Below, one piece after another: positions 1 to 64,000 of a stretch of 64,000 nucleotides of DNA; within the stretch, counting starts at the first letter, position 1; each line of letters opens with the position of its first letter. Origin of the DNA: Pelagibacteraceae bacterium AG-422-N09 (GTDB taxonomy: Bacteria > Pseudomonadota > Alphaproteobacteria > Pelagibacterales > AG-422-B15); contig QCMV01000007.1 of NCBI GenBank assembly GCA_003213515.1, forward strand, positions 9,071 through 73,070. The letters run 5' to 3'. The notes beneath the pieces are model-generated. The model saw only the letters and a list, made by a program, of their open reading frames with translations, did no database searches and was not told the DNA's origin. A program made the position numbers and the translations under genes.

Positions 1-182
1 TTAATATTCCAATTAAGATTATACTCACACCTAACAGTGTTGTCTGTAATGTGACAAGTCAAAATAGAATTAAAAAATTAAATCCTCAAACTGAGATTTG
101 TTTTATTGATGAAACATCGCATATGCTTCCACTTGAAAAAACTGAGGATGTTGCAAGTGAAATTAATAATTTTCTCACCTAA
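1..182 (+). CDS. 3' end of a gene running in from the left edge; C-terminus resembles an alpha/beta-fold hydrolase
   Basis: Open frame from position 3 to TAA at 180-182. It translates to ...EICFIDETSHMLPLEKTEDVASEINNFLT*, the typical (G)H-x-x-x-x-E-x-P-E...FL tail of alpha/beta hydrolases. Partial, no start in the window. Confidence 0.4.
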   Translation, partial: NIPIKIILTPNSVVCNVTSQNRIKKLNPQTEICFIDETSHMLPLEKTEDVASEINNFLT

Positions 183-224
183 CTAAATCTGTTCTTAACA
201 AAACAAATAAGGTATGTTTAGCAA

Positions 225-1307
225 ATGGAAAATTTTGTAAATTTAGTGCTATCTGTATGGAGCCAAGGGGTTTTTGGTATCGATCTAAACAATATTTTAG
301 TTGCAATAGTAATACTCTTAATTTTCATAATTTTAAGATCAGTTTTTTCAAAAATTGTGATTGGTAGATTAAAAGTTCTTGTAAAAAAATCTAAGACTAA
401 GATAGATGATGCGATGCTTGAGGCTTTTGATGGCCCTCTCAGATTTTTTCCTGTAGTAATCGGTGTATACATAAGCTCTCAGTATTTAAATTTAAATACA
501 ACTCTTGAACTGTTTGCTGCAAATTTAAATCGTTCACTCATAACAATTCAAATATTTTGGTTTTTATACAAAATTATTGATCCGATTTCATCATTTGTTC
601 ACAAATTGGGAGAATTGCTAACAAATGATCTTATAGATTGGGGTGTAAGAATTTTAAAATTCTTCATATTTGTTATCGGGGCAGCTGCGGTTTTAGAAAT
701 ATGGGGAATCAAGGTTGGACCAATTCTAGCTGGACTAGGACTTTTAAGTGTGGCTGTGGCTTTGGGTGCGCAAGATTTATTTAAAAATCTGATATCAGGA
801 ATTTTAATTTTATTAGAGAAACGATTTCAAAATGGAGATTGGATTAAAGTTGAAAACATTGTTGAAGGGGTAGTAGAAAAAATAGGTTTTCGATCAACAT
901 TAGTTAGAAGGTTTGATTCTTCACCTGTTATGGTTCCAAATTTTAATTTTGCAGAAAATGCTGTCACAAATTTTAGCAATATGAAAAGTAGGCGTATATA
1001 TTGGAATATTGGCTTAGAATATAGGACTACACGTGACCAGTTAAGAAAAATTAGAGACGAGATAGATGACTACATCACAAGCGATGGTAATTTTGTTAAA
1101 TCTTCCGAACAGCCATTGTTTGTAAGAATTGAAAAATTTTCAGATAGCTCAATTGATTTGTTAATTTACTGTTTTGCAACAACTACAAATTGGGGAGAGT
1201 GGTTAGAGATCAAAGAAAAATTAGCTTTAGAAATAAAAGAAATTGTCGAGAAAAATGGTGCTGGCTTTGCTTTTCCTTCTCAATCAATTTATATCGAAAA
1301 AAATTAA
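225..1307 (+). CDS. Small-conductance mechanosensitive channel (MscS family)
   Basis: N-terminal TM helices followed by the MscS signature region GAQDLFKNLISGILILLEKRFQNGDWIKV and a beta-domain. Confidence 0.85.
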   Translation: MENFVNLVLSVWSQGVFGIDLNNILVAIVILLIFIILRSVFSKIVIGRLKVLVKKSKTKIDDAMLEAFDGPLRFFPVVIGVYISSQYLNLNTTLELFAANLNRSLITIQIFWFLYKIIDPISSFVHKLGELLTNDLIDWGVRILKFFIFVIGAAAVLEIWGIKVGPILAGLGLLSVAVALGAQDLFKNLISGILILLEKRFQNGDWIKVENIVEGVVEKIGFRSTLVRRFDSSPVMVPNFNFAENAVTNFSNMKSRRIYWNIGLEYRTTRDQLRKIRDEIDDYITSDGNFVKSSEQPLFVRIEKFSDSSIDLLIYCFATTTNWGEWLEIKEKLALEIKEIVEKNGAGFAFPSQSIYIEKN

Positions 1308-2638
1308 AAAGACTCGCCCTCAAAGAGTTTCTGGATATTCAATTCATTATTTTGAAAATACAGTTTTTTAGCTTTTTCTGATGCAGTTTCTTTTTTGTCG
1401 ATCACTTCAAACAAATAATCTAAGTGTACGGTTTCATCATCTCCGTATAAATTTTTCTTACTCCGTTTTTTGAGTCCCTCAAACGAGATGTTTATAAGTT
1501 TCTCTGCTAATTGCCATCCCGTTTTATTTTTGTACAAAGAATTAAGTCCGTTTGATAGGACATCACTTCTAAATTTAATTAAATCATCATATTCAAATTC
1601 ACTAATCAATTTGATAGTTTCTTCTAATGCTTCTTCTTGATATAAAATGCCTGACCAAAAAGCTGGTAAAGCGCAGAGTGTGTCGTAACTTCCTGCATCA
1701 GCACCTCTCATTTCAATAAAAGTTTTTAACCTCACCTCAGTAAAGATGGTCGAGATATGATTTATCCAATCTTCAATTAAAATATCATCAGGCGCAAATT
1801 GATTATTTTTTCCATCTAACAGGTCTTGGAATGTATATTTGGTACAATTATGATAATTATTATCTCTGATAATTGCGTATACGGGAACTTGTAAGGCATA
1901 ATCAATGTATTCCTCAAAGCTCAAAGTTTTTTCAGTCAAAAACTTCGGAATACCAGTTCTCTCTGTATCAGTTTTTGTCCAAACATAACCTCTATAAGTT
2001 TCATAGCCTGAAAGCTTTGAATTTTTGAATGGGGAGTTTGAAAATAAACCTGTCACTATTGGCTGAACGAATGCTGATACATTAATTTTTCTTTGCATAT
2101 CACTTTCTGAAATATAGTCGAAATTTGCTTGAACTGTTGCTGACTGATACATCATTTCTAGACCTAAACCAGAAAGCGATTTCATATAAGGAGTCATAAT
2201 CTCTGAATATCTTTTCTTTGGAACCATTGGTACATCTTTTAGCTCACCAATTGGAAAGAAGCCGAGTCCTAAAAAGCCAATATTATACTTTTCTTCTAAT
2301 TTTTTTGTAAATTCGAGGTGATTATTTATTTCCTTACAAGTTTCGTGAATCGTTTTAAGAGGTGCTCCAGATAATTCAAATTGACCGCCAGGTTCAAGTG
2401 TTATACTTGCCCTATCTTTATTGAGCGCAATAATATTTTCATTCTCTTTTATTGGTGTCCAGCCATCCTTTATAAAGTCGTCAAAAATTGAGTTAATACT
2501 TACATCTCCGCTATAGGGAACTAAACTAAGATCACTTTTGTGATAAATAAATTTCTCATGTTCGGTACCTATTTTAATTTCAGATGTATTCTTAATACCG
2601 TTTTCAAAATATTTTATTAGATCACTTTTTTTAAGCAT
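1304..2638 (-). CDS. gshA: Glutamate-cysteine ligase, plant/alphaproteobacterial type (GCS2)
   Basis: 444 aa with GTEHEKF..., ITLEPGGQFELSGAP, MRGADAG motifs typical of type-2 gamma-glutamylcysteine synthetase. Confidence 0.85.
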   Translation of the reverse strand: MLKKSDLIKYFENGIKNTSEIKIGTEHEKFIYHKSDLSLVPYSGDVSINSIFDDFIKDGWTPIKENENIIALNKDRASITLEPGGQFELSGAPLKTIHETCKEINNHLEFTKKLEEKYNIGFLGLGFFPIGELKDVPMVPKKRYSEIMTPYMKSLSGLGLEMMYQSATVQANFDYISESDMQRKINVSAFVQPIVTGLFSNSPFKNSKLSGYETYRGYVWTKTDTERTGIPKFLTEKTLSFEEYIDYALQVPVYAIIRDNNYHNCTKYTFQDLLDGKNNQFAPDDILIEDWINHISTIFTEVRLKTFIEMRGADAGSYDTLCALPAFWSGILYQEEALEETIKLISEFEYDDLIKFRSDVLSNGLNSLYKNKTGWQLAEKLINISFEGLKKRSKKNLYGDDETVHLDYLFEVIDKKETASEKAKKLYFQNNELNIQKLFEGESF

Positions 2639-3350
2639 TATAAATTTTGTCCATAATAATTGAACTCGCAGTAATTGCAGCAGTTTCTGATTTTAAAATA
2701 TTTGGCCCAAGTGTAACGCCTATAGATTTTTTCTTTGATTTTAAACTTTCATACTCTTTAGCTGAAAAATCTCCTTCAGGTCCTATGATTATACCAATTG
2801 CTTCATTTTTGGTCAGTTTTCTATTCTTTATTTTTTCTTCATTATTATCTAACGAGCAATATAAATAACCTGCTAAAGAGTTATCATTAATCATTGTTGC
2901 AAATGATATAGGATTATTAATTTCCGGTATCTTATTTCGATTAGACTGCTCACACGCTTCAACAGCAATAAGTCTCAGTCTTTCAAAATTCACATTCTTC
3001 ATATTAGTTCTTTCCATAATTACTGGTTGAAAAATTGAAATTCCAATTTCTGAGCACTTTTGTATCATGATTTCTAGAGGTGTACGTTTTATAGGGGAAA
3101 AAAATAGAGTTATATTATGATCTTCACTTTCGATTTTTTTTTGATCAATTATTTCTAATTCACATGTATTTTTTGTAATATTAATAACTTTTGTTAAACA
3201 AAGAAACTCACGATTGAAAACTGTAACATAGTCACTTTTTTTTGTTCTCAAAACACTCTTTAAATAATGTATCTGGTTAGCATCAAGAATAATTTGATCG
3301 TTTGAATTTATTTTTTTATCTACAAAAATTCTGTTTTTAATTTTTTTCAT
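2631..3350 (-). CDS. rsmE: 16S rRNA (uracil1498-N3)-methyltransferase RsmE
   Basis: PUA-like N-terminus and the C-terminal SPOUT motif IIIGPEGDFS...LGPNILKSETA. I place the start at ATG 3350 (MKKIKNRIF...). The longer track ORF to 3485 would overlap ubiA. Confidence 0.8.
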   Translation of the reverse strand: MKKIKNRIFVDKKINSNDQIILDANQIHYLKSVLRTKKSDYVTVFNREFLCLTKVINITKNTCELEIIDQKKIESEDHNITLFFSPIKRTPLEIMIQKCSEIGISIFQPVIMERTNMKNVNFERLRLIAVEACEQSNRNKIPEINNPISFATMINDNSLAGYLYCSLDNNEEKIKNRKLTKNEAIGIIIGPEGDFSAKEYESLKSKKKSIGVTLGPNILKSETAAITASSIIMDKIYNA

Positions 3351-3391
3351 ATATATATTGGTTATAACATTATTTATTTTATAAAGATAAG

Positions 3392-4243
3392 TTGAAAAAA
3401 TATTCACAATTATTGCGTCTAGAGCAGCCCGTTGGTTTTTTTCTGCTAATGTTGCCGTGTTTTTGGGGTGTGCTCGCTGCCTCAAATTCCTACCAACACT
3501 TATGGAGCAATAGCTACTTATTTCTTATTTTTGCAATCGGATCAATTGTCATGAGATCGGCTGGATGTATCATAAATGATTTTTTTGATAAAGATCTAGA
3601 CAAACATGTAACAAGAACATCTCAAAGACCACTTGCTAGTGGTGCAATTTCTTCTTTTGAAGCCTTCATAATTTTTTCAATACTTAATTTGATTGGTCTG
3701 GCTATATTACTATCTCTAAATTTGCTCGCCATTATTATTGGTTTAATTTCTTTTGTGTTATTTATTTTTTATCCTTTAATGAAAAGAATAACTTATTGGC
3801 CTCAACTTTTTTTAGGTATAACTTTTAATATTGGCTGTTTGATAGGATATGCTGCAATTGAAAATCAATTAAATTTTCAAATTATAATATTATATCTCTC
3901 TGGTATTTTTTGGACTTTAGGTTATGACACAATATATGCTCATCAGGATCGTGAGGATGACTTAAATATTGGAATAAAATCAACTGCAATTTTATTTGGA
4001 AATAATACGAAACAATGGATCATTATTTTCTATAGCTTGATGGTGTTATGCTTGATATTATTTGGTTTATTGCATGATCAAAATATCTACTATTTTATTT
4101 TATTGATATTCGTTAGTGCCCATTTGTTTTCCCAGATAAAGAGACTAGATATAGAAAATAAAGGCAAATGTTTAAGTATTTTTAAAAGTAACCAATACTT
4201 AGGTTTGATGGTTGCCCTGACTTTATTTATAGGTATTTTATAA
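3392..4243 (+). CDS. ubiA: 4-hydroxybenzoate polyprenyltransferase (UbiA)
   Basis: Polytopic protein with NDFFDKDLDKHVTRTSQRPLASG and YAHQDREDD motifs. Apparent TTG start. Confidence 0.85.
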   Translation: MKKYSQLLRLEQPVGFFLLMLPCFWGVLAASNSYQHLWSNSYLFLIFAIGSIVMRSAGCIINDFFDKDLDKHVTRTSQRPLASGAISSFEAFIIFSILNLIGLAILLSLNLLAIIIGLISFVLFIFYPLMKRITYWPQLFLGITFNIGCLIGYAAIENQLNFQIIILYLSGIFWTLGYDTIYAHQDREDDLNIGIKSTAILFGNNTKQWIIIFYSLMVLCLILFGLLHDQNIYYFILLIFVSAHLFSQIKRLDIENKGKCLSIFKSNQYLGLMVALTLFIGIL

Positions 4244-4245
4244 TA

Positions 4246-5577
4246 ATGAACTTTGAAGAAACTGCTCAAAATATAATAGATTTAACTCTCAAAGCAGGCG
4301 CATCAGATTGTGATGTTGTTCTTGCTAAATCCTATGGTAAGTCAATAAGTTGTAGATTTCAAAAGATAGAAGACTTAGATGAGTCTAATGAAAAAACAAT
4401 AGGCATTAGAGCATTAGTTGATCAACGCCAAGCATTTGTTTCATCGTCAGATATTGAGTCTGACAATATTGATAAACTTGTTTCAAAATGTGTTGAAATG
4501 GCAAAATTGGCTCCAATTGATGACACTGCTGTACTTGGAGACAGCTCGATGTTTGAACACGATGCAATTGATTTAGATTTATTTGAGAAAGACGAAGTAG
4601 ATACTGAAAAACTTATTGATGCTGTAAAAGAATGTGAAGATGCAGCTTTGTCGGTAAAAGGTATTACAAATTCAGAGGGAGCTGGGGCTTCTACTTCCAA
4701 GGGAGAGTTTTATCTTGCTACAAGTAATGGCTTTCAAGGTGGATATCAATCATCAAGCAGTTCGGTATCTTGTTCGGTTCTCGCTGGACAGGGTCAGGAC
4801 ATGGAAAGAGATTACGAATATGCTGTGAAAAGACACTCAACTGATTTGCCAAGTGCAAAGGGAATTGGATTATCTGCTGCAAAAAAAACCCTAAAAAGGC
4901 TTAATGCCAAAAAAATCAGTTCAACAAAATTGCCTGTTGTTTTTGATAAACGAATAAGTAATGACTTATTGGGCTATCTAGCAAGTTCAATATCGGGCAC
5001 TTCAATAGCTAGAGGTACAAGTTTTCTAAAAGATAGTTTAGGAAAACAAATATTTAATAAAGACGTAACAATTATAGATGATCCAGCGATTAATAGAGGA
5101 CTTGGATCAAAACCATTTGATGGTGAGGGTATTAAAGTTAAGAAAAGAGAGTTAGTTACAAACGGCAAACTCAATACTTGGATCTTAAATACATCAACTG
5201 CAAAAAAATTAGGATTAAAAACTACTGGAAACGCATCAAGATCAGTTAGTTCTCCACCAGGTGTATCTACCTCTAATTTATACATGACAAACGGATTAAA
5301 AAGTTACGATGATATTTTATCCTCCATAAGTTATGGTTTTTATGCGACTGAATTAATTGGTATGGGAGTTAATTTAGTCACTGGCGATTACAGCATGGGG
5401 GCGAGCGGTATGCTTATTGAAAAAGGCGAAATAACGCATGCAGTAAGCGAAGTAACGATTGCTTCAAATCTAAAAGAAATATTTATGAATTTATCAGCAG
5501 CTAATGATTTAGAATTCAAATACCGTACCAATGCCCCAACAGTGCTCATCGAGAGCATGACTTTAGCTGGAAAATAA
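4246..5577 (+). CDS. pmbA: PmbA/TldD-family metalloprotease
   Basis: 443 aa. The C-terminal GDYSMGASGMLIEKGEI region is typical of PmbA_TldD. Confidence 0.8.
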   Translation: MNFEETAQNIIDLTLKAGASDCDVVLAKSYGKSISCRFQKIEDLDESNEKTIGIRALVDQRQAFVSSSDIESDNIDKLVSKCVEMAKLAPIDDTAVLGDSSMFEHDAIDLDLFEKDEVDTEKLIDAVKECEDAALSVKGITNSEGAGASTSKGEFYLATSNGFQGGYQSSSSSVSCSVLAGQGQDMERDYEYAVKRHSTDLPSAKGIGLSAAKKTLKRLNAKKISSTKLPVVFDKRISNDLLGYLASSISGTSIARGTSFLKDSLGKQIFNKDVTIIDDPAINRGLGSKPFDGEGIKVKKRELVTNGKLNTWILNTSTAKKLGLKTTGNASRSVSSPPGVSTSNLYMTNGLKSYDDILSSISYGFYATELIGMGVNLVTGDYSMGASGMLIEKGEITHAVSEVTIASNLKEIFMNLSAANDLEFKYRTNAPTVLIESMTLAGK

Positions 5578-5642
5578 GATTTTTAGCCATTTATCAATAT
5601 TTAGATTTAAATTTTTGATAATAGTATTATGAATACCTCTTC

Positions 5643-7373
5643 ATGACAGGATCGCAAATACTAATCAGGCTGTTTAAGGATAGTATTAAACCCTATACAG
5701 TTAGACTTTTTAGTTCTCTATTTTTTATGGTCATCATCGCGCTTGCAACTGGAGCGACTGCTTGGCTTTTGGATCCTGCAATTGATAAAATTTTTCTGGA
5801 TAAAGATGAGTCAATGCTCTTATTAATTCCGATTGCAATAATATTAACACTATTTATTAAGAGTGTAGCAACTTACATACAAATAATATTATTGAATGGA
5901 GTTGCTCAGAATATTATTGCTGATACACAAATAAAACTTTTTAAGAAAATTATTAATGCAGATCTTGCCTGGTTGCATAAAATTCATTCAGCCAAAATAA
6001 TATCAAATTTCTTATACGATGTTACATTGTTACAAGATTCTGTAAGTAGTAGTTTAGCAAATGGAGTAAAAGATATACTCACATTGATTTGTCTGGTTGG
6101 TGTAATGTATTATCAAGATTGGCAGCTAGCAACAATCTCAATAATTGCTTTTCCGTTGGTCGGGGTACTCACTAGACGTTTAGGAAAAAGAATAAAAAAA
6201 GCCTCAACAGAAACACAAGAGGAAACTGGTGTCCTTGCTTCTATATTGTCTGAAAATCTAGATGGAACAAGAATTGTAAAAGCCTATCAACAGGAAACGC
6301 AGGAAATAGAAAAGCTTAGTAAATCCGTATTTCGAAGAATGCAAAAAATTTTGAAAGGTATTAATGCAAGAGGTGCTGCATCCCCATTTGCAGAATTTCT
6401 AGCAGGTTTCGGTATCGCTGGAGCACTCTACTATGCAGGTTTAAGAGGACTGCAAGGTGAATTGGCTTTAAACGAATTTGTATCATTTTTGGGAGCGATG
6501 ATGCTCGCTTTTCAACCTCTAAGACGCTTAGCTCAAATAAATGCAACTTTACAAGAGGGATTTGCAGCAGCAATTAGAGTGTTCGGATTACTTGACCAAA
6601 AAAGCTATATTAATGAGAAGCCCAGAGCATCTGATCTATCTCTCAGTAAATCAGATATATCTTTTGAAAATGTAACTTTATCCTATGAAGGGCAAAAAAA
6701 CTCAGCTTTGAAAGAAATTAGCTTAAAGGTCCCGCACGGTAAAACAACCGCTTTAGTTGGCCCAAGCGGATCAGGCAAATCATCAATTCTAAATCTTATA
6801 CCAAGGTTTTATGACCCTGATACAGGAAGTGTTAAAATTGATAACCAAGATATAAAAGAATTATCAATTGCATCGGTAAGATCTTCAATCGCATTAGTTA
6901 GTCAAGAGCCAATTTTATTCGATATGTCTATTCACGATAATATTCTATATGGTAAACCAGACTCTCCCGATAATGAAGTCATAAAAGCTGCAAAAGCAGC
7001 TGCGGCAGACGAATTTATTAATGAGCTTCCAGATAAATATAAAACTGTAGTAGGTGAAAAAGGTTATAGTTTATCAGGTGGGCAAAAACAGAGGATTTCA
7101 ATTGCAAGAGCCTTTCTTAAAGACGCACCAATACTTTTACTTGATGAGGCTACTTCAAGTCTTGATACAGAGTCTGAACATCTTGTACAAAAAGCGATAA
7201 GTGTTCTCATGAAGGATAGAACTACTCTCGTAATCGCTCATAGACTTAGTACGATTATAAATTCAGATCAAATAATTGTTTTAGACTCAGGTAAGGTTGT
7301 AGAAACTGGTACTCATGAAGAATTATTAAATAAAGATGGCGTTTATAAAAAATTATATGAGCGTGAATTTTAA
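5643..7373 (+). CDS. msbA: ABC exporter, fused permease/ATPase, MsbA-like lipid A flippase
   Basis: Six-TM domain plus Walker A GPSGSGKSS, signature LSGGQKQR and Walker B LLLDEATS. It heads the lipid A/Kdo gene block. Confidence 0.75.
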   Translation: MTGSQILIRLFKDSIKPYTVRLFSSLFFMVIIALATGATAWLLDPAIDKIFLDKDESMLLLIPIAIILTLFIKSVATYIQIILLNGVAQNIIADTQIKLFKKIINADLAWLHKIHSAKIISNFLYDVTLLQDSVSSSLANGVKDILTLICLVGVMYYQDWQLATISIIAFPLVGVLTRRLGKRIKKASTETQEETGVLASILSENLDGTRIVKAYQQETQEIEKLSKSVFRRMQKILKGINARGAASPFAEFLAGFGIAGALYYAGLRGLQGELALNEFVSFLGAMMLAFQPLRRLAQINATLQEGFAAAIRVFGLLDQKSYINEKPRASDLSLSKSDISFENVTLSYEGQKNSALKEISLKVPHGKTTALVGPSGSGKSSILNLIPRFYDPDTGSVKIDNQDIKELSIASVRSSIALVSQEPILFDMSIHDNILYGKPDSPDNEVIKAAKAAAADEFINELPDKYKTVVGEKGYSLSGGQKQRISIARAFLKDAPILLLDEATSSLDTESEHLVQKAISVLMKDRTTLVIAHRLSTIINSDQIIVLDSGKVVETGTHEELLNKDGVYKKLYEREF

Positions 7374-7379
7374 AAGCTG

Positions 7380-8057
7380 ATGGTAAAATACATTGCTGGA
7401 TTTAAATTAACCCAATTATTAATATCCTTGCTTGGATCACTGTACGTATTATTTGTTTATAAGACATCTACGATTGATTTAAAGAATAGAAAAAATATTG
7501 ATAGGTTATTTAAAAAAAAAGAATCTTTCATTTATGCATTTTGGCATGATCAACTATTAATTTGCCCTCTTACATGGCAAAGTGAATTTGAAATAAAAGT
7601 ATTAATCTCTAAACACAGAGACGGCGATATAATCGCTAGATTAATATCAAAACTTGGATTTAAGGCTATTAGAGGATCTACCCATAAATCTGGCAAAACT
7701 AAGAATAAAGGTGGGCTGACATCAGCGCGCCAAATGATAAAATCTCTTAAAAACGGTATTTCAATTGGAATCTCGCCCGACGGTCCTAAAGGACCACGCC
7801 ACAAGGTCAGCGACGGCATCCTGAGCATCTCCCGTCTGAGTAATTCATCAATACTTCCTGTAGGTATAGGTTTTAAAAAAAAATGGGTACTGAATACTTG
7901 GGATAAATTTATTATACCAAAACCATTTAATCAAATCACGATAATCTGGGGTGAAGCAATTCCAGCCATAAAAGATGAAAAAAGTATTAATCAGACTAAG
8001 AATAAACTAGAAAGTAAAATGGAAAATTTAACTAAAAGAGCTAATAAAAATAATTAA
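7380..8057 (+). CDS. DUF374-type lysophospholipid acyltransferase-family protein
   Basis: FWHDQLL and ISPDGPKGPRH motifs. It holds the conserved position between msbA and waaA. Confidence 0.7.
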   Translation: MVKYIAGFKLTQLLISLLGSLYVLFVYKTSTIDLKNRKNIDRLFKKKESFIYAFWHDQLLICPLTWQSEFEIKVLISKHRDGDIIARLISKLGFKAIRGSTHKSGKTKNKGGLTSARQMIKSLKNGISIGISPDGPKGPRHKVSDGILSISRLSNSSILPVGIGFKKKWVLNTWDKFIIPKPFNQITIIWGEAIPAIKDEKSINQTKNKLESKMENLTKRANKNN

Positions 8058-8059
8058 TA

Positions 8060-9307
8060 ATGCTACCTTATTATAGTTATAGGTTAATTACGACACTCAT
8101 AAGACCATTTATTGATTTTTATATTCTTATTAGAATTTTAAAGGGCAAAGAAGATAGATTAAGGGTAACAGAAAGATATGGAACAAGTGATATTAAGAGA
8201 AAAGACGGCAAAGTCATTTGGTTTCATGCCGCTAGTATTGGAGAAAGTTTATCAATTTTACCTTTACTAAAAAAATTAAACTCTGATAAATCCATTGATC
8301 AAATAATTCTTACTACCGGGACACTTACTTCTGCAAATATACTCAAAGATAAGTTATCAAAAAAAATTATTCATCAATTTATTCCATTTGATGTTCCATC
8401 TTATATACATAAGTTTCTAAATCACTGGAACCCCTCTTTGGCTGTATTTGTTGAGTCTGAAATTTGGCCTAACTTTCTAACTGAGCTTAAAAAAAGAAAT
8501 GTATGTTCTCTAATTGTTAATGGAAGAATGACAATTAAAAGTTTTAAGAGATGGTCAATGCTCAGTGGATCATCAAAAAATCTATTTTCTAAGATTACTG
8601 CATGCTGTACTCAAAACAGTGATAGTGCTTTTTTTTATGAGAAGTTAGGTATTAAAAATACTATTAATACAGGAAATCTTAAATTTGCTTATAAACCTGA
8701 CGAAATTATTTCAGATGAACTAAAAAAACTGAGATCCCTTACAAAGAAACGTAAAATATTTCTTGCAGCCAGTACACATCCTGGAGAGGAAGAAATAATT
8801 AAAAACATTACACTTAATTTAAAAAAAACCGTAAAAGACCTTCTAACAATTATTGTACCCAGACACGTAACTAGAAAATCATTTTTTTCATCATCTAAAG
8901 GACTTGGTTTATCTATCAGGTCAAAGAAAGAAAAGATCAATGATCGAACATATTTATATCTTGCTGATACAATAGGAGAATTGAACATATTTTATAGTTT
9001 AGCAAATATAGTTTTTATTGGTGGCAGTTTAGTGCCACATGGTGGACAAAATCCCATAGAAGCTGCTTATTTAGGTAAAAAAATATATCATGGCAAAAAT
9101 ATTCAGAATTTCATTGATGTTTACGACGTTCTTAATCAATTAAAATTTACTCAACAAGTAGAAAATGAACGCCAGCTAGAGCATTACGTTAAAGAAGCAT
9201 TAGCTAACCCAAAGTCTATAAATAAGGATATTAATATAAATAGACTAAAAAAAGAGGGTGATGATACAGTAAGTAAAGTACTGGAAGTTATTTACCAATA
9301 TTTATAG
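8060..9307 (+). CDS. waaA: 3-deoxy-D-manno-octulosonic acid (Kdo) transferase
   Basis: The WFHAASIGE motif and the GGSLVPHGGQNPIEAA C-terminal region are typical of KdtA/WaaA. Confidence 0.85.
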   Translation: MLPYYSYRLITTLIRPFIDFYILIRILKGKEDRLRVTERYGTSDIKRKDGKVIWFHAASIGESLSILPLLKKLNSDKSIDQIILTTGTLTSANILKDKLSKKIIHQFIPFDVPSYIHKFLNHWNPSLAVFVESEIWPNFLTELKKRNVCSLIVNGRMTIKSFKRWSMLSGSSKNLFSKITACCTQNSDSAFFYEKLGIKNTINTGNLKFAYKPDEIISDELKKLRSLTKKRKIFLAASTHPGEEEIIKNITLNLKKTVKDLLTIIVPRHVTRKSFFSSSKGLGLSIRSKKEKINDRTYLYLADTIGELNIFYSLANIVFIGGSLVPHGGQNPIEAAYLGKKIYHGKNIQNFIDVYDVLNQLKFTQQVENERQLEHYVKEALANPKSINKDININRLKKEGDDTVSKVLEVIYQYL

Positions 9308-10285
9308 TTGCGCATGGAAAAAATAATATTGAATATATGGTATTCCAATCAAATTTTTTATAGATTGGTTTCGTACGTACTTATTCCAATATCTTTACTA
9401 TATTTATTAATTTTTTACTTAATCAGAATATTCAAAACTGAATACAAAATTGATATTCCAATCATATGTATAGGCAATATAAACTTAGGCGGCACAGGAA
9501 AGACCTCAACGCTTTTAGAAATTATTAATCATTTCAAAATTAATAACAAAAATATTTGTGTATTGTTAAAAGGATATGGTGGTAAAAAAACTATTTTTAA
9601 AAAAGTATCACCAGACGAGTCAGCGATCCAAGTGGGTGATGAGGCAATTCTCTATTCAAATCATGTACCTACTTATATTTCAACGAACCGGAGGTTAGCT
9701 GTGAAAAAAATTTTAGATGATGTTAATCCTGATTTTATTTTACTTGATGATGGTTTCCAAGATAAGTCTCTTTTTAAAGATAAAAACATTTTGATGGTAA
9801 ATGGGGCACGTGGTTTTGGAAACGGATTATGTTTGCCAGCTGGACCATTAAGAGAACTAATTAAGCCTGCGTTAAAAAAAGCCCAATTTTTAATTATTGT
9901 TGGCGATGATAAAACAAAAATAAAAAGTATGTATAAAAATATAAATATTGATACCCTTACCGCTTCGATAAAACCATTATATATCGACAAAAATAAAAAA
10001 TACTTAGCTTTTAGCGGTATTGGAAACAATCAAAGCTTCTTTGATACTCTTATCGATAATAATTGCACTGTACTTAAAACAGTTGAATTTCCGGATCATC
10101 ATTTTTTTTCAGAAAATGATCTTAACAAACTTAAAAAAACAGCATCAGATAATAATCTTTCACTTATTACAACTGAAAAAGATTTTGTTAGAATTCCAAA
10201 AGAAAAAAGAGATGGAATTGAATGTTTAAAAGTGAAGATAAAATTACACAACATGGACAAATTTATGCATAAACTGGTTAACTAA
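9308..10285 (+). CDS. lpxK: Tetraacyldisaccharide 4'-kinase
   Basis: P-loop GNINLGGTGKT and LLDDGFQD motifs. The start is TTG 9308 or ATG 9314. Confidence 0.85.
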   Translation: MRMEKIILNIWYSNQIFYRLVSYVLIPISLLYLLIFYLIRIFKTEYKIDIPIICIGNINLGGTGKTSTLLEIINHFKINNKNICVLLKGYGGKKTIFKKVSPDESAIQVGDEAILYSNHVPTYISTNRRLAVKKILDDVNPDFILLDDGFQDKSLFKDKNILMVNGARGFGNGLCLPAGPLRELIKPALKKAQFLIIVGDDKTKIKSMYKNINIDTLTASIKPLYIDKNKKYLAFSGIGNNQSFFDTLIDNNCTVLKTVEFPDHHFFSENDLNKLKKTASDNNLSLITTEKDFVRIPKEKRDGIECLKVKIKLHNMDKFMHKLVN

Positions 10286-10290
10286 CTCTC

Positions 10291-11169
10291 ATGAAGATTT
10301 TTCTAAAAAGATATATTCGATATCCTTCCGAATTTATTCTATTTGTTTTTCTCTATCTTTTATTTAAATTACTACCTCTCTCTATTGCTAGAAAACTAGG
10401 GGTAAGCATAACAACAAGCTTAGGCCCCTTATTTTCAATTAATAAATTAGTAAAAAAAAATTTAAGAATTGCTTTTAAGGATCAAGATGAAAAATGGATT
10501 AATACTAAAGCAAAAAAAGTATGGGAAAATTTAGGGTATACAATAGCTGAATATTCACATCTCAAAAAAATATTAAAAGATAAAATTAATGTAATTGAAA
10601 ATGATCTTTACAGAGAAGCCTTCTCGGGTAGCGAAAGATCAATCATCATATCTGCTCATAATTCAAATTGGGAAATACCAGGAATGTCCATAAGAAAAAC
10701 GATGCATCGAACATCTGCGATTGTTAGAGAACCTAACAATCCTCTAATTAATTTTGTTTTAAAGAATCTTAGAGACAAATATAGTCTTAGATGTTTGAGT
10801 AAAAACAGAATAGGTACAAAACAATTACTTAATAATTTTAAAAATGGTGAGTCAATTGCTCTGTTAGCTGATCTTCAGTTATCGTCAGGTATTAACCTTA
10901 ATTTCTTTGGAAAGAGAATGAAGTTTTCATCTTTACCCGCACAACTTGCCCTAAAATCTGGATGTAAAATATTTTTAGGATGGCCTATAAGAAAAAATGA
11001 TGGAAAATTTGAATTTGAAATTCATCAATCAATACATGCCAGCGATTATAAAGATACTTCAGATAACGTAGAGAAAATATCGGAGATAATTATTGATTAT
11101 TATGAAAGTATGATTAAGAAATACCCGGAACAATATTTTTGGTTTCATAATAGGTGGAAACTGGACTGA
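10291..11169 (+). CDS. Lipid A biosynthesis (lauroyl/late) acyltransferase family protein
   Basis: LpxL/HtrB-like H-x4-E region (AHNSNWE), N-terminal anchor helix, and position after lpxK. Confidence 0.7.
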   Translation: MKIFLKRYIRYPSEFILFVFLYLLFKLLPLSIARKLGVSITTSLGPLFSINKLVKKNLRIAFKDQDEKWINTKAKKVWENLGYTIAEYSHLKKILKDKINVIENDLYREAFSGSERSIIISAHNSNWEIPGMSIRKTMHRTSAIVREPNNPLINFVLKNLRDKYSLRCLSKNRIGTKQLLNNFKNGESIALLADLQLSSGINLNFFGKRMKFSSLPAQLALKSGCKIFLGWPIRKNDGKFEFEIHQSIHASDYKDTSDNVEKISEIIIDYYESMIKKYPEQYFWFHNRWKLD

Positions 11170-11175
11170 TTTTAT

Positions 11176-11979
11176 TTAATTTTCTAATAAAAATAGTGGA
11201 TCAACATAAGTATTAAAAACCATCACACCCCAATGTAGATGTGGTCCAGTTGACCTACCTGTTGATCCTACTTTGCCTATTATATCTTTTTTGCTAACTT
11301 TTTGATTCACTGCAACATTTACAGAAGACAAGTGGGCATAGATAGATTTTACTCCATGACCATGATCAATGATTATTGTGCCTCCGGTATAATATAAATC
11401 ACTTTCAGCATGAATGACTATTCCTTCATTACAAGACATTACAGGTGTTCCTTCATCAGCAGCAATATCAATACCTCTATGAGGGCTTTTTGCTTTACCA
11501 TTAAGAATTCTTTGGCTGCCAAAAACTCCACTTATAATTCCAGTTGTTGGTTGAATAAATTCATCCTTAAAATAAGTCAAATCCATGTTTAATTTCTTCG
11601 CTTCTTTTATTACTTCATTTTCAGCAATAATTCGCTTTATGATTTCATCATCAAGAGGTGTAACCATCTGTTCAGGTAGACCGTCAATTCTTTGAATATC
11701 ATAATCTTGTTCTTCGATAGATATTTGGTGGATTAAGAAAATACCATCACTATTACTGTATGTAACATTTATTGGTTCTATCTGCTCTCGAGATATTGGG
11801 AAAACATAGTATCCATCGTGACTTATTTTAATCGGTTCTCCATCAACAAAGATTTCATTTGCTTCATTGTTTTGACCTATAACAAGACTTCCTTGTGGAA
11901 AACTTTTAGAAAGTTCAGATGAAAACGCGCATACGTTAAAATAAAATAAAAGAAGAAAAACCCTATTTACTAAGACCAT
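11176..11979 (-). CDS. M23 (LytM-type) peptidoglycan endopeptidase, secreted
   Basis: Signal peptide, then HRGIDIAA...GSTGRSTGPHLHWGV metal-binding motifs. Confidence 0.8.
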   Translation of the reverse strand: MVLVNRVFLLLFYFNVCAFSSELSKSFPQGSLVIGQNNEANEIFVDGEPIKISHDGYYVFPISREQIEPINVTYSNSDGIFLIHQISIEEQDYDIQRIDGLPEQMVTPLDDEIIKRIIAENEVIKEAKKLNMDLTYFKDEFIQPTTGIISGVFGSQRILNGKAKSPHRGIDIAADEGTPVMSCNEGIVIHAESDLYYTGGTIIIDHGHGVKSIYAHLSSVNVAVNQKVSKKDIIGKVGSTGRSTGPHLHWGVMVFNTYVDPLFLLEN

Positions 11980-12172
11980 TAAGCTCTTTATATCTGTTTA
12001 GTGCCACTTCAGGTGATGCATAAACTTCTTGAAGTTCTACGTTCCAATATTTAAGATTTTCGAGTGTAATTTTTTCTCCCGTTATTGAACATTCCACAAA
12101 ATCACCAGGTGTCTTAACTTGAAAATGACCATGATTAAGAACAATTTCAGCTTTTTTCTCAAAATTATTCAT
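11963..12172 (-). CDS. Small conserved hypothetical protein (possibly DUF2093-like)
   Basis: 69-aa ORF overlapping xseA and the M23 gene at both ends in an operon-like arrangement. The family assignment is from memory only. Confidence 0.45.
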   Translation of the reverse strand: MNNFEKKAEIVLNHGHFQVKTPGDFVECSITGEKITLENLKYWNVELQEVYASPEVALNRYKELNGLSK

Positions 12173-13469
12173 CTTTAATTTCCTTCACTTCAGCAGAAAT
12201 TTTTGCAAAGCTTGTTTCAATAATTATATCTGTATCGTGTTCTATATCTTTTTTTGACTTTATAACCTTATTTTTAAAGTTTTTTGTAACAGAGTACCCT
12301 CGATTTATAACTGATTTATAGCTCATACTTTCTAATAACTTTTCATTATAATTAATTTGATTGCGCATATTTTCTAAAAATAAGTTTGTAGAGCTATTTA
12401 ATTTATCAAATTTTGAAATCAGTTTTTGTTGAAAATTATTTACTTGTTCCTCTAAAATACGATAGTTAAGTGACTGAGTAATTTCTTTAAATTCTGATAA
12501 CAGACTTTTTATAAATAATTTTAAAGAGATTGGCAATTTATCACTTAGATTTTTAAATGAACTTAATTTATTTTCTAAATTACTATTAATTGAATCACGA
12601 AGGTCTTTTTGAAGGTCTTTTAAATTGATTAGAAGCTCATCTTTATTAGGTGTACACAACTCCGCTGCTGCTGTAGGAGTTGGCGCTCTGAGATCGGACA
12701 CAAAATCAATAAGTGTCGTATCTGTTTCATGTCCAACAGCTGACAAAACAGGTATTTCACTAGCAAATACAGCTCTTATAAGAATTTCCTCATTAAATGC
12801 CCAGAGATCTTCAATGCTCCCTCCACCTCGGGCTACAATAATTAAGTCTGGAACTTTAATTTCGCTATCTTTTAGAGAATTGTTAAATCCATTTAAAGCA
12901 TCTGCTATTAAATGTGCAGCATCATCTCCTTGTACAGGAACTGGCCAAAGTATAACATCACACGGAAATCTATCTTCAAGTCTATGAATAATATCTTTTA
13001 TAACTGCTCCAGTTGGTGAAGTAATAATACCAATTGTTTCAGGATACAATGGAAGAGGCTTTTTGTGATCTTGATCAAAAATACCTTCTGACATTAATTT
13101 TTTCTTTCTTTGTTCAAGCAATGCCATTAGTGCACCCTCTCCCGCTGGTACAATTGAGTCTATAATAATTGAATAATCCGATCTTCCAGGGTATCTATCA
13201 GAGTACCCAGTTGTAAGTCTCCCAGAGCAAATTACTTCAAGGCCTTCATCTGGCATAAAGCTTAGTTTTGCAACAGTGCTTCTCCATGCAATCGCTTTTA
13301 TAATTGCATTTTCATCTTTAAGGTTAAGATATACATGGCCTGATGCTGGCTTGCTTAAACCAGATACTTCTCCACGAACTTTCACATAGCCAAAGTTATC
13401 CTCAAGGGTCTCTTTAATTGAGGCTGAAATTTCAGTTACTGTATATTCTTTGATGTTCTCTCTTACCAT
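12165..13469 (-). CDS. xseA: Exodeoxyribonuclease VII large subunit
   Basis: N-terminal OB fold (VKVRGEVSG...GHVYLNLKD), catalytic core ARGGGSIEDLWAFNEE and a long coiled-coil C-terminus. Confidence 0.9.
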   Translation of the reverse strand: MVRENIKEYTVTEISASIKETLEDNFGYVKVRGEVSGLSKPASGHVYLNLKDENAIIKAIAWRSTVAKLSFMPDEGLEVICSGRLTTGYSDRYPGRSDYSIIIDSIVPAGEGALMALLEQRKKKLMSEGIFDQDHKKPLPLYPETIGIITSPTGAVIKDIIHRLEDRFPCDVILWPVPVQGDDAAHLIADALNGFNNSLKDSEIKVPDLIIVARGGGSIEDLWAFNEEILIRAVFASEIPVLSAVGHETDTTLIDFVSDLRAPTPTAAAELCTPNKDELLINLKDLQKDLRDSINSNLENKLSSFKNLSDKLPISLKLFIKSLLSEFKEITQSLNYRILEEQVNNFQQKLISKFDKLNSSTNLFLENMRNQINYNEKLLESMSYKSVINRGYSVTKNFKNKVIKSKKDIEHDTDIIIETSFAKISAEVKEIKDE

Positions 13470-13521
13470 TTAATTTAAATATTAATGTGCTAATATAACA
13501 AGAAAATCAAAAATATACTTT

Positions 13522-14784
13522 ATGAAAATTTTAGTGATTGGCAGTGGGGCTCGTGAGCATGCGTTATGTTACTTGATATCTAAGAGCTCTCTGGTTTCGT
13601 CTATTTATGCAATACCTGGAAACTACGGAATAAGTCAACTTGCTGAATGTGAACAAATTGATCAAACAGATTTTGTGAAAATATATGACTTCTGTAAAAG
13701 TAAAATGATAGAATTAGTCATTGTCGGCCCTGAAGTGCCATTGGTTGCAGGGATTGTTGATTTTTTCAGAGATAAAGAAATAAAAATCTTTGGACCTGAT
13801 AAGTATGCATCGCAATTAGAAGGATCCAAAGGCTTTATGAAAGATCTTTGCAAACAAAATAGGATACCAACAGCTGATTATGCTCGATTTGATAATAAAG
13901 AAGAAGCTATAAACTATTTAAATGCACAGTCTTTACCTATTGTAATAAAAGCTGATGGTCTAGCTGCCGGGAAAGGCGTTACTGTTGCAGACACAAAGAA
14001 AATGGCAGAACAAGCAATAAATGACATTTTTGATGAGAAGTTTGGGGCAAATATGGATGTAGTTATTGAAGAATTTATGGATGGTGAAGAAGCGAGTTAT
14101 TTTGTTTGTTGTGATGGTGAAGATTTTGTTTCATTAGAAAGTGCCCAAGATCATAAAAGAATTGGTGAAAATGATACAGGGCCTAACACTGGAGGAATGG
14201 GGGCATATTCACCTGCACCAATTTTTACACCTAGAATAAAAGAGCAAGTAGACAGAGAAATTATTACACCCACTCTAAAGGCCCTTAAAAAAAATGGACA
14301 TCCTTATAAAGGTATTCTCTATGCTGGATTAATGATTAAAGATGGTTATGCCCGATTGGTTGAATATAATATTAGATTTGGTGATCCAGAGTGTCAGGTA
14401 TTAATGCTTAGAATGAAAAATGATTTAATTAAATTAGTTCTTGATTGCTTGGAAGGCAGTCTAAGTAAAACTAAATTGGAATGGGAAGATGATAATAGTG
14501 CTACTGTGGTTGTGGCAGCAAAAGGTTATCCAGGTGACTATAAAAAAAATACAAAAATTATTGGCTATGAAAATTTTGAGAGTAATGATCTATTTCAAGT
14601 ATTCCACGCAGGAACAAAACATGATGGAAATAACCTTCTAGCTAACGGAGGCAGAGTTCTTTCCGTAACAGCAAAAAATAAAAATCTAAGAGATGCTCTT
14701 AATATGATTTATGCTTACATCGGTCAGCTCGATTGGGCGGATGGTTATTACAGAAGAGATATAGGAAAAAAGGCAATTAAATGA
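13522..14784 (+). CDS. purD: Phosphoribosylamine-glycine ligase
   Basis: MKILVIGSGAREHAL..., ATP-grasp, GPNTGGMGAYSP, FGDPECQ motifs. Confidence 0.95.
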   Translation: MKILVIGSGAREHALCYLISKSSLVSSIYAIPGNYGISQLAECEQIDQTDFVKIYDFCKSKMIELVIVGPEVPLVAGIVDFFRDKEIKIFGPDKYASQLEGSKGFMKDLCKQNRIPTADYARFDNKEEAINYLNAQSLPIVIKADGLAAGKGVTVADTKKMAEQAINDIFDEKFGANMDVVIEEFMDGEEASYFVCCDGEDFVSLESAQDHKRIGENDTGPNTGGMGAYSPAPIFTPRIKEQVDREIITPTLKALKKNGHPYKGILYAGLMIKDGYARLVEYNIRFGDPECQVLMLRMKNDLIKLVLDCLEGSLSKTKLEWEDDNSATVVVAAKGYPGDYKKNTKIIGYENFESNDLFQVFHAGTKHDGNNLLANGGRVLSVTAKNKNLRDALNMIYAYIGQLDWADGYYRRDIGKKAIK

Positions 14785-15849
14785 CTACTCGTGATGAAAT
14801 ATTTTCTGGTACTAAGGAGGTTGATGAAAAGTTAGTTTTTAATAGTGGTAATCTCAATGATTACTTAAAAAAAGTATTTGGAAGTTATTTTGATATTGTA
14901 AGTATAAAGCAATTTAAAGGGGGGGCAATCCAATCCTACTTATTTGATTGAGGATAAAACAAAAAACTATGTGTTAAGGCGTAAACCACCTGGTAAATTA
15001 CTAAAATCTGCACATGCGGTAGATAGAGAATATAAAGTCATTACTGCTCTTGGCAAGACTGATGTGCCAGTTCCTGAAACTTATTGTTTTTGTGAAGATG
15101 AAAACGTCATTGGAACACAATTTTTTTTAATGGATCATGTTGATGGAAACATATACTGGGAACTTTTATTGCCAGACTCAGATAACAATCAACGCCGTGA
15201 AATTTACCTATCCATGAATGATACGATTGCAAAACTTCATAACGTTGATTTTCAAAAAATTGGGCTAAGTGATTATGGAAAACACGAAAATTACATGGCA
15301 AGGCAAATTCATCGTTGGACCAAACAGTATAAAGACTCTGAAACACAAAAAATCAATGAAATGGATAATTTAATAGAATGGTTGCCAATAAATATTCCTG
15401 AAGATAATGAAACTGCAATTGTACATGGAGACTTTCGTCTTGATAATATGATATTTGATAAACAAAATAATAAAGTTATGGCTATACTGGATTGGGAGCT
15501 ATCTACACTCGGCAATCCAATAGCAGATTTTACTTATCACATGATGTCATGGCGATTGCCTGCTGCAGCGAAGGGTCTTGGAATGATGGGATCAAACTTA
15601 GAAGAGCTTAATATTCCCTCTGAACATGAGTACGCTGAAATGTATTACAAAAAAACAGGCAGGAGTAAAATTGAAAACTGGGATTTTTATATGGCATATA
15701 ACATTTTCCGCCTGGCTGGAATTGCGCAAGGAATTGTTGGAAGAGTTAGAGATGGGACAGCCTCAAGTTCGGAGGCTAAAAACTATGAGAGCTTTGTTCC
15801 AATATTAGGAAAATTAGGATGGAATATTGTGGAAGAGGCAGCAAAATAA
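14781..15849 (+). pseudogene. Phosphotransferase (APH/ACAD10-11 kinase-like family) interrupted by a +1 frameshift in a G7 run
   Basis: ATG 14781 (ATGA overlap with the purD stop) opens a frame encoding ...VSIKQFKGG, which runs into TGA at 14946. Removing one G from GGGGGGG (14919-14925) gives QFKGGQSNPTYLIEDKTKNYVLRRKPPG..., continuous with ORF 14944-15849 (HGDFRLDN, DWELS motifs). Confidence 0.65.
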
Positions 15850-15854
15850 TTAAT

Positions 15855-17093
15855 ATGACAGAGCTGGATATAAATTTTGTAAGAGAACAATTCCCTGTTT
15901 TTCAAAACCCTAAAACTTCAAACTTTGCATTTTTTGAGAATGCTGGTGGCACATATGTGCCAAAACAGGTTATTGAAAAGTTAAATGATTTTATGACGAC
16001 TAAAAAAGTACAACCGTATGGCGACTTTGGTCCATCGATTGAAGCAGGTAATGAAATGGATAATAGCATAAGCAAAATTGCTGAACTCCTAAATATCAAT
16101 AATGATGAATTTATGATTGGACCATCTACAACTATGAATATGTTTTTACTATCTAATGCTGTGAGATCGTGGCTTAACAATGGGGATGAAATCATAGTCA
16201 CAAATCAAGATCATGAGGCAAATATTGGTGCATGGAGAAAATTATCAGAACACGGTATCAAAATAAATGAATGGAAGTTTAACCCTGACTCTGCTGAACT
16301 AGAATTGGACGAATTAAAAAATCTCATAACAGAAAAAACAAAATTTATTTGTGTCTGTCATACATCTAATGTTGTTGCGTCAATTAATAATCTAAAAGAT
16401 ATCATTACATTGGCGCATCAGAATAATATCAAAGTTGTTGGAGACGGTGTAGCTTACATGGCACATGATATTGCGGATTTAAAAGATCTCGATATAGATT
16501 TCTATGGTTTTAGCCTATACAAAACTTATGGACCACATTTAGCACTATTATATGGTAAGAGAGATTTATTACTTGAAACAAAAAATCTTAATCATGAATT
16601 CTTGGAAGGAAGTGTTCCATATACTCTTAATCCAGGTGGTCCTAATCATGAGGAACTAGGATGTTTGTCAGGTATAACTGACTACTACGAAACTTTATAT
16701 GATCATCATTTTGGCGAAAATAATTTAGATCTTCATCGCAAAGGTAAAAAAGTTTTTGAATTGGTATCCAAACATGAAGAGGTATTAATGAAAGAACTGG
16801 TTGATTTCCTCAAAACAAAAAAAAATATAAGAATGATTGGCAAACAAACACATGCTAGATGTGATCGTATGCCAACTGTATCATTCACTGTTAAAGATAA
16901 AAGCTCATTGCATGTAGCCCAGGAGGCTGGAAGAAATAATATTGGCATTAGAAATGGTGAATTTTATGCCTGGAGATGCTTGCAGGGTTTGGGCATTGAG
17001 CCAGATGATGGGGTAGTTAGAGTCTCTATGGTTCATTACAATAGCATAGAAGAGGTAAGAAAATTAATAGGATTTTTGGATAAAACTATTTAG
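15855..17093 (+). CDS. Class V aminotransferase / cysteine desulfurase-like PLP enzyme
   Basis: FENAGGTYVP, HTSNV, FSLYKTYGPH (PLP lysine) motifs. Start taken at ATG 15855 (MTELDINF...). Confidence 0.75.
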   Translation: MTELDINFVREQFPVFQNPKTSNFAFFENAGGTYVPKQVIEKLNDFMTTKKVQPYGDFGPSIEAGNEMDNSISKIAELLNINNDEFMIGPSTTMNMFLLSNAVRSWLNNGDEIIVTNQDHEANIGAWRKLSEHGIKINEWKFNPDSAELELDELKNLITEKTKFICVCHTSNVVASINNLKDIITLAHQNNIKVVGDGVAYMAHDIADLKDLDIDFYGFSLYKTYGPHLALLYGKRDLLLETKNLNHEFLEGSVPYTLNPGGPNHEELGCLSGITDYYETLYDHHFGENNLDLHRKGKKVFELVSKHEEVLMKELVDFLKTKKNIRMIGKQTHARCDRMPTVSFTVKDKSSLHVAQEAGRNNIGIRNGEFYAWRCLQGLGIEPDDGVVRVSMVHYNSIEEVRKLIGFLDKTI

Positions 17094-17255
17094 AGTTTTT
17101 TATATTTTTTTCTCGCTCTTTCCGCTGTCTTATTGACTCTTTCATCGAAATATCTTCCAGATTGTGGTACTCATCCCAATAGCGATCAAATTCGTGTGAC
17201 TTAACGTATCTTCCGTAATTATCTTTCTGGTAGGTTTTCTTCTTTTTTATCAAAA

Positions 17256-18461
17256 TTATAAGTATTTTTTTAATTCATTTCTTGCAATAGAAAGTCTATG
17301 CACTTCGTCTGGCCCATCCGCTAAGCGCAGAGTTCTCATTCCTGCGTAAGCTTGTGCTAGGTGTGGGTCTGTTGTTACTCCAGCTCCTCCAAATGCTTGA
17401 ATTGCATCATCAATAATTTTTAATGCCATATTTGGTGCAGCTACTTTAATCATGGCTATTTCATTTTTTGCAACTTTGTTTCCTACTTCATCCATCATAG
17501 TTGCGGCTTTTAATGTTAGTAGTCTAGTCATCTCAATATTAATTCTAGCATCAGCAATTCTCTCTTGCCAAACAGAGTGCCTTACCACTTCTTTGCCAAA
17601 GGCCTTTCTGCTCATTAGTCTTTTACACATTGCTTCAAGTGCAACTTCAGCAAGACCAATAGTTCTCATACAATGGTGAATTCTTCCAGGTCCCAACCTA
17701 CCCTGTGCAATTTCAAATCCTCTGCCTTCGCCTAAAAGCATATTTTCTGGAGGAACTTTGACGTCTTTAAATTCAACCTCAGCATGTCCATGAGGGGCGT
17801 CGTCAAAACCAAAAACAGGCAAATGTCTCTTTATTTTGATACCTGGTGTGTCCTTATCAACCAGTATCATGGATTGTTGCTTATGTCTGTCAGGATTATC
17901 TGGATCTGTTTTTCCCATGAAGATAAAAAATTGGCACCTTGGATCCATTGCACCAGAAGTCCACCATTTTGTTCCATTAAGGACATATTGATTTCCTTCT
18001 TTTTTTATTTCACTTTCAATATTTGTTGCATCTGATGAAGCGACTGCAGGCTCTGTCATGGCAAAAGCAGAGCGTATCTCACCTTCTAATAATGGCTTTA
18101 AGTACTTTTCTTTTTGTTCATCTGTTCCATATCGAACTAAAACTTCCATATTACCGGTATCAGGAGCAGAACAATTGAAAACTTCTGCAGACCACATTGC
18201 TCTCCCCATGATTTCACACATTGGTGCATACTCTGCGTTTGTAAGGCCATGCCCATAGTCACTTTCAGGTAAAAATAAATTCCAAAGGTCTTCTTTTTTT
18301 GCTTCCTTTTTAAGATCTTCAATCACCGGCACCACCTGCCATCTGTCAGCTCCAAAATTTTCGATCTGACTATGATATGTTTCGTTGTTTGGATAAACGT
18401 GCTTATCCATAAAATTATTCAATCTATCCGTAGTTTCTTTTGCTTTTGGCGATATGTTCAT
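17256..18461 (-). CDS. Acyl-CoA dehydrogenase (FadE2/ACAD10-11-like)
   Basis: 401 aa with [24 protein letters not shown]...[10 protein letters not shown] motifs. Confidence 0.85.
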
Positions 18462-18910
18462 TATCTTTTACCTTTAAAAAAATTATTTATTAAGTTTTCA
18501 CAGTCAGTTTTTGAAATATTATCATAAATTTCTGGCAAATGATTACAATTTTTTGATATAAAAAAATTTAAGTTACCATTTATCGAACCATATTTTAAAT
18601 CATCTGCACCATAATACAACCTCTTAAGCTTAGCTTTTGATATAGCGCTGGCACACATAATACATGGCTCTAAAGTCACATAAATATTACAATCAACCAA
18701 TCTATCAGAGTTAATCATTTCACACGCCTCTCTTATAGCGTTTAGTTCAGCATGGCCTACTGGGTCTTTTCTGCTAACCACTGAATTATGCGACCGGGCT
18801 AAAACTTTATCTTCCTTATTAGTTATAACGCATCCAATTGGTATTTCTCCAATTTTTAAGCCTTTTTTTGCCTCCTCAATTGCCATTGCCATGAATTTAT
18901 TTTGTGTCAT
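18461..18910 (-). CDS. tadA: tRNA-specific adenosine deaminase
   Basis: CMP/dCMP deaminase zinc motifs [10 protein letters not shown] and PCIMCASAI. Confidence 0.85.
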
Positions 18911-18942
18911 AAATATTTAATTAATATAAGCAATCCTAATTC

Positions 18943-19653
18943 ATGCCTACTTTGAGACAACAAAAATTAGTAAGAATTAATAAATTATTAGCACAGTCAA
19001 CTAACTTTTCGAGAAGAGAAATAGATAAACTCATCGATGAGCAAAGAGTTGTTGTTGATAACGAATTGGTGACAAAACAAGGAGTACAAATAAGTATCAA
19101 CAGTATTGTAAAAATAGACAATAAACCTATTAACCTAAAATCTGATCAGCAATTAAATGATATATATATTTTCAACAAGCCAAGAGGATGCTTAGTAACA
19201 AAATCAGACCCAAAAAATCGCAAAACTATTTATGAATACATACCTAAAAAAAACCATAATTTAATTTCAATTGGACGACTTGATTATAATTCAGAGGGGC
19301 TGTTACTATTGACTAACAGCGGTAGCTTCAAAAGAAAGATGGAATTACCCAAAAATAATTTTGAGAGGGTTTATAAGGTAAAAATACAAGGCTTTATCGA
19401 TAATAAATTTATTAATACCTTATTAAGGGGTTATACGTATAAAAAAGTTAAATATAAACCTATAAAAGCATCATTCATTAGCAAAACTAAAACTTACTCA
19501 TGGATTAAAATGACACTTACTGAAGGTAAAAATAAAGAAATTAGAAATATTTTTGATTCTTTGAATATTACAGTCACAAGATTAATTAGAATAACTTATG
19601 GGGAATTTAAGCTTGGTAGTTTGAAAAAAGGAGAAATAAAAAAAGTTACTTAA
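18943..19653 (+). CDS. rRNA pseudouridine synthase (RsuA/RluB family) with S4 domain
   Basis: N-terminal S4 RNA-binding domain and catalytic GRLDYNSEGLLLLTN motif. Confidence 0.8.
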   Translation: MPTLRQQKLVRINKLLAQSTNFSRREIDKLIDEQRVVVDNELVTKQGVQISINSIVKIDNKPINLKSDQQLNDIYIFNKPRGCLVTKSDPKNRKTIYEYIPKKNHNLISIGRLDYNSEGLLLLTNSGSFKRKMELPKNNFERVYKVKIQGFIDNKFINTLLRGYTYKKVKYKPIKASFISKTKTYSWIKMTLTEGKNKEIRNIFDSLNITVTRLIRITYGEFKLGSLKKGEIKKVT

Positions 19654-19654
19654 A

Positions 19655-20224
19655 ATGAGAATTATTAGTGGAGAAAGAAAAGGTCATTCAATATTTAGCT
19701 TTAAAAGTAAAGATGTAAGACCACTTTCAGACAAAAATAGGGAAACCATTTTTAATCTTTTAACGCATGGAAAAGAATTGGTAAAAATTAACTTTAGTCT
19801 TGAAGAAGCAAAAGTAATTGATCTTTTCGCTGGTACCGGCTCATTTAGCTTTGAAGCATTGTCACGTGGTGCTAAACACGCAACCATGGTAGAGAACAAT
19901 CAACAAATGATAGATATAATTTTTAAAAGTGCAAACAAGCTAGGGTATTTAGAAAAGATTGCTGTTATTTCTGAAAATGCTTGTTCATTTGAAGAGTATT
20001 CTGAATCTACAAAGTTCAACCTTGCTTATATAGATCCACCGTATGGAAAAAATCTTGGACTCAGAGCTATTAAAAATATTATTAAAAAAAACTTACTAGA
20101 AAAAGACAGTATAATCATCTTAGAGGAAGAAAAAAAATCTAAAGATTTTGAACTTTCAGAAATAGTACTTTTACGTGAAAAAGAACTTGGTAATTCAAAA
20201 TTTTGTTTTTTTAAATTAGTTTAA
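19655..20224 (+). CDS. rsmD: 16S rRNA (guanine966-N2)-methyltransferase
   Basis: RIISGERKG, DLFAGTGSFSFEALSRGA and DPPY motifs. Confidence 0.8.
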   Translation: MRIISGERKGHSIFSFKSKDVRPLSDKNRETIFNLLTHGKELVKINFSLEEAKVIDLFAGTGSFSFEALSRGAKHATMVENNQQMIDIIFKSANKLGYLEKIAVISENACSFEEYSESTKFNLAYIDPPYGKNLGLRAIKNIIKKNLLEKDSIIILEEEKKSKDFELSEIVLLREKELGNSKFCFFKLV

Positions 20225-21238
20225 ATAACCTTTTTGAAGTTCAACTGCATCTTGAGTAAAGGGGTCAACTTCTAATAATTCAGCAAGATAGATAACCCTT
20301 AACATTTCTGATCCAAAAAAATAGCCAATCTTACTCATATCTTTATCTTTAAAAATATATTTATTAGTATTCCCATTTATCTTTGATATAGATTTACTCA
20401 TTGCATCAAGATGATTTGAAAGTGTGATATTAATCAAATTCATTTTTGAGTATTCCATACCCATAATTTCAAAAAAAATATTTTTGGGTCCATCTAGATA
20501 TAACTGTAAAAGACTGTGCTGGTCTTTTGGCATTTCAGATACTACAGGTAATACACCTTTTGCGTTTTTACCCAATGACTCCGCATATAATTGTTTTCGC
20601 CAATTGCCAATTTCAATTAGTTCGTCACCATAAATCAAATAAGCAAATATATTCTTTCCATTTTTGATTCTTTTAAAATCTTCATCAGCCATGTTCTTTA
20701 TTTGGTCTTTATCTTCTAATGCTCTTCTTCCTCCATTAAAAAACTCAGTGAACAGATCTCTATTAAAGTAAAAACTTGGGATAAGGCTATTGTTACTAAA
20801 AATTGAAAATCTACCTACAATTTCGTTGTTTAGTTCAATAGTTTTTATTGATTTTTGTATGGATAAGTCTCGTAGTGGAGAAGATGCATTTTCTGTAAAC
20901 GAATAAAAATTTTTTGAAAAATCAATATTTCCGTCTAGTTTTTTGATCATATATTCAAAAATGGTTAGTGTTTCTGATGTTTGTCCAGATTTTGATACGA
21001 AAATGAAACCAGTCTCATCTAATTGAGTATTGTTTAACAAATCATTAATCTTAACAGAATTTAAATGATCAACATATTGGACACGTTTTTCATTTAAAAA
21101 ATGATTAATTGCTTTTGATCCCTGAGAAGAGCCGCCTATACCAACTACAAAAATTTTATTAAAACTTTTATCTAGTATCCCTAACGACTCGGAATATGAG
21201 TTTTCAAGCTTGTCAAAATCAAGAAATGGATAACTCAT
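20216..21238 (-). CDS. Short glucose-6-phosphate isomerase-like SIS-domain protein
   Basis: VVGIGGSSQGSKA and FVSKSGQTSETL are PGI/SIS signatures. At 340 aa it is clearly shorter than canonical PGI. Confidence 0.55.
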   Translation of the reverse strand: MSYPFLDFDKLENSYSESLGILDKSFNKIFVVGIGGSSQGSKAINHFLNEKRVQYVDHLNSVKINDLLNNTQLDETGFIFVSKSGQTSETLTIFEYMIKKLDGNIDFSKNFYSFTENASSPLRDLSIQKSIKTIELNNEIVGRFSIFSNNSLIPSFYFNRDLFTEFFNGGRRALEDKDQIKNMADEDFKRIKNGKNIFAYLIYGDELIEIGNWRKQLYAESLGKNAKGVLPVVSEMPKDQHSLLQLYLDGPKNIFFEIMGMEYSKMNLINITLSNHLDAMSKSISKINGNTNKYIFKDKDMSKIGYFFGSEMLRVIYLAELLEVDPFTQDAVELQKGYLN

Positions 21239-22236
21239 CTTCGCACTTCCTGACCAGCTGTTACAGTTGCTTGATCTATTTGTCTTTCAAACTCTCTCAA
21301 TCTTTTATAAACACTTGCGAGTTCAATAATTGTTGGCCAAGCTTTAAGAAGATATTGCATTGACCCCTCAACTCTACCAAATGCCCTGATTATTTGCTGC
21401 ATTACACCAAGAGTAACTACCCCGGCAACAATTGCAGGGGCTAAAAATACATAAGCTGATAATACATTTGCCTGTAAAAATGCAATACGACCAATATCGA
21501 AATATAGATATCTTATATAACTTAAAAAATGAATTTGCCTTACATCATCAAATAATTCCTCAAGGGTTTTTGGTCTTACTGTTTCATCATCTTCAGCAAT
21601 TACTAACATTTTTCTGTATGCCGCTTCTTGTTTTTGTAAATCGTATTCAATACCAACAAGCCTTAAAATTAAACCAAGTCCAATTAAAAATAATGTTCCT
21701 CCTATAGACCATAATAATGCACCAACGACTAGACCATACTCCCATTCACCAAAAAAAAATATTGGAATTCCAATACTCAAGCCAAACAGTATTGGCATAA
21801 ATTCTACCAGGATCATTAAAGCTTCAATCAAACTTGTACCAAGAGACTCCATAATTCTTGAAAACTTTATGGTATCCTCTTGAACTCTTTGTGACGCGCC
21901 CTCAATCTTACGCGCCTTATCATAGACAGAGTGATACCACTCAACCATGGCAGTTCTCCATCTAAATAAAAAGTGATTAGTAAAATAACTTACAAGGACT
22001 GCAACTGCTACATACATTCCCGCTAGTGTTATAAAGGATAATAAACTTGCCCAATATTCTTCAATTGTAATGGCGTTAGGAGCAGACAATGCTTCCTGTA
22101 TCATGTCGTAAAACTCACCAAACCATTCATTAATTTTTACATCAATTTGAACCTGAACCCACAGAGATGATAAGATAATAGCTGAACCGATGTATGCCCA
22201 TAAAAACCATTTTGGATCTCTAAAAAACTTAAACAT
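21235..22236 (-). CDS. SbmA/BacA-family inner-membrane (peptide) transporter
   Basis: Long collinear similarity to E. coli SbmA as I recall it: NEWFGEFYDMIQ, FRWRTAM, IEGASQRVQEDT, EAAYRK, SVYKRLREFE. Confidence 0.8.
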   Translation of the reverse strand: MFKFFRDPKWFLWAYIGSAIILSSLWVQVQIDVKINEWFGEFYDMIQEALSAPNAITIEEYWASLLSFITLAGMYVAVAVLVSYFTNHFLFRWRTAMVEWYHSVYDKARKIEGASQRVQEDTIKFSRIMESLGTSLIEALMILVEFMPILFGLSIGIPIFFFGEWEYGLVVGALLWSIGGTLFLIGLGLILRLVGIEYDLQKQEAAYRKMLVIAEDDETVRPKTLEELFDDVRQIHFLSYIRYLYFDIGRIAFLQANVLSAYVFLAPAIVAGVVTLGVMQQIIRAFGRVEGSMQYLLKAWPTIIELASVYKRLREFERQIDQATVTAGQEVRR

Positions 22237-22247
22237 TTATAGAATAA

Positions 22248-22904
22248 TTAATTTGAATATGAGTTAAGTAAGTCGTCCACCCTGTTAAGAAGATCATTCA
22301 AATCTTCGTTTTCATCAAAACTAGGAGCATCATCATACATTGTTTCATCAATTATTTCTGGTTTAAGCTGATCTTCTTCAGGAAGTGTTGTAATTTCTTC
22401 TGTGTTTGATATTCCTTCCAAAAACTCTTCCTCGCTTAAACCAATTTTATCAGTTGTATCTAAAATACTATCGTCATTTGTTAAATCGTCTAATTCATTT
22501 GTTAAATCGTCTAATTCATTTGTTAAATCGTCTAATTCATTACTTTCAACAAGTGAATCTTCAATTACCTCATTAATAGGATCCTCAGGTAAAGTTGAAT
22601 TATTTATATTTTGATCTTCGTTTCCAAAATTATTATCAATAAATTCGTCTAAGGATGATGTATCAGCATTACTAGGCACGCTGTTGGATGAGTCTTGTGT
22701 AATGATATCTTGAATATCTTCGGCTGACTCACCTGTAGGCGCGGCCTCCTCTACTTCCTCTTCACCAACAACTGGTGGGGTTAGTTGAAAATCAGGAGGT
22801 ATCTCTAGTGCTTTTTGCTTTAATGATGTGTAATCTCTGACTGTATTGTTAGTACAAGCAGCAAAAATTAATAAAAAAAATATAATTAAGTAGTTACGTA
22901 TCAT
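22248..22904 (-). CDS. Highly acidic, low-complexity lipoprotein (possibly DUF3035-like)
   Basis: Start taken at ATG 22904 (MIRNYLIIFFLLIFAAC, lipobox FAAC). PPDFQLTPP segment, then a D/E-rich region with 3x NELDDLT. Overlaps the lspA stop. Confidence 0.6.
   Translation of the reverse strand: MIRNYLIIFFLLIFAACTNNTVRDYTSLKQKALEIPPDFQLTPPVVGEEEVEEAAPTGESAEDIQDIITQDSSNSVPSNADTSSLDEFIDNNFGNEDQNINNSTLPEDPINEVIEDSLVESNELDDLTNELDDLTNELDDLTNDDSILDTTDKIGLSEEEFLEGISNTEEITTLPEEDQLKPEIIDETMYDDAPSFDENEDLNDLLNRVDDLLNSYSN
22474..22536. repeat. Three perfect tandem copies of a 21-bp unit (tcatttgttaaatcgtctaat) inside the lipoprotein gene
   Basis: Read directly from the sequence. Encodes NELDDLT x3 on the minus strand. 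A partial fourth copy follows. Confidence 0.9.
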
Positions 22905-23409
22905 TTTTAACGGTTTTATCATTTTCCTTTTTTGAGAACAACTCAAGTAAAATAATCAAAATACATCCAAGCGTGATACTTATATCAGCTATATTGAATA
23001 CATACCAATGATAATTGTTATAATGTAAATCTATAAAGTCTAATACAGCAGAATATTGATATCTGTCGAGCAAGTTACCCAACGCTCCTCCTATAATTAA
23101 ACTAAATCCATAATAATAAATTTTTTTATTAATACTTATTGCATAAAAGAATACTGCCATAGCAATTATCGCCATAACAAACATATAAATATAATTAACC
23201 ATCGAAATTTCATTTTGCAATATCCCAAATGCAAAGCCCTTATTCCATATCAAATGAAAATTAAGATATTTATTTATTGATGTTAAATATTGTGAACTTA
23301 GATTTGATACATCAATGTTATAAACATTGATTACATAAAACTTTGAGAGTTGATCGGCTGCAAAAATAACCAGTATTAAAAATATAAATCTTCCAATGGT
23401 TTGTATCAT
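22894..23409 (-). CDS. lspA: Lipoprotein signal peptidase (signal peptidase II)
   Basis: Four-TM protein with NKGFAFG and GGALGNLLDR...FNIADI motifs. Sits downstream of ileS as in many bacteria. Confidence 0.85.
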   Translation of the reverse strand: MIQTIGRFIFLILVIFAADQLSKFYVINVYNIDVSNLSSQYLTSINKYLNFHLIWNKGFAFGILQNEISMVNYIYMFVMAIIAMAVFFYAISINKKIYYYGFSLIIGGALGNLLDRYQYSAVLDFIDLHYNNYHWYVFNIADISITLGCILIILLELFSKKENDKTVKNDT

Positions 23410-26219
23410 TTACAAAGCACTTCTTGACATCTATCGCAAAGATTATCTTTTAAATTAAAAAAATATTTCCAACACCGCTCACATTTTTCACCATCAGTTT
23501 TACTTACATGCACTCCGATGTTTTTATCTAGTTCAGATATAAAGCTGTCACTTGAGGGCTTTTCATTTACAATTTCTAATTCACTAATAATTGAAATATT
23601 TTCTAATACTTTCTGGTCAATCTTTTCGATTTCATCTTTAGATATGTAAAGTTTAACAGAGGCTTCAAGGCTGGATCCAAGAACTTTTTCTTTTCTCTTC
23701 ACTTCGATTGCTCCGTTAATGACCTTTCTTAATTTTTTATACACTGTCCATTTAGTTGATAAATTTTTATTTATTAAAGTATCATTTAATTTTGGAAAAT
23801 CTTTTTCATGTATGCTGTTTTCAAATCCAAATCGACTTTGCCAGGCTTCTTCAGTGGTAAAACAGAGTATTGGTGCAAGCAAACTTAATAAATCGTGAAA
23901 TAAAATATCTAGAACAGTGCGAGTAGATTTTCTTACTTTGTTATTTTTTGAATCACAGTAAAGAGTATCTTTTCTTACATCAAAATAGAAAGATGATAAG
24001 TCATTTGTACAAAAATTAAATATCGCAGAAAAAACTTTTTGATACTCAAATATTTTGTAGTTTGAGATAACTTCTTTTTTTAAACTCTCTAATTCTGATA
24101 AAATATATAAATCTAATTCATCAAGTTCATCCACAGATACTTTCTCGTCTTGATCAAAATCTGATAAATTACCTAAAATAAAACGAAGTGTATTGCGAAG
24201 TCTTCTATAGCTATCAATGTTGCTTTTTATGATTTCAGGCCCGATCTTCAAATCCTCAGAGTAATCACTGCTTGCTACCCAGAGCCTTAGTATGTCAGCG
24301 CCTGATTTTTCAATGACCTCTGCTGGCGAGACAGTATTGGATGATGATTTACTCATCTTTAGGCCATCTTCATGAAGTATAAATCCATGAGTTAAAACGG
24401 ACTCATAAGGCGCAACTCCTCTTGTGCCACATGATTCTAACAGTGATGAATGAAACCAACCTCTGTGTTGATCTGTTCCTTCAAGATAAATAGATGCTGG
24501 CCAGATTTGATCATTTTTTCCATCTAAAACAAATGCATGTGTACAGCCTGAGTCAAACCATACATCTAAAATATCATTAACTTTTTTATATTCTTCCGGA
24601 TTATAATTTGAACCTAATAATTCTTCTTTTGAATATTTAAACCACGCATCTGAGCCTTCTTTTTCATAAAGTTTAATAATTTTTTCATTTATTTCTTTAT
24701 CAACCAGCGGCTTTCCTGTTTTAATATTGTAAAAGATAGATAAAGGTACGCCCCATGCCCGTTGTCTTGACACTACCCAATCAGGTCTTTCTTCAATCAT
24801 TGAATAAATTCTATTTTTTCCCTGTTTTGGATACCATTTAACCTTTTCAATTTCGTTCAACGCTTTTTCTCTCAATTGATTTTTTTCCATACTGATGAAC
24901 CATTGTGGAGTATTTCTAAATATGACAGGAGCTTTTGATCTCCATGAATGAGGGTAGCTATGACGCAATGAACCCTTGCCTGCTAAATTTTCATGCTTTT
25001 TTAGCTCAATGATAACTGCAACGTTTGCATCAGCATCTGATCCATCTTCATTAAAAATCTTTTTACCATTAAATAATGGTACGTGGGGAAAGTATTCACC
25101 ATTTTCGTCTACTGTATCAGGTACTTCGATACCATTTGTAATACCCAAATTATAGTCATCAGCTCCATGGCCAGGTGCTATATGAACAAAACCCGTGCCT
25201 TGCTCCAAAGTAACAAAATCTGCATCAAAAATTCTTACCTCAAAATCATAACCAGATTTTTTAAAAGGGTGATTACAAATAATTTTGTCTAAGTTTTTTA
25301 CTTCTGATATTTTTTTTAATTCTCTAATTTTGCATTGAACTTTTACATTATCTAAAAGTTCATCTGCAATTATAATTTTATCACCATCTTGTAAAGTACT
25401 GTGTTCTTCTAAACTTACTACTTCAAACATTGAATACGTTATTGATTTACTGTAAGCAATTGCTCTGTTTCCTGGAATTGTCCATGGAGTTGTAGTCCAT
25501 ATAATTACGGATGCATCTTGACAATTTGCATCTGAACTCTCTTTTACAGGGAACTTTACGCAGATAGTTGTTGATTTATGTTCTTTATATTCAATCTCAG
25601 CTTCAGCTAATGCAGTCTTTTCAACAGTTGACCACATAACGGGCTTTGACCCACGATATAAACTTTCGTTCTCAAGAAACTTAAAAAATTCTCTTACAAT
25701 TATAGACTCTGCCTCATATGACATTGTAGTATAGGGAGAGTACCAATCTCCATTTATTCCTAAGCGAATAAATTCTTCTCTTTGTATATCAATCCATTTT
25801 TCAGCAAATTCTCTGCATTCTTTTCTAAATTTTATAATATCGACATCATCTTTATTCTTTCCCTGTTCTCTATATTGCTCTTCTATTTTCCACTCAATTG
25901 GCAAGCCATGACAATCCCAGCCAGGAATGTAAGAACTATCATTTCCAAGCATTTGTTGTGATCTTACAACAAAGTCTTTTAGTATTTTATTCAGGGCGTG
26001 CCCCATGTGTAAATGGCCGTTAGCGTAAGGTGGGCCATCATGTAATACGAATTTTTTTCTACTTTTTGATTTTTCCCTTAATTTTTCATAAATATTATCC
26101 TTTGACCAGCCATCTAGAATTTTTGGCTCTTGCTCGGGCAGGCCAGCACGCATCGCAAAGGATGTCTTTGGTAAAAATAGAGTTTCACTAAAGTCTAATT
26201 TATCATTTTTAGTGTTCAT
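23406..26219 (-). CDS. ileS: Isoleucyl-tRNA ligase
   Basis: 937 aa with HMGH (HLHMGHA), KMSKS, and C-terminal zinc knuckle CERCW...CDRC. Confidence 0.97.
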   Translation of the reverse strand: MNTKNDKLDFSETLFLPKTSFAMRAGLPEQEPKILDGWSKDNIYEKLREKSKSRKKFVLHDGPPYANGHLHMGHALNKILKDFVVRSQQMLGNDSSYIPGWDCHGLPIEWKIEEQYREQGKNKDDVDIIKFRKECREFAEKWIDIQREEFIRLGINGDWYSPYTTMSYEAESIIVREFFKFLENESLYRGSKPVMWSTVEKTALAEAEIEYKEHKSTTICVKFPVKESSDANCQDASVIIWTTTPWTIPGNRAIAYSKSITYSMFEVVSLEEHSTLQDGDKIIIADELLDNVKVQCKIRELKKISEVKNLDKIICNHPFKKSGYDFEVRIFDADFVTLEQGTGFVHIAPGHGADDYNLGITNGIEVPDTVDENGEYFPHVPLFNGKKIFNEDGSDADANVAVIIELKKHENLAGKGSLRHSYPHSWRSKAPVIFRNTPQWFISMEKNQLREKALNEIEKVKWYPKQGKNRIYSMIEERPDWVVSRQRAWGVPLSIFYNIKTGKPLVDKEINEKIIKLYEKEGSDAWFKYSKEELLGSNYNPEEYKKVNDILDVWFDSGCTHAFVLDGKNDQIWPASIYLEGTDQHRGWFHSSLLESCGTRGVAPYESVLTHGFILHEDGLKMSKSSSNTVSPAEVIEKSGADILRLWVASSDYSEDLKIGPEIIKSNIDSYRRLRNTLRFILGNLSDFDQDEKVSVDELDELDLYILSELESLKKEVISNYKIFEYQKVFSAIFNFCTNDLSSFYFDVRKDTLYCDSKNNKVRKSTRTVLDILFHDLLSLLAPILCFTTEEAWQSRFGFENSIHEKDFPKLNDTLINKNLSTKWTVYKKLRKVINGAIEVKRKEKVLGSSLEASVKLYISKDEIEKIDQKVLENISIISELEIVNEKPSSDSFISELDKNIGVHVSKTDGEKCERCWKYFFNLKDNLCDRCQEVLCK

Positions 26220-26224
26220 TTTGC

Positions 26225-27184
26225 TTAATTTAGAATTTTTTGTGCTTTAGATATATCTGATTTTAGTTGTTTTTTTAAGGCCTCTACTCCTGAAAATTTC
26301 TTTTCATGCCTTATAAATTCAACAAAGTCGACTTTTAGCAAAGAATTATAAATATTCAATTTAAATCTAAATAGATGAACTTCCAAAATTTCAGTGTTCT
26401 TATGAAATGTTGGTCTGATACCAAAATTCGCAATTCCTTTAAGAGTTCTTTTCTTTGAATTTTTCAGGAATGAGGCTTCAATAGCATATACTCCATATTT
26501 TGGTGCCACGTATTCATTTATATTTAGATTAGCAGTTGGAACGCCAATTTTTCGGCCTCGTTGATCTCCTTTTATAACTTTTGACGTTATACTAAAATAG
26601 TTTCCCAGAAAATTTTTTGCCAATCTTACATTACCGTTTGAAATAAGTTTTCTAATATTTGTAGACGAATATATTTTCATCTTTGTTTTATTAAAAAGAT
26701 GATTTGGTGTTTTTAATAATTTCACTGGGTTTACATAAAATTGATTTTCCTTACCAAAATTCAGAAGAAACTTATAGTCGCCTGATCGTTTATTACCAAA
26801 TTTAAAATTTTTACCAACTAAAATGTATTTCATTGATATTCCTCTAAGTAATATTTTTTTACAAAAGTCATTAGGTGTCATAGAGGATATTCTTTTATTA
26901 AATTTTATTATTATTGCATAATCGATACCGTAAGATTTTAAGATTTCGAGACGTTCATTTAACTCTGTTAATAAAAAACTTTTAATATTTTTGTTAAAAT
27001 ATTTCCGTGGATGCGGATCAAAAAGTAATACACCTATTTTTGTTTTTTGTTTATTTGCAATTTTTTTTGCTGAATTAATTATTGATTGGTGCCCTTTATG
27101 AACTCCATCAAGATTTCCAATAATTAATACAGAATTCTTTGTATAATTTAATGATCTTCTATTTAAACTTTTAAAAACTTTCAT
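26225..27184 (-). CDS. ribF: Bifunctional riboflavin kinase / FMN adenylyltransferase
   Basis: GNLDGVHKGHQ N-terminal motif and C-terminal riboflavin kinase GDQRGRKIGVPTANL. Confidence 0.9.
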   Translation of the reverse strand: MKVFKSLNRRSLNYTKNSVLIIGNLDGVHKGHQSIINSAKKIANKQKTKIGVLLFDPHPRKYFNKNIKSFLLTELNERLEILKSYGIDYAIIIKFNKRISSMTPNDFCKKILLRGISMKYILVGKNFKFGNKRSGDYKFLLNFGKENQFYVNPVKLLKTPNHLFNKTKMKIYSSTNIRKLISNGNVRLAKNFLGNYFSITSKVIKGDQRGRKIGVPTANLNINEYVAPKYGVYAIEASFLKNSKKRTLKGIANFGIRPTFHKNTEILEVHLFRFKLNIYNSLLKVDFVEFIRHEKKFSGVEALKKQLKSDISKAQKILN

Positions 27185-27191
27185 TTTTTAA

Positions 27192-28046
27192 TTAATTTAA
27201 AATTTCAGTATACATTAGAGTTTTGCAAGTTTCAGGTAAATTAGCTTTTGATATTCTCACTAAATCGTCATCATTTGCAATTTCAGTTTTATGAATACCA
27301 TTTTTTATAAATAAAAAATCTAAATCCGAGTTGTGTGCCCCTAAGCAATCTGTTTTTAGGCTATCGCCTATAGCTAATATTTCGTTTTTATTTGTTGTAT
27401 CTTTAGACAATAAATCAGTCATTACAAAATCATATATTTCTGGATAAGGTTTTCCGTAGTAAGTTACTTTACCTCCTAGTTTTTCGTAATATTTTCCAAG
27501 AGCACCTGCACAATATATGCGTGCCTGACCCCGGTAGACTATTTCATCTGGATTAACACATACTATTTCTAAATTTTGTTTGAGAAAATCCTCAAAAATA
27601 TTTTTATAGTCCTCTGGGTGTTCATCGTTGTCATTATATAAGCCTGTGCAGACAACAAATTCTGAGGTCTCTATGTCATTAGTTTTTTGAATATTTATAT
27701 TTTCTAACAAATCATAATCTTTTTCTGGTCCCAAATGATAATATGATTGTCCATGAACTTTAGAATTTATGTACTGTGTGCCTGTATCGCCTGAAGTATA
27801 AATTTTTTTAAATAATTCGGGATTGAGATTAAGTTTATTTATTAATCCATTTCTTACTACTGCTTCAGGTCTCGGGGCATTAGAAATCAAATAAACATCA
27901 ATATTATTTTCCTTCATTGCCTCAAGATAGGATTTTGCATTAGAGAATACTTCAACACCATTATGAATAACGCCCCAAAGATCACAAAGTATGATTCTAT
28001 AAGAAAGTGAAAATTCAGTAGCGCTTACGATTTTTTTAATTTCCAT
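27192..28046 (-). CDS. HAD-superfamily class IIA hydrolase (TIGR01459-like)
   Basis: CDLWGVIHNG nucleophile motif, SNAPR, GDSLKTD. Confidence 0.7.
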   Translation of the reverse strand: MEIKKIVSATEFSLSYRIILCDLWGVIHNGVEVFSNAKSYLEAMKENNIDVYLISNAPRPEAVVRNGLINKLNLNPELFKKIYTSGDTGTQYINSKVHGQSYYHLGPEKDYDLLENINIQKTNDIETSEFVVCTGLYNDNDEHPEDYKNIFEDFLKQNLEIVCVNPDEIVYRGQARIYCAGALGKYYEKLGGKVTYYGKPYPEIYDFVMTDLLSKDTTNKNEILAIGDSLKTDCLGAHNSDLDFLFIKNGIHKTEIANDDDLVRISKANLPETCKTLMYTEILN

Positions 28047-28110
28047 AATTATATTGAAATTATCCTATAAATTTATAATCTTCTTATAAATTATTATGAT
28101 ATTTTATTAA

Positions 28111-28878
28111 ATGACACTTTTTAACTTAAAAGATAAAAATGCTATAATCACAGGATCTTCGAGAGGAATAGGCAAAGCTATAGCCTACAGAATGGCAGAG
28201 CATGGTGCAAAAGTCATTATTACAAGTCGAAAGCTTGATGCATGTGAAGCAGTCGCTAAAGAGATAAATGATACATTTGGAGAGGGACATGCAACGGCAA
28301 TTTCATGTAATATTTCGGACAAAGAGCAATTAAAAAATCTTTACAAAAAATCGTTAGACTTCTGTGGCAATATTTCCACTCTTGTATGTAATGCTGCAAT
28401 CAATCCATATTTTGGACCATCAAATAATATACCTGACGAGGCGTTTGAAAAAATAATGAAGTCAAACGTGCAAAGTAATTTTTGGCTCTGTAATGAGGTG
28501 CTCCCAGATATGATCAAAATGAAAAATGGTTCAATTATAATTATTTCCTCGATCGCAGGTTTGCGCGGCAACAGCATGTTGGGTGCTTATGCTATATCAA
28601 AAGCTGCAGATTCCCAGTTGGCAAGAAATATATCAGTGGAATATGGAAGAGATAATATTCGTGCAAATTGTATCTCACCTGGTTTAATAAAAACTGATTT
28701 TGCCAGAGCTTTATGGGAGAACGAGAGTATTTTAAAATCTATGACTGCCAAAGCAGCCTTAAAAAGGATAGGAATGCCTGACGAAATTGCAGGCGCTGCA
28801 GTATATTTGGCTTCTGAAGCTGGATCTTTTATGACTGGTCAAAACATCGTAATTGATGGCGGTGAATCAGAACAATAG
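28111..28878 (+). CDS. Short-chain dehydrogenase/reductase (SDR)
   Basis: TGSSRGIGKA cofactor motif and the YAISKAA catalytic Tyr-x3-Lys. Confidence 0.85.
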   Translation: MTLFNLKDKNAIITGSSRGIGKAIAYRMAEHGAKVIITSRKLDACEAVAKEINDTFGEGHATAISCNISDKEQLKNLYKKSLDFCGNISTLVCNAAINPYFGPSNNIPDEAFEKIMKSNVQSNFWLCNEVLPDMIKMKNGSIIIISSIAGLRGNSMLGAYAISKAADSQLARNISVEYGRDNIRANCISPGLIKTDFARALWENESILKSMTAKAALKRIGMPDEIAGAAVYLASEAGSFMTGQNIVIDGGESEQ

Positions 28879-28940
28879 CAAATTATTGAAAATACTGGTT
28901 TTTTCGCTAATTCCAATAAAATCGAAATTTTTTCCACCCC

Positions 28941-28969
28941 TTGACACACTTGCCCTAGATCACTATATG
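28941..28969 (+). promoter_or_regulatory. Candidate groESL promoter (TTGACA-N17-TATATG)
   Basis: TTGACA at 28941-28946, a 17-nt spacer, TATATG at 28964-28969, about 45 nt before the groES ATG. The preceding CCCCTTG also gives it a sigma-32-like flavour. No CIRCE inverted repeat seen. Confidence 0.35.
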
Positions 28970-29014
28970 CCTAGGTAATTAAGCTTTGTGCAAACATATT
29001 TAGGAGATTAAGAC

Positions 29015-29329
29015 ATGAATTTTAGACCTTTACACGATCGTGTACTCGTTAGAAGACTGGATACTGAAGAGAAAACAGCAGGCGGTATTATCATACCGGA
29101 CACTGCTCAGGAAAAACCTCAAGAAGGCCAAATTGTAGCCGTCGGAAATGGAACTAAAAGTGAGGATGGTAAAGTAACACCGCTTGATCTAAAGGTTGGC
29201 GATATCGTTCTTTTTGGTAAATGGTCTGGAACAGAAGTAAAGGTTGATGGTGAAGAACTCTGTATTATGAAAGAGTCAGATATCATGGGTGTTATAGATA
29301 CAAAATCTAAATCAAAAAAGAAAAAATAA
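29015..29329 (+). CDS. groES: Co-chaperonin GroES
   Basis: [14 protein letters not shown]...GGIIIPDTA...; SD AGGAG upstream. Confidence 0.97.
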
Positions 29330-29336
29330 ATATTAA

Positions 29337-31001
<1,665 letters not shown>

Positions 31002-31024
31002 GTTGAGCTCATTAAAGCTAATCT

Positions 31025-31055
31025 AAAAAAACCCGGCCCAGCCGGGTTTTTTTTT
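31025..31055. terminator. Bidirectional rho-independent terminator between groEL and hisG
   Basis: A-run, CCCGGC-cca-GCCGGG stem-loop (31032-31046), then T9 (31047-31055). Confidence 0.75.
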
Positions 31056-31755
31056 ATGAAATTCTATCTATAAAATAATTGAGTGTATTTTCTAAATTTG
31101 TATTCCACTCAGCTACATTTGAAGTAAAAATGTTTGCAGACGACTCTAGTATAAGCCCATCATCAAGTACTCTTAGATTGTTAGCTCTTAATGTTTCTCC
31201 TGATGATGTGATGTCAGTAATTATTTCTGCAAAGCCATTAAATGGAGCGCTCTCGGTTGATCCATCACTTTCTACCGTCCTATAATCAACAACCCCACAA
31301 TTTGAAAAGTATTCATTTGTTAAATTCTTATACTTTGTTGCAACTCTAAGTCTTTTAGAGAATTTAGTTCTGTGTAAATAACAGATTTCTTCTAAGTCGG
31401 CCATTGTCATTACGTCAATCCATATTTCTGGTATAGCAACAACTAAATTTGCTTTACCAAAATTTAACTTAAGTTTTTTTGAAACCTTCTGGTTATGATT
31501 AGTTATTTTTTCTTGTACTAAATCGTCACCAGTTAAACCAACATGAATAGATCCTTCATCAAGTCGATTTGTAATTTCTTTAGCACTTAAGAAATAAACA
31601 ATTACATTATCAAGACCCTCTATTGCTGCAATATACTCTCTATCATTTTCAAGATTACTAAAAATTATTTTTTTTTCTTCAAACAAAGACTCCATGTCAA
31701 TTCTCAATCTACCTTTACTTGGCAATGCAATCCGAAGTTTATTTTGTATATTCAT
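31054..31755 (-). CDS. hisG: ATP phosphoribosyltransferase catalytic subunit (short form)
   Basis: LRIALPSKGRL N-terminus, 233 aa, immediately downstream of hisZ. Confidence 0.85.
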   Translation of the reverse strand: MNIQNKLRIALPSKGRLRIDMESLFEEKKIIFSNLENDREYIAAIEGLDNVIVYFLSAKEITNRLDEGSIHVGLTGDDLVQEKITNHNQKVSKKLKLNFGKANLVVAIPEIWIDVMTMADLEEICYLHRTKFSKRLRVATKYKNLTNEYFSNCGVVDYRTVESDGSTESAPFNGFAEIITDITSSGETLRANNLRVLDDGLILESSANIFTSNVAEWNTNLENTLNYFIDRIS

Positions 31756-31757
31756 TC

Positions 31758-32885
31758 CTAAATCAGCTCAATTATATTGTTATTATTAGTTGCAAACCCA
31801 ACTGCTGATAAGTTCGATTTAGAGCCTAAATCAATAAGCAATTTATCGTACCGCCCTCCACTAATTAATTCACTTTGATTATCAGGATTATAAATTTCAA
31901 ACATCATGCCGTCATAAAATTCAATTGAATGACCAAAGTCATTATCAAAATAATATTTTTCTATATTACTTTTTTCTGATACAGCATTCACAAAATTCTC
32001 CATTTCCTCTACTTCACTCTCAAATGAAGAAACATTATTTGATTTAGTAAATTCGCGAAGCAGTGATGGAAATTCCGAAAGGTTACAACTTAATTTTAAA
32101 AAATTATTTATTAAATCAACAATTTTTTTTCCATCTTTCTGACTTATTACATTAAGGCTTTTTAATTGAAATCGATCAACAATTTCCTCAACAGTTCGTG
32201 TACCTAAACCTCGAGCATTTTGTTTATTAATTAAATCAGTCAAGCCTTTGTCAGATACGTCATCTATATTAAATTTCTCTTGAAGCATGCTATGCTTTTT
32301 TTCATTATCATACCCTACACCTTCACCTAATCTATCAAGTAAACTCCCGAAATATTTTCTTCTAAAAAAATGTCTTACTAATCTCTGTTTCCATCTAATT
32401 GGCAACTCTAATTTGTTGATAAACTGATTAAATAATTTAATGCTACCAATTTTAATTTTATAGTTATCAATATTTAATTGACACATTGTATCTTCAGCTG
32501 TCTTTAAAATGTACACATCCATCTCATGTATATTATTTAAATTTTTTTCAGAAAAAATGATCTCAATACCAGACTGATTTAATTCAATGGAATTATTTGA
32601 TAACTCATTGGATGATCTGAATACAGGACCGCTGTAACATAACTTTGACTCACTGGATTTATTATTACTTGCAATAAAATTTTGACATGTTGGTACAGTC
32701 ATGTCTGGTCTCAAACATTTTTCTTTTCCTGAAGTATCAGTAAACGAATACATCTTTCTTCTAATTTCTTCACCTGAAGTTTCAAAAAATATATCCGCAT
32801 CAAACAGCAGTGGAAGTTCAATATAATTAAATCCAGACTTAATAAAATAATTCTTTAAATTGATATTTAATTCTTGAAGTGACAT
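31758..32885 (-). CDS. hisZ: ATP phosphoribosyltransferase regulatory subunit (HisRS paralogue)
   Basis: HisRS-like catalytic-core fold without an anticodon-binding domain (LRPDMT, GGRYD). Sits between hisS and hisG. Confidence 0.75.
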   Translation of the reverse strand: MSLQELNINLKNYFIKSGFNYIELPLLFDADIFFETSGEEIRRKMYSFTDTSGKEKCLRPDMTVPTCQNFIASNNKSSESKLCYSGPVFRSSNELSNNSIELNQSGIEIIFSEKNLNNIHEMDVYILKTAEDTMCQLNIDNYKIKIGSIKLFNQFINKLELPIRWKQRLVRHFFRRKYFGSLLDRLGEGVGYDNEKKHSMLQEKFNIDDVSDKGLTDLINKQNARGLGTRTVEEIVDRFQLKSLNVISQKDGKKIVDLINNFLKLSCNLSEFPSLLREFTKSNNVSSFESEVEEMENFVNAVSEKSNIEKYYFDNDFGHSIEFYDGMMFEIYNPDNQSELISGGRYDKLLIDLGSKSNLSAVGFATNNNNIIELI

Positions 32886-32891
32886 TTTATT

Positions 32892-34280
32892 TTAATTCAA
32901 AATTTCATTTAATGCTGTCATCAGGTCAGAGCGATTAATTGTTTGTTGTCCAGCCTTTGCCTCTTTCCATTTTTCTCTATCGACAATATCTTTTGAAACC
33001 TCTTTACCTTTATTTAAATCCTTAATTGATATTTCACCCTTTTTTAACTCTTCATCGCCAGCAATGATCACAATATCTGCACCTTTGCGATCACAATACT
33101 TTAATTGCTTTCCAAGGTTTTTAGATCCAAATGATATTTCGCATACAATACCTTCATTTCTAATTTCTTTAGCCATTGAAATATAATCCGGCATATTTTG
33201 ATCATTTAAATTTGCAATTACCACTAATGGATTTTTCTTATCATCTAAGAGGTCTAATTGCTTTAACGCTACAATTAATCTATCAACACCTATAGATATA
33301 CCAGTAGCTGGAACATCCTCTTTCCCAAATCTTGAAATAAGTCTGTCATATCTTCCGCCTCCAGCAACTGATCCAAATACAATTTTTTCACCTTTCTGAT
33401 TTTTAATATCAACAAGAAGCTCTGCTTCAAAAATCATTCCAGTGTAATAGTCGAGACCGCGAACAACTGATGAGTCAAAACGAATTGGATAATCTGGGAA
33501 ATTTTTTGTATAGGAGTTGAATTCTTCCATCTGGGCGTTTGATTGATTTGAATTGGTTATAAAAGAAATAATTTTATCAGCATCTGTCTCGCTTAAGCCC
33601 ACGCCCTCCATAAAGTCACCAGAGTCATCTTTTCTTCCTTTTTGAAGCAACTCATTCACGCCCTCTATACCTAATCGATCTTTTTTATCTACTGCTCTAA
33701 GAATTTTCGGTAAATCGTCCTCTTTAACATCTAAGTTCGAAAAAAGTTCTGTCCAAATTTCCCTATTTGAAAATTTTATTTCAAATTGTGAAGTATTTAG
33801 GCCAAGCTCAATTAAAATATCACATACCATTACACACAACTCTGCATCAATTAGTGTTGAATCAACTCCCACCACGTCAGCATCAAACTGAAAAAATTCT
33901 CTGTATCTACCTGGTCCTGGTTTTTCATTTCTCCAAACTAGTCCTGATTGATAACGTTTAAATGGCTTAACGAGGTCTTGATAATTTTGAGCTACGTATC
34001 TTGCTAAGGGGGCCGTTAAGTCATACCTCAGTGATAGCCATTTCTTATCATCGTCTTGAAATGAAAATACACCTCCACTAGGCCTGTCTACATCAGGAAG
34101 AAACTTTCCAATGCTCTCAGTATATTCAATTGTGGACGTATCTAATTCAATAAATCCATACTTTAGACATTTCTTCTCTATTATCTTAGATACTTTTTTT
34201 CTAAGATTTAAAATTTCAATAGCACTGTCTTTAAAACCCTTCGGCAAAATTGCCTTTGGATTATTTTTAATTTTACTCAT
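32892..34280 (-). CDS. hisS: Histidyl-tRNA ligase
   Basis: Class II motifs (RYDLTAPLAR, GRYREFFQFD, GGGRYD) plus a C-terminal anticodon-binding domain. Confidence 0.92.
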   Translation of the reverse strand: MSKIKNNPKAILPKGFKDSAIEILNLRKKVSKIIEKKCLKYGFIELDTSTIEYTESIGKFLPDVDRPSGGVFSFQDDDKKWLSLRYDLTAPLARYVAQNYQDLVKPFKRYQSGLVWRNEKPGPGRYREFFQFDADVVGVDSTLIDAELCVMVCDILIELGLNTSQFEIKFSNREIWTELFSNLDVKEDDLPKILRAVDKKDRLGIEGVNELLQKGRKDDSGDFMEGVGLSETDADKIISFITNSNQSNAQMEEFNSYTKNFPDYPIRFDSSVVRGLDYYTGMIFEAELLVDIKNQKGEKIVFGSVAGGGRYDRLISRFGKEDVPATGISIGVDRLIVALKQLDLLDDKKNPLVVIANLNDQNMPDYISMAKEIRNEGIVCEISFGSKNLGKQLKYCDRKGADIVIIAGDEELKKGEISIKDLNKGKEVSKDIVDREKWKEAKAGQQTINRSDLMTALNEILN

Positions 34281-34499
34281 TTTACTCCCACTGTAAGTAA
34301 GATACTACAAAGTGTGTTTATTTAATATAAAAAGGGGTTATTGCCCGCTGATTGTTTTTTTCAGCGAACTTAGATATGATAGTGATGATGTTTAAATTTA
34401 AACATGAAGCTGAAATGCCTTATTTATTAATAAAAGTCAAATAATTTTAAATTTTTCTTAAAGTTTATAATAATTGCACTATTTTTATCGAAAGTAGTT

Positions 34500-35690
34500 A
34501 TGGAAAATGATAGCAAATTGACAGTCACGTATGCCGCCTTAGGTCACTTACTAATGCATATGTTTGCTGCATTCTATTTTGTTATAGTTCTAGCAATTGA
34601 AGACGACTGGAAGCTTAGCTACGATGAATTACTAAATCTTTGGTTTTTAGGATCTTTACTTGTGGGTTTGGGAGCCCTTCCTGCAGGATGGATCAGTGAT
34701 AAATGGAGTCGTTCTGGAATGATTGCAATTATGTTCATTGGCTTGGGAATTAGTTCATTATTATGTGGCTTGAGCGGAAATAAAGTTTCTTTATTTATCA
34801 GTTTATCATTACTTGGATTGTTTTGCGCTATCTATCATCCTGCTGGAATTTCATGGGTTGTTAACACTTCAAAGGAAACTGGTAAAGCGCTTGGCTTTAA
34901 TAATATTTTTGGGGGAGTAGGTATTGGATTAGGTGCCTTTTTTGCAGGAGTATTAATTGAACAAATTAATTGGCAAGCTGCCTTTATGCTGCCAGGATTG
35001 ATCTCATTAGTAGTTGGACTAAGTCTAACCTATCATCTTAAATCAGGAAAGATATCATTAAAGAATATATCTTCAGAGCAGTTTAAAGATAATCCTGAAA
35101 AAAATCAGATGCTAAAAATTGCAATTATTATGCTGTTAAGTATTACATGTTTGAGCTTTGTTTATCAAATTCTTCAGACAAGTCTTCCAAAGGCAATTGA
35201 TATCAGACTTACTGATAGTCTTGATTTATCTACTTCAGATATCGGTTACATAGTTGCTGCTATATATATTGTAAGTGGTTTAATGAATTATGTTGGAGGT
35301 ATTTTAACAGATAAATATTCTGAAAAGCTGATTTATTCAATTGGAATAGTTGGCCAAGGTGTCCTCTTGCTCTTAATTGTTAGTCTTTCAAATTACTGGT
35401 TAATTGCAATAAGTCTTGCAATCGTTGCTTTTAATTCAAGTATACTGCCTGCAGAAAATTTGTTACTTGCAAAATTTTCACCTGAAAAATATCAAAGCCT
35501 AGTCTACGGTATTAAATTTATTGTATCATTTACAGTTGGTCCTATTGCACTGATCATGATTTCGAGAAGCTATGATTTAACTGGTGAATTTGGTGTACTC
35601 TACTTAGCTTTTGGGTTTGTGATGATAATTATGTTTCTGATTGTATTAACTCTACCTGTAAAAAAAGTAATTACTGGTACAGCTGGGTAG
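34500..35690 (+). CDS. MFS transporter
   Basis: About 12 predicted TM helices and a GWISDKWSRSG loop 2-3 motif. The last 16 nt overlap tRNA-His on the other strand. Confidence 0.75.
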   Translation: MENDSKLTVTYAALGHLLMHMFAAFYFVIVLAIEDDWKLSYDELLNLWFLGSLLVGLGALPAGWISDKWSRSGMIAIMFIGLGISSLLCGLSGNKVSLFISLSLLGLFCAIYHPAGISWVVNTSKETGKALGFNNIFGGVGIGLGAFFAGVLIEQINWQAAFMLPGLISLVVGLSLTYHLKSGKISLKNISSEQFKDNPEKNQMLKIAIIMLLSITCLSFVYQILQTSLPKAIDIRLTDSLDLSTSDIGYIVAAIYIVSGLMNYVGGILTDKYSEKLIYSIGIVGQGVLLLLIVSLSNYWLIAISLAIVAFNSSILPAENLLLAKFSPEKYQSLVYGIKFIVSFTVGPIALIMISRSYDLTGEFGVLYLAFGFVMIIMFLIVLTLPVKKVITGTAG

Positions 35691-35751
35691 ATTCGAACTA
35701 CCGACCTCCTGAACCACAACCAGGCGCTCTAACCAACTGAGCTACAGCTGC
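35675..35751 (-). tRNA. tRNA-His (anticodon GUG), no encoded G-1, G1:U72, A73, CCA encoded
   Basis: Hand-folded cloverleaf: GCAGCUG-UA-GCUC-AGUUGGUUA-GAGC-G-CCUGG-UUGUGGU-UCAGG-AGGUC-GGUAG-UUCGAAU-CUACC-CAGCUGU-A-CCA. Confidence 0.9.
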
Positions 35752-35756
35752 ATAAG

Positions 35757-35832
35757 TGGTGGCTCGAGGTGGAATTGAACCACCGACACAAGGATTTTCA
35801 GTCCTTTGCTCTACCAACTGAGCTATCGAGCC
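35757..35832 (-). tRNA. tRNA-Phe (anticodon GAA), CCA encoded
   Basis: Hand-folded cloverleaf: GGCUCGA-UA-GCUC-AGUUGGUA-GAGC-A-AAGGA-CUGAAAA-UCCUU-GUGUC-GGUGG-UUCAAUU-CCACC-UCGAGCC-A-CCA. Confidence 0.92.
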
Positions 35833-35901
35833 ATTTAATTAGTGATCCTAGTCTTTTATTCTATAACATTAATTCGTGCAAAGAAAATATTCTGAATACA
35901 G

Positions 35902-36258
35902 TTAATCCAGAAAAACCTTTAATCTACTGATTAATTGGTCAACATTATCAAATGAATTCATCTCATGGGAATTAATTATTAATTTAAATTCATCCTTCTC
36001 ATTAATAAAAACACATGGTAGCTCTGTTTTCTCATCAACAAAATCAAGTTCTTTTAGATGATCAATATAGTAAAATCGGCTATGTAGATTTATATTATTA
36101 AGAAATTCTTTCCACTTTATTTCTTTGCCTAAATTATTGTATGTAATTGAGCATAAGTTGCAGTCATAAGTTTTTGGCGATATTATTTTATGTGCCCAAT
36201 CTATAAACGCATTTCCGATACCACTTTTTGCATTATAAATAAAAATTAATTCCGTCAT
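35902..36258 (-). CDS. Hypothetical small protein with a CxxC motif (possibly thioredoxin-like fold)
   Basis: 118-aa ORF overlapping the maf stop by 4 nt. Has a CNLC motif. No family recognised with certainty. Confidence 0.5.
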   Translation of the reverse strand: MTELIFIYNAKSGIGNAFIDWAHKIISPKTYDCNLCSITYNNLGKEIKWKEFLNNINLHSRFYYIDHLKELDFVDEKTELPCVFINEKDEFKLIINSHEMNSFDNVDQLISRLKVFLD

Positions 36259-36821
36259 TTATATCCAGCTGAAATAAGGAGGTTTTTCACTTCAAATAAG
36301 GGTAAACCGACTACATTTGAGTAAGATCCATTTAGAGCTTTGATAAAAGACTCTGCCATACCTTGAATTTTATATGACCCTGCAACACCTTGCCAGTCAT
36401 TAGTTTTCATATAATCTTCTATATCTTGACCGCTTAAAACTTTAAAACTAACAACTGTCGTAACAGTTTTTTTAAATATTCTATTTTCTAGATTTCTTAT
36501 ACAAATGGAAGTGCTGACTCTATGTCTTTTTCCCGATAGTCGAAGTAAGTTTTTATAAGCAATATTTTCGTCATCTGTTTTATCTATGAGTTTCCTACCA
36601 GTATAGGCAATCGTATCAGCAGTTAAAATTACTGAGTCTTTATACTTATTTTGAAATTGTTTTAGTTTCTCATGTGCTATGCGTTTACAATAGTGAAGAG
36701 GCAGCTCCTTACTTTTAATGGATTCATCAATATTTGGGGAAACTATCTCGCTTGGATGAATGTTAAGTTTTGCTAATAACTCAAGTCTTCGTGGAGATGC
36801 GCTGCCTAGAATTAGCTTCAA
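36255..36821 (-). CDS. maf: Maf-like nucleoside triphosphate pyrophosphatase
   Basis: ILGSASPRRLELL N-terminal motif and GAYGIQG-like SYKIQG region. Confidence 0.85.
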   Translation of the reverse strand: MKLILGSASPRRLELLAKLNIHPSEIVSPNIDESIKSKELPLHYCKRIAHEKLKQFQNKYKDSVILTADTIAYTGRKLIDKTDDENIAYKNLLRLSGKRHRVSTSICIRNLENRIFKKTVTTVVSFKVLSGQDIEDYMKTNDWQGVAGSYKIQGMAESFIKALNGSYSNVVGLPLFEVKNLLISAGYK

Positions 36822-36833
36822 AATAATCTCAAA

Positions 36834-37052
36834 CTACTTATATCGAAATATTATTCTGCCTTTGGTTAGATCGTAAGGTGTAACCTGAACAAGAACCTCA
36901 TCTCCGGCAAGTACTCTGATTCTATTTTTTCTCATTCTTCCTGCTGTATGAGCTAATACTTCATGGCCATTTTCTAACTCTACTTTAAACATTGCGTTGG
37001 GAAGTAAATCTGTAACCTTACCCTTAAATTCTAATATTTCTTCTTTTGACAT
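36834..37052 (-). CDS. infA: Translation initiation factor IF-1
   Basis: 72-aa S1-like protein, ...[37 protein letters not shown]... Confidence 0.95.
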
Positions 37053-37055
37053 AAA

Positions 37056-38351
37056 TTATTTTTTTGTAAGTCTATACTCTATTGATCTTGAATGTCCGTC
37101 AAGACCTTCGTTGTCTGCAATTTTAATAGCACTATCTCCTACTTGTTCAATACCTTCTTTTGAAAATTCAACAAGTGATATTTTTTTGAGAAAATCATAA
37201 ACAGATAGTCCAGAAGAAAATTTAGCACTTCTAGAAGTGGGAAGTACGTGGCTTGGGCCTGCTAAATAGTCTCCAAGTGCCTCAGGTGTATTGCGACCCA
37301 TAAAAACTGCTCCAGCATTTTTTATTCTTTTAAGAATATCATCCGGATTATCAACTAATAATTCCAAGTGTTCTGGTGCTAATTTATTAGATAATAAAAC
37401 AGCTTCTTCAAGATTTTGAGTGATAATTATCTTTCCATTATTTTTCCAGCTTGAAGCCGCTATATCCTTTCGAGGTAGTGACTCTATCTGGTTCTCGACT
37501 TCTTTATTTACTGCATCTCCTAATTTCTGATCGGTTGTTAAAAGAATACTTTGTGCGCTTTGGTCATGTTCAGCTTGAGCGATGAGGTCGGCTGCAACAA
37601 TTTTTGGATCATTTTTTTCATCAGCAATAATGACTACCTCTGATGGGCCGGCAAACATATCGATGCCTATGAAACCTGAAACTTGTCTTTTTGCTTCAGC
37701 AACATAAACATTGCCTGGTCCAACAATTTTATTAACAGATTTTATGGTCTTGGTTCCATATGCCAGAGCAGCAACAGCCTGGGCACCTCCTATACAGTAT
37801 ATTTTTTTTATTCCACAAATTTTTGCCGCATATAACACTGAAGGACTTATAGCGGTATTAGTCATTGGTGTAACCATGGTGATATCTTCAACACCGGCTA
37901 CAACCGCTGGTATTGCATTCATTATTACTGTACTTGGATAACTTGCAGTACCGCCTGGGACATAAATACCCACTGACTCTACTGGACGCCAAACATATCC
38001 TAATTTTGAGTTAAGATTATCTTCGTAAACTAAATCATTTGGTAATTGTTTTTCATGATAAGTGCGAACACGATCCATTGATACTTTAAGCGCATCACAA
38101 AGATCACTCGGTACATCACGTGATTGCTTTTCAATTTCATCTTCTCCAAGCAGTATGTTGTTAATATCAAGGCTATTCTTATCAAATTGATGAGTATATT
38201 TCAAAAGTGCTTCATCTCCATTTTTTCTAATATCATCGATGATTGCTGCCACAGTCTGAGTAACATCCGAGTCACTTGATCTGTTCATTGTAAGAAGATT
38301 ATTAAAATCATTCTCAAAATTTTGTTCTGCAGAATTAATTATTTTTGTCAT
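37056..38351 (-). CDS. hisD: Histidinol dehydrogenase
   Basis: 431 aa with GGAQAVAALAYGT, AGPSEV, QAEHD, DYLAGPSHVLPT motifs. Confidence 0.95.
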   Translation of the reverse strand: MTKIINSAEQNFENDFNNLLTMNRSSDSDVTQTVAAIIDDIRKNGDEALLKYTHQFDKNSLDINNILLGEDEIEKQSRDVPSDLCDALKVSMDRVRTYHEKQLPNDLVYEDNLNSKLGYVWRPVESVGIYVPGGTASYPSTVIMNAIPAVVAGVEDITMVTPMTNTAISPSVLYAAKICGIKKIYCIGGAQAVAALAYGTKTIKSVNKIVGPGNVYVAEAKRQVSGFIGIDMFAGPSEVVIIADEKNDPKIVAADLIAQAEHDQSAQSILLTTDQKLGDAVNKEVENQIESLPRKDIAASSWKNNGKIIITQNLEEAVLLSNKLAPEHLELLVDNPDDILKRIKNAGAVFMGRNTPEALGDYLAGPSHVLPTSRSAKFSSGLSVYDFLKKISLVEFSKEGIEQVGDSAIKIADNEGLDGHSRSIEYRLTKK

Positions 38352-38757
38352 TTTCTATTTTTTCAATATTCCAGGGTTCACCCTGATCTTCTAACTTGCA
38401 TCTTATTATTTCGGTTTCGAGCTTTATAATTGCATCATTTTTGAAAAGCAATTCAATTTCTATATTTTTAGAATTGTTAGGATAATAATTAAAAGTTACG
38501 AGCTCAAGTGTCTTATTTTTGTTCAATTGATCTATATTTTTTGAGTAAACCGATAAAACATCCTCAAAGCTTAGTACTGCTTTTATTCTTTGATCTACTT
38601 TATTTACTATTTTTTCCTCCCACATAAATCTAGTAATCATAAGAAAAAATGACCTAATTGAAGGTAAATATTTAATATCATTAACTTCAATGAGTCCGTC
38701 CTGAAGTATGGTCGATATAATTTTTAGCTCATCAGTATCAATTGCATTAAGATTCAT
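38335..38757 (-). CDS. DUF2948-like conserved alphaproteobacterial protein
   Basis: 140-aa ORF in the conserved slot between murA and hisD. The family name is recalled from synteny, not searched. Confidence 0.55.
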   Translation of the reverse strand: MNLNAIDTDELKIISTILQDGLIEVNDIKYLPSIRSFFLMITRFMWEEKIVNKVDQRIKAVLSFEDVLSVYSKNIDQLNKNKTLELVTFNYYPNNSKNIEIELLFKNDAIIKLETEIIRCKLEDQGEPWNIEKIENDKNN

Positions 38758-38762
38758 TTATC

Positions 38763-40025
38763 CTAATTTATTCTCCGAATATCTGCACCACAAGCTTGCA
38801 ATTTTTGCTCTATTTTTTCATAACCTCGATCAAGATGATAAATTCGGTTAAGTATTGTTTCACCTTTAGCAACCAATCCAGCTAAAATTAAACTTACCGA
38901 AGCCCGTAAATCAGTTGCCATGACTTGAGCTGAAATAAACTCTTTACATGGATTAATAATTGCTGTTTTACCATTGATTTCAATATTAGCGCCCATGCGG
39001 TTTAATTCTGGAACGTGCATGAATCTGTTTTCAAAAATATTTTCAGTTATTTGTGATTTGGATTTTCCAAGAGATAATAAGACCATCATTTGTGCCTGAA
39101 CATCAGTTGGGAACCCTGGATATTCCATTGTATTAATATCAATACCATCAGAGATCTCAGATTGATTAACAACAATGCTATTTTCACCCATTGAGTAATT
39201 AATAGACAGCTCATTCAATAATTCCAATACATTGCTGATATGCTCAAGGTTCAGATTTGTAATCTTGAGATCGTTACCAATTATAGTTCCTCCAATTATA
39301 TATGTGATTGCCTCTATGCGATCAGGGATAATCGAGTGGACAGTGCCTTGGAGTTGGTCAACACCTTGAATATGAACATTTCTATTTTCTCCTAATTCGA
39401 TTTTAGCACCCATTTTATTAAGACAGTCTATAAGGTCCATAACCTCAGGCTCAACTGCGATATTTCTAATTTCACTTTCTCCTCTAGCAAGCGATGCAGC
39501 CATAATTATGTTTTCAGTAGCTCCTACTGATACTTTTGAAAAATTAATTTTATTTCCTTTTAAGCCATTAGGAGCGCTACATTTAATATATCCACCATCT
39601 AATTCAAATGCTGCGCCAAGTTTCGTCAATGCATCTATGTGCAAATCTACTGGTCGAGCACCTATTGCGCACCCCCCTGGAAGAGATACGCTAGCGTGTC
39701 TTTTGCGTGCAAGTAATGGTCCAAGAACTAATATACTAGCCCTCATCTTTCTAACTAAATCGTACTCCGCTATTGTACTTTCAGAGTCTGAATAACAAAG
39801 TGTAAGACAATTTGTTTTAGCATCTTTTTTTGTAACATTAACACCAAGCGATGATAAAACCGCTGACATTGTATTTACATCAACTAAATCTGGTACGTTT
39901 TCGAGTTCTAAATTTTCATTAGTAAGAATACTTGCGGCCATTATTGGGAGAGATGCATTTTTTGATCCACTCACAGGAACAGAACCCTGGAGAAGGTTTC
40001 CTCCATTTATCAATATTTTTTGCAT
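38763..40025 (-). CDS. murA: UDP-N-acetylglucosamine 1-carboxyvinyltransferase
   Basis: GSKNASLPIMAA, LPGGCAIGARPVDLH (catalytic Cys), ATDLRAS motifs. Confidence 0.95.
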   Translation of the reverse strand: MQKILINGGNLLQGSVPVSGSKNASLPIMAASILTNENLELENVPDLVDVNTMSAVLSSLGVNVTKKDAKTNCLTLCYSDSESTIAEYDLVRKMRASILVLGPLLARKRHASVSLPGGCAIGARPVDLHIDALTKLGAAFELDGGYIKCSAPNGLKGNKINFSKVSVGATENIIMAASLARGESEIRNIAVEPEVMDLIDCLNKMGAKIELGENRNVHIQGVDQLQGTVHSIIPDRIEAITYIIGGTIIGNDLKITNLNLEHISNVLELLNELSINYSMGENSIVVNQSEISDGIDINTMEYPGFPTDVQAQMMVLLSLGKSKSQITENIFENRFMHVPELNRMGANIEINGKTAIINPCKEFISAQVMATDLRASVSLILAGLVAKGETILNRIYHLDRGYEKIEQKLQACGADIRRIN

Positions 40026-40032
40026 GAACGAT

Positions 40033-40587
40033 TTAAAGCTTAGGTAAAGTAACCCCTTTTTGCATCATATATTTACCTTTACGATCTTTATATGAAACTT
40101 CTGGTGGCGCTTCTCCCTTATAGAATAAAAACTGGCAGGCTCCCTCATTAGCATAAATTTTTGCAGGTAATGGAGTTGTGTTAGAAAATTCTAAAGTTAC
40201 ATGACCCTCCCACTCTGGCTCGAGAGGAGTAACATTTACGATAATACCACATCTTGCATAAGTTGATTTTCCCAAACAAATTACAAGCACATCGCGAGGA
40301 ATTCTAAAATACTCAACGGTTCTTGCTAATGCAAATGAGTTAGGTGGAATTATGCACTCTTTACCTGGCCGATCTACAAACCCTTTATCATCAAAGTTTT
40401 TTGGATCGACTAAAGCAGAATCTACATTGGTAAAAATTTTAAATTCTTCTGAAACTCTTGCATCGTATCCATATGATGAAAGACCAAATGAAATTGTGCC
40501 TTCTTTTTTTTGTCCATCAACGAACGGTTCAATCATTCCTTCTTCTAAGGCTTTTTTCTTTATCCAGTTATCCGACATGATTGTCAT
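40033..40587 (-). CDS. dcd: dCTP deaminase
   Basis: 184 aa. The [18 protein letters not shown] and LEF.N regions are typical of Dcd. Confidence 0.92.
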
Positions 40588-40588
40588 A

Positions 40589-40723
40589 TTAATCTTCTTT
40601 CTTTTGCCTTCTTTGAAACTCTTTTCTTTTTCTTAAATTTTGCCTTAGTGCCTCAGCAAGCCTTTCTGTGCTGTCGAGCTTTTTATCCTTTTGCTCTTCC
40701 TTCGAGGAATTGTTTGATTTCAT
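40589..40723 (-). CDS. Candidate 44-aa Lys/Arg/Glu-rich small ORF, stop 1 nt before the dcd ATG
   Basis: ATG 40723 ... TAA 40589-40591, translating to [44 protein letters not shown]. It overlaps the 3' end of ORF 40683-40904 in another frame. Below the track's length cut-off. Confidence 0.3.
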
Positions 40724-40904
40724 CTTTATTTAACCCTGCTTTTTTTAATTCTTTGATGAGCTTTTCTTCTTCTTTTTTATCCGTGTTATCGGAAAACTTA
40801 GCCTCACGTTTCTGTTGCTTGGCCATTGCTCTCTCCCCACGTTTTGATTTATAATCGTGATGAATACCCATAATTAACTCCATGAATTGCGCTACTTTAT
40901 ACAA
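40683..40904 (-). CDS. Candidate small basic protein (true start may be ATG 40871 or 40826)
   Basis: 73-aa track ORF. The internal ATGs at MGIHH... and MAKQQ... are each preceded by GGAG-type SD sequences. No family recognised. Confidence 0.35.
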   Translation of the reverse strand: MYKVAQFMELIMGIHHDYKSKRGERAMAKQQKREAKFSDNTDKKEEEKLIKELKKAGLNKDEIKQFLEGRAKG

Positions 40905-40956
40905 TATTTAATGGATTCTCTAGTAAAAACAAGGGACGCTCATTCCCAGTTATCTG

Positions 40957-42126
40957 CTACTCTTTTATGAATAAATCGCTTGAGAAATCTGAAAACTTTT
41001 CTGAGCCACTTTCTGTAACACGTAATGAGTGACTTGCCTCTACTCCCCAATCACCAAATTGCATAACAGCTATCATATGAAAGGTTACATTTGGTTGTAA
41101 AATAGTTGGATCACCTTTTGATATGTTTATTGTGTGCTCACCCCAATCAGGTGGATAACCAATTCCAATGGAGTATCCAGTCCGAGATTCCTTTTTGATA
41201 TCGTATTTATCTAATACTGCCCAAAATTTTTGCGCAACATCATCTGCTGTATTGCCTGGCTTTATGGCTGATATACCCTCATTTAGCGCCTCATTAGTTG
41301 CATTTATGGCGTCAATTTTTTTTTGTTCTGCTTTTCCAAGCAGAACTGTTCTTGCAAGTGGTGCATGATACCTTTTATAAACACCGGCAATTTCAATTAT
41401 TGTTGCTTCGCCCTTAATAAATCTTTCCTGCGTAGCCGTTAGATGTGAGGCAGAAGTCCCAGCTCCAGTTGGAAGTAAAGTTGCTATACTTGAATATTCT
41501 CCTCCATACTCTGGAGTTCCATAAAACATTGCTTTTTGTATCTCTCCAACTGCATCACATTGTCTAACACCTGGATTGATAACATCAATTGCAGTTTGCA
41601 TTGATTTATCAGTAATTAAAGCGGCGTTTTTCATTAGATCAATTTCTGCATCTGATTTCACAAATCGTACCCAATTCACAAGGCGCTCACAATCTTTCAG
41701 CGTGGCATCAGGAAGCCCATCTAATAATTTTTTATAACAAAATGCCGTGAAATAATGACTGTCCATTTCAAGTCCAATTGAAAGTTTGTCCCAATTTTTA
41801 TTTTTAATTATTTCAATCAAATAATCATAAGGATGATTTGGCCATGTGTGTATATATTTTTCAGCGTAAACAATGATATTTTCTTGTGACCAGCAGTTTT
41901 GAAGGAATGCCCCTCCAGCATCTTGATCACGCACGAAAAGTAAAGGTTCTTCTGAATCTATATGTATAATTACACATTGAGCATAATAAAAAGACCATGC
42001 ATCATAACCGGTAAGGTAATTTATGTTTGCTGTATCTTGAGAGACTAATAAATCAATACCTTTTTCTTGCATTGATTTTTTTACTTTATTTAGTCTTTCA
42101 ATATACTCACTTTTAGAAAATATCAT
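40957..42126 (-). CDS. M24-family metallopeptidase/hydrolase with creatinase-type N-domain (Xaa-Pro peptidase / creatinase / ectoine-hydrolase-like)
   Basis: 389 aa. Creatinase/prolidase N-terminal domain plus a pita-bread C-domain (GYSIGIGYPPDWGEH, HMIAV). Confidence 0.75.
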   Translation of the reverse strand: MIFSKSEYIERLNKVKKSMQEKGIDLLVSQDTANINYLTGYDAWSFYYAQCVIIHIDSEEPLLFVRDQDAGGAFLQNCWSQENIIVYAEKYIHTWPNHPYDYLIEIIKNKNWDKLSIGLEMDSHYFTAFCYKKLLDGLPDATLKDCERLVNWVRFVKSDAEIDLMKNAALITDKSMQTAIDVINPGVRQCDAVGEIQKAMFYGTPEYGGEYSSIATLLPTGAGTSASHLTATQERFIKGEATIIEIAGVYKRYHAPLARTVLLGKAEQKKIDAINATNEALNEGISAIKPGNTADDVAQKFWAVLDKYDIKKESRTGYSIGIGYPPDWGEHTINISKGDPTILQPNVTFHMIAVMQFGDWGVEASHSLRVTESGSEKFSDFSSDLFIKE

Positions 42127-43289
42127 TAATCATTAAGTCTTTCTTCAACAAGTTTAGACCAAAATGATGAACCAATAACAAGAAGCTTGTCGTTAAAATC
42201 ATAATTTGAAGAATGTAAAGATTGTCCATGCGTTCCTTCTGTTCCATTTCCAATTAAAATATAGCATCCAGGCTTAACCATCAGCATCTGGGCAAAATCC
42301 TCAGAAAATAATTTTGGATCACAATTTCCATCTACTTTATCCTCTCCAAATAGGTCAGCGGCAACCTTACTTGCAAAAGCCGCTTGATCTTTAGAATTAA
42401 TTGTCATGTTTGTTCTTGTGAGGTAGTTAAAATCATAATCGACACCATGTGCTTTCGCCGTTCCATCTACAATATCTTTCATGCTGCGTTCAATAATTTG
42501 ATTGGCTTCTGGTGACAACGCACGTGCATCACCTGAAATGATAGAATGACCGGGTAGTATATTTTCATTGCCATCAGACTCAAATTTTGTGACTGAAACA
42601 ACACCATTCATAGCTGGATTAATTTTTCTCGAAACAATTGATTGAAGAGCTGTTATTATTTGAGTGCCTACTGTAATAGTATCAACACCCATGTGTGGCA
42701 AGGCTGAATGACCTCCATGACCTCTTAATTCAATTTTAAATAAACTTTCGCTTGCAGTGATAGTTCCTGCTCTTGTTGCAAAGGTTCCAAGTTCCATACC
42801 AGGCAAATTATGAAAAGCATATATCTCATCCATTGGGAACTTTTCAAACAGCCCATCATCTATCATTGCTTGAGCTCCCTGAGTTTTTTCTTCATCAGGT
42901 TGAAAAATAAAATAAACAGTTCCATCAAAATTTTTTGTGTTACATAGATACTTAGCAGCACCCAAAGCCATCGCTGTATGGCCATCATGACCGCACGCAT
43001 GCATTTTACCTTCGTGAGTAGACTTATACGCGCAGTTATTTTCTTCTGTTACTGGCAAAGCGTCCATATCTGCGCGAATACCAATACTTTTACTGCTATT
43101 TCCATTTTTGAGAACGGCAACAATTCCGGTCTTACCAATACCTTCATGCACTTCCAGTCCAAAACTCTTTAAAATATCTGCAACTTTCGAGGAAGTTATA
43201 TCTAAGTCAAAATTTAGCTCAGGATGCGCATGAAAATCATGTCGCCACTCAAGCATTTCCTTCTCATAAATTTGTGTAACTGAATTCAT
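42126..43289 (-). CDS. M20D amidohydrolase (aminoacylase / hippurate hydrolase family)
   Basis: WRHDFHAHPEL, HACGHDGH, FQPDEE motifs. Confidence 0.8.
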   Translation of the reverse strand: MNSVTQIYEKEMLEWRHDFHAHPELNFDLDITSSKVADILKSFGLEVHEGIGKTGIVAVLKNGNSSKSIGIRADMDALPVTEENNCAYKSTHEGKMHACGHDGHTAMALGAAKYLCNTKNFDGTVYFIFQPDEEKTQGAQAMIDDGLFEKFPMDEIYAFHNLPGMELGTFATRAGTITASESLFKIELRGHGGHSALPHMGVDTITVGTQIITALQSIVSRKINPAMNGVVSVTKFESDGNENILPGHSIISGDARALSPEANQIIERSMKDIVDGTAKAHGVDYDFNYLTRTNMTINSKDQAAFASKVAADLFGEDKVDGNCDPKLFSEDFAQMLMVKPGCYILIGNGTEGTHGQSLHSSNYDFNDKLLVIGSSFWSKLVEERLND

Positions 43290-43299
43290 ATGAAATAAT

Positions 43300-44442
43300 T
43301 TATAATTTTTTTCTTAGCCAGCTATGAAATCTTTTAATTTCATACTCCTCAGGCATTAATGTCCCGTTTTTTCTTGTTGGATTATGTATGCCTTTTTGAT
43401 TAAGTTCACAAGCTTCTGCATCTTGTTTCATGACTAATACAGCAAAATCAACAACATTTTTCATTGAATATTTTTTATCCTTCAAAGTTTCTTTTCGGAA
43501 TACCCACTCAGCTGTAACTTCTGTAAGTTCCTCTGATAGAGGAAGAATACGAACCATTCTTATATGGTCAGTAAATATTGCTAAAAACATAGAAGGCCAA
43601 GTAGTCATGTAAATATAACCAGGAAAATCGGTTTGATTTTCTAAGTACTCTACTCGATGACCTTGTGCACTTCCATTCATTGACCAAGTTTCAGTACCCT
43701 TTTTCATTCCACCTTTATACTTTGGATCATCATGATGAGTAAAACGTTTCCAGTTTGGATCATCTTTAATATCTACTAACCTTCTTCCATAAATAGGGAC
43801 TAGATCAGATAGTTCAGGATGAAGGTTGGGACAATGTAAACATTCGCTATAATTTTCCCAAAATATTTTCCAATTACACTTAATTTGCTTCTTCCAGGTA
43901 TGGCCTATTTTATAGTCACTGACATTGAGTTGAGAAAAAGCATCGCTGTAATCTGGAAAAACTTTTTTTGCATTCCATTTAGCGTTTTTATTCATGTTAA
44001 TAAAAACCAACCCATTCCAAACTTTAATTTTTACTTTTATTAGACAATTTTCATCTTTTCTAAAATTTTTAGGATCAATAATAGATGTAGTTCTAACTAA
44101 ATTTCCATTGCTGGCGTTATATGACCATTGATGGTATGGGCAAATCAATAAATTTGATTTTAGTTTGCCACTTTTTTCTTTTTTTAAAATTGAACCTCGA
44201 TGACTACATGAATTATAAAAAGCATTTATTTCTCCTTCTTTATCACGAACAATAAGTATATTAAATTTGCTAATTTCAACTGTGTGAAAAGATAAAGGTT
44301 TTGAAATAGTATCCACGTGGCAAACATATAACCATTCTTTAGACAAAACTTTTGAAATCTCTTTATCAAATTGCTTTTGATTGAAATACCAATTTAAAGG
44401 TAGAGATTTTTCAGTTTTTTTTAAAATATATCCTTCTGACAT
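43300..44442 (-). CDS. Rieske [2Fe-2S] non-haem-iron oxygenase, alpha subunit-like
   Basis: Rieske motif CSHRGS...CPYHQW and mononuclear iron region NYSECLHCPNLHPEL. Confidence 0.8.
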   Translation of the reverse strand: MSEGYILKKTEKSLPLNWYFNQKQFDKEISKVLSKEWLYVCHVDTISKPLSFHTVEISKFNILIVRDKEGEINAFYNSCSHRGSILKKEKSGKLKSNLLICPYHQWSYNASNGNLVRTTSIIDPKNFRKDENCLIKVKIKVWNGLVFINMNKNAKWNAKKVFPDYSDAFSQLNVSDYKIGHTWKKQIKCNWKIFWENYSECLHCPNLHPELSDLVPIYGRRLVDIKDDPNWKRFTHHDDPKYKGGMKKGTETWSMNGSAQGHRVEYLENQTDFPGYIYMTTWPSMFLAIFTDHIRMVRILPLSEELTEVTAEWVFRKETLKDKKYSMKNVVDFAVLVMKQDAEACELNQKGIHNPTRKNGTLMPEEYEIKRFHSWLRKKL

Positions 44443-44487
44443 GCTTGTAAAAATTTTATACCCTTATATTGTCTATGACTAGATATT

Positions 44488-46416
44488 ATGAGAAAAATTC
44501 ATTGGATTATTCTACTCACTACATTAGGTTTTTTGATTTTAATTGGTTCTCTTTATCTATACAACTTATACAATGTACCTGTCTTATCAAAGGAAGATAT
44601 TCAAAAACTATCCGAAGAGGCAAAAGAGCAAAGAGAGAATATTACTAAGCAAACCGTTTTTGAACCATTTGAGTTTAAAAAGTCAAGCAAAAATAAAAAT
44701 GTATACTTTGGTGATCTTCATGTTCACTCCAGTTTATCATTCGACTCATATATTTTTGGAAATCGTTATGGCCTAGAAGAGACTTATAATTTTGCAAAAG
44801 GTAAACCAATGCAGAATATGTTTGGTGAAACAATGCAAATTTCAAGACCACTTGACTTTGCAGCTGTTACTGATCACGCAGAAACATTTGGCCTTCAAGA
44901 AAGTTGTGCTGACCCAGAAATTACTGATGAGTCACGACTTACATGTGAAAGACTGGAGTCCCCTAGCTATCGTTTTTTTTATGGTCTGCGTGAAACTTCC
45001 GTTGCGCGACCACCGGTCAGTATCATGTCCGAAGCAATAGGAGATGAGGAAAAAGAAGAGCGGTTTGTAAGATCAACATGGGATAAAATTATAAAAGCCG
45101 CAGATCTTCATTATGAACCTGGAAAATTTACAACTTTCGTTGCATACGAATATTCACCTACGTTACCTGATGGTGGATACAATCACAGGAACGTGATATT
45201 TAAAAATAATACAGTTCCAGAAAAAGCTTATTCGCTGTTTGATGCACATACAGCCATTGATTTGTGGAAAAAATTAATAGAAAACTGCAATCATCCATGT
45301 GAATTTATGACTATACCGCACAACGGTAATAGATCATGGGGATATGCTTTTGCAAATCACACCATAGACAATGATAAATATACAATTGATGATTGGAAGC
45401 TCAGAAATGATAACGAACCGTTAGTTGAAATTTTTCAAGATAAAGGAAGCTCTGAGTGCAGTACTTTTTTTGGAAGTACAGATGAAGAATGTGATATTGA
45501 GCAGTTTTATCCAAAGTGTAAAAAGGAAAATGATACTCTTTGTATTCAGGAAACTTCTATGGCGCGCGATGGTCTAAAAATTGGACTGACCCTCGAAGAT
45601 GAAATAGGCTTTAATCCACTTGATTTTGGTATGATTGGTAGTTCTGATTCACATAATTCAAATCCTGGGGATACTGAGGAATGGGATTACAGAGGTCGCA
45701 CTAGTTTTGTTGGACCATCTAAAGTGAGAGTGAAGGATGGTTTACTTTTAACTCAACTAGTAAATAATCCAGGCGGACTAGCCGCAATTTGGGCTGAGGA
45801 AAATAATAGAGATACATTGTTTGAGGCAATGCAAAAAAAAGAAGTGTATGCGACCAGTGGTACGCGAATAAAATTAAGATTTTTTCTAAATTTCAATGGT
45901 ACCGAAGAATTACTAAACTCATTAGACCCAATAGCTGAATCTTATAAAAATGGGCATCCAATGGGAAGTACGGTAATGAATGGTTCGATGCAGCAACCTA
46001 AATTTTATATCACTGCTGAGAGAGATACGTTGAGTGCACCTTTAGACAAAATTCAAATTATCAAAGGGTGGTCTGAGAATGGAAAAATAAATGAAGTTGT
46101 TTACGATGTGATTTGTAGCGATGATAGAGAAATAAATAATAGAAACAACAAATGTAGGGAAACTAAAGCAAGTGTAAATTTTGAAAATTGTTCTTTCGAT
46201 GAAAACTATGGATCTGATCGATTAGAAGTAATTTGGACTGATACTGAGTATACACCTGATCAAAATACATTTTATTATGCAAGAGCTATCGAAAATCCTA
46301 CTTGTCGTTGGTCAACTTATGATAGTATTAGAATTGATGAAAAACCTGCTAAAAATTATCCAAAAATTACGCGTGAGATGGCATGGTCTTCACCTATTTG
46401 GATAAAAAATAAATAA
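44488..46416 (+). CDS. DUF3604-like membrane-anchored, probably periplasmic metal-dependent (PHP-like) protein
   Basis: N-terminal TM helix, GDLHVHSSLSFDSY and AAVTDHAE motifs, many Cys. The family is recalled from motifs. Confidence 0.6.
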   Translation: MRKIHWIILLTTLGFLILIGSLYLYNLYNVPVLSKEDIQKLSEEAKEQRENITKQTVFEPFEFKKSSKNKNVYFGDLHVHSSLSFDSYIFGNRYGLEETYNFAKGKPMQNMFGETMQISRPLDFAAVTDHAETFGLQESCADPEITDESRLTCERLESPSYRFFYGLRETSVARPPVSIMSEAIGDEEKEERFVRSTWDKIIKAADLHYEPGKFTTFVAYEYSPTLPDGGYNHRNVIFKNNTVPEKAYSLFDAHTAIDLWKKLIENCNHPCEFMTIPHNGNRSWGYAFANHTIDNDKYTIDDWKLRNDNEPLVEIFQDKGSSECSTFFGSTDEECDIEQFYPKCKKENDTLCIQETSMARDGLKIGLTLEDEIGFNPLDFGMIGSSDSHNSNPGDTEEWDYRGRTSFVGPSKVRVKDGLLLTQLVNNPGGLAAIWAEENNRDTLFEAMQKKEVYATSGTRIKLRFFLNFNGTEELLNSLDPIAESYKNGHPMGSTVMNGSMQQPKFYITAERDTLSAPLDKIQIIKGWSENGKINEVVYDVICSDDREINNRNNKCRETKASVNFENCSFDENYGSDRLEVIWTDTEYTPDQNTFYYARAIENPTCRWSTYDSIRIDEKPAKNYPKITREMAWSSPIWIKNK

Positions 46417-46420
46417 GTGA

Positions 46421-47044
46421 ATGTTACCAAAAGATCTCATCAATAAATACAGAGACTGGAAAGAAAGCTCTTTCGCGAAAGAAAAAGATCACTTTGAAAG
46501 ACTTGCAAAAGAAGGTCAGTCACCTAAATACATGATCATATCGTGCGTAGACTCAAGGGTTGATCCGAATGCTATATTCAAATCAAAAGCTGGTGAAATG
46601 CTAGTTCATAGAAATATTGCTAATATAGTACCACCCTATAGTCAATTAACGGAACATAGCGGAACAATTGCAGCTATCGAATTTGGTGTAACGGCATTAA
46701 ATATTAAAAATATTATTATCATTGGGCACTCAGGATGTGGAGGTATAAAGAATGGGTATCATATGTGTCATGAAAATAATTTTGATGATAACTCATCAAT
46801 TTCTAATTGGCTTAAGTTACTAAAACCAGTGTACGATAACATTTCAGGCGAAGGAAAAGATGAGAAAGTTAAGTACATGGAGAAAGAAAGCATTATCGTA
46901 TCATTAGAGAATTTAAGTAAATATCCCTTTATAAATACTGAAGTAAAGTCAGATGAAATTATGCTTTATGGGGTTTGGAATGATATTGGATCTGGATCTA
47001 TAGAGACGTATGACTTTGAGAAAAAAAAGTTTGATTTAATTTAG
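46421..47044 (+). CDS. Beta-class carbonic anhydrase
   Basis: Zinc ligand motifs CVDSRV and GHSGCGG. Confidence 0.85.
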   Translation: MLPKDLINKYRDWKESSFAKEKDHFERLAKEGQSPKYMIISCVDSRVDPNAIFKSKAGEMLVHRNIANIVPPYSQLTEHSGTIAAIEFGVTALNIKNIIIIGHSGCGGIKNGYHMCHENNFDDNSSISNWLKLLKPVYDNISGEGKDEKVKYMEKESIIVSLENLSKYPFINTEVKSDEIMLYGVWNDIGSGSIETYDFEKKKFDLI

Positions 47045-47045
47045 T

Positions 47046-47693
47046 CTAATTTAATTTAAGAACTTCTGAAGAATATACAGAATTTAAATACTCCGGATGA
47101 TCAAGTTTCATTAATATTGAAGGACCATTTAGAGCAGAATCAGGTGTGCGATGAAGTATACCATTGCTACCACCGGTAAATATTGCAATGTTCCATTTAT
47201 CAATGAAATGTAATTTACTTTTATCTCTAACGATCTTTTCATTTGGTTCACCTGCCTCATAGGCTAGACGGTCAGCATCCTGATTTTGTATCCATTCTGT
47301 ACCTTGTCCAGCATAAGTGACCAAAAGACGTCTTGGTACGTTATCAACATGATAACGTCTGCACTCTCGTTTTGTCCCAAGCCAAAAGCAAAGTGTATCA
47401 GTTTTTTCAATCAGTAAGAATGTTCTGCAAACGGTTTCCATATCTGCAAGCCAATAATTATAAAACTCAGTTGAACTTAACTGGTTAGGAATTATTTCCT
47501 GGACCAAATTTTTTAAATCTTCTTTCAAATTAATTGAACTAAGAGTGCCCTCAATTCCAAAGTCATTTTTCATTAATTTTTGAAAGAAAGAACCTGCACC
47601 CTCAGGTTGTTCACGCTCCAGTATACCTAATTTATAGTCAGTATCCTTGAATTCTTTTAAAGATTCTAGATTGTCAGCTTTAAATAAGCTCAT
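47046..47693 (-). CDS. DUF1826-like protein, probably co-transcribed with znuA
   Basis: CRRYHVDNVPRRLLVTYAGQGTEW matches my recollection of the DUF1826 core. It starts 18 nt after the znuA stop on the same strand. Confidence 0.5.
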   Translation of the reverse strand: MSLFKADNLESLKEFKDTDYKLGILEREQPEGAGSFFQKLMKNDFGIEGTLSSINLKEDLKNLVQEIIPNQLSSTEFYNYWLADMETVCRTFLLIEKTDTLCFWLGTKRECRRYHVDNVPRRLLVTYAGQGTEWIQNQDADRLAYEAGEPNEKIVRDKSKLHFIDKWNIAIFTGGSNGILHRTPDSALNGPSILMKLDHPEYLNSVYSSEVLKLN

Positions 47694-47711
47694 GAAAAAT
47701 ATTTTGTAGAG

Positions 47712-48848
47712 TTAGCAATTTTCAAATGAAGATGCCATGTCACCTATTAGATCAAAATAAAGATCTTTTCCTGGCTCCAATTCAGCTCCTAATGGATCTA
47801 AAACGGCAGACTTTATACCAGTATCACTTGCAATTGTTTCTGCAATACTTGGGTTAAATTGAGGCTCTGAAAATAAACAATTAACACTCTCATGCTCAAT
47901 TACTTCTCTTATTTCTGCAAGTTGCTTCGCACCAGGCAACACCTCAGGATTTACAGTAAGAGCACCAATTACTTCAATACCAAATCTCTGCTCAAAATAT
48001 TGATAGGCATCATGAAACACAATGTATGTTGCATCACTATTTATTTTTGATCTTGTATTGTCTATTAACTGGTCAAGGTCATTAATAGCATTCGCAGCAT
48101 TGGATGAATAAATTGATTTATTGGCAGGATCAATTTCAGATAATTCTTCTGAAGCAATACTTACAATTGTTTTTGCTATTTCTGGATCTAGCCAAAAATG
48201 TATATCGTGCTCACCGTGATGGTGACCGTGATCATCATGTCCTTCGTGTTCATCATGATCGTCATGTCCGTCAGCGTGTTCTTCATGATCGTCGTGACCC
48301 TCGTGTTCGTCATGTTCGTCGTGTTCGTCATGTTCATCATGTTCGTCGTGTTCGTCGTGTTCGTCGTGTTCGTCATGTTCATCATGTTCGTCGTGTTCGT
48401 CGTGTTCGTCATGTTCATCATGTTCGTCGTGTCCATCAGCATGATCTTCGTGTTCATCATGATCATCGTGGTGATCTTCAAATACGTTTTTTTCTCTAAA
48501 TTTTAGTAAATCTATCTGATCTGACTCCATTAAGGTTACTTTTCTGGCATCATTAGCAATTGAGTCTAGAGGGTCTTCTAGAAAAGACTCTAAATCTTCC
48601 CCAATCCAAAAAACTACATCAGCTTCTTGTAACATTGTTGCATGAGAAGGCTTTAATTGGAATGTATGAGGTGAGGCATTACCATCGACTAATAAACTAG
48701 GCTTGCCCACTCCGTCCATCACATAGCTAACTAACGAATGAACTGGTTTGATTGAAACAACAACTTTTGTTTCTGCATTAGCAAAAGATGAATATGACAG
48801 AATTGAAATAATTGATAATAAAAGTCCAAATTTGAGTTGTAATTTCAT
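47712..48848 (-). CDS. znuA: Zinc ABC transporter periplasmic binding protein with a greatly expanded His/Asp/Glu loop
   Basis: Start taken at ATG 48848 (MKLQLKFGLLLSIISILSYSSFANA signal peptide). Cluster-9 SBP fold motifs (SIKPVHS, HTFQLKP, HFWLDP, FHDAYQYF). About 90-aa H/D/E tract. Confidence 0.85.
   Translation of the reverse strand: MKLQLKFGLLLSIISILSYSSFANAETKVVVSIKPVHSLVSYVMDGVGKPSLLVDGNASPHTFQLKPSHATMLQEADVVFWIGEDLESFLEDPLDSIANDARKVTLMESDQIDLLKFREKNVFEDHHDDHDEHEDHADGHDEHDEHDEHDEHDEHDEHDEHDEHDEHDEHDEHDEHDEHDEHEGHDDHEEHADGHDDHDEHEGHDDHGHHHGEHDIHFWLDPEIAKTIVSIASEELSEIDPANKSIYSSNAANAINDLDQLIDNTRSKINSDATYIVFHDAYQYFEQRFGIEVIGALTVNPEVLPGAKQLAEIREVIEHESVNCLFSEPQFNPSIAETIASDTGIKSAVLDPLGAELEPGKDLYFDLIGDMASSFENC
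48315..48431. repeat. Coding 9-bp microsatellite: 13 uninterrupted His-Asp-Glu triplets within znuA
   Basis: (HDE)13 read from the translation, embedded in a wider H/D/E-rich tract at about 48210-48479. It generates three spurious ORFs in other frames. Confidence 0.9.
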
Positions 48849-48881
48849 AGATTTATTGCTTTCATGGTTAAATAAATATAG

Positions 48882-48896
48882 TGTTATAATATAACA
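48882..48896. promoter_or_regulatory. Zur box 1 (TGTTATAATATAACA) in the divergent znuA / znuC intergenic region
   Basis: Perfect 7-1-7 palindrome identical to the core of the enterobacterial Zur consensus TGTTATA-N-TATAACA. It contains a TATAAT hexamer and lies in a 71-bp divergent spacer. Confidence 0.75.
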
Positions 48897-48919
48897 AAAA
48901 AATTTATCAAGCATTATTT

Positions 48920-49669
48920 ATGAACGATAGTGAAACTCTAATTAGATTGACTAATGCAGGAATTTTTAAAAATAAAAAATGGCTTGTTCGAGATGTTGAT
49001 TTAGAAATAAAACGAGGGCAAATTGTAACGTTAATTGGTCCCAATGGTTCTGGTAAAACGACAACCGCTAAAATAGCTCTAGGTTTATATAAGACTATTA
49101 GTGGTAGAGTTGAGAGAAATACAACAAAAATATCCTATGTACCCCAAAAAGTGTCGATTGATTGGACATTGCCTTTAAGGGTTGCTGACTTCATGGTTTT
49201 AACTCAAAACTTAAAAGTAGATGATATTGATAGTGCTCTCAATTTAACTGGTGTGCAGCATTTAAAAGATAGCAATCTTAGAGATTTGTCTGGAGGTGAG
49301 TTTCAAAGAGTTTTGTTAGCGCGCGCAATAGCAAAAAAACCTGAGCTCTTAGTTCTTGATGAGCCAGTACAGGGTGTAGATTTTACTGGAGAAGTTGCCT
49401 TGTACTCCCTAATAAAAACTATCTCTGAAAATCTAAACTGTGGGATACTCCTTATCTCTCATGATTTGCATGTGGTAATGTCTGCAACTGACTACGTTGT
49501 TTGTTTGAATGGTCATGTATGTTGCTGTGGAACGCCAAGAGATGTTGCAGAAAGTAATCCTTATAAACAATTATTTGGAGAGAAATCTGCAAAACTGTTA
49601 TCGATATATGAACACAACCATGATCATATTCATTCATCAGATGGTAATATCATTAAGGAAGTTGAGTAG
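48920..49669 (+). CDS. znuC: Zinc ABC transporter ATP-binding protein
   Basis: GPNGSGKTT, LSGGEFQR, LVLDEP motifs, plus a His-rich C-terminal tail (YEHNHDHIH). Confidence 0.85.
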   Translation: MNDSETLIRLTNAGIFKNKKWLVRDVDLEIKRGQIVTLIGPNGSGKTTTAKIALGLYKTISGRVERNTTKISYVPQKVSIDWTLPLRVADFMVLTQNLKVDDIDSALNLTGVQHLKDSNLRDLSGGEFQRVLLARAIAKKPELLVLDEPVQGVDFTGEVALYSLIKTISENLNCGILLISHDLHVVMSATDYVVCLNGHVCCCGTPRDVAESNPYKQLFGEKSAKLLSIYEHNHDHIHSSDGNIIKEVE

Positions 49670-49671
49670 CT

Positions 49672-50469
49672 ATGTTGGATGATTTTATCGTAAGAGCTAT
49701 AATAGCAGGTATTGGGATTGCCCTTGTTACTGGACCGTTAGGTTGTTTTGTGGTTTGGAGGAGATTATCTTTTTTTGGTGACACGTTAGCTCATTCAGCA
49801 TTACTAGGTGTTTTAATTTCAATAACATTAGATATAAATGTTTCCTTAACTATCTTTGTTGTTGCATCTCTGGTTGCAATACTTTTATTAAGGCTTGAAA
49901 GAACAACCAATCTAGCAGGGGACTCACTCCTAGGCCTGATATCACACTCATCACTAGCGATTGGGTTGGTAATACTTGGTTTTTTATCCTTTATAAGATT
50001 TGATGTTATGGGTGTTTTGTTTGGAGATATTCTCTCAGTTAATTCGAATGACTTGCTAGTAATATGGATTGGAGGGGCTTTGATACTTGTTGTTTTAAGC
50101 TATATTTGGAAACCTCTTTTTGCATCAACAGTAAATTATGAGTTAGCTGAAGCTGAAGGTATGAAGCCAGAAAGAGTAAATGCCATATTCACAATTTTAC
50201 TTGCAGCCCTGATTGCAATATCTATTAAGATGATCGGTGTACTTCTTATAACTGGTTTACTAATTATACCAACTGCAATGGCTCGTAATCTATCTGATAA
50301 TCCAAGACAAATGGTAATACTATCTATTATTGGCGGTCTATTATCGGTTTTGATCGGACTGTATGCTTCTTTTGAAATAAACACTTCATCAGGACCATCA
50401 ATTGTTGTAGTTGCTTTAATTTTATTTATCCTATCATTAATGAGAATCAGAAAAAAAAATTATGAATGA
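49672..50469 (+). CDS. znuB: Zinc ABC transporter permease
   Basis: ABC-3 family polytopic permease (FFGDTLAHSALLG). Confidence 0.85.
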   Translation: MLDDFIVRAIIAGIGIALVTGPLGCFVVWRRLSFFGDTLAHSALLGVLISITLDINVSLTIFVVASLVAILLLRLERTTNLAGDSLLGLISHSSLAIGLVILGFLSFIRFDVMGVLFGDILSVNSNDLLVIWIGGALILVVLSYIWKPLFASTVNYELAEAEGMKPERVNAIFTILLAALIAISIKMIGVLLITGLLIIPTAMARNLSDNPRQMVILSIIGGLLSVLIGLYASFEINTSSGPSIVVVALILFILSLMRIRKKNYE

Positions 50470-50881
50470 AAATAGTAAAAAGTTAACAAAAAACCAAAGA
50501 ATTGTACTCGAGTTCGTACAAAAATCTAATAGACCCGTTAAAGCTTACTCTATTCTAAACAATGTCAATAAACGAGGAATCAAAGCCCCTCCTCAAGTCT
50601 ATAGAGCCCTAGAAAAGTTAATAAAAATTGGGGAAATACATAAAATTGAAAGTCAAAATGCATTTGTTGCTTGCAATTCAAAATGTGTGGAACCGCATGG
50701 AACAATTTTTTCAATTTGTAAAAGCTGTGATCAAATAGATGAGATAAGTGATAAAAAACTCTATAAATATTTGTCTGAAGTAAGAGATATGAATGGTCTT
50801 AAATTAAGTAGATATAATTTAGAGTTATTCGGCACTTGTAAGACATGTAATCAAAAACATCTTCAAAATATGAATCAATAG
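50462..50881 (+). CDS. zur: Fur-family zinc uptake regulator
   Basis: Winged-helix N-domain, CKSC and CKTC structural zinc motifs. Overlaps the znuB stop. Confidence 0.8.
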   Translation: MNENSKKLTKNQRIVLEFVQKSNRPVKAYSILNNVNKRGIKAPPQVYRALEKLIKIGEIHKIESQNAFVACNSKCVEPHGTIFSICKSCDQIDEISDKKLYKYLSEVRDMNGLKLSRYNLELFGTCKTCNQKHLQNMNQ

Positions 50882-50890
50882 ATTATACAA

Positions 50891-50905
50891 TGTTATAAAA
50901 TAACA
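50891..50905. promoter_or_regulatory. Zur box 2 (TGTTATAAAATAACA) upstream of the zrgA-like gene
   Basis: TGTTAT-N3-ATAACA palindrome about 60 nt upstream of ATG 50966, just after the zur stop. Confidence 0.65.
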
Positions 50906-50965
50906 TTTTTCTAGACACACAAAATTTTTTTCAATAAAATTTTTTAAATTAAAAAGGGAGCATGG

Positions 50966-51568
50966 ATGAAAAAAAATATTTACTATTCGCTACTAATATC
51001 TGCAATGGTATCAGTTTCGGCGGCTGAAGAAACAAGACAAGTTGATAAACATGAGCATGGTGTTGGTGAATTAAATATTGCTATTGAGGGAAATGCCATA
51101 GATTTTGAATTTTTTATTCCTGGAGCTGATATTGTAGGTTTTGAATATGAAGCTAAAACTGAGTCTGATATTGCTCTTGTAAATGCAGCTTTAGAAAAAT
51201 TTGGAAATTTTGATAATATTTTTAGTCTTCCCGAGTCCTCAAATTGTAATTTAGTAAATTCTGAAATTGGGGTCAATCAAGACGATGACCATGATGATCA
51301 CGATGACCATGATGATCACGATGACCATGATGAGCATGATGATCACGATGAGCATGATGAGCATGATGAAGAAGCTCATAACGAGTTTGTTGCACACTAC
51401 TCATTTAATTGCGGAAATATAAAAGAAATTGACAGAATTAGCTTTCCATATTTTACTACTTTTCCAAACTCTGGAGAACTTGAGGTACAATTTGTATCAG
51501 AGATTGGTTCGACAAGTTTTGAGGTGGAGGGAGATGAGCCTTTCATAGACTTAAAAGGAAAAATCTAA
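50966..51568 (+). CDS. DUF2796 / ZrgA-like secreted His-rich metal-binding protein
   Basis: Signal peptide, HEHGVGELNIAIEGNAIDFEF...PGADIVGFEY, and a 30-aa (D/E)H tract DDDHDDHDDHDDHDDHDEHDDHDEHDEHDEE (about 51281-51373). Confidence 0.65.
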   Translation: MKKNIYYSLLISAMVSVSAAEETRQVDKHEHGVGELNIAIEGNAIDFEFFIPGADIVGFEYEAKTESDIALVNAALEKFGNFDNIFSLPESSNCNLVNSEIGVNQDDDHDDHDDHDDHDDHDEHDDHDEHDEHDEEAHNEFVAHYSFNCGNIKEIDRISFPYFTTFPNSGELEVQFVSEIGSTSFEVEGDEPFIDLKGKI

Positions 51569-52267
51569 TTGGATGAAAGTATAATTAAAATTGATTCAGT
51601 AAGATTTTATTGGTCAAAAAAAAGTAATTTCAAGATATTTGTTCCAAACCTAGAAATTAAAAAAGGTGAAAAAGTTCTCTTATTGGGAGAAAGCGGCTCA
51701 GGCAAAACCACACTCCTTTCCCTAATGTGTGGTTTTCTTAATCCATTATCTGGAAATATAAGTATTAACGGTAACACTATTAACCAACTTTCATCTAAAA
51801 CTAGGGATGAGTATCGTGCTGATAATATAGGAATTATTTTCCAACAATTTAACTTGCTGCCTTATGCGAATGTTGTTGATAATGTTTTACTACCTTTATA
51901 TTTTTCAAAAGTAAGATCAAACAACGTTTCCAACAAAAAAGAAAAGGTAATTGAACTTTTTAAACAATTGAGATTACCAGATGATATTGCACAATTTAGG
52001 GCAAGTAGTTTAAGCATGGGTCAGCAACAAAGAGTGGCAGTGGCTCGGGCACTAATTGGGAACCCATCGCTGATCATTGCTGACGAACCAACTTCCTCAC
52101 TTGATGCAGATGCGCAAAAGATTTTTTTAAATTTGATGTTTGAACAAATTTCAGAGAATAACTCTACGTTATTAATGGTTTCACATGATAAATCGCTCTC
52201 TAATCAATTTGATCGATTAATTGACATAAACGAAATACTCATAAGGGAAGATAAGTCATGTTATTAA
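51569..52267 (+). CDS. ABC transporter ATP-binding protein (MacB/LolD-like; ZrgB-like)
   Basis: GESGSGKTT, LSMGQQQR, IIADEPTSSLD motifs. TTG start directly after the upstream stop. Confidence 0.8.
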   Translation: MDESIIKIDSVRFYWSKKSNFKIFVPNLEIKKGEKVLLLGESGSGKTTLLSLMCGFLNPLSGNISINGNTINQLSSKTRDEYRADNIGIIFQQFNLLPYANVVDNVLLPLYFSKVRSNNVSNKKEKVIELFKQLRLPDDIAQFRASSLSMGQQQRVAVARALIGNPSLIIADEPTSSLDADAQKIFLNLMFEQISENNSTLLMVSHDKSLSNQFDRLIDINEILIREDKSCY

Positions 52268-53508
52268 AACTTTCGTTCAGCTCTCTTTATGCGCGCTTAG
52301 TTACTGTGGGTATGACAATTCTTGCAATTTCAGTATCCCTTATGCTTTATATGAGTGTAGAAAAGTTAAGAACTTCAGCATATACAAGTTTTACCGATAC
52401 AATCTCACAGACTGATTTAATTGTTGGCGCAAGAGCTAGTTCAGTGCAACTGTTGTTATATTCAGTTTTTAGAATTGGAAACGCTACGAATAATATAACA
52501 TGGGAGAGTTATTTAGACTTAGTGAGTAAAGAAGAAGTTGATTGGACAGTTCCAATTTCGTTGGGAGATAGCCATAAGGGATTTAGAGTAATGGGTACCA
52601 ACAAAGAATTTTTTTCTCGATATAAATATAGAGGTAGTCAGTCTGTAAGTATTGATAAAGGTTATTTATTTGAGGATCTATACGACGTCGTTTTGGGTGC
52701 TGGGGTTGCTGAAAAACTAGGATATAAAATCGGTACTTCACTTGTAGTTTCCCATGGATTACAGTCTTTTTCAGATCACGATGATCAACCTTTTAGAGTA
52801 TCAGGGATACTTAAAAAGACAGGAACACCTGTAGATAATACTGTAATCGTCAGCCTGGCTGCTATTGAAGCAATTCATGTTGATTGGTCAACTGGAGCTA
52901 AAATACCAGGACAACTAACACCTATTGATGAGATACGCGAAATGGATCTAACTCCTAAAAATATCACTGCTGCACTAGTAGGTGTTAAATCAAAATTAAC
53001 TATCTTTCAACTTCAGCGCTGGATCAATGAGTATCCTGAAGAAGCGATGACTGCAATTCTTCCTGGCGCTGCACTGCAGGAGCTATGGCGAGTAGTTGGA
53101 GTGATTGAAAACTTATTATTAGGGATATCGGTGGTTGTAATATTCACAACACTCGTTGGGATGGCAGCGATTATGTTTTCAAGTTTAAGTGAGAGAAGAC
53201 GAGAAATGGCGATCTGGAGAGCTATGGGTGCATCTCCTTTCACGGTGATTGGTTTATTAATGCTTGAAGCAATATTTATTTCAATTCTAAGTATTACATT
53301 CAGTGTAGTTTTATTATTTTGTGTGTTAAATTTATTACAACCATGGATTGATTACAATTATGGCATCTTAGTAAACATTGAAATGTTAGCTATAAAAGAT
53401 ATGTATGTTTTTGCTGTGTTTATCATTGCCTCAATAACAGTCAGTTTATTACCAGCAATAAGAGCTTACTGGTTTTCTATTAATGATGGTATGACGATTA
53501 AATTATGA
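52258..53508 (+). CDS. FtsX-family ABC permease (ZrgC-like)
   Basis: N-terminal TM, large periplasmic domain, and a C-terminal FtsX-type TM bundle. Confidence 0.75.
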   Translation: MLLKLSFSSLYARLVTVGMTILAISVSLMLYMSVEKLRTSAYTSFTDTISQTDLIVGARASSVQLLLYSVFRIGNATNNITWESYLDLVSKEEVDWTVPISLGDSHKGFRVMGTNKEFFSRYKYRGSQSVSIDKGYLFEDLYDVVLGAGVAEKLGYKIGTSLVVSHGLQSFSDHDDQPFRVSGILKKTGTPVDNTVIVSLAAIEAIHVDWSTGAKIPGQLTPIDEIREMDLTPKNITAALVGVKSKLTIFQLQRWINEYPEEAMTAILPGAALQELWRVVGVIENLLLGISVVVIFTTLVGMAAIMFSSLSERRREMAIWRAMGASPFTVIGLLMLEAIFISILSITFSVVLLFCVLNLLQPWIDYNYGILVNIEMLAIKDMYVFAVFIIASITVSLLPAIRAYWFSINDGMTIKL

Positions 53509-53969
53509 TTAAAAAATTAAAAATCTTATTAATTATTTTTATTTTTATTCCGCTTTCTGCTTACTCAGCGCCAAAAGAAATAGACTGGGATGACCTAATA
53601 CCATGGACATCCGTTTTTAGCCCCGGCGAGGTAAAGTTTAATAAAAATCTCGAAGATAAGGAAGTTAAGATCCCTGGATATGTTTTGCCATTGGATATGT
53701 ACGGCCGAGGTATTAACACCTTTTTGTTAGTTCCATACATTGGAGCATGCATCCATGTCCCTCCACCAGCGCCTAATCAAATCGTTTATGTAGAAGCGGA
53801 GAATCCTTGGGAAGGTCTAGCCTGGTGGGAACCTGTTTACGTAACTGGAAAAATTAAAATTGAAAATCAAAATATTGAAGACCTTGCAATCGTAGGCTAT
53901 GAATTAGCTGCAAACAATATCGAATATTATCGTGGTGAAACAGGGGTTCACGGATTCTTTGATTGGTAG
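53505..53969 (+). CDS. DUF3299 / ZrgD-like periplasmic protein
   Basis: Signal peptide and the CIHVPPPAPNQIVYV motif. Confidence 0.65.
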   Translation: MIKKLKILLIIFIFIPLSAYSAPKEIDWDDLIPWTSVFSPGEVKFNKNLEDKEVKIPGYVLPLDMYGRGINTFLLVPYIGACIHVPPPAPNQIVYVEAENPWEGLAWWEPVYVTGKIKIENQNIEDLAIVGYELAANNIEYYRGETGVHGFFDW

Positions 53970-53985
53970 GATTTTACGAGTCTAT

Positions 53986-54393
53986 TTACTTATCCTTAAA
54001 GTACTCAATTATATCTGATTTATAATCAAGAGGTGGGAACCTTCCAATAATATTTGATTGATAGTTCCTTGGTCTATCTCTTCTTCTGAGAAACCCATCT
54101 TTAGCTTTTGTATACGATGATACTAACTTTTTTAGAGATGAAATATATAATGGTTTTTTTGGGTCTATATCCCCAAAAACGTAAGTAAAACGCTTATCGG
54201 CAGACAGAGAGATTGCACAAGACCGCTTGCAGCAACTCATACAATTTACACCTCTGATGATAACGTCATCTTGTCTTTTGAAACTGTTCACAATTTTTTT
54301 TGCAAAACGCTCGCCTCCTCGAGAATTATATTTTTCTTCTCGTCCATCTCGACAAGTTAAACAGATCGATAAAACAGGTTTAGTGTTGCTCAT
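53986..54393 (-). CDS. DUF1636-like Cys-rich metal-binding protein
   Basis: The CLTC...CMSCCKRSC cysteine pattern is characteristic of the DUF1636 proteins found beside cobW-type GTPases. Confidence 0.6.
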   Translation of the reverse strand: MSNTKPVLSICLTCRDGREEKYNSRGGERFAKKIVNSFKRQDDVIIRGVNCMSCCKRSCAISLSADKRFTYVFGDIDPKKPLYISSLKKLVSSYTKAKDGFLRRRDRPRNYQSNIIGRFPPLDYKSDIIEYFKDK

Positions 54394-54409
54394 AAATTGC
54401 TAAATTTAA

Positions 54410-54424
54410 TGTTATAATATAACA
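54410..54424. promoter_or_regulatory. Zur box 3 (TGTTATAATATAACA) in the divergent DUF1636 / COG0523 spacer
   Basis: The 15-mer is identical to box 1. It lies in a 93-bp divergent intergenic region. Confidence 0.75.
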
Positions 54425-54486
54425 ACTTGTATAATGCTTTTTTTTTAATTACAAGGTATGTTTAAGAAAAACTAATTTTGTAAAAT

Positions 54487-55461
54487 ATGGAAAATAGTTC
54501 ATCGCAAGTACCAGTCACTGTATTAACAGGTTTTTTAGGAGCAGGTAAAACTACTTTATTAAATCGTATTTTAACTGAGCAACACGGTCGTCGTTATGCT
54601 GTAATTGTTAATGAGTTTGGTGAGCAAGGAATAGACAATGATCTCGTAGTTGATGCTGATGAAGAAGTTTTTGAAATGAACAATGGATGTATATGTTGCA
54701 CAGTTAGGGGTGATTTAATACGTATACTTGGAGGTCTGATGAAGCGTGCAGATCAGCTGGATGCAATAATTGTAGAGACAACTGGACTTGCTGACCCTGC
54801 GCCTGTTGCTCAAACATTTTTTGTCGATCAAGATGTTGCAGACCAAACTAAATTAGACGCTATTGTCACTGTCGCAGATGCTGTCCACCTTAGTTCTCAA
54901 CTAGGAGAACATCATGAGGCTGAAGAGCAAATTGCTTTTGCAGATGTAGTACTGCTCAATAAGATTGATTTAGTTGATCAAAGTCAGATTACTGGCGTTA
55001 AGGATCGCATTCGAAAAATTAATCCTTATACAAAAATAATTGAAACAAACAGATGTGCGGCTCCTCTTGATGAAGTTCTTGGTCTTAATGCTTTTAGTCT
55101 TGATCGCGTCTTAGAGGTTGAACCTGATTTTTTGGACTCTGATCATGATCATGAACATGATGACGATGTGACCAGTGTTTCTTTTGTTTCTGACACTCCG
55201 CTTGACTTAGAAAAATTTGAGAAGTGGTTTGGAAACCTATTACAGACGCATGGTCAAAATATTCTTAGATCAAAGGGCATTCTTGATTTTAAGAATGAAA
55301 AAGATCGCTACGTATTTCAAGGAGTTCATATGCTCATGGATGCATCTCCTATGGGTCCATGGCCTGAGAAAAGTATTCGAAATTCCCGGGTTGTATTTAT
55401 TGGTCGCAAATTAGAGACAATGAATTTGAAAGAGGGCTTCGAAAGTTGTAAATCAGATTAG
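54487..55461 (+). CDS. COG0523 (CobW/ZigA/YeiR-type) G3E metallochaperone GTPase
   Basis: GFLGAGKTTLLN P-loop, GCICCT metal motif, ETTGLADP, NKIDL, and His/Asp linker DSDHDHEHDDD. Confidence 0.85.
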   Translation: MENSSSQVPVTVLTGFLGAGKTTLLNRILTEQHGRRYAVIVNEFGEQGIDNDLVVDADEEVFEMNNGCICCTVRGDLIRILGGLMKRADQLDAIIVETTGLADPAPVAQTFFVDQDVADQTKLDAIVTVADAVHLSSQLGEHHEAEEQIAFADVVLLNKIDLVDQSQITGVKDRIRKINPYTKIIETNRCAAPLDEVLGLNAFSLDRVLEVEPDFLDSDHDHEHDDDVTSVSFVSDTPLDLEKFEKWFGNLLQTHGQNILRSKGILDFKNEKDRYVFQGVHMLMDASPMGPWPEKSIRNSRVVFIGRKLETMNLKEGFESCKSD

Positions 55462-55472
55462 TTCTGCTTTAG

Positions 55473-56492
55473 ATGAATAAAGAATCTGTAATAAAATCCC
55501 GCTTTGAAGAAAATGGAAAGGTCTTTGAAACAGGCGCTCCTGTTACAGGTGCAGTTTCAATAGAGAATGCTGTTGCAGTTGGATTTGGAGACGGATCAAT
55601 AAGGTTTTTTTGGCCAGATAATGATCCCATAGAAGTTCAAGCTCACTCTGGCGCAATACTAAGCATAGCTTCAAGTAATGATGGGGTCATAACAGGCGGG
55701 CAAGATGGTCGTTTTTTAAAAATATCGACAAATGCTGAGGTCGAGGAAATTTACAATTTTGGAACGCGTTGGGTAGATAATGTAGCGGCATTTGAAAGTA
55801 TGGTTTTATGTTCGTCTGGAAAAAATGTCTACATCTGGTCAGATGAAAATGATAAGCCAAAAATACTAGAGCATCAAAGTACGATAGGTGGTATCGCAAT
55901 TGATCAAAATGGAAGGAGAATTGCTGTCTCATGTTATGGAGGAGTAACTTTGTGGAGATTAGAAAAAAACAAATGGAAATCATCAAAATTTGCTTGGAAA
56001 GGTTCACACGGTAAAGTTGGGTTTAGTCCAGATGGGAAGTATCTGGTGACAACAATGCAAGAAAATGAACTTCATGCTTGGCGAATTCGAGATAAAGCAA
56101 GTTTTGCAATGTCAGGTTACCCGTCAAAAGTAAAAAGTTTTACATGGGCCGGGGACAACCCTTATCTAGTAACAGCGGGTGCAAAAGAAGCTATATGCTG
56201 GCCATTCGATGGTAAGGAGGGTCCAAAAGGACGTAAGCCCCTTTGCATTGCAAGTGGTGGTCAACAAAACGCAACTTTTGTTGAATCATTGCCAGGGGAG
56301 AAAGCAGTTTTTGCTGGATTTCGAAATGGCATGGTTCTTCTCTCAGAATTATCAGAACATCCAAATGACGTCCTCATTCAAAATCCTACAGGATCAGAAG
56401 TATCAAATATTAGTATTTCACCCGATCGATCACATATATTAGTCGGAGACTCAAAAGGCCAAATTTTATGGTCACCTCTTTGGGAGCAGTAA
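55473..56492 (+). CDS. WD40-repeat (beta-propeller) protein
   Basis: Repeated ...GG.DG....W / ...LW.. blades through 339 aa (GGQDGRFLKIS, VYIWSDE, GGVTLWRL, ELHAWRIRD, AICWPFDG). Confidence 0.65.
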   Translation: MNKESVIKSRFEENGKVFETGAPVTGAVSIENAVAVGFGDGSIRFFWPDNDPIEVQAHSGAILSIASSNDGVITGGQDGRFLKISTNAEVEEIYNFGTRWVDNVAAFESMVLCSSGKNVYIWSDENDKPKILEHQSTIGGIAIDQNGRRIAVSCYGGVTLWRLEKNKWKSSKFAWKGSHGKVGFSPDGKYLVTTMQENELHAWRIRDKASFAMSGYPSKVKSFTWAGDNPYLVTAGAKEAICWPFDGKEGPKGRKPLCIASGGQQNATFVESLPGEKAVFAGFRNGMVLLSELSEHPNDVLIQNPTGSEVSNISISPDRSHILVGDSKGQILWSPLWEQ

Positions 56493-56493
56493 A

Positions 56494-56760
56494 ATGGAGG
56501 GTATGTTTCAGAAAAAAAAATCAAATAAAAGTGCTACTCAAAATTTAAAAAATCTAATCATAGAGAAATTTAGATTAAATGAAGATACTACTGTAAGCAT
56601 TGCTGAACTAAGCTGTCATGAACCAAATTGCCCACCAAAAGAAACAATTATTACGATTCATAAAGCTAAAGGAATTACTTCTAACTTACGCATTCATAAA
56701 CCTCTAAATCAGATAAAGAGAGAAGACGTTGAGACATTAAAACGTGAAGAAAATTTTTAA
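56494..56760 (+). CDS. Hypothetical small protein with CHEPNCPP motif
   Basis: 88-aa ORF starting 1 nt after the WD40 stop. No family recognised. Confidence 0.45.
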   Translation: MEGMFQKKKSNKSATQNLKNLIIEKFRLNEDTTVSIAELSCHEPNCPPKETIITIHKAKGITSNLRIHKPLNQIKREDVETLKREENF

Positions 56761-56761
56761 T

Positions 56762-56798
56762 CTTTTCGGTGCCAGTACAACCGCACCGAAAGGATTTT
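56762..56798 (+). terminator. Candidate intrinsic terminator after the COG0523 operon
   Basis: Stem CTTTTCGGTGC / GCACCGAAAGG (56762-56772 / 56783-56793) with a 10-nt loop, followed by ATTTT. Confidence 0.4.
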
Positions 56799-56976
56799 AG
56801 CCACTAATGGAGAAAAACATCAAGCCAAGAAAACCTGTCGCGATCACAAAGCTTGATAAAAGTTTAGGGGTTCTAGAAAGTTTAAGCTTTGTGGTTGAAG
56901 GAATAATCACAAGAGTCGACTCACCGTTGTAGGATTGTCTTCTTATGTACTGAGGTTTCATCTTTGACTTTTTCAT
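56797..56976 (-). CDS. Candidate 59-aa tail-anchored small membrane protein
   Basis: ATG 56976 ... TAA 56797-56799, translating to MKKSKMKPQYIRRQSYNGESTLVIIPSTTKLKLSRTPKLLSSFVIATGFLGLMFFSISG. Basic N-terminus plus one C-terminal hydrophobic helix. Below the track's cut-off. Confidence 0.3.
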   Translation of the reverse strand: MKKSKMKPQYIRRQSYNGESTLVIIPSTTKLKLSRTPKLLSSFVIATGFLGLMFFSISG

Positions 56977-57081
56977 GTTTGATAAAAATATACCTAAAAA
57001 GCAAGGCTTAATTTTGATAAAAATATGTTCAAAACAAGATAGAAGTGTTTATTTTCAAAAATTTGCTGATATAAGAGACCG

Positions 57082-58005
57082 ATGCAAAATGTCGTCTCAG
57101 TAAAAAATTTATCTAAAACTTACAGTAATCAATTTCAGGCACTTAATAATATTAATTTAGATATCAAACAGAATGAAATATTTGCACTTCTTGGACCTAA
57201 TGGTGCAGGTAAAACAACTTTAATTAGTATTATTTGCGGAATTGTAACACCAAGTATTGGGACAGTTGAGGTTGGTAACTACGATATTATAAAAGATTAT
57301 AGAAAAACTAGGTCACAAATTGGACTCGTCCCTCAGGAGCTAACCTTAGAACAATTTGAAATTGTTTATAACAATGTATCCTACACGAGAGGCTTATACG
57401 GCAAACCTCCTAATCCTCAGCATATTGAAAAAATACTAAAAGATTTAAGTTTGTGGGATAAAAAAGACTCCAAAATTAACGAGCTTTCTGGTGGAATGAA
57501 AAGAAGAGTCTTGATTGCAAAAGCTCTTTCTCATGAACCTTCGGTCTTATTTCTTGATGAGCCAACAGCCGGGGTTGATGTCGAATTAAGAAAAGACATG
57601 TGGGAAGTCATTAAGAATTTAAGAAATAAAGGTGTTACAATAATTTTAACAACTCATTATATAGAAGAAGCAGAGGCAATTGCTGACCGGGTAGCAGTAA
57701 TTAATAAAGGTGAGATGATAATAGTTGATGAGACTTCAAATTTAATAAAAAGTTTAGGCCAGAAAACTCTAACAATTGATTTACATGAAACAGTTAAGAC
57801 ATTACCTGAATCACTTAAAAATTATAAACTTACTATAGTTAATGAAGGTTTATCAATTGATTACCAATACGATACACAAAGCAAACAAACTGGAATAACC
57901 TCTCTCTTGCAAGATATGAAAGAAGCTGGATTAAAACTAAAAGATTTAAATACAGAACAAAGTTCACTTGAAAAAATCTTTGTAGAATTGGTAAAGGAAA
58001 AATAA
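57082..58005 (+). CDS. ABC-2-type transporter ATP-binding protein
   Basis: GPNGAGKTT, LSGGMKRR, LFLDEPTAGVD motifs. Confidence 0.85.
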   Translation: MQNVVSVKNLSKTYSNQFQALNNINLDIKQNEIFALLGPNGAGKTTLISIICGIVTPSIGTVEVGNYDIIKDYRKTRSQIGLVPQELTLEQFEIVYNNVSYTRGLYGKPPNPQHIEKILKDLSLWDKKDSKINELSGGMKRRVLIAKALSHEPSVLFLDEPTAGVDVELRKDMWEVIKNLRNKGVTIILTTHYIEEAEAIADRVAVINKGEMIIVDETSNLIKSLGQKTLTIDLHETVKTLPESLKNYKLTIVNEGLSIDYQYDTQSKQTGITSLLQDMKEAGLKLKDLNTEQSSLEKIFVELVKEK

Positions 58006-58766
58006 TGAATTTCTACGCTATTAGAGCAATTTATTTTCATGAAATGGATCGAATGAGAAGAACTCTTTTTCAAAGCGTGCTTTCACCTGTACTTTCAACT
58101 TCTTTATATTTCATTGTATTCGGTTCAGTTATTGGAGGCATGATTCCTCAAATTGAAGGAGTTAGTTATGGGTCATTTATTGTACCTGGTTTATTGATGC
58201 TGACTTTGTTGACTCAAAGCATTTCAAACTCATCATTTGGAATATTCTTTCCTAAATTTACTGGATCTATTTATGAAGTTCTTGCGGCACCTGTTTCCTC
58301 TTTAGAAATTATCATTGGTTTTGTCGGCGCCAGTGCAACCAAATCACTTATTGTTGGCGTCATTATACTCATTACTGCAACTTTCTTTGTTGAACTAGAA
58401 ATTCAATATCCCTTATTAATGTTTTTTCTTCTGGTATTAACATGTCTTACATTTAGTCTTTTTGGATTTCTTATTGGACTGCTCAGTGAAAATTTTGAAC
58501 AGTTGCAAGTTGTACCACTTATCATCGTCACCCCTTTAGTTTTTTTAGGTGGTAGTCTTTACACCGTAGAAATGCTTCCAGAATTTTGGCAAAACGTAAC
58601 TTACTTTAATCCAGTTTTATATCTTGTGAATGGCATGAGATGGTCCTTTTACGGGGCATCTGATATTAATATTTGGGTCAGTGTAATCTCTCTAGTTGCT
58701 TTCCTAAGCATCTGTGTTGCTGGCGTGGCAATTGCTATCACAAAAGGCTATGGTACAAAAGAGTAA
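58005..58766 (+). CDS. ABC-2-type transporter permease
   Basis: Six-TM ABC-2 membrane protein, start overlapping the ATPase stop. Confidence 0.8.
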   Translation: MNFYAIRAIYFHEMDRMRRTLFQSVLSPVLSTSLYFIVFGSVIGGMIPQIEGVSYGSFIVPGLLMLTLLTQSISNSSFGIFFPKFTGSIYEVLAAPVSSLEIIIGFVGASATKSLIVGVIILITATFFVELEIQYPLLMFFLLVLTCLTFSLFGFLIGLLSENFEQLQVVPLIIVTPLVFLGGSLYTVEMLPEFWQNVTYFNPVLYLVNGMRWSFYGASDINIWVSVISLVAFLSICVAGVAIAITKGYGTKE

Positions 58767-58776
58767 TTTCTATTAA

Positions 58777-58850
58777 GCCCCTATCGCTTAATAGTAAAGC
58801 AGGTCATTGGTAATGATCAGCCGCTGGAGCGTAACCAGCTAGGGGCACCA
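58777..58850 (+). tRNA. tRNA-like cloverleaf, anticodon GGU (Thr), with non-canonical D and T loops; possibly a pseudo-tRNA or tRNA-like element
   Basis: Hand fold: GCCCCUA-UC-GCUU-AAUAGUA-AAGC-A-GGUCA-UUGGUAA-UGAUC-AGCC-GCUGG-AGCGUAA-CCAGC-UAGGGGC-A-CCA. All four stems pair and U8, U33, G53:C61 and an encoded CCA are present. GG18/19 and T54-Psi55 equivalents are absent. Confidence 0.5.
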
Positions 58851-60959
58851 CTAAAATCCACTTTCTCTGATTAATGTTGATGAAACCAAATTAAATAAAT
58901 TTTGAAAAATATTATAGTTTTCAGTCTGAATTTTTACTTTACCTGCTGTTTGCCATTGAACAGTCTCAACTTCTGTACTTGTAGAAAAATTCAGCTGGTA
59001 TAAAGCTTCTTCGGGTCGATAAATAACTTTTTCATCTCCCTTTACTTCACGTGATGCAATTGATCCACCAAAAGTAGATACTAGTGATAAGTAAGGAAGT
59101 TCTTCTGTCGATGTATTATTTTGCGAGACTAAGATAACTTCTGTTTCATCAAATTCATTATTTTTTGGAACAAAATAACCACTTGTATTACCTTCAAGTT
59201 TGTCTAAATCATTCTCACTTATAAATGCGACTACTTTTGTGTCATTGAATTGAACAATAGAAAATAATTTTTCTTTTATATTCACCCACTGTCCATTATT
59301 TAAATACTTTAGATCTTTTATTACCCCGCTCATTGGTGCATAGATTGAAAGATTTTCATTTTCCTCTTTAAGACTTTTAAGAATTTCAAATTCTACTTTC
59401 AATTGGTTTTCTAATACCATTAGGTTACTCATATCAGCTTCTGATCCAATTCGACGATCTAGTTTTTGCTGTATCATCTTTACGCGCTCAATGGCTTTAT
59501 CAACTTTGTTTGATAGAGACGGACTCATCATTGTAATTAATAAGTCACCCTTTTCGACTTGTTGATCTGAGACAACATAAATTTCTTTTATCTCAGAATC
59601 TTCTGTTGGGTAGATATCGACTACTTCACCTCGATCAATCACTGCAGGAAGGCTGAGTGAACTTCGCCATGGCATTAACATTGCTGCCAAAAATACTGAG
59701 AAAATAAAAATTGATCTCAAAGAAGTCCAATTAAAACGCATGTACCTTCTAAGTCCCCACCACTGTCTAATTTCTCTCCAAATTGGAAGTAAAATGAACC
59801 AAACAATCTCAATAATGAACAGGATTATACCAAGAATTTTGAATGTTAAATAATAAACTAATAAGGCAATCCCAATAAATATAAAGAAGCGATATATCCA
59901 TGTCATCCACGCGTAAATGATGAAAGTCCACCGTCTTCGACTCATGAGTTGTTCCGGTGGTTGGAATTTAAATCCAAAGATCCATTCTCTAATCTGCCAT
60001 CGACCTAAAGCAAAGGAACGCGGTTGAAGATTTTCCGCTTTAAGAAAATCTGAGAGCACATAGTATCCGTCAAATCTCATAAACGGGCTAATATTAATAA
60101 GAAGTGATGATATCCAGCTTGAAGTCGCAATAAAAAATGAAGCACTTTTGATAACGCCATCAGGGCTTACAGCCCAAACAAATGTAGCAAGAAGGGCAAG
60201 ATGCAATTCAGTCAGCATACCAGCAAAATTAATCAGTAAGCGTTTTCTATGATCAGTTAATTTATAAGCATCAGTTGTATCTGTGTATAAGAAGGGGAAA
60301 AAAACCAGCATTGCAAGCCCAATTGAAGAAACTTTGCATTTATAATAAGTGGCAACATATGCATGCCCAAGTTCGTGCAAGGCTTTTACAAAAACAATCG
60401 TTATACCAAACAAAATCAGTCCATTAACATTAAAGAAATAAGAAAATGTTGTTAAAAAGGTTTCATAGTTTTGGATTGTTAAAAAAATACCAATGATCCC
60501 CAAAATATAAATTATTAGTCTGCTGGTTTGCGATCCAATAAACAACGCAAAAGGTAAACTGTTTTCTAGACCATTTCCTGGTTTGAATAATGGGACTTTA
60601 AAGAACAAATAATTATGAATAATTTTTAACAGCCAATGCTTGTTAAGTTTCTCTTTTTGAACAACTAAAGATTTAACTTCATCACCTGTTTTTTTTATAG
60701 TTAAATTATTGAGATTTAGAAAACTGATAAATTCTTCAATTTCTTCTTGTGTAATAGACAAATTACTTTTTTTAATTTTTTCAATAAATTCTGTTGTCTC
60801 AATTCCACCTGACCAATTTTTAAGGAGATCAAATGCTTTTTTGTTTATTGAAAAGTATTTATTTCTTAATGAGTCATAAAGAAGCCACGATGCTGATCCG
60901 TCTTCTTTCTTTGGTCCCTCACTGAGTTTCAAATCTTGTCGGATAGACGGTACAATCAT
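58851..60959 (-). CDS. Polytopic M50 (site-2-protease-like) zinc metalloprotease fused to a C-terminal HlyD-type periplasmic domain
   Basis: HELGH at aa 195-199, NISPFMRFDGYY at aa 289-300, and multiple TM helices. The C-terminal 250 aa carry VEKGDLLITMMSP, a coiled coil, IYAPMSGVIKDL (split lipoyl/barrel-sandwich hairpin) and a beta-barrel. Confidence 0.7.
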   Translation of the reverse strand: MIVPSIRQDLKLSEGPKKEDGSASWLLYDSLRNKYFSINKKAFDLLKNWSGGIETTEFIEKIKKSNLSITQEEIEEFISFLNLNNLTIKKTGDEVKSLVVQKEKLNKHWLLKIIHNYLFFKVPLFKPGNGLENSLPFALFIGSQTSRLIIYILGIIGIFLTIQNYETFLTTFSYFFNVNGLILFGITIVFVKALHELGHAYVATYYKCKVSSIGLAMLVFFPFLYTDTTDAYKLTDHRKRLLINFAGMLTELHLALLATFVWAVSPDGVIKSASFFIATSSWISSLLINISPFMRFDGYYVLSDFLKAENLQPRSFALGRWQIREWIFGFKFQPPEQLMSRRRWTFIIYAWMTWIYRFFIFIGIALLVYYLTFKILGIILFIIEIVWFILLPIWREIRQWWGLRRYMRFNWTSLRSIFIFSVFLAAMLMPWRSSLSLPAVIDRGEVVDIYPTEDSEIKEIYVVSDQQVEKGDLLITMMSPSLSNKVDKAIERVKMIQQKLDRRIGSEADMSNLMVLENQLKVEFEILKSLKEENENLSIYAPMSGVIKDLKYLNNGQWVNIKEKLFSIVQFNDTKVVAFISENDLDKLEGNTSGYFVPKNNEFDETEVILVSQNNTSTEELPYLSLVSTFGGSIASREVKGDEKVIYRPEEALYQLNFSTSTEVETVQWQTAGKVKIQTENYNIFQNLFNLVSSTLIRESGF

Positions 60960-62297
60960 TTATATTCCTAAAAACTGTCTGCTGATATTGATTGGAACTC
61001 TGAAGATATAATAAAAAAGAGATGTCCGATCTCCGTAAATTTTTGCTGATCCTCGTAATCCAATACGCGGCGGCTCAATATTATCCTCGAGGCTAGCGTG
61101 TATTTTATAAGCTAAAATATTTTCAGCTGTTAATTCAGGTTTGTAAGATGTTCTTAATATTTTTCCTTCAATTGAGCTTAGTGGACTGCTGTCTAAAAAA
61201 ACCTTAACTCTTGCTGATTTTTCAATAAAAAGTGAGTCTTTTGTTGGTAGGTAGATTAAGAACTCAATATCATTTGAATTGGCAATCGTTAATATCTTTT
61301 CACCTATATTTACAGGACGACCTTGCCAATCAATAAAATCTTCAACAACAGCAACTCCCGAAACCTCCGCTTTTATGACAGAATATTTTAATTGTTCCTC
61401 GGCATAAGCAACTTGCTTTTTCTTCAACGCAACTTCAGTTGATAGTTCAACGAGCTTTGCTTTTGCCTCATCATTTGTAAATGAGGATTGTTTAGCCCTG
61501 AGTAATTCTGCTTCGGCGACTTCTAATTCTTGTAAGTTTATTTCGTATTGAGATTTAAAATTGAGATCGTCTAATTTTACAAGTTCCATACCAATATCAA
61601 CAGCATCATTTGTGTTAACTAATACTTTTTTCACTACACCATTCACAGGTGATGTAACAACTGACGGATTTTTAGCAATAACTTCAACCGGCGCAACAGC
61701 GGATATATTAATTGGCATAAACATTGCAAATGCGATTGCTGATAATATTAGCCACTTTAGCCAACCTGAGAAAATTCTACCAAAAAAGGATAAAATCGAT
61801 ATTCTTGATAAAAATGAGTCCAATGCATGGCTGAATGTTTCAGCAATGTGCTGCAGCAGTTCTTTTTCTGTATCTGAAACTTTAGCAGATCGTACAATTA
61901 CTAGAGAACCTAAATCACCCTTTGTTCTTGAAATTAATGGAACAACCATTAACTCGTTTGGAAAATTTTCAGGTAAGTCTAAATTTGATCCATCTTCTCT
62001 TAAATCACTAATTGAAACTTCTGAAAAGACTCCCGTTTCAACCTTCTTTTTATTTATTAATCTTTCAACAAACGTAACTGTCGGCGCTGTTCTATCAACG
62101 ACTGAAATATCCGAGATCGTTTGGACTTTCTGTCGGCCCGTAGCAGATTTAGTAAGAAAAAATAAAAAATTATAATCAACAACACTTCTTAACTCATTTG
62201 CACAAACGAAGCCGAGTTCGGATAAGCTTTCTGCAGTCCGAAATTTTTTCTCAAGAGTAATTAATCTTGCTATTTTTATTGAAGTATTATCATTCAA
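60960..62297 (-). CDS. HlyD-family membrane fusion protein with about 170-aa cytoplasmic N-terminal domain
   Basis: Single TM (WLKWLILSAIAFAMFMPI), VTSPVNGVVKKVLV...LVKLD, a coiled coil, and VIKAEVSGVAVVEDF. Its stop abuts the start of the M50 gene. Confidence 0.7.
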   Translation of the reverse strand: MNDNTSIKIARLITLEKKFRTAESLSELGFVCANELRSVVDYNFLFFLTKSATGRQKVQTISDISVVDRTAPTVTFVERLINKKKVETGVFSEVSISDLREDGSNLDLPENFPNELMVVPLISRTKGDLGSLVIVRSAKVSDTEKELLQHIAETFSHALDSFLSRISILSFFGRIFSGWLKWLILSAIAFAMFMPINISAVAPVEVIAKNPSVVTSPVNGVVKKVLVNTNDAVDIGMELVKLDDLNFKSQYEINLQELEVAEAELLRAKQSSFTNDEAKAKLVELSTEVALKKKQVAYAEEQLKYSVIKAEVSGVAVVEDFIDWQGRPVNIGEKILTIANSNDIEFLIYLPTKDSLFIEKSARVKVFLDSSPLSSIEGKILRTSYKPELTAENILAYKIHASLEDNIEPPRIGLRGSAKIYGDRTSLFYYIFRVPINISRQFLGI

Positions 62298-63013
62298 AAC
62301 GTTGCTGTCCCACTCATGCCTGGCAGTAATGTATCATAATTTTCATCAAATTTTGCAGTAATGTCGATGGTTTGGCTAACAGGATCAATATCAACGCCGA
62401 TAGTATGAATTTTGGCACTATATGTTTGACCGTTTTCATCAATGTTGATTTTCATTGGATAACCCTCATCAATCCAAGCCAACCATTTGCTTGAAACAAT
62501 CAGTTTTGCCTCAAGAATTCCTGAACCAATGATTTCAACCAATGGCTGCTGCCTTTCAATGCTCTCAAACTCATTTACAAACACTTTGGATACTTTGCCA
62601 TCGTAAGGGGCTTTAATTATACATCGATCTGTATTGAGTTTAGCAATCTGTAATTCAGCTTCTGCACGCTTTACATCGATTTCTGATAACTGAACCTCAT
62701 ATTCTCCAATGGATCTCATCAAGGCAAGGTCTTGATTGCTCTTTAGAGTTACTCTAGCACTCTCTAATTGTGCTTCAACAACTTTTCTTTGTTCTTCAAA
62801 AAATGAACAGTCAAACTTAATTAAAATATCAGACTCTTTAAATTCAGTCCCTTCATCAATTGGAATTGAATCAACTTTTGCGGCAAGTTCACTTGATAGT
62901 GTTGCTTCTTCGGTTGCAGTTACTAAAACACGTGTGGAATATTCTTCTGCTGACAAATTATAAGGCAATAATATGCAGCACGCTGTTACCGCAAATGTTA
63001 CAATTTTGTTCAT
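62294..63013 (-). CDS. Small secreted periplasmic adaptor (HlyD/RND-adaptor-like barrel-sandwich protein)
   Basis: Signal peptide, LSSELAAKVDSIPIDEGTEFKESDILIKFD, a short coiled coil, and IIKAPYDGKVSKVFV. 4-nt overlap with the next gene. Confidence 0.65.
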   Translation of the reverse strand: MNKIVTFAVTACCILLPYNLSAEEYSTRVLVTATEEATLSSELAAKVDSIPIDEGTEFKESDILIKFDCSFFEEQRKVVEAQLESARVTLKSNQDLALMRSIGEYEVQLSEIDVKRAEAELQIAKLNTDRCIIKAPYDGKVSKVFVNEFESIERQQPLVEIIGSGILEAKLIVSSKWLAWIDEGYPMKINIDENGQTYSAKIHTIGVDIDPVSQTIDITAKFDENYDTLLPGMSGTATF

Positions 63014-63024
63014 AAAGGTATTTA

Positions 63025-64000
63025 TTAACTTACTAGAGATACAATCTTTTCGCCATAGCTATCTGCTGCTTTAGCATGATGCTTTAATTGTTCATCAAGA
63101 GGAATGAAGGAAATTTCATCATTTGCTTCTGAGTTTTCTTCACCAGACTCAGTTCCTGTTATTTCATTGAGATCAATCTCAACTTCAATAACTCTTTCTT
63201 TTCCATCTTCATCTTCAGCAATTATCTTTAGTTCAAGAACTTGAAGGCTTTCCGTTAAGAATGCTGGAGCTGCTGAGCCTGTTCTACCTTTTGAAGGATC
63301 AGCTGCAATTTTTCCAGTTTCAGGATTAATTGTAATCCAATCAGGCAGTGCGCCACCACCTTTGAGCTCTGCTTTATACATTTTTACATTTGATTGATTG
63401 TCATCAATCACATCGACTGTAAATTGACCTGCATCCATTTGAAGACTGCTTAATTTCATTGTGCCTTCAAAATCTGTTTGGGCGTTCAAATTATTATTTG
63501 CTGTATTGCTAGATGAATTATTATTCTCTCTGATCAGATTTACATTTGCATCATTATCGACAACAACCCTTGTCTGATCACCAAGGCCTCTAGTAAACTC
63601 TTGGTCACCCTTAATCTTTGCTTTATCTAAGACAATATTGATATCACGCGTGTTACCATCTTTATCTAAAGCTACTAACTGAACTTCAACTTCTTCAACA
63701 CCGTCAGGCATTTCTGCAGTTGTCTCACCAGTTTCAGGATTTACCTTGATCCATTCAGGTAATGCATCACCGTTTGAAAGTTGACCAGAATACAATTCAA
63801 CATTTTTCTGGTTATCGTCATTTAATTTAACACCTACTCTTAGATCTGTATCTTCGCTGCTAGTTGTCTCATTTGCAACTGCATCCATCAATCGAAGACC
63901 ACCATTAAACTTGAGTGGTTTAGTTAGAGATGCAGTATCTGCAATTGAAATAGTATCAAGAGTGAAGCCTTCATCATCGACAACAATATTCACTTCATTA
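63025..64000 (-). CDS. 3' end of a large secreted repeat protein (cadherin/dystroglycan-type or putative-Ig repeats), open at the window edge
   Basis: No stop upstream of the track's GTG at 63993, so the frame continues past 64000. Two repeats of about 110 aa contain ALPEWIKVNPETGETTAEMP and ALPDWITINPETGKIAADP. Acidic, with no Cys. Confidence 0.6.
   Translation of the reverse strand, partial: NEVNIVVDDEGFTLDTISIADTASLTKPLKFNGGLRLMDAVANETTSSEDTDLRVGVKLNDDNQKNVELYSGQLSNGDALPEWIKVNPETGETTAEMPDGVEEVEVQLVALDKDGNTRDINIVLDKAKIKGDQEFTRGLGDQTRVVVDNDANVNLIRENNNSSSNTANNNLNAQTDFEGTMKLSSLQMDAGQFTVDVIDDNQSNVKMYKAELKGGGALPDWITINPETGKIAADPSKGRTGSAAPAFLTESLQVLELKIIAEDEDGKERVIEVEIDLNEITGTESGEENSEANDEISFIPLDEQLKHHAKAADSYGEKIVSLVS

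Follow-up and report, generated by a model that had tools for sequence, protein, structure and literature searches.

The locus and its tRNA gene

The window, i.e., the whole stretch of 64,000 nucleotides analysed from Pelagibacteraceae bacterium AG-422-N09, contains a tRNA-Thr(GGU) gene of 74 nt at positions 58777–58850 of the forward strand, with the discriminator A at 58847 and an encoded CCA at 58848–58850. Upstream, on the same strand, lies the gene of an ABC-2 type permease (58005–58766; stop codon 58764–58766). Downstream follows a convergent gene on the reverse strand, an M50 peptidase/HlyD fusion (58851–60959), the stop codon of which (58851–58853) touches the CCA. An earlier sequence-only reading of this DNA let the 74 nt fill the space between the two stops. 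The cloverleaf is indeed found there, but the gap comprises 84 nt, and the tRNA begins 10 nt past the ABC-2 stop. A scan for promoters and terminators at the tRNA yielded nothing above chance and no terminator. Because the 10-nt gap lacks a promoter-like site, we infer co-transcription with the ABC-2 gene.

The stems are an acceptor stem of 7 bp (GCCCCUA/UAGGGGC), a D stem of 4 bp (GCUU/AAGC), an anticodon stem of 5 bp including one G-U pair (GGUCA/UGAUC) and a T stem of 5 bp (GCUGG/CCAGC). The anticodon GGU (58809–58811) sits inside the loop UUGGUAA (58807–58813). The D loop, AAUAGUA (58790–58796), reads A14, A15, U16, A18 in place of G18, G19, U20 and A21 in the numbering of the Rfam alignment. 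The variable loop has 4 nt (AGCC, 58819–58822); its C48 stands opposite A15, and A15/C48 replaces the usual A15/U48 or G15/C48. The T loop, AGCGUAA (58828–58834), reads A54, G55, C56, G57, U58, A59 and A60. All these elements lie on the forward strand.

G18, T54, Psi55 and A58 are, by textbook knowledge, nearly universal in cytoplasmic tRNAs. Judged from the sequence and the Rfam alignment, the core marks U8, A14, G19-C56, purine 57, G53-C61, U33 and A37 are all present. Missing are G18, U54, U55, A58 and an R15/Y48 pair of the G-C or A-U type; A18, A54, G55, U58 and A15/C48 are found instead. The bacterial threonyl-tRNA synthetase, according to the rules established for E. coli, recognizes G1-C72, C2-G71, G35 and U36. 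The gene has all of these identity nucleotides.

Detection and fold

The Rfam tRNA model RF00005 matches the gene over model positions 1–71 of 71 with 50.9 bits (gathering cut-off 29; E = 5e-10). The minimum-free-energy fold of the 74 nt is the cloverleaf, with z = -3.07, and none of 200 shuffled sequences proved equally stable. The opposite strand of 58777–58850 folds no better than chance. The full cloverleaf with its stems, the anticodon GGU and the encoded CCA, all proposed from the sequence alone, are thus confirmed by sequence, Rfam and fold, and so is the T loop with A54 and U58. The D loop had been described as lacking both G18 and G19. G18 is indeed replaced by A, but one G is kept, which Rfam aligns as G19. 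Apart from this retained G and the 10-nt spacer, the earlier description was right.

ARAGORN gave no call for the gene, be it in the window, in the genome or at the loci of relatives; its only calls in the window are a tRNA-His and a tRNA-Phe. Genomes of this kind can therefore be scored as missing a tRNA. The tRNA-His/tRNA-Phe pair lies at 35675–35832; for Pelagibacter genomes, a preprint reports that a Phe/His tRNA pair anchors the genus-wide hypervariable region (10.64898/2026.04.03.716430).

The place of the gene in the tRNA set

The assembly to which the window belongs (G000) comprises 1.22 Mb in 27 contigs, has 33% GC and is 85% complete. Rfam finds 27 tRNAs in it. The gene at 58777–58850 is the only Thr candidate among them; Thr(UGU) is not assembled. 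By Rfam score it ranks 26th of the 27. A canonical tRNA-Thr(GGU) elsewhere in the genome, which the sequence-only reading had suggested to look for, does not show up among these hits. That the oddity is not genome-wide had been concluded from the two other tRNAs of the window, and it holds for the entire set: 26 of the 26 other tRNAs have a T loop of the UUCRANY type and GG in the D loop. G000 also encodes TruB. With canonical partners and TruB at hand, the departure at U55 is specific to tRNA-Thr(GGU). TrmFO (TIGR00137) was not found in G000, which carries little weight in an assembly of 85% completeness.

A more complete picture is provided by G024, which belongs to the same genus and is 99% complete. 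It yields 32 tRNA hits, and its only Thr genes are a canonical Thr(UGU) and the gene of the window. The set is near-minimal; Val(UAC) and Asp(GUC) are missing from the assembly. The four-codon boxes other than Pro each have a pair of tRNAs with G34 and U34, and tRNA-Thr(GGU) accordingly fills a regular slot. Its codons, ACU and ACC, make up 48% of the Thr codons or ~23 per 1000 codons. Pro has just one tRNA in this lineage, with the anticodon UGG, from which it follows that Thr(UGU) might read all ACN codons and tRNA-Thr(GGU) might be dispensable.

Covariance-model searches found a single Thr(GGU) gene in each of the genomes G000, G024, G065, G036, G071 and G083. In G036, a weak tRNA-like hit of 84 nt (35 bits; G036:C1:109090-109173, reverse strand) lies ~210 nt from the Thr(GGU) gene, on the opposite strand. 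In G030, a 90%-complete genome of the same genus, neither Thr(GGU) nor Thr(UGU) was hit at normal strength, the best hit scoring 43.6 bits; either the contigs with the Thr tRNAs are missing there or the tRNA set is different.

Conservation and covariation

A search of 60 relatives recovered the 74 nt with 100% identity from the genomes of 24 other species in the genus, whereas the alignable flanks are only 92–95% identical. More distant members of the genus, with flanks of ~75% identity, have the same 74 nt. One genome per GTDB species was then scanned with a pattern composed of the D loop, UUGGUAA and the T loop. It found 67 records, of which 66 are real cloverleafs. These are titled Pelagibacteraceae, Pelagibacterales, Rickettsiales or Alphaproteobacteria and come from marine samples; uncultured single-cell genomes and MAGs are among the carriers. 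The remaining one, L144 from an Omnitrophica MAG, matches the pattern by chance and forms no cloverleaf. The 74 nt of the window's gene recur unchanged in 33 of the 66 species records. A second form, identical in 25, comes from a different GTDB order, which comprises 42 genomes.

The records comprise 11 distinct variants with this elbow (type A, see below) from two GTDB orders of SAR11-type bacteria. In their comparison, 99.6% of the cells are paired, against 26–46% in slid controls. The stem covariation that the sequence-only reading had proposed to look for in relatives is there: in 11 of the 21 stem pairs both sides have changed in a compensatory manner. The T loop, the anticodon loop and the variable loop are invariant in the 11 variants; in the D loop six of seven positions are, and the sixth position is U or C. 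The Thr identity nucleotides are kept by 10 of the 11, one variant having U2-G71. RNAalifold, run on the variants, independently yields the same cloverleaf. As far as sequences can tell, this pattern of conservation and covariation excludes a pseudogene and a chance fold.

Marine metatranscriptome contigs from three studies span the gene without any internal variant, while both flanks are variable. They indicate that the gene is present and conserved in wild populations; RNA libraries can, of course, also hold DNA. Two contigs from RNA libraries begin exactly at 58777. Contigs, however, cannot reveal RNA ends, and the break more likely results from strain differences upstream; these starts were therefore given no weight as evidence of expression or processing. 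Another RNA-library contig (run X2) tracks the ABC-2 gene to its stop at 58766 and then continues into unrelated sequence, which means that wild relatives differ right at this junction.

The elbow as a matched package

Comparison of 45 distinct 74-nt Thr(GGU) sequences from both orders revealed that positions 18/55, 54/58 and 15/48 are perfectly associated. Only three combinations occur. Type A, to which the window's gene belongs, combines A/G, A/U and A/C with the T loop AGCGUAA (11 sequences). Type B combines G/U, G/G and A/U with the T loop GUCAGUA (17 sequences). Type C is canonical, with G/U, U/A and either A/U or G/C (17 sequences). A type D of 75 nt was seen at two loci, L098 (G147) and L101 (G084). 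It has the T loop UUAGAUU with A56, and GU for the usual GG in the D loop, and looks like a putative swap of pair 19/56 from G-C to U-A. In total there are at least four forms of the tRNA-Thr(GGU) gene, and each genome examined in full by covariance-model searches has one of them. Type A retains G19-C56, purine 57 and G53-C61. On structural grounds we infer that its replacement bases preserve the tertiary contacts as A18/G55, A54/U58 and A15/C48.

The types do not follow taxonomy. Types A and B are both found within the window's genus, in a second genus of its family and in the other order, and types B, C and D occur in Pelagibacteraceae; this tally includes one unpublished genome, G114. Instructive is the pair G027 (type A) and G065 (type B). 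The upstream gene is common to both, and their downstream gene is 90% identical from ~25 nt past the CCA; G027 has ~420 extra nt upstream of the tRNA. In their flanks the two resemble each other more than either resembles G024 (~75%), which is also of type A. The allele type thus does not track relatedness. Such allele differences at one locus would point to recombination or mobile elements as the agents of replacement.

The type A elbow (AAUAGUA ... G-AGCGUAA-C) was also seen on tRNA-Val(GAC) and tRNA-His(GUG) of Pelagibacteraceae (G038:C1:434374-434420; G039:C1:241564-241610 and 632188-632233). The window's genome has canonical versions of both. Among 400 alphaproteobacterial genomes sampled from 308 genera, recognised tRNA matches to the type A elbow were confined to SAR11-type families. 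The class-wide search for the elbow pattern returned mostly chance matches, about as many as the control with the reversed pattern.

The same elbow in viral tRNAs

A motif made of the D loop UAAUAGUA, 30–32 nt and G-AGCGUAA-C was found in more than 120 viral contigs of IMG/VR, counting the matches listed. Cloverleafs account for 59 of the 83 viral matches examined. Their anticodons are of 14 kinds, Gln and Asp predominating, and CCA is encoded in 43. The pattern of type A Thr(GGU) itself is matched by 17 viral contigs; most of these matches are cloverleafs, and position 48 is usually C. Even the best of them agrees with the window's gene at only 56 of 74 nt, and a recent transfer accordingly has no support. 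BLAST of the window's tRNA and of one viral tRNA-Asp with the alternative elbow against 50,697 records of cultured phages gave nothing meaningful.

A docking site for islands, empty in this genome

In some relatives the gene serves as the boundary of genomic islands. G003, G013 and G033 contain a perfect copy of nt 1–38 of the tRNA 3.6–11.5 kb upstream of the full gene, and G015 has a copy of nt 1–20 upstream of its full gene. The copy of nt 1–38 terminates just beyond the anticodon loop. In G003 it lies directly 3' of the ABC-2 stop, the very position of the full gene in the window.

The cargo differs. In G003, 11.5 kb with the genes of a urea ABC transporter and urease lie between the copy of nt 1–38 and the full tRNA-Thr (L209, G003:C18, 485–12139). 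In G015, 5.3 kb with urease genes only lie between the copy of nt 1–20 and the full gene (L212, G015:C3, 1520–6949). The island of G013, enclosed by two tRNA copies (L210, G013:C5, 1535–11126), encodes a ResIII/DEAD helicase, a wHTH protein, a CHAT-domain protein of 1066 amino acids, several family-less ORFs and small regulators; islands are stacked here, the helicase/CHAT island behind a urease block. That of G033 encodes DUF4116 and T5orf172 proteins. Besides urease and urea uptake, part of the cargo is thus defence-like. Scans of the G003, G013 and G033 islands against Pfam and PHROGs recognised no integrase or site-specific recombinase.

Next to the repeats, the ends of the islands are conserved and fall into two classes. 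One is represented by the ~215 nt between an M50 relic and the full tRNA, which are conserved between G003 and G015. The relic, located in G003 (L209, 11836–12066), repeats the end of the M50/HlyD gene over 16 nt without a mismatch, follows directly on the ureG stop and lies ~215 nt upstream of the full tRNA.

Searches of G000 itself found neither a partial tRNA copy nor a conserved island-end motif: its docking site is empty. The order ABC-2, tRNA, M50 without insertions is found at 13 of the relatives' loci examined. More generally, the neighbours of the gene on both flanks change among relatives, and the tRNA stays unchanged.

The sequence-only reading had considered the gene the remnant of an integration site bordering the HlyD/M50 module and had advised to look for repeats of its 3' half. 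Islands do dock at this gene in relatives, but the repeated part is the 5' half (nt 1–38), the islands are on the ABC-2 side and not on the HlyD/M50 side, and the site of the window is vacant. A search for 3'-half repeats would thus miss those of the relatives. An exact search for nt 1–38 in viral contigs had no match and hence yielded no candidate for an integrating phage. One viral contig (L360, IMGVR_UViG_3300044491_003096) ends in a Pelagibacter tRNA-Thr(GGU) of type B (G54/G58), which shares 73 of 74 nt with a host allele and lies ~92 nt from one end; this contig end is probably a provirus boundary at the same tRNA gene.

A probable working tRNA and its alternatives

What has been observed comprises the structure of the gene, its uniqueness in the genome, its conservation, the covariation of its stems and the co-variation of the tertiary positions across alleles. 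The gene very probably encodes a working elongator tRNA for threonine that decodes ACC and ACU and probably relies on alternative, matched elbow contacts; expression, charging, use by the ribosome and the geometry of the contacts are deduced from sequence. The fallback of the sequence-only reading, an unusual functional tRNA if this should be the sole tRNA-Thr(GGU), has prevailed: the gene is the only GGU isoacceptor, is under strong purifying selection and has undergone compensatory changes in its stems. It is ordinary in role, being the cell's tRNA-Thr(GGU), and unusual in build.

The best surviving competitor is a tRNA outside ribosomal translation, either an amino-acid donor like the staphylococcal tRNA-Gly of cell-wall synthesis, or a processing or 3'-end signal for the convergent operons. 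The known non-proteinogenic tRNAs characteristically have non-canonical D and T loops, the gene sits between two operons without a promoter or terminator of its own, and Thr(UGU) could in principle serve the whole box, as Pro(UGG) does. Yet in the known cases a canonical isoacceptor with the same anticodon is present as well, and here it is lacking. The same elbow is seen on 14 anticodons in phage tRNA genes, and every genome checked in the order has a single Thr(GGU) gene of either the canonical or a variant kind, which is what one expects of translational tRNAs that can replace each other. The neighbours vary freely among relatives, which ties the gene to neither operon and contradicts the earlier suggestion of a tRNA-like regulatory or 3'-end RNA. 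We consider a role outside translation very unlikely.

Could the gene be a leftover attachment site, or a tRNA that the HlyD/M50 or ABC module brought along within a mobile island? The relatives' islands bounded by a copy of nt 1–38 and the full gene, the variable flanks on both sides, the different alleles at one locus in close relatives and the M50 relic beside ureG in G003 would fit. The evidence from G000 itself does not, with no partial copy or island-end motif; the undisturbed gene order at 13 relatives' loci speaks against it as well, and even the relatives' islands disclose no recombinase gene. For the locus of the window this explanation is thus exceedingly improbable, and a role as attachment site would, in any case, be compatible with a working tRNA.

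A decaying pseudogene or redundant duplicate of tRNA-Thr that has lost its elbow bases, as had been considered from the sequence alone, could account for the missing ARAGORN call, the low Rfam rank and the replacement of G18, U54, U55 and A58, four near-universal positions, but its chances are next to nil in view of the lack of another Thr(GGU) gene in G000 and the 99%-complete G024, of identity across dozens of species against alignable flanks that differ by 5–8% in close and ~25% in distant relatives, and of stems kept by compensatory change with the odd loops as the most conserved part.

How the tRNA may work and where its elbow may come from

As a working elongator, the tRNA would probably be transcribed with the upstream ABC operon and then be trimmed by RNase P. 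It would probably adopt the L shape via A18/G55 in place of G18/Psi55, A54/U58 in place of T54/A58 and A15/C48 in place of R15/Y48, with G19-C56, G57 and G53-C61 kept. Since U54 and U55 are missing, modification to T54 or Psi55 is not possible. Nor would the tRNA offer T-loop-reading enzymes the UUC motif on which they depend. A case in point is CbCash, a prokaryotic Schlafen nuclease that cleaves tRNA T loops at UUC; single changes of U54 or U55 abolish the cleavage (PMC13462974), and a type A tRNA is therefore expected to resist such enzymes.

An advantage of this kind would make more sense for phage tRNAs than for a host tRNA, which suggests that the host allele may have come from mobile DNA docking at the gene. 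A neutral reading has equal standing: the matched alternative may simply be as good as the canonical elbow. One may go further and regard the tRNA-Thr(GGU) gene of SAR11-type bacteria as a battleground locus. Docking elements with tRNA parts of their own would have repeatedly swapped the host allele and thereby imported phage-type elbows (A18/G55 with A54/U58, or G54/G58) devoid of the U54-U55 motif that T-loop-reading enzymes such as the Schlafen-type nuclease (PMC13462974) need; the coexisting alleles would be kept by selection, be it for nuclease escape or for private attachment sites, and not by drift. We offer this scenario as a speculation that is more probably wrong than right, and rather clearly so.

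A sole decoder of ~2% of the codons in a very abundant group of ocean bacteria dispenses with G18, T54, Psi55 and A58. This makes it a natural test case of what folding, RNase P, EF-Tu, the ribosome and the modification enzymes need of the elbow. The likeness to phage tRNAs, the allele swaps and the docking of islands together suggest how tRNA designs of the phage style may enter host genomes, and such a route can be tested.

Comparison with known systems

The obvious reference is the canonical bacterial elongator tRNA-Thr(GGU), represented by the thrT/thrV type of E. coli. Like the canonical genes of Pelagibacteraceae (e.g., L081–L097), the window's gene has stems of 7/4/5/5 bp, a variable loop of 4 nt, G1-C72, C2-G71, GGU, A37, the discriminator A and CCA, and occurs once in each genome checked. 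The canonical genes differ in having G18, U54, U55, A58 and Y48, where the window's gene has A18, A54, G55, U58 and a C48 that faces A15.

The non-proteinogenic tRNA-Gly of Staphylococcus is likewise a bacterial tRNA without GG18/19 and T-Psi-C. It feeds cell-wall synthesis and coexists with canonical isoacceptors, whereas the window's tRNA has no canonical twin.

T loops with A54/A58 are known from eukaryotic initiator tRNA-Met and tRNA-Ala(AGC) (PMC7566577, PMC7912444). They, too, exemplify a natural and functional loss of the T54-A58 pair together with a change at 15/48, but they keep A58 and G18/Psi55, while the window's tRNA has U58 and an altered 18/55. The combination of R15/A48 with A54/A58 has, according to PMC7566577, not been observed among bacterial and archaeal tRNAs. 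Reviews on the T loop and the elbow and the paper on unusual tertiary pairs do not list A18/G55 with A54/U58 (PMC7912444, PMC7566577). A full-text search of the literature for tRNAs with A54 and U58 in the T loop retrieved no paper; the design may nevertheless be published.

The docking in relatives has two counterparts. In pelagiphages, the attachment core overlaps with a SAR11 tRNA gene at its 5' end or in its middle, and the phage contributes a 5' part (10.1101/410191). In tycheposon-type islands of Prochlorococcus, partial tRNAs flank stacked cargo islands (10.1101/2020.12.28.424599). The relatives' repeats of nt 1–38 and the stacked islands of G013 resemble both systems. They differ in that Thr(GGU) is not among the sites mentioned in the parts of the two reports consulted (10.1101/410191, 10.1101/2020.12.28.424599), and in that the relatives' islands lack a recognisable integrase.

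The elbow itself recurs in tRNAs of uncultivated phages (IMG/VR), for which our search retrieved no published description. They share the D loop AAUAG-Y-A, the T arm G-AGCGUAA-C and, usually, C48 with the window's tRNA. The setting differs: on viral contigs the elbow is combined with many anticodons, whereas the window's gene is the sole isoacceptor of its cell.

Follow-up and report, generated by a model that had tools for sequence, protein, structure and literature searches.

An RRE-site-2-protease-adaptor fusion in SAR11 belongs to a widespread, apparently undescribed envelope system linked to large repeat proteins

Introduction

What do three proteins with HlyD-type adaptor domains do beside a large repeat protein when no pump is visible? 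The question is raised by four minus-strand genes, all co-directional, at the right end of a 64-kb stretch of DNA from a Pelagibacteraceae (SAR11) host (64,000 nucleotides; hereafter, the window). A preliminary description had read them as a three-gene envelope module, two adaptors and an M50 metalloprotease/HlyD fusion, acting on the neighbouring giant protein or on an unseen peptide.

Results

Layout of the locus and the pump search

As shown in Table 1, ORF calling and profile searches returned the four abutting or overlapping genes with the coordinates and domains described before, and an 11-nt gap separates the 239-aa ORF from the repeat-protein gene. All four genes were covered at similar depth by marine metatranscriptome contigs, which may include contaminating DNA, and one such contig spans the 702/445 junction.

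Table 1. Positions of the module genes, their domains and the cargo tail within the window
Feature	Position	Strand	Basis
702-aa ORF (fusion)	58851..60959	-	ORF calling
C-terminal periplasmic MFP domain, fusion residues 430-702	58854..59672	-	profile + Foldseek
Polytopic M50 metalloprotease core, fusion residues ~128-428	59676..60578	-	motifs, profile hits
NISPFMRFDG, fusion residues 289-298	60066-60095	-	motif scan
HELGH, fusion residues 195-199	60363-60377	-	motif scan
N-terminal RRE-fold (PqqD-like) domain, fusion residues ~1-90	60690..60959	-	isolated-domain model
445-aa ORF (long adaptor)	60960..62297	-	ORF calling; abuts 702-aa ORF
445-aa periplasmic MFP domain	60963-61685	-	profiles
445-aa single TM	61686-61775	-	hydropathy
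445-aa cytoplasmic N-domain, conserved	61776-62297	-	hydropathy; alignment of 25 orthologues
239-aa ORF (short adaptor)	62294..63013	-	ORF calling; 4-nt overlap with 445-aa ORF
239-aa N-terminal signal peptide	62948-63013	-	hydropathy
Repeat-protein tail, C-terminal 324 aa of cargo	63025..64000 (window edge)	-	ORF calling
Conserved cargo C-terminal element, FIPLDEQLKHHAKAADSYGEKIVSLVS + stop codon	63025..63108	-	motif comparison
LP(D/E)WI.(V/I)NPETG, two copies inside He_PIG-type Ig domains	63727-63762; 63313-63348	-	motif scan

No pump partner of the module was found in the whole 64-kb window, so that the earlier remark on a missing pump holds over this distance. The window encodes four ABC ATPases, namely MsbA, which adjoins a Kdo transferase gene, two small non-exporter types and one ABC-2 pair; the pair converges on the module, but the pairing is not conserved beside the module elsewhere.

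The fusion protein

The 702-aa protein consists of a cytoplasmic RRE-fold domain, a seven-helix M50 (site-2-protease) core and a periplasmic HlyD/MFP domain. Pfam and NCBIfam scores bear out the M50 and HlyD-type assignments made earlier for the three proteins; those of the fusion were 38.3 bits for Peptidase_M50 (cutoff 27.2), 41.7 for HlyD_D23 and 37.1 for HlyD_3, the latter two likewise exceeding their cutoffs. Its AF2 model has a pLDDT of 84.4, and clustering at 50% identity groups the full-length homologues (E<=1e-30) into 2556 clusters.

In profile comparison, the HExxH helix of the protease core aligns with mjS2P (3b4r) and RseP (7w6x). Loss of the catalytic residues across homologues had been named as counter-evidence to the proposed role; HExxH and NxxPxxxxDG were instead invariant in 29 diverse fusion homologues with identity down to 32%, and the protease is therefore predicted to be active. 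The periplasmic domain has a short alpha-hairpin (residues 480-501 and 513-535), and its last helix, which is conserved, finishes with IRESGF; profile matches of the domain in the PDB include ZneB, HlyD (8dck, 7sgr), MacA, EmrA and LipC, and Foldseek retrieved MacA, EmrA, MexA and AcrA (E 1e-14 to 1e-9).

The N-terminal domain had been guessed to be PqqD-like. Pfam PqqD gave no match to it by sequence, but the model of the isolated domain (pLDDT 86.8; three strands, then three helices) bears the guess out, since the ten best PDB matches in Foldseek were all RiPP recognition elements (RREs), with probabilities of 0.94-1.00. They include TbiB1 with leader (5v1u, 5v1v), CteB (5why, 5wgg), lasso B1 (6jx3) and PqqD (5sxy). 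E-values of the fold matches were modest (0.007-0.09), and TM-scores on the target were 0.56-0.65 for stand-alone RRE chains. As modelled, the N-terminal domain of the fusion thus folds as an RRE.

The two adaptors

The 445-aa protein scored 50.7 bits with HlyD_3 and 33.9 with HlyD_D23, and hydropathy indicates a single membrane segment around residues 175-204, which leaves some 174 aa as a cytoplasmic N-domain. A GAF identity for this N-domain, suggested earlier, fared poorly: GAF matched 3 of 25 members, every one below threshold. The 239-aa protein is periplasmic and has lipoyl and beta-barrel domains of the RND-MFP type (HlyD_3 60.8 bits; TIGR01730 RND_mfp 104.7, cutoff 94.9), preceded by a signal-peptide-like hydrophobic segment at residues 4-22. 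Of the 65 loci that include 4.5 kb or more of upstream sequence, 64 had the long adaptor (445-aa type) directly beside the fusion gene and 60 had the short adaptor.

The cargo

The cargo tail in the window contains two He_PIG-type Ig domains, and a related locus (L001) lengthens the gene by 4.6 kb past the window edge. A full-length relative of 2354 aa (P0121), 88% identical, carries DUF4347, Cadherin_4, Big_9 and He_PIG. Calling the neighbour giant was therefore an overstatement for this lineage, in which close relatives indicate ~2350 aa and not several thousand residues, although cargos in Pelagibacter relatives reach 6339 and 9101 aa.

Beyond the window edge, the cargo head has an N-terminal LEPR motif and DUF4347, in the order basic stretch, LEPR-x-x-F-D-G-A peptide, linker, DUF4347. 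The LEPR motif stood at the head of every cargo examined, across phyla; the head matches NCBIfam NF012209 (LEPR-XLL) with 19.0 bits (cutoff 17), and DUF4347 scored 166-196 bits in cargo heads. In 1.47 Mb of six-frame translation, LEPR was confined to the heads of giant ORFs and occurred on no short ORF, which disfavours the unseen peptide as a substrate. Middle regions vary freely, with passenger domains wholly different between lineages; these are of extracellular-adhesin types (cadherin, Big, FG-GAP, He_PIG), and no RTX repeats were found in the cargos examined. At the other end, a motif (P/T/S/G/A)(L/F)-x-(E/Q/D..)-Q-(L/I/V) was found in 27 of 57 cargo-like ORFs and in 8 of 1049 control ORFs; this L-x-(E/Q)-Q-L motif lies about 25-35 aa before the end and is followed by an amphipathic tail.

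Conservation and the fifth component

In close relatives, a TolC-family outer-membrane factor (OMF) gene lies upstream of the cargo gene and divergent from it, beyond the window edge. The three genes described earlier thus stand, but relatives add a fixed OMF, giving five parts with the cargo. An ABC transporter together with a TolC-like gene upstream had been named as the finding that would make the module an ordinary accessory set; only half of this was found, as the TolC-like gene is present and the ABC transporter absent. The OMF of the SAR11 locus L007 carries additional Ig and SPOR (peptidoglycan-binding) domains, SPOR being found there only among the OMFs examined.

Of the 42 loci that extend 8 kb or more in each direction, 41 had the long adaptor, 37 the short adaptor, 40 a giant/LEPR ORF and 26 the OMF; in the others, the OMF gene is probably situated past the giant gene. 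Gene orders such as COSLM, OSLMC, oCSLM and SLMC(O) show that order shifts while content is kept, and the system occurs in Alpha-, Beta-, Gamma- and Zetaproteobacteria, Nitrospirota, Scalindua and Desulfobacterota. Unbiased ORF clustering yielded no further widely shared family in the loci, and no RND, MFS or ABC pump family. ABC ATPases were present in 14 of 86 loci without fixed position or strand, and no ATPase or proton-driven pump gene was linked to the system.

In a reciprocal scan, the module lay beside 29 of 80 DUF4347 loci, with LEPR in 28 of the 29. By contrast, it was nearby for one of 27 DUF4347 proteins without detectable LEPR, and the N-terminus of that one is uncertain, indicating that LEPR, not DUF4347, tracks the module. 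Note that the linkage is not obligatory, because LEPR genes at L121 and L165, whose flanks are clear for 6 kb or more on each side, have no module nearby (one may lie elsewhere in those genomes). Adjacency and LEPR/module co-occurrence uphold the suggested functional tie to the neighbouring giant protein. As had been supposed, no publication was found that describes a system so composed, and the five-part envelope system is widespread and apparently undescribed.

Discussion

Whether the module exports, releases or tethers its cargo we judge by inference. We think it somewhat probable that the three genes in the window supply the inner-membrane and periplasmic components of a five-part system dedicated to the repeat protein, which couples leader recognition and cleavage to export or surface display. 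On the cytoplasmic side of the membrane, the RRE domain would bind the LEPR peptide at the cargo head, and the adjoining M50 active site would cleave this leader. A duct across the periplasm, similar to those of tripartite efflux or type 1 secretion, may be built from the three adaptor domains and the OMF; the cargo would be threaded through it, the direction being conjectural, and processing of the leader would in this way be tied to the export of the giant protein or its display at the surface. To our knowledge, a motorless duct that moves a 2000-9000-aa protein is without precedent, which counts against this explanation. In addition, the actual secretion signal may be the conserved element near the cargo C-terminus, by analogy with type 1 substrates; the RRE might then contact this element, or no part of the cargo at all.

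The latter point leads to a rather unlikely account, in which the cargo leaves the cell C-terminus first through an unlinked type 1 ABC transporter, directed by the C-terminal element, and the module serves to retain or release it. The folded DUF4347 head would remain in the OMF as a plug, in the manner of the LapA retention module, and the RRE-M50 fusion would hold the LEPR tail and cut it, acting as a membrane-embedded functional analogue of LapG/LapD that decides between retention and release of the adhesin. The L-x-(E/Q)-Q-L motif and amphipathic tail of many cargos lie where type 1 substrates carry their signal, a folded alpha/beta domain right after the N-terminal peptide occupies the position of a retention module, no motor gene is linked, and the extra Ig and SPOR domains on the SAR11 OMF fit a static anchor. 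However, MsbA is the sole ABC exporter in the 64-kb window and none is conserved near any locus; streamlined SAR11 genomes would, on this account, need a second, separate exporter; the cargos lack RTX repeats, and three adaptor-type proteins with a dedicated OMF exceed the needs of a release switch.

It is very improbable that the genes are an ordinary tripartite efflux or peptide-export set whose pump or small RiPP-like precursor lies elsewhere or was overlooked, with the giant gene a mere frequent neighbour. All three proteins do have standard MFP domains, with the 239-aa one scoring above the RND-adaptor cutoff, and short precursor peptides are the normal targets of RRE-M50 proteins. Nevertheless, adjacency to the giant gene survives rearrangements of gene order across phyla, LEPR is found solely on giant ORFs and tracks the module rather than DUF4347, and clustering gave no pump family. 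Least probable of all is a structural tether that secretes nothing and staples inner membrane, peptidoglycan and outer membrane together, with the giant protein as an envelope or periplasmic scaffold and the protease for quality control: the SPOR domain on the L007 OMF, the absent motor and the three adaptors would suit it, but the passengers are of extracellular-adhesin type, proteins of 2000-9000 aa are too large for the periplasm, and L007 alone has SPOR.

Returning to a processing-coupled export system, the closest characterised relative of the fusion is, judged by sequence, the daptide RRE-site-2-protease leader peptidase (NF041824 daptide_HExxH), which likewise joins an N-terminal RRE-fold domain to an M50 core; the match scores 111.5 bits (residues 23-391), well short of the equivalog cutoff of 300. 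Daptide and other RiPP M50 proteases also co-occur with substrates bearing a short conserved N-terminal motif. Here, however, the fusion has an added C-terminal periplasmic MFP domain, two further adaptors and an OMF accompany it in Gram-negative hosts, modifying enzymes are absent, and the presumed substrate is a 1300-9000-aa protein instead of a ~40-aa peptide.

Type 1 secretion of giant adhesins (HlyBD-TolC; LapBCE with LapA, LapG and LapD) shares the MFP and OMF beside a giant repeat adhesin-like gene, an MFP fold to which HlyD, LipC, MacA and EmrA are matched here, a conserved C-terminal element in many cargos and a folded, retention-module-like domain near the cargo N-terminus. It differs in its linked ABC transporter, in place of which the polytopic inner-membrane partner here is a protease, in having one adaptor-type domain where there are three, and in the RTX repeats that our cargos, marked by the N-terminal LEPR motif, do not have. 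PCATs for bacteriocin export follow the same logic, in that a single membrane complex, frequently aided by an MFP accessory, physically couples leader removal to export, but they use a cytoplasmic C39 cysteine protease and an ABC pump, whereas the module has an intramembrane zinc enzyme and no pump. Finally, NF012209 ("LEPR-XLL domain-containing protein") and Pfam DUF4347, both of which match the cargo heads, are sequence labels to which neither a function nor a partner has been assigned. DUF4347 is also found in proteins that lack LEPR, such as PA0256, an Hcp-loaded putative T6SS effector (PDB 9qpe), and LEPR-less DUF4347 proteins of this type are not linked to the module.

Results

Organization of the Module and the Genes beyond the Window

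An ORF scan gave exactly the coordinates that the preliminary description had assigned to the four minus-strand genes at the window's end (see the table), and its HlyD and M50 domain calls were supported by Pfam and NCBIfam matches above cutoff. Specifically, the 702-aa fusion matched Peptidase_M50 (PF02163; 38.3 bits vs. a gathering threshold of 27.2) as well as HlyD_D23 and HlyD_3, the 445-aa adaptor matched HlyD_3 and HlyD_D23 above cutoff, and the 239-aa adaptor matched HlyD_3 and passed the RND-adaptor model TIGR01730 (104.7 vs. a cutoff of 94.9). All three module proteins therefore carry the HlyD_D23/HlyD_3 signature of an HlyD-family adaptor. Hydropathy agreed with the topology proposed earlier, namely a secreted 239-aa protein, whose start resembles a signal peptide, and a 445-aa protein with a single membrane segment at residues ~175-204. 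In the tail of the neighbouring giant repeat protein (hereafter, cargo), both copies of LP(D/E)WI.(V/I)NPETG lie in He_PIG-type Ig domains.

Positions of features in the window
Feature	Position	Strand	Remarks
PmbA	4246-5577		LPS/housekeeping block
MsbA	5643-7373		fused TMD-NBD exporter
Unassigned 225-aa ORF	7380-8057		LPS/housekeeping block
Kdo transferase	8060-9307		LPS/housekeeping block
Metatranscriptome depth spike	56534-57067		~100-fold over neighbouring genes
Hairpin terminator	56762-56797		after the 59-aa ORF
59-aa ORF	56797-56976	minus	
Adapter-bounded fragment	56804-56968		~165 nt, source X5
ABC-2 pair	57082-58766		convergent
702-aa fusion gene	58851-60959	minus	ORF scan
Conserved tail of the fusion	58854-58871		(L/V)IRESGF
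Charged TM residues of the fusion	~59770-60386		
445-aa adaptor gene	60960-62297	minus	ORF scan; abuts 702-aa gene
Conserved tail of the 445-aa adaptor	60963-60983		RQxLG
239-aa adaptor gene	62294-63013	minus	ORF scan; 4-nt overlap with 445-aa gene
Repeat-protein (cargo) tail	63025 to window edge	minus	ORF scan; 11-nt gap from 239-aa gene
Cargo C-terminal element	63028-63108		

Fusion homologues were found as SAR11/Pelagibacteraceae proteins of 700-702 aa, and the nearest genome locus was that of a Pelagibacteraceae single-cell genome (L009; 97% identity). The contig L001 encodes the identical 239-aa protein and adds 4.6 kb to the repeat gene; a query with its 1543-aa piece led to full-length proteins of ~2350 aa, such as P0121 (88% identity). 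In the relatives L006 and L007, a divergent gene of 823-911 aa is followed by the cargo gene and then by genes of 239, 445-447 and 701 aa. The product of the divergent gene is a TolC-family outer-membrane factor (OMF; two OEP repeats, 117 and 98 bits); in the window's own contig, the OMF lies beyond position 64000. Extension of the locus past that position through L006 and L007 revealed the 5' end of the cargo gene and an OMF gene. The cargos of the Pelagibacter relatives are 6339 and 9101 aa long. Note that the 623-aa "short" repeat protein at L004 is only apparent; a scaffold gap (a run of N) falls within this same gene there.

The SAR11 OMF is unusually long (L006 7040-9775; L007 7318-9789). 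Behind a lipoprotein-like signal (LSAC) at its start comes the TolC-like part and then a He_PIG Ig domain of the type present in the cargo; the L007 protein has, in addition, a SPOR peptidoglycan-binding domain at its C-terminus. At the other end of the window, 4246-9307 is an ordinary LPS and housekeeping block.

The Fusion Combines Protease, Adaptor and RRE-Fold Domains

The HELGH motif of the fusion (residues 195-199) lies within a helix of the model (178-205), and H195, E196 and H199 were invariant in 29 aligned members with identities down to 32%. The second motif, NISPFMRFDG (residues 289-298), corresponds to NxxPxxxxDG, the source of the third zinc ligand in M50 proteases; N289, P292, D297 and G298 were again invariant in the 29 members. 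Loss of these residues among homologues, which would have spoken against the preliminary description, was looked for and not seen in this set. The fusion therefore has intact intramembrane protease motifs and is a predicted protease.

In the AlphaFold2 model (mean pLDDT 84.4), three strands and three helices (residues 11-83) are followed by seven long helices (144-428), among which lies a beta-hairpin (213-226), and then by the adaptor domain, whose alpha-hairpin is short (480-501 and 513-535). Because the model has an odd number of spans, the N-domain is predicted to be cytoplasmic and the C-domain periplasmic. Fold matches of the whole chain (Foldseek) were MacA, EmrA, MexA, AcrA and ZneB, and profile matches linked the C-domain to ZneB, HlyD and LipC and the HExxH helix to mjS2P and RseP. 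Besides the zinc ligands, the charged residues K192, E251, K374, E384 and E396 within predicted TM helices were invariant or nearly so; an ion-coupled or gating role for these residues is possible and could be relevant to a system that lacks a visible motor.

Since membrane-fusion proteins (MFPs) filled the whole-chain Foldseek list, the N-domain was modelled alone (pLDDT 86.8). The isolated model has strands at 11-15, 24-29 and 34-38 and helices at 40-47, 55-64 and 71-83, which is the predicted winged-helix order of a RiPP recognition element (RRE), three beta-strands and then three helices. The top ten PDB matches were all RREs, including TbiB1 with bound leader (5v1u, 5v1v), a lasso B1 with leader (6jx3), the CteB RRE (5why, 5wgg) and PqqD (5sxy), with probabilities of 0.94-1.00 and target TM-scores of 0.56-0.65 to stand-alone RRE chains; the matches after these ten were unrelated (probability <=0.5). 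On the other hand, Pfam PqqD (PF05402) matched 0/28 N-domains even at E<=10, so that the PqqD-type character considered for this domain held in fold and not in sequence.

No curated NCBIfam model matched the fusion at cutoff. The best match, over residues 23-391, was the daptide intramembrane metalloprotease NF041824 (111.5 bits vs. a cutoff of 300), and by this score the fusion is a homologue, not a member, of the daptide equivalog. The daptide paper described RRE-site-2-protease fusions of just this type, which co-occur with precursors bearing a conserved N-terminal leader motif. Public records name the fusion family only as "site-2 protease family protein" or "HlyD family adaptor".

The cytoplasmic N-domain of the 445-aa adaptor is well conserved in its family, with the motifs LLxLExxxRxAxSxxEL, VNETR and LWxPL...GGL. 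A PDB sequence search with residues 1-170 gave zero matches. GAF models matched the window protein below cutoff (E=0.03 and 0.099) and 3/25 orthologues weakly and sub-threshold. The cytoplasmic N-terminus of HlyD engages the substrate in type 1 secretion; by analogy, contact with the cargo or signal sensing is a possible role for the N-domain of the 445-aa adaptor. In addition, both membrane-anchored adaptor proteins of the module end in a short conserved tail after the terminal helix, RQxLG in the 445-aa family and (L/V)IRESGF in the fusion, where E699 is invariant; these tails may be contact points within the complex.

The Module Is Widespread and Its Gene Order Varies

An exhaustive search at E<=1e-30 gave 2556 clusters (50% identity level) of the fusion family, and the best 150 of these were mostly full-length matches of ~700-720 aa. 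A genome scan with the 29-member alignment yielded 80 loci. These include Pseudomonas (several species), Halomonas, Marinomonas, Colwellia, Hyphomicrobium, Methylobacterium, Azospirillum and Zetaproteobacteria among the proteobacteria, and also Nitrospira defluvii, Scalindua, Desulfovibrio and others, indicating that the module is ancient and widespread. When components were mapped by tblastn in the 42 loci flanked on both sides by 8 kb or more, the long (445-aa type) adaptor was present in 41, the short (239-aa type) adaptor in 37, a giant or LEPR ORF in 40 and an OMF in 26. Where the OMF was unseen, it is probably located past a giant gene. The same component set was kept while its order shifted among C-O-S-L-M, O-S-L-M-C, o-C-S-L-M (the order of the window) and S-L-M-C-O (the Pseudomonas order), in which C is the cargo, O the OMF (o, divergent), S and L the short and long adaptors and M the fusion. 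Unbiased clustering of all ORFs in the module loci gave no further widely common family.

Directly 3' of the fusion gene, a GNAT acetyltransferase gene was present in both Pseudomonas loci (L062 12210-12710; L084 12113-12604), and an ORF-cluster family of ~180 aa, noted alongside it, was common to 9 loci. The genes before the Pseudomonas cargo vary, encoding a phage tail-collar domain protein in L062 and a sulfotransferase in L084. Together with the GNAT gene, they hint at lineage-specific modification of the cargo.

A LEPR Peptide Defines the Cargo

Every cargo N-terminus examined had the same layout: a short basic stretch, the peptide (A/S)LEPR-x-(M/L)-(F/L)-D-(G/A)-A-x-A-T, a low-complexity linker of 30-130 residues and then DUF4347 with the motifs VVFVD, IHxxSHG, LxYGC, GADVAASxDxTG and GGDWxLE. 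The window's own cargo N-terminus lies outside the window; the cargo of the close relative L006 reached 19.0 bits with the NCBIfam model LEPR-XLL (NF012209; cutoff 17), and a Pseudomonas cargo was slightly below the cutoff (16.9). In a six-frame translation of 1.47 Mb, a LEPR regular expression matched solely at the heads of giant ORFs. Loci seemingly without a cargo mostly had a giant ORF adjoining the module and running off the fetched flank.

Reciprocally, a metagenome scan with a DUF4347 pattern gave 80 loci. The module was visible at 29 of them, and LEPR was present in 28 of these 29, whereas among 27 DUF4347 proteins without detectable LEPR the module was nearby in only one, whose N-terminus is uncertain. 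No module was seen near two LEPR genes with clear flanks. The reciprocal scan therefore indicates that LEPR, not DUF4347, is the feature tied to the module. DUF4347 was rejected as the defining feature of the system since, without LEPR, it is unlinked to the module and is found on its own in the small protein PA0256, a putative Hcp-loaded T6SS effector (PDB 9qpe) in which the domain is uncharacterised.

Within DUF4347, C165 of YGC was invariant and the His of SHG nearly so in the alignment of cargo heads (e.g., L006 10130-10660); two Nitrospira cargos have Glu in place of this His. The SHG...YGC pattern resembles, in sequence, the dyad of clan-CD (caspase/CPD-like) cysteine proteases, and Peptidase_C80 matched the domain weakly (E=0.0097).

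The passenger domains of four complete cargos were unrelated, comprising cadherin_4/Big_9, eukaryote-type cadherin with SibA-Ig, FG-GAP and Big_12. At the other end of the protein, many LEPR cargos across phyla share an element of the form (P/T/S)L-x-(E/Q/D)-Q-(L/I/V) followed by an amphipathic tail, ~25-35 aa from the end, the window copy of which is FIPLDEQLKHHAKAADSYGEKIVSLVS. A strict form of the pattern was found in 27/57 cargo-like ORFs vs. 8/1049 control ORFs (cargo C-termini from L002-L166). This element, for which there is no family model, may serve the cargo as an additional signal for sorting or secretion.

An OMF but No Dedicated Pump Accompanies the Module

The preliminary description had noted the lack of a visible pump. 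This held for the inner membrane, where no energised partner (ABC, RND or MFS) was conserved within +/-10 kb of 86 loci. At the outer membrane, a TolC-family OMF, as type 1 secretion has it, accompanies the module (L006 and L007; 51/86 loci). ABC ATPases occurred near the module in 14/86 loci, on either strand and with no fixed position, and an HlyB/PrtD-type ABC exporter was not found in or close to the operon in the module loci or the window. RTX repeats were likewise not seen, with zero HemolysinCabind matches in the four complete cargos.

MsbA is the sole fused TMD-NBD exporter and the only energised inner-membrane transporter in the 64-kb window. It was dismissed as the module's T1SS pump as it adjoins the Kdo transferase gene. 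The ABC-2 pair was also ruled out, not being conserved beside the module; relatives have photolyase, prolyl peptidase or Wzy in its place.

Metatranscriptome Coverage of the Module and a Neighbouring RNA Spike

Contigs from four marine metatranscriptome runs (three studies) covered all four genes at similar low depth, and one contig bridged the junction of the 702-aa and 445-aa genes. A single transcript for the module genes is compatible with these data, with the qualification that the depth of contigs reflects expression poorly and that DNA carry-over is possible.

Outside the module, depth rose to 709-1063 (source X1) and 292 (source X5) around 56.8-57.0 kb. The X5 fragment coincides with a 59-aa ORF, MKKSKMKPQYIRRQSYNGESTLVIIPSTTKLKLSRTPKLLSSFVIATGFLGLMFFSISG, which falls under the 80-aa start of the ORF listing and has a basic N-terminus and a hydrophobic helix at its C-terminus; the terminator after it is common to a convergent 88-aa ORF. 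Rfam and Pfam gave no match to the spike, and RNA fold z-scores were not significant. The spike represents an sRNA or, alternatively, a small membrane protein with very high expression.

Discussion

Our comparisons show a conserved five-component set, consisting of an M50 protease with an RRE-fold domain, three adaptor domains, an OMF and a LEPR-defined cargo, and having no linked motor gene. MFPs, OMFs, RRE-M50 leader peptidases and the LEPR-XLL and DUF4347 labels are all known already. Full-text literature searches, subscription-only papers aside, gave zero descriptions of the combination, and the preliminary description, too, knew of no experimentally characterised system so composed; in efflux reviews, "M50" turned up only as residue numbers or in DOIs.

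Carriers of the system include SAR11, Nitrospira, Pseudomonas and a wide range of further lineages. The large fusion family is present in ecologically dominant or well-studied bacteria, including comammox and nitrite-oxidising Nitrospira and anammox Scalindua. SAR11 is the ocean's most abundant heterotroph, and its genomes are extremely streamlined. Retention of the module and of a 7-27-kb gene by such genomes implies that the two together are of high selective value at the cell surface. If the protease is the membrane partner of a tripartite envelope assembly, the repertoire of MFP/TolC machines is extended, and RiPP-type leader recognition on a giant protein would join two fields so far unconnected. 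In addition, LEPR-XLL and DUF4347, both annotated as "unknown", gain a testable partner, and surface giants become predictable by rule from their N-termini.

The best explanation of the set would be an exporter that couples processing to export: the RRE would dock the LEPR peptide of the cargo, the M50 site would cut this peptide, and the adaptors and OMF would form the duct. The main weakness of this reading is its missing energy source. Going further, we tentatively raise the possibility, which we consider less likely than not but a real one, that the system is an unrecognised type of Gram-negative secretion or display, with an RRE-guided M50-adaptor engine in place of a pump, a LEPR leader on giant adhesin-like proteins, a duct of three adaptors and a TolC-like protein, and no dedicated ATPase. 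The drive in such a case would perhaps be extracellular folding or membrane potential.

In the main rival explanation, the cargo would be exported elsewhere via its C-terminal element, and the module, like LapG/LapD, would control its retention and release. What chiefly weakens this alternative is the lack of a candidate ABC exporter. Under the preferred reading, in which processing is coupled to export, the likeness is to peptidase-containing ABC transporters, which link the two steps in the same way; the proposed exporter would do so without the ABC part.
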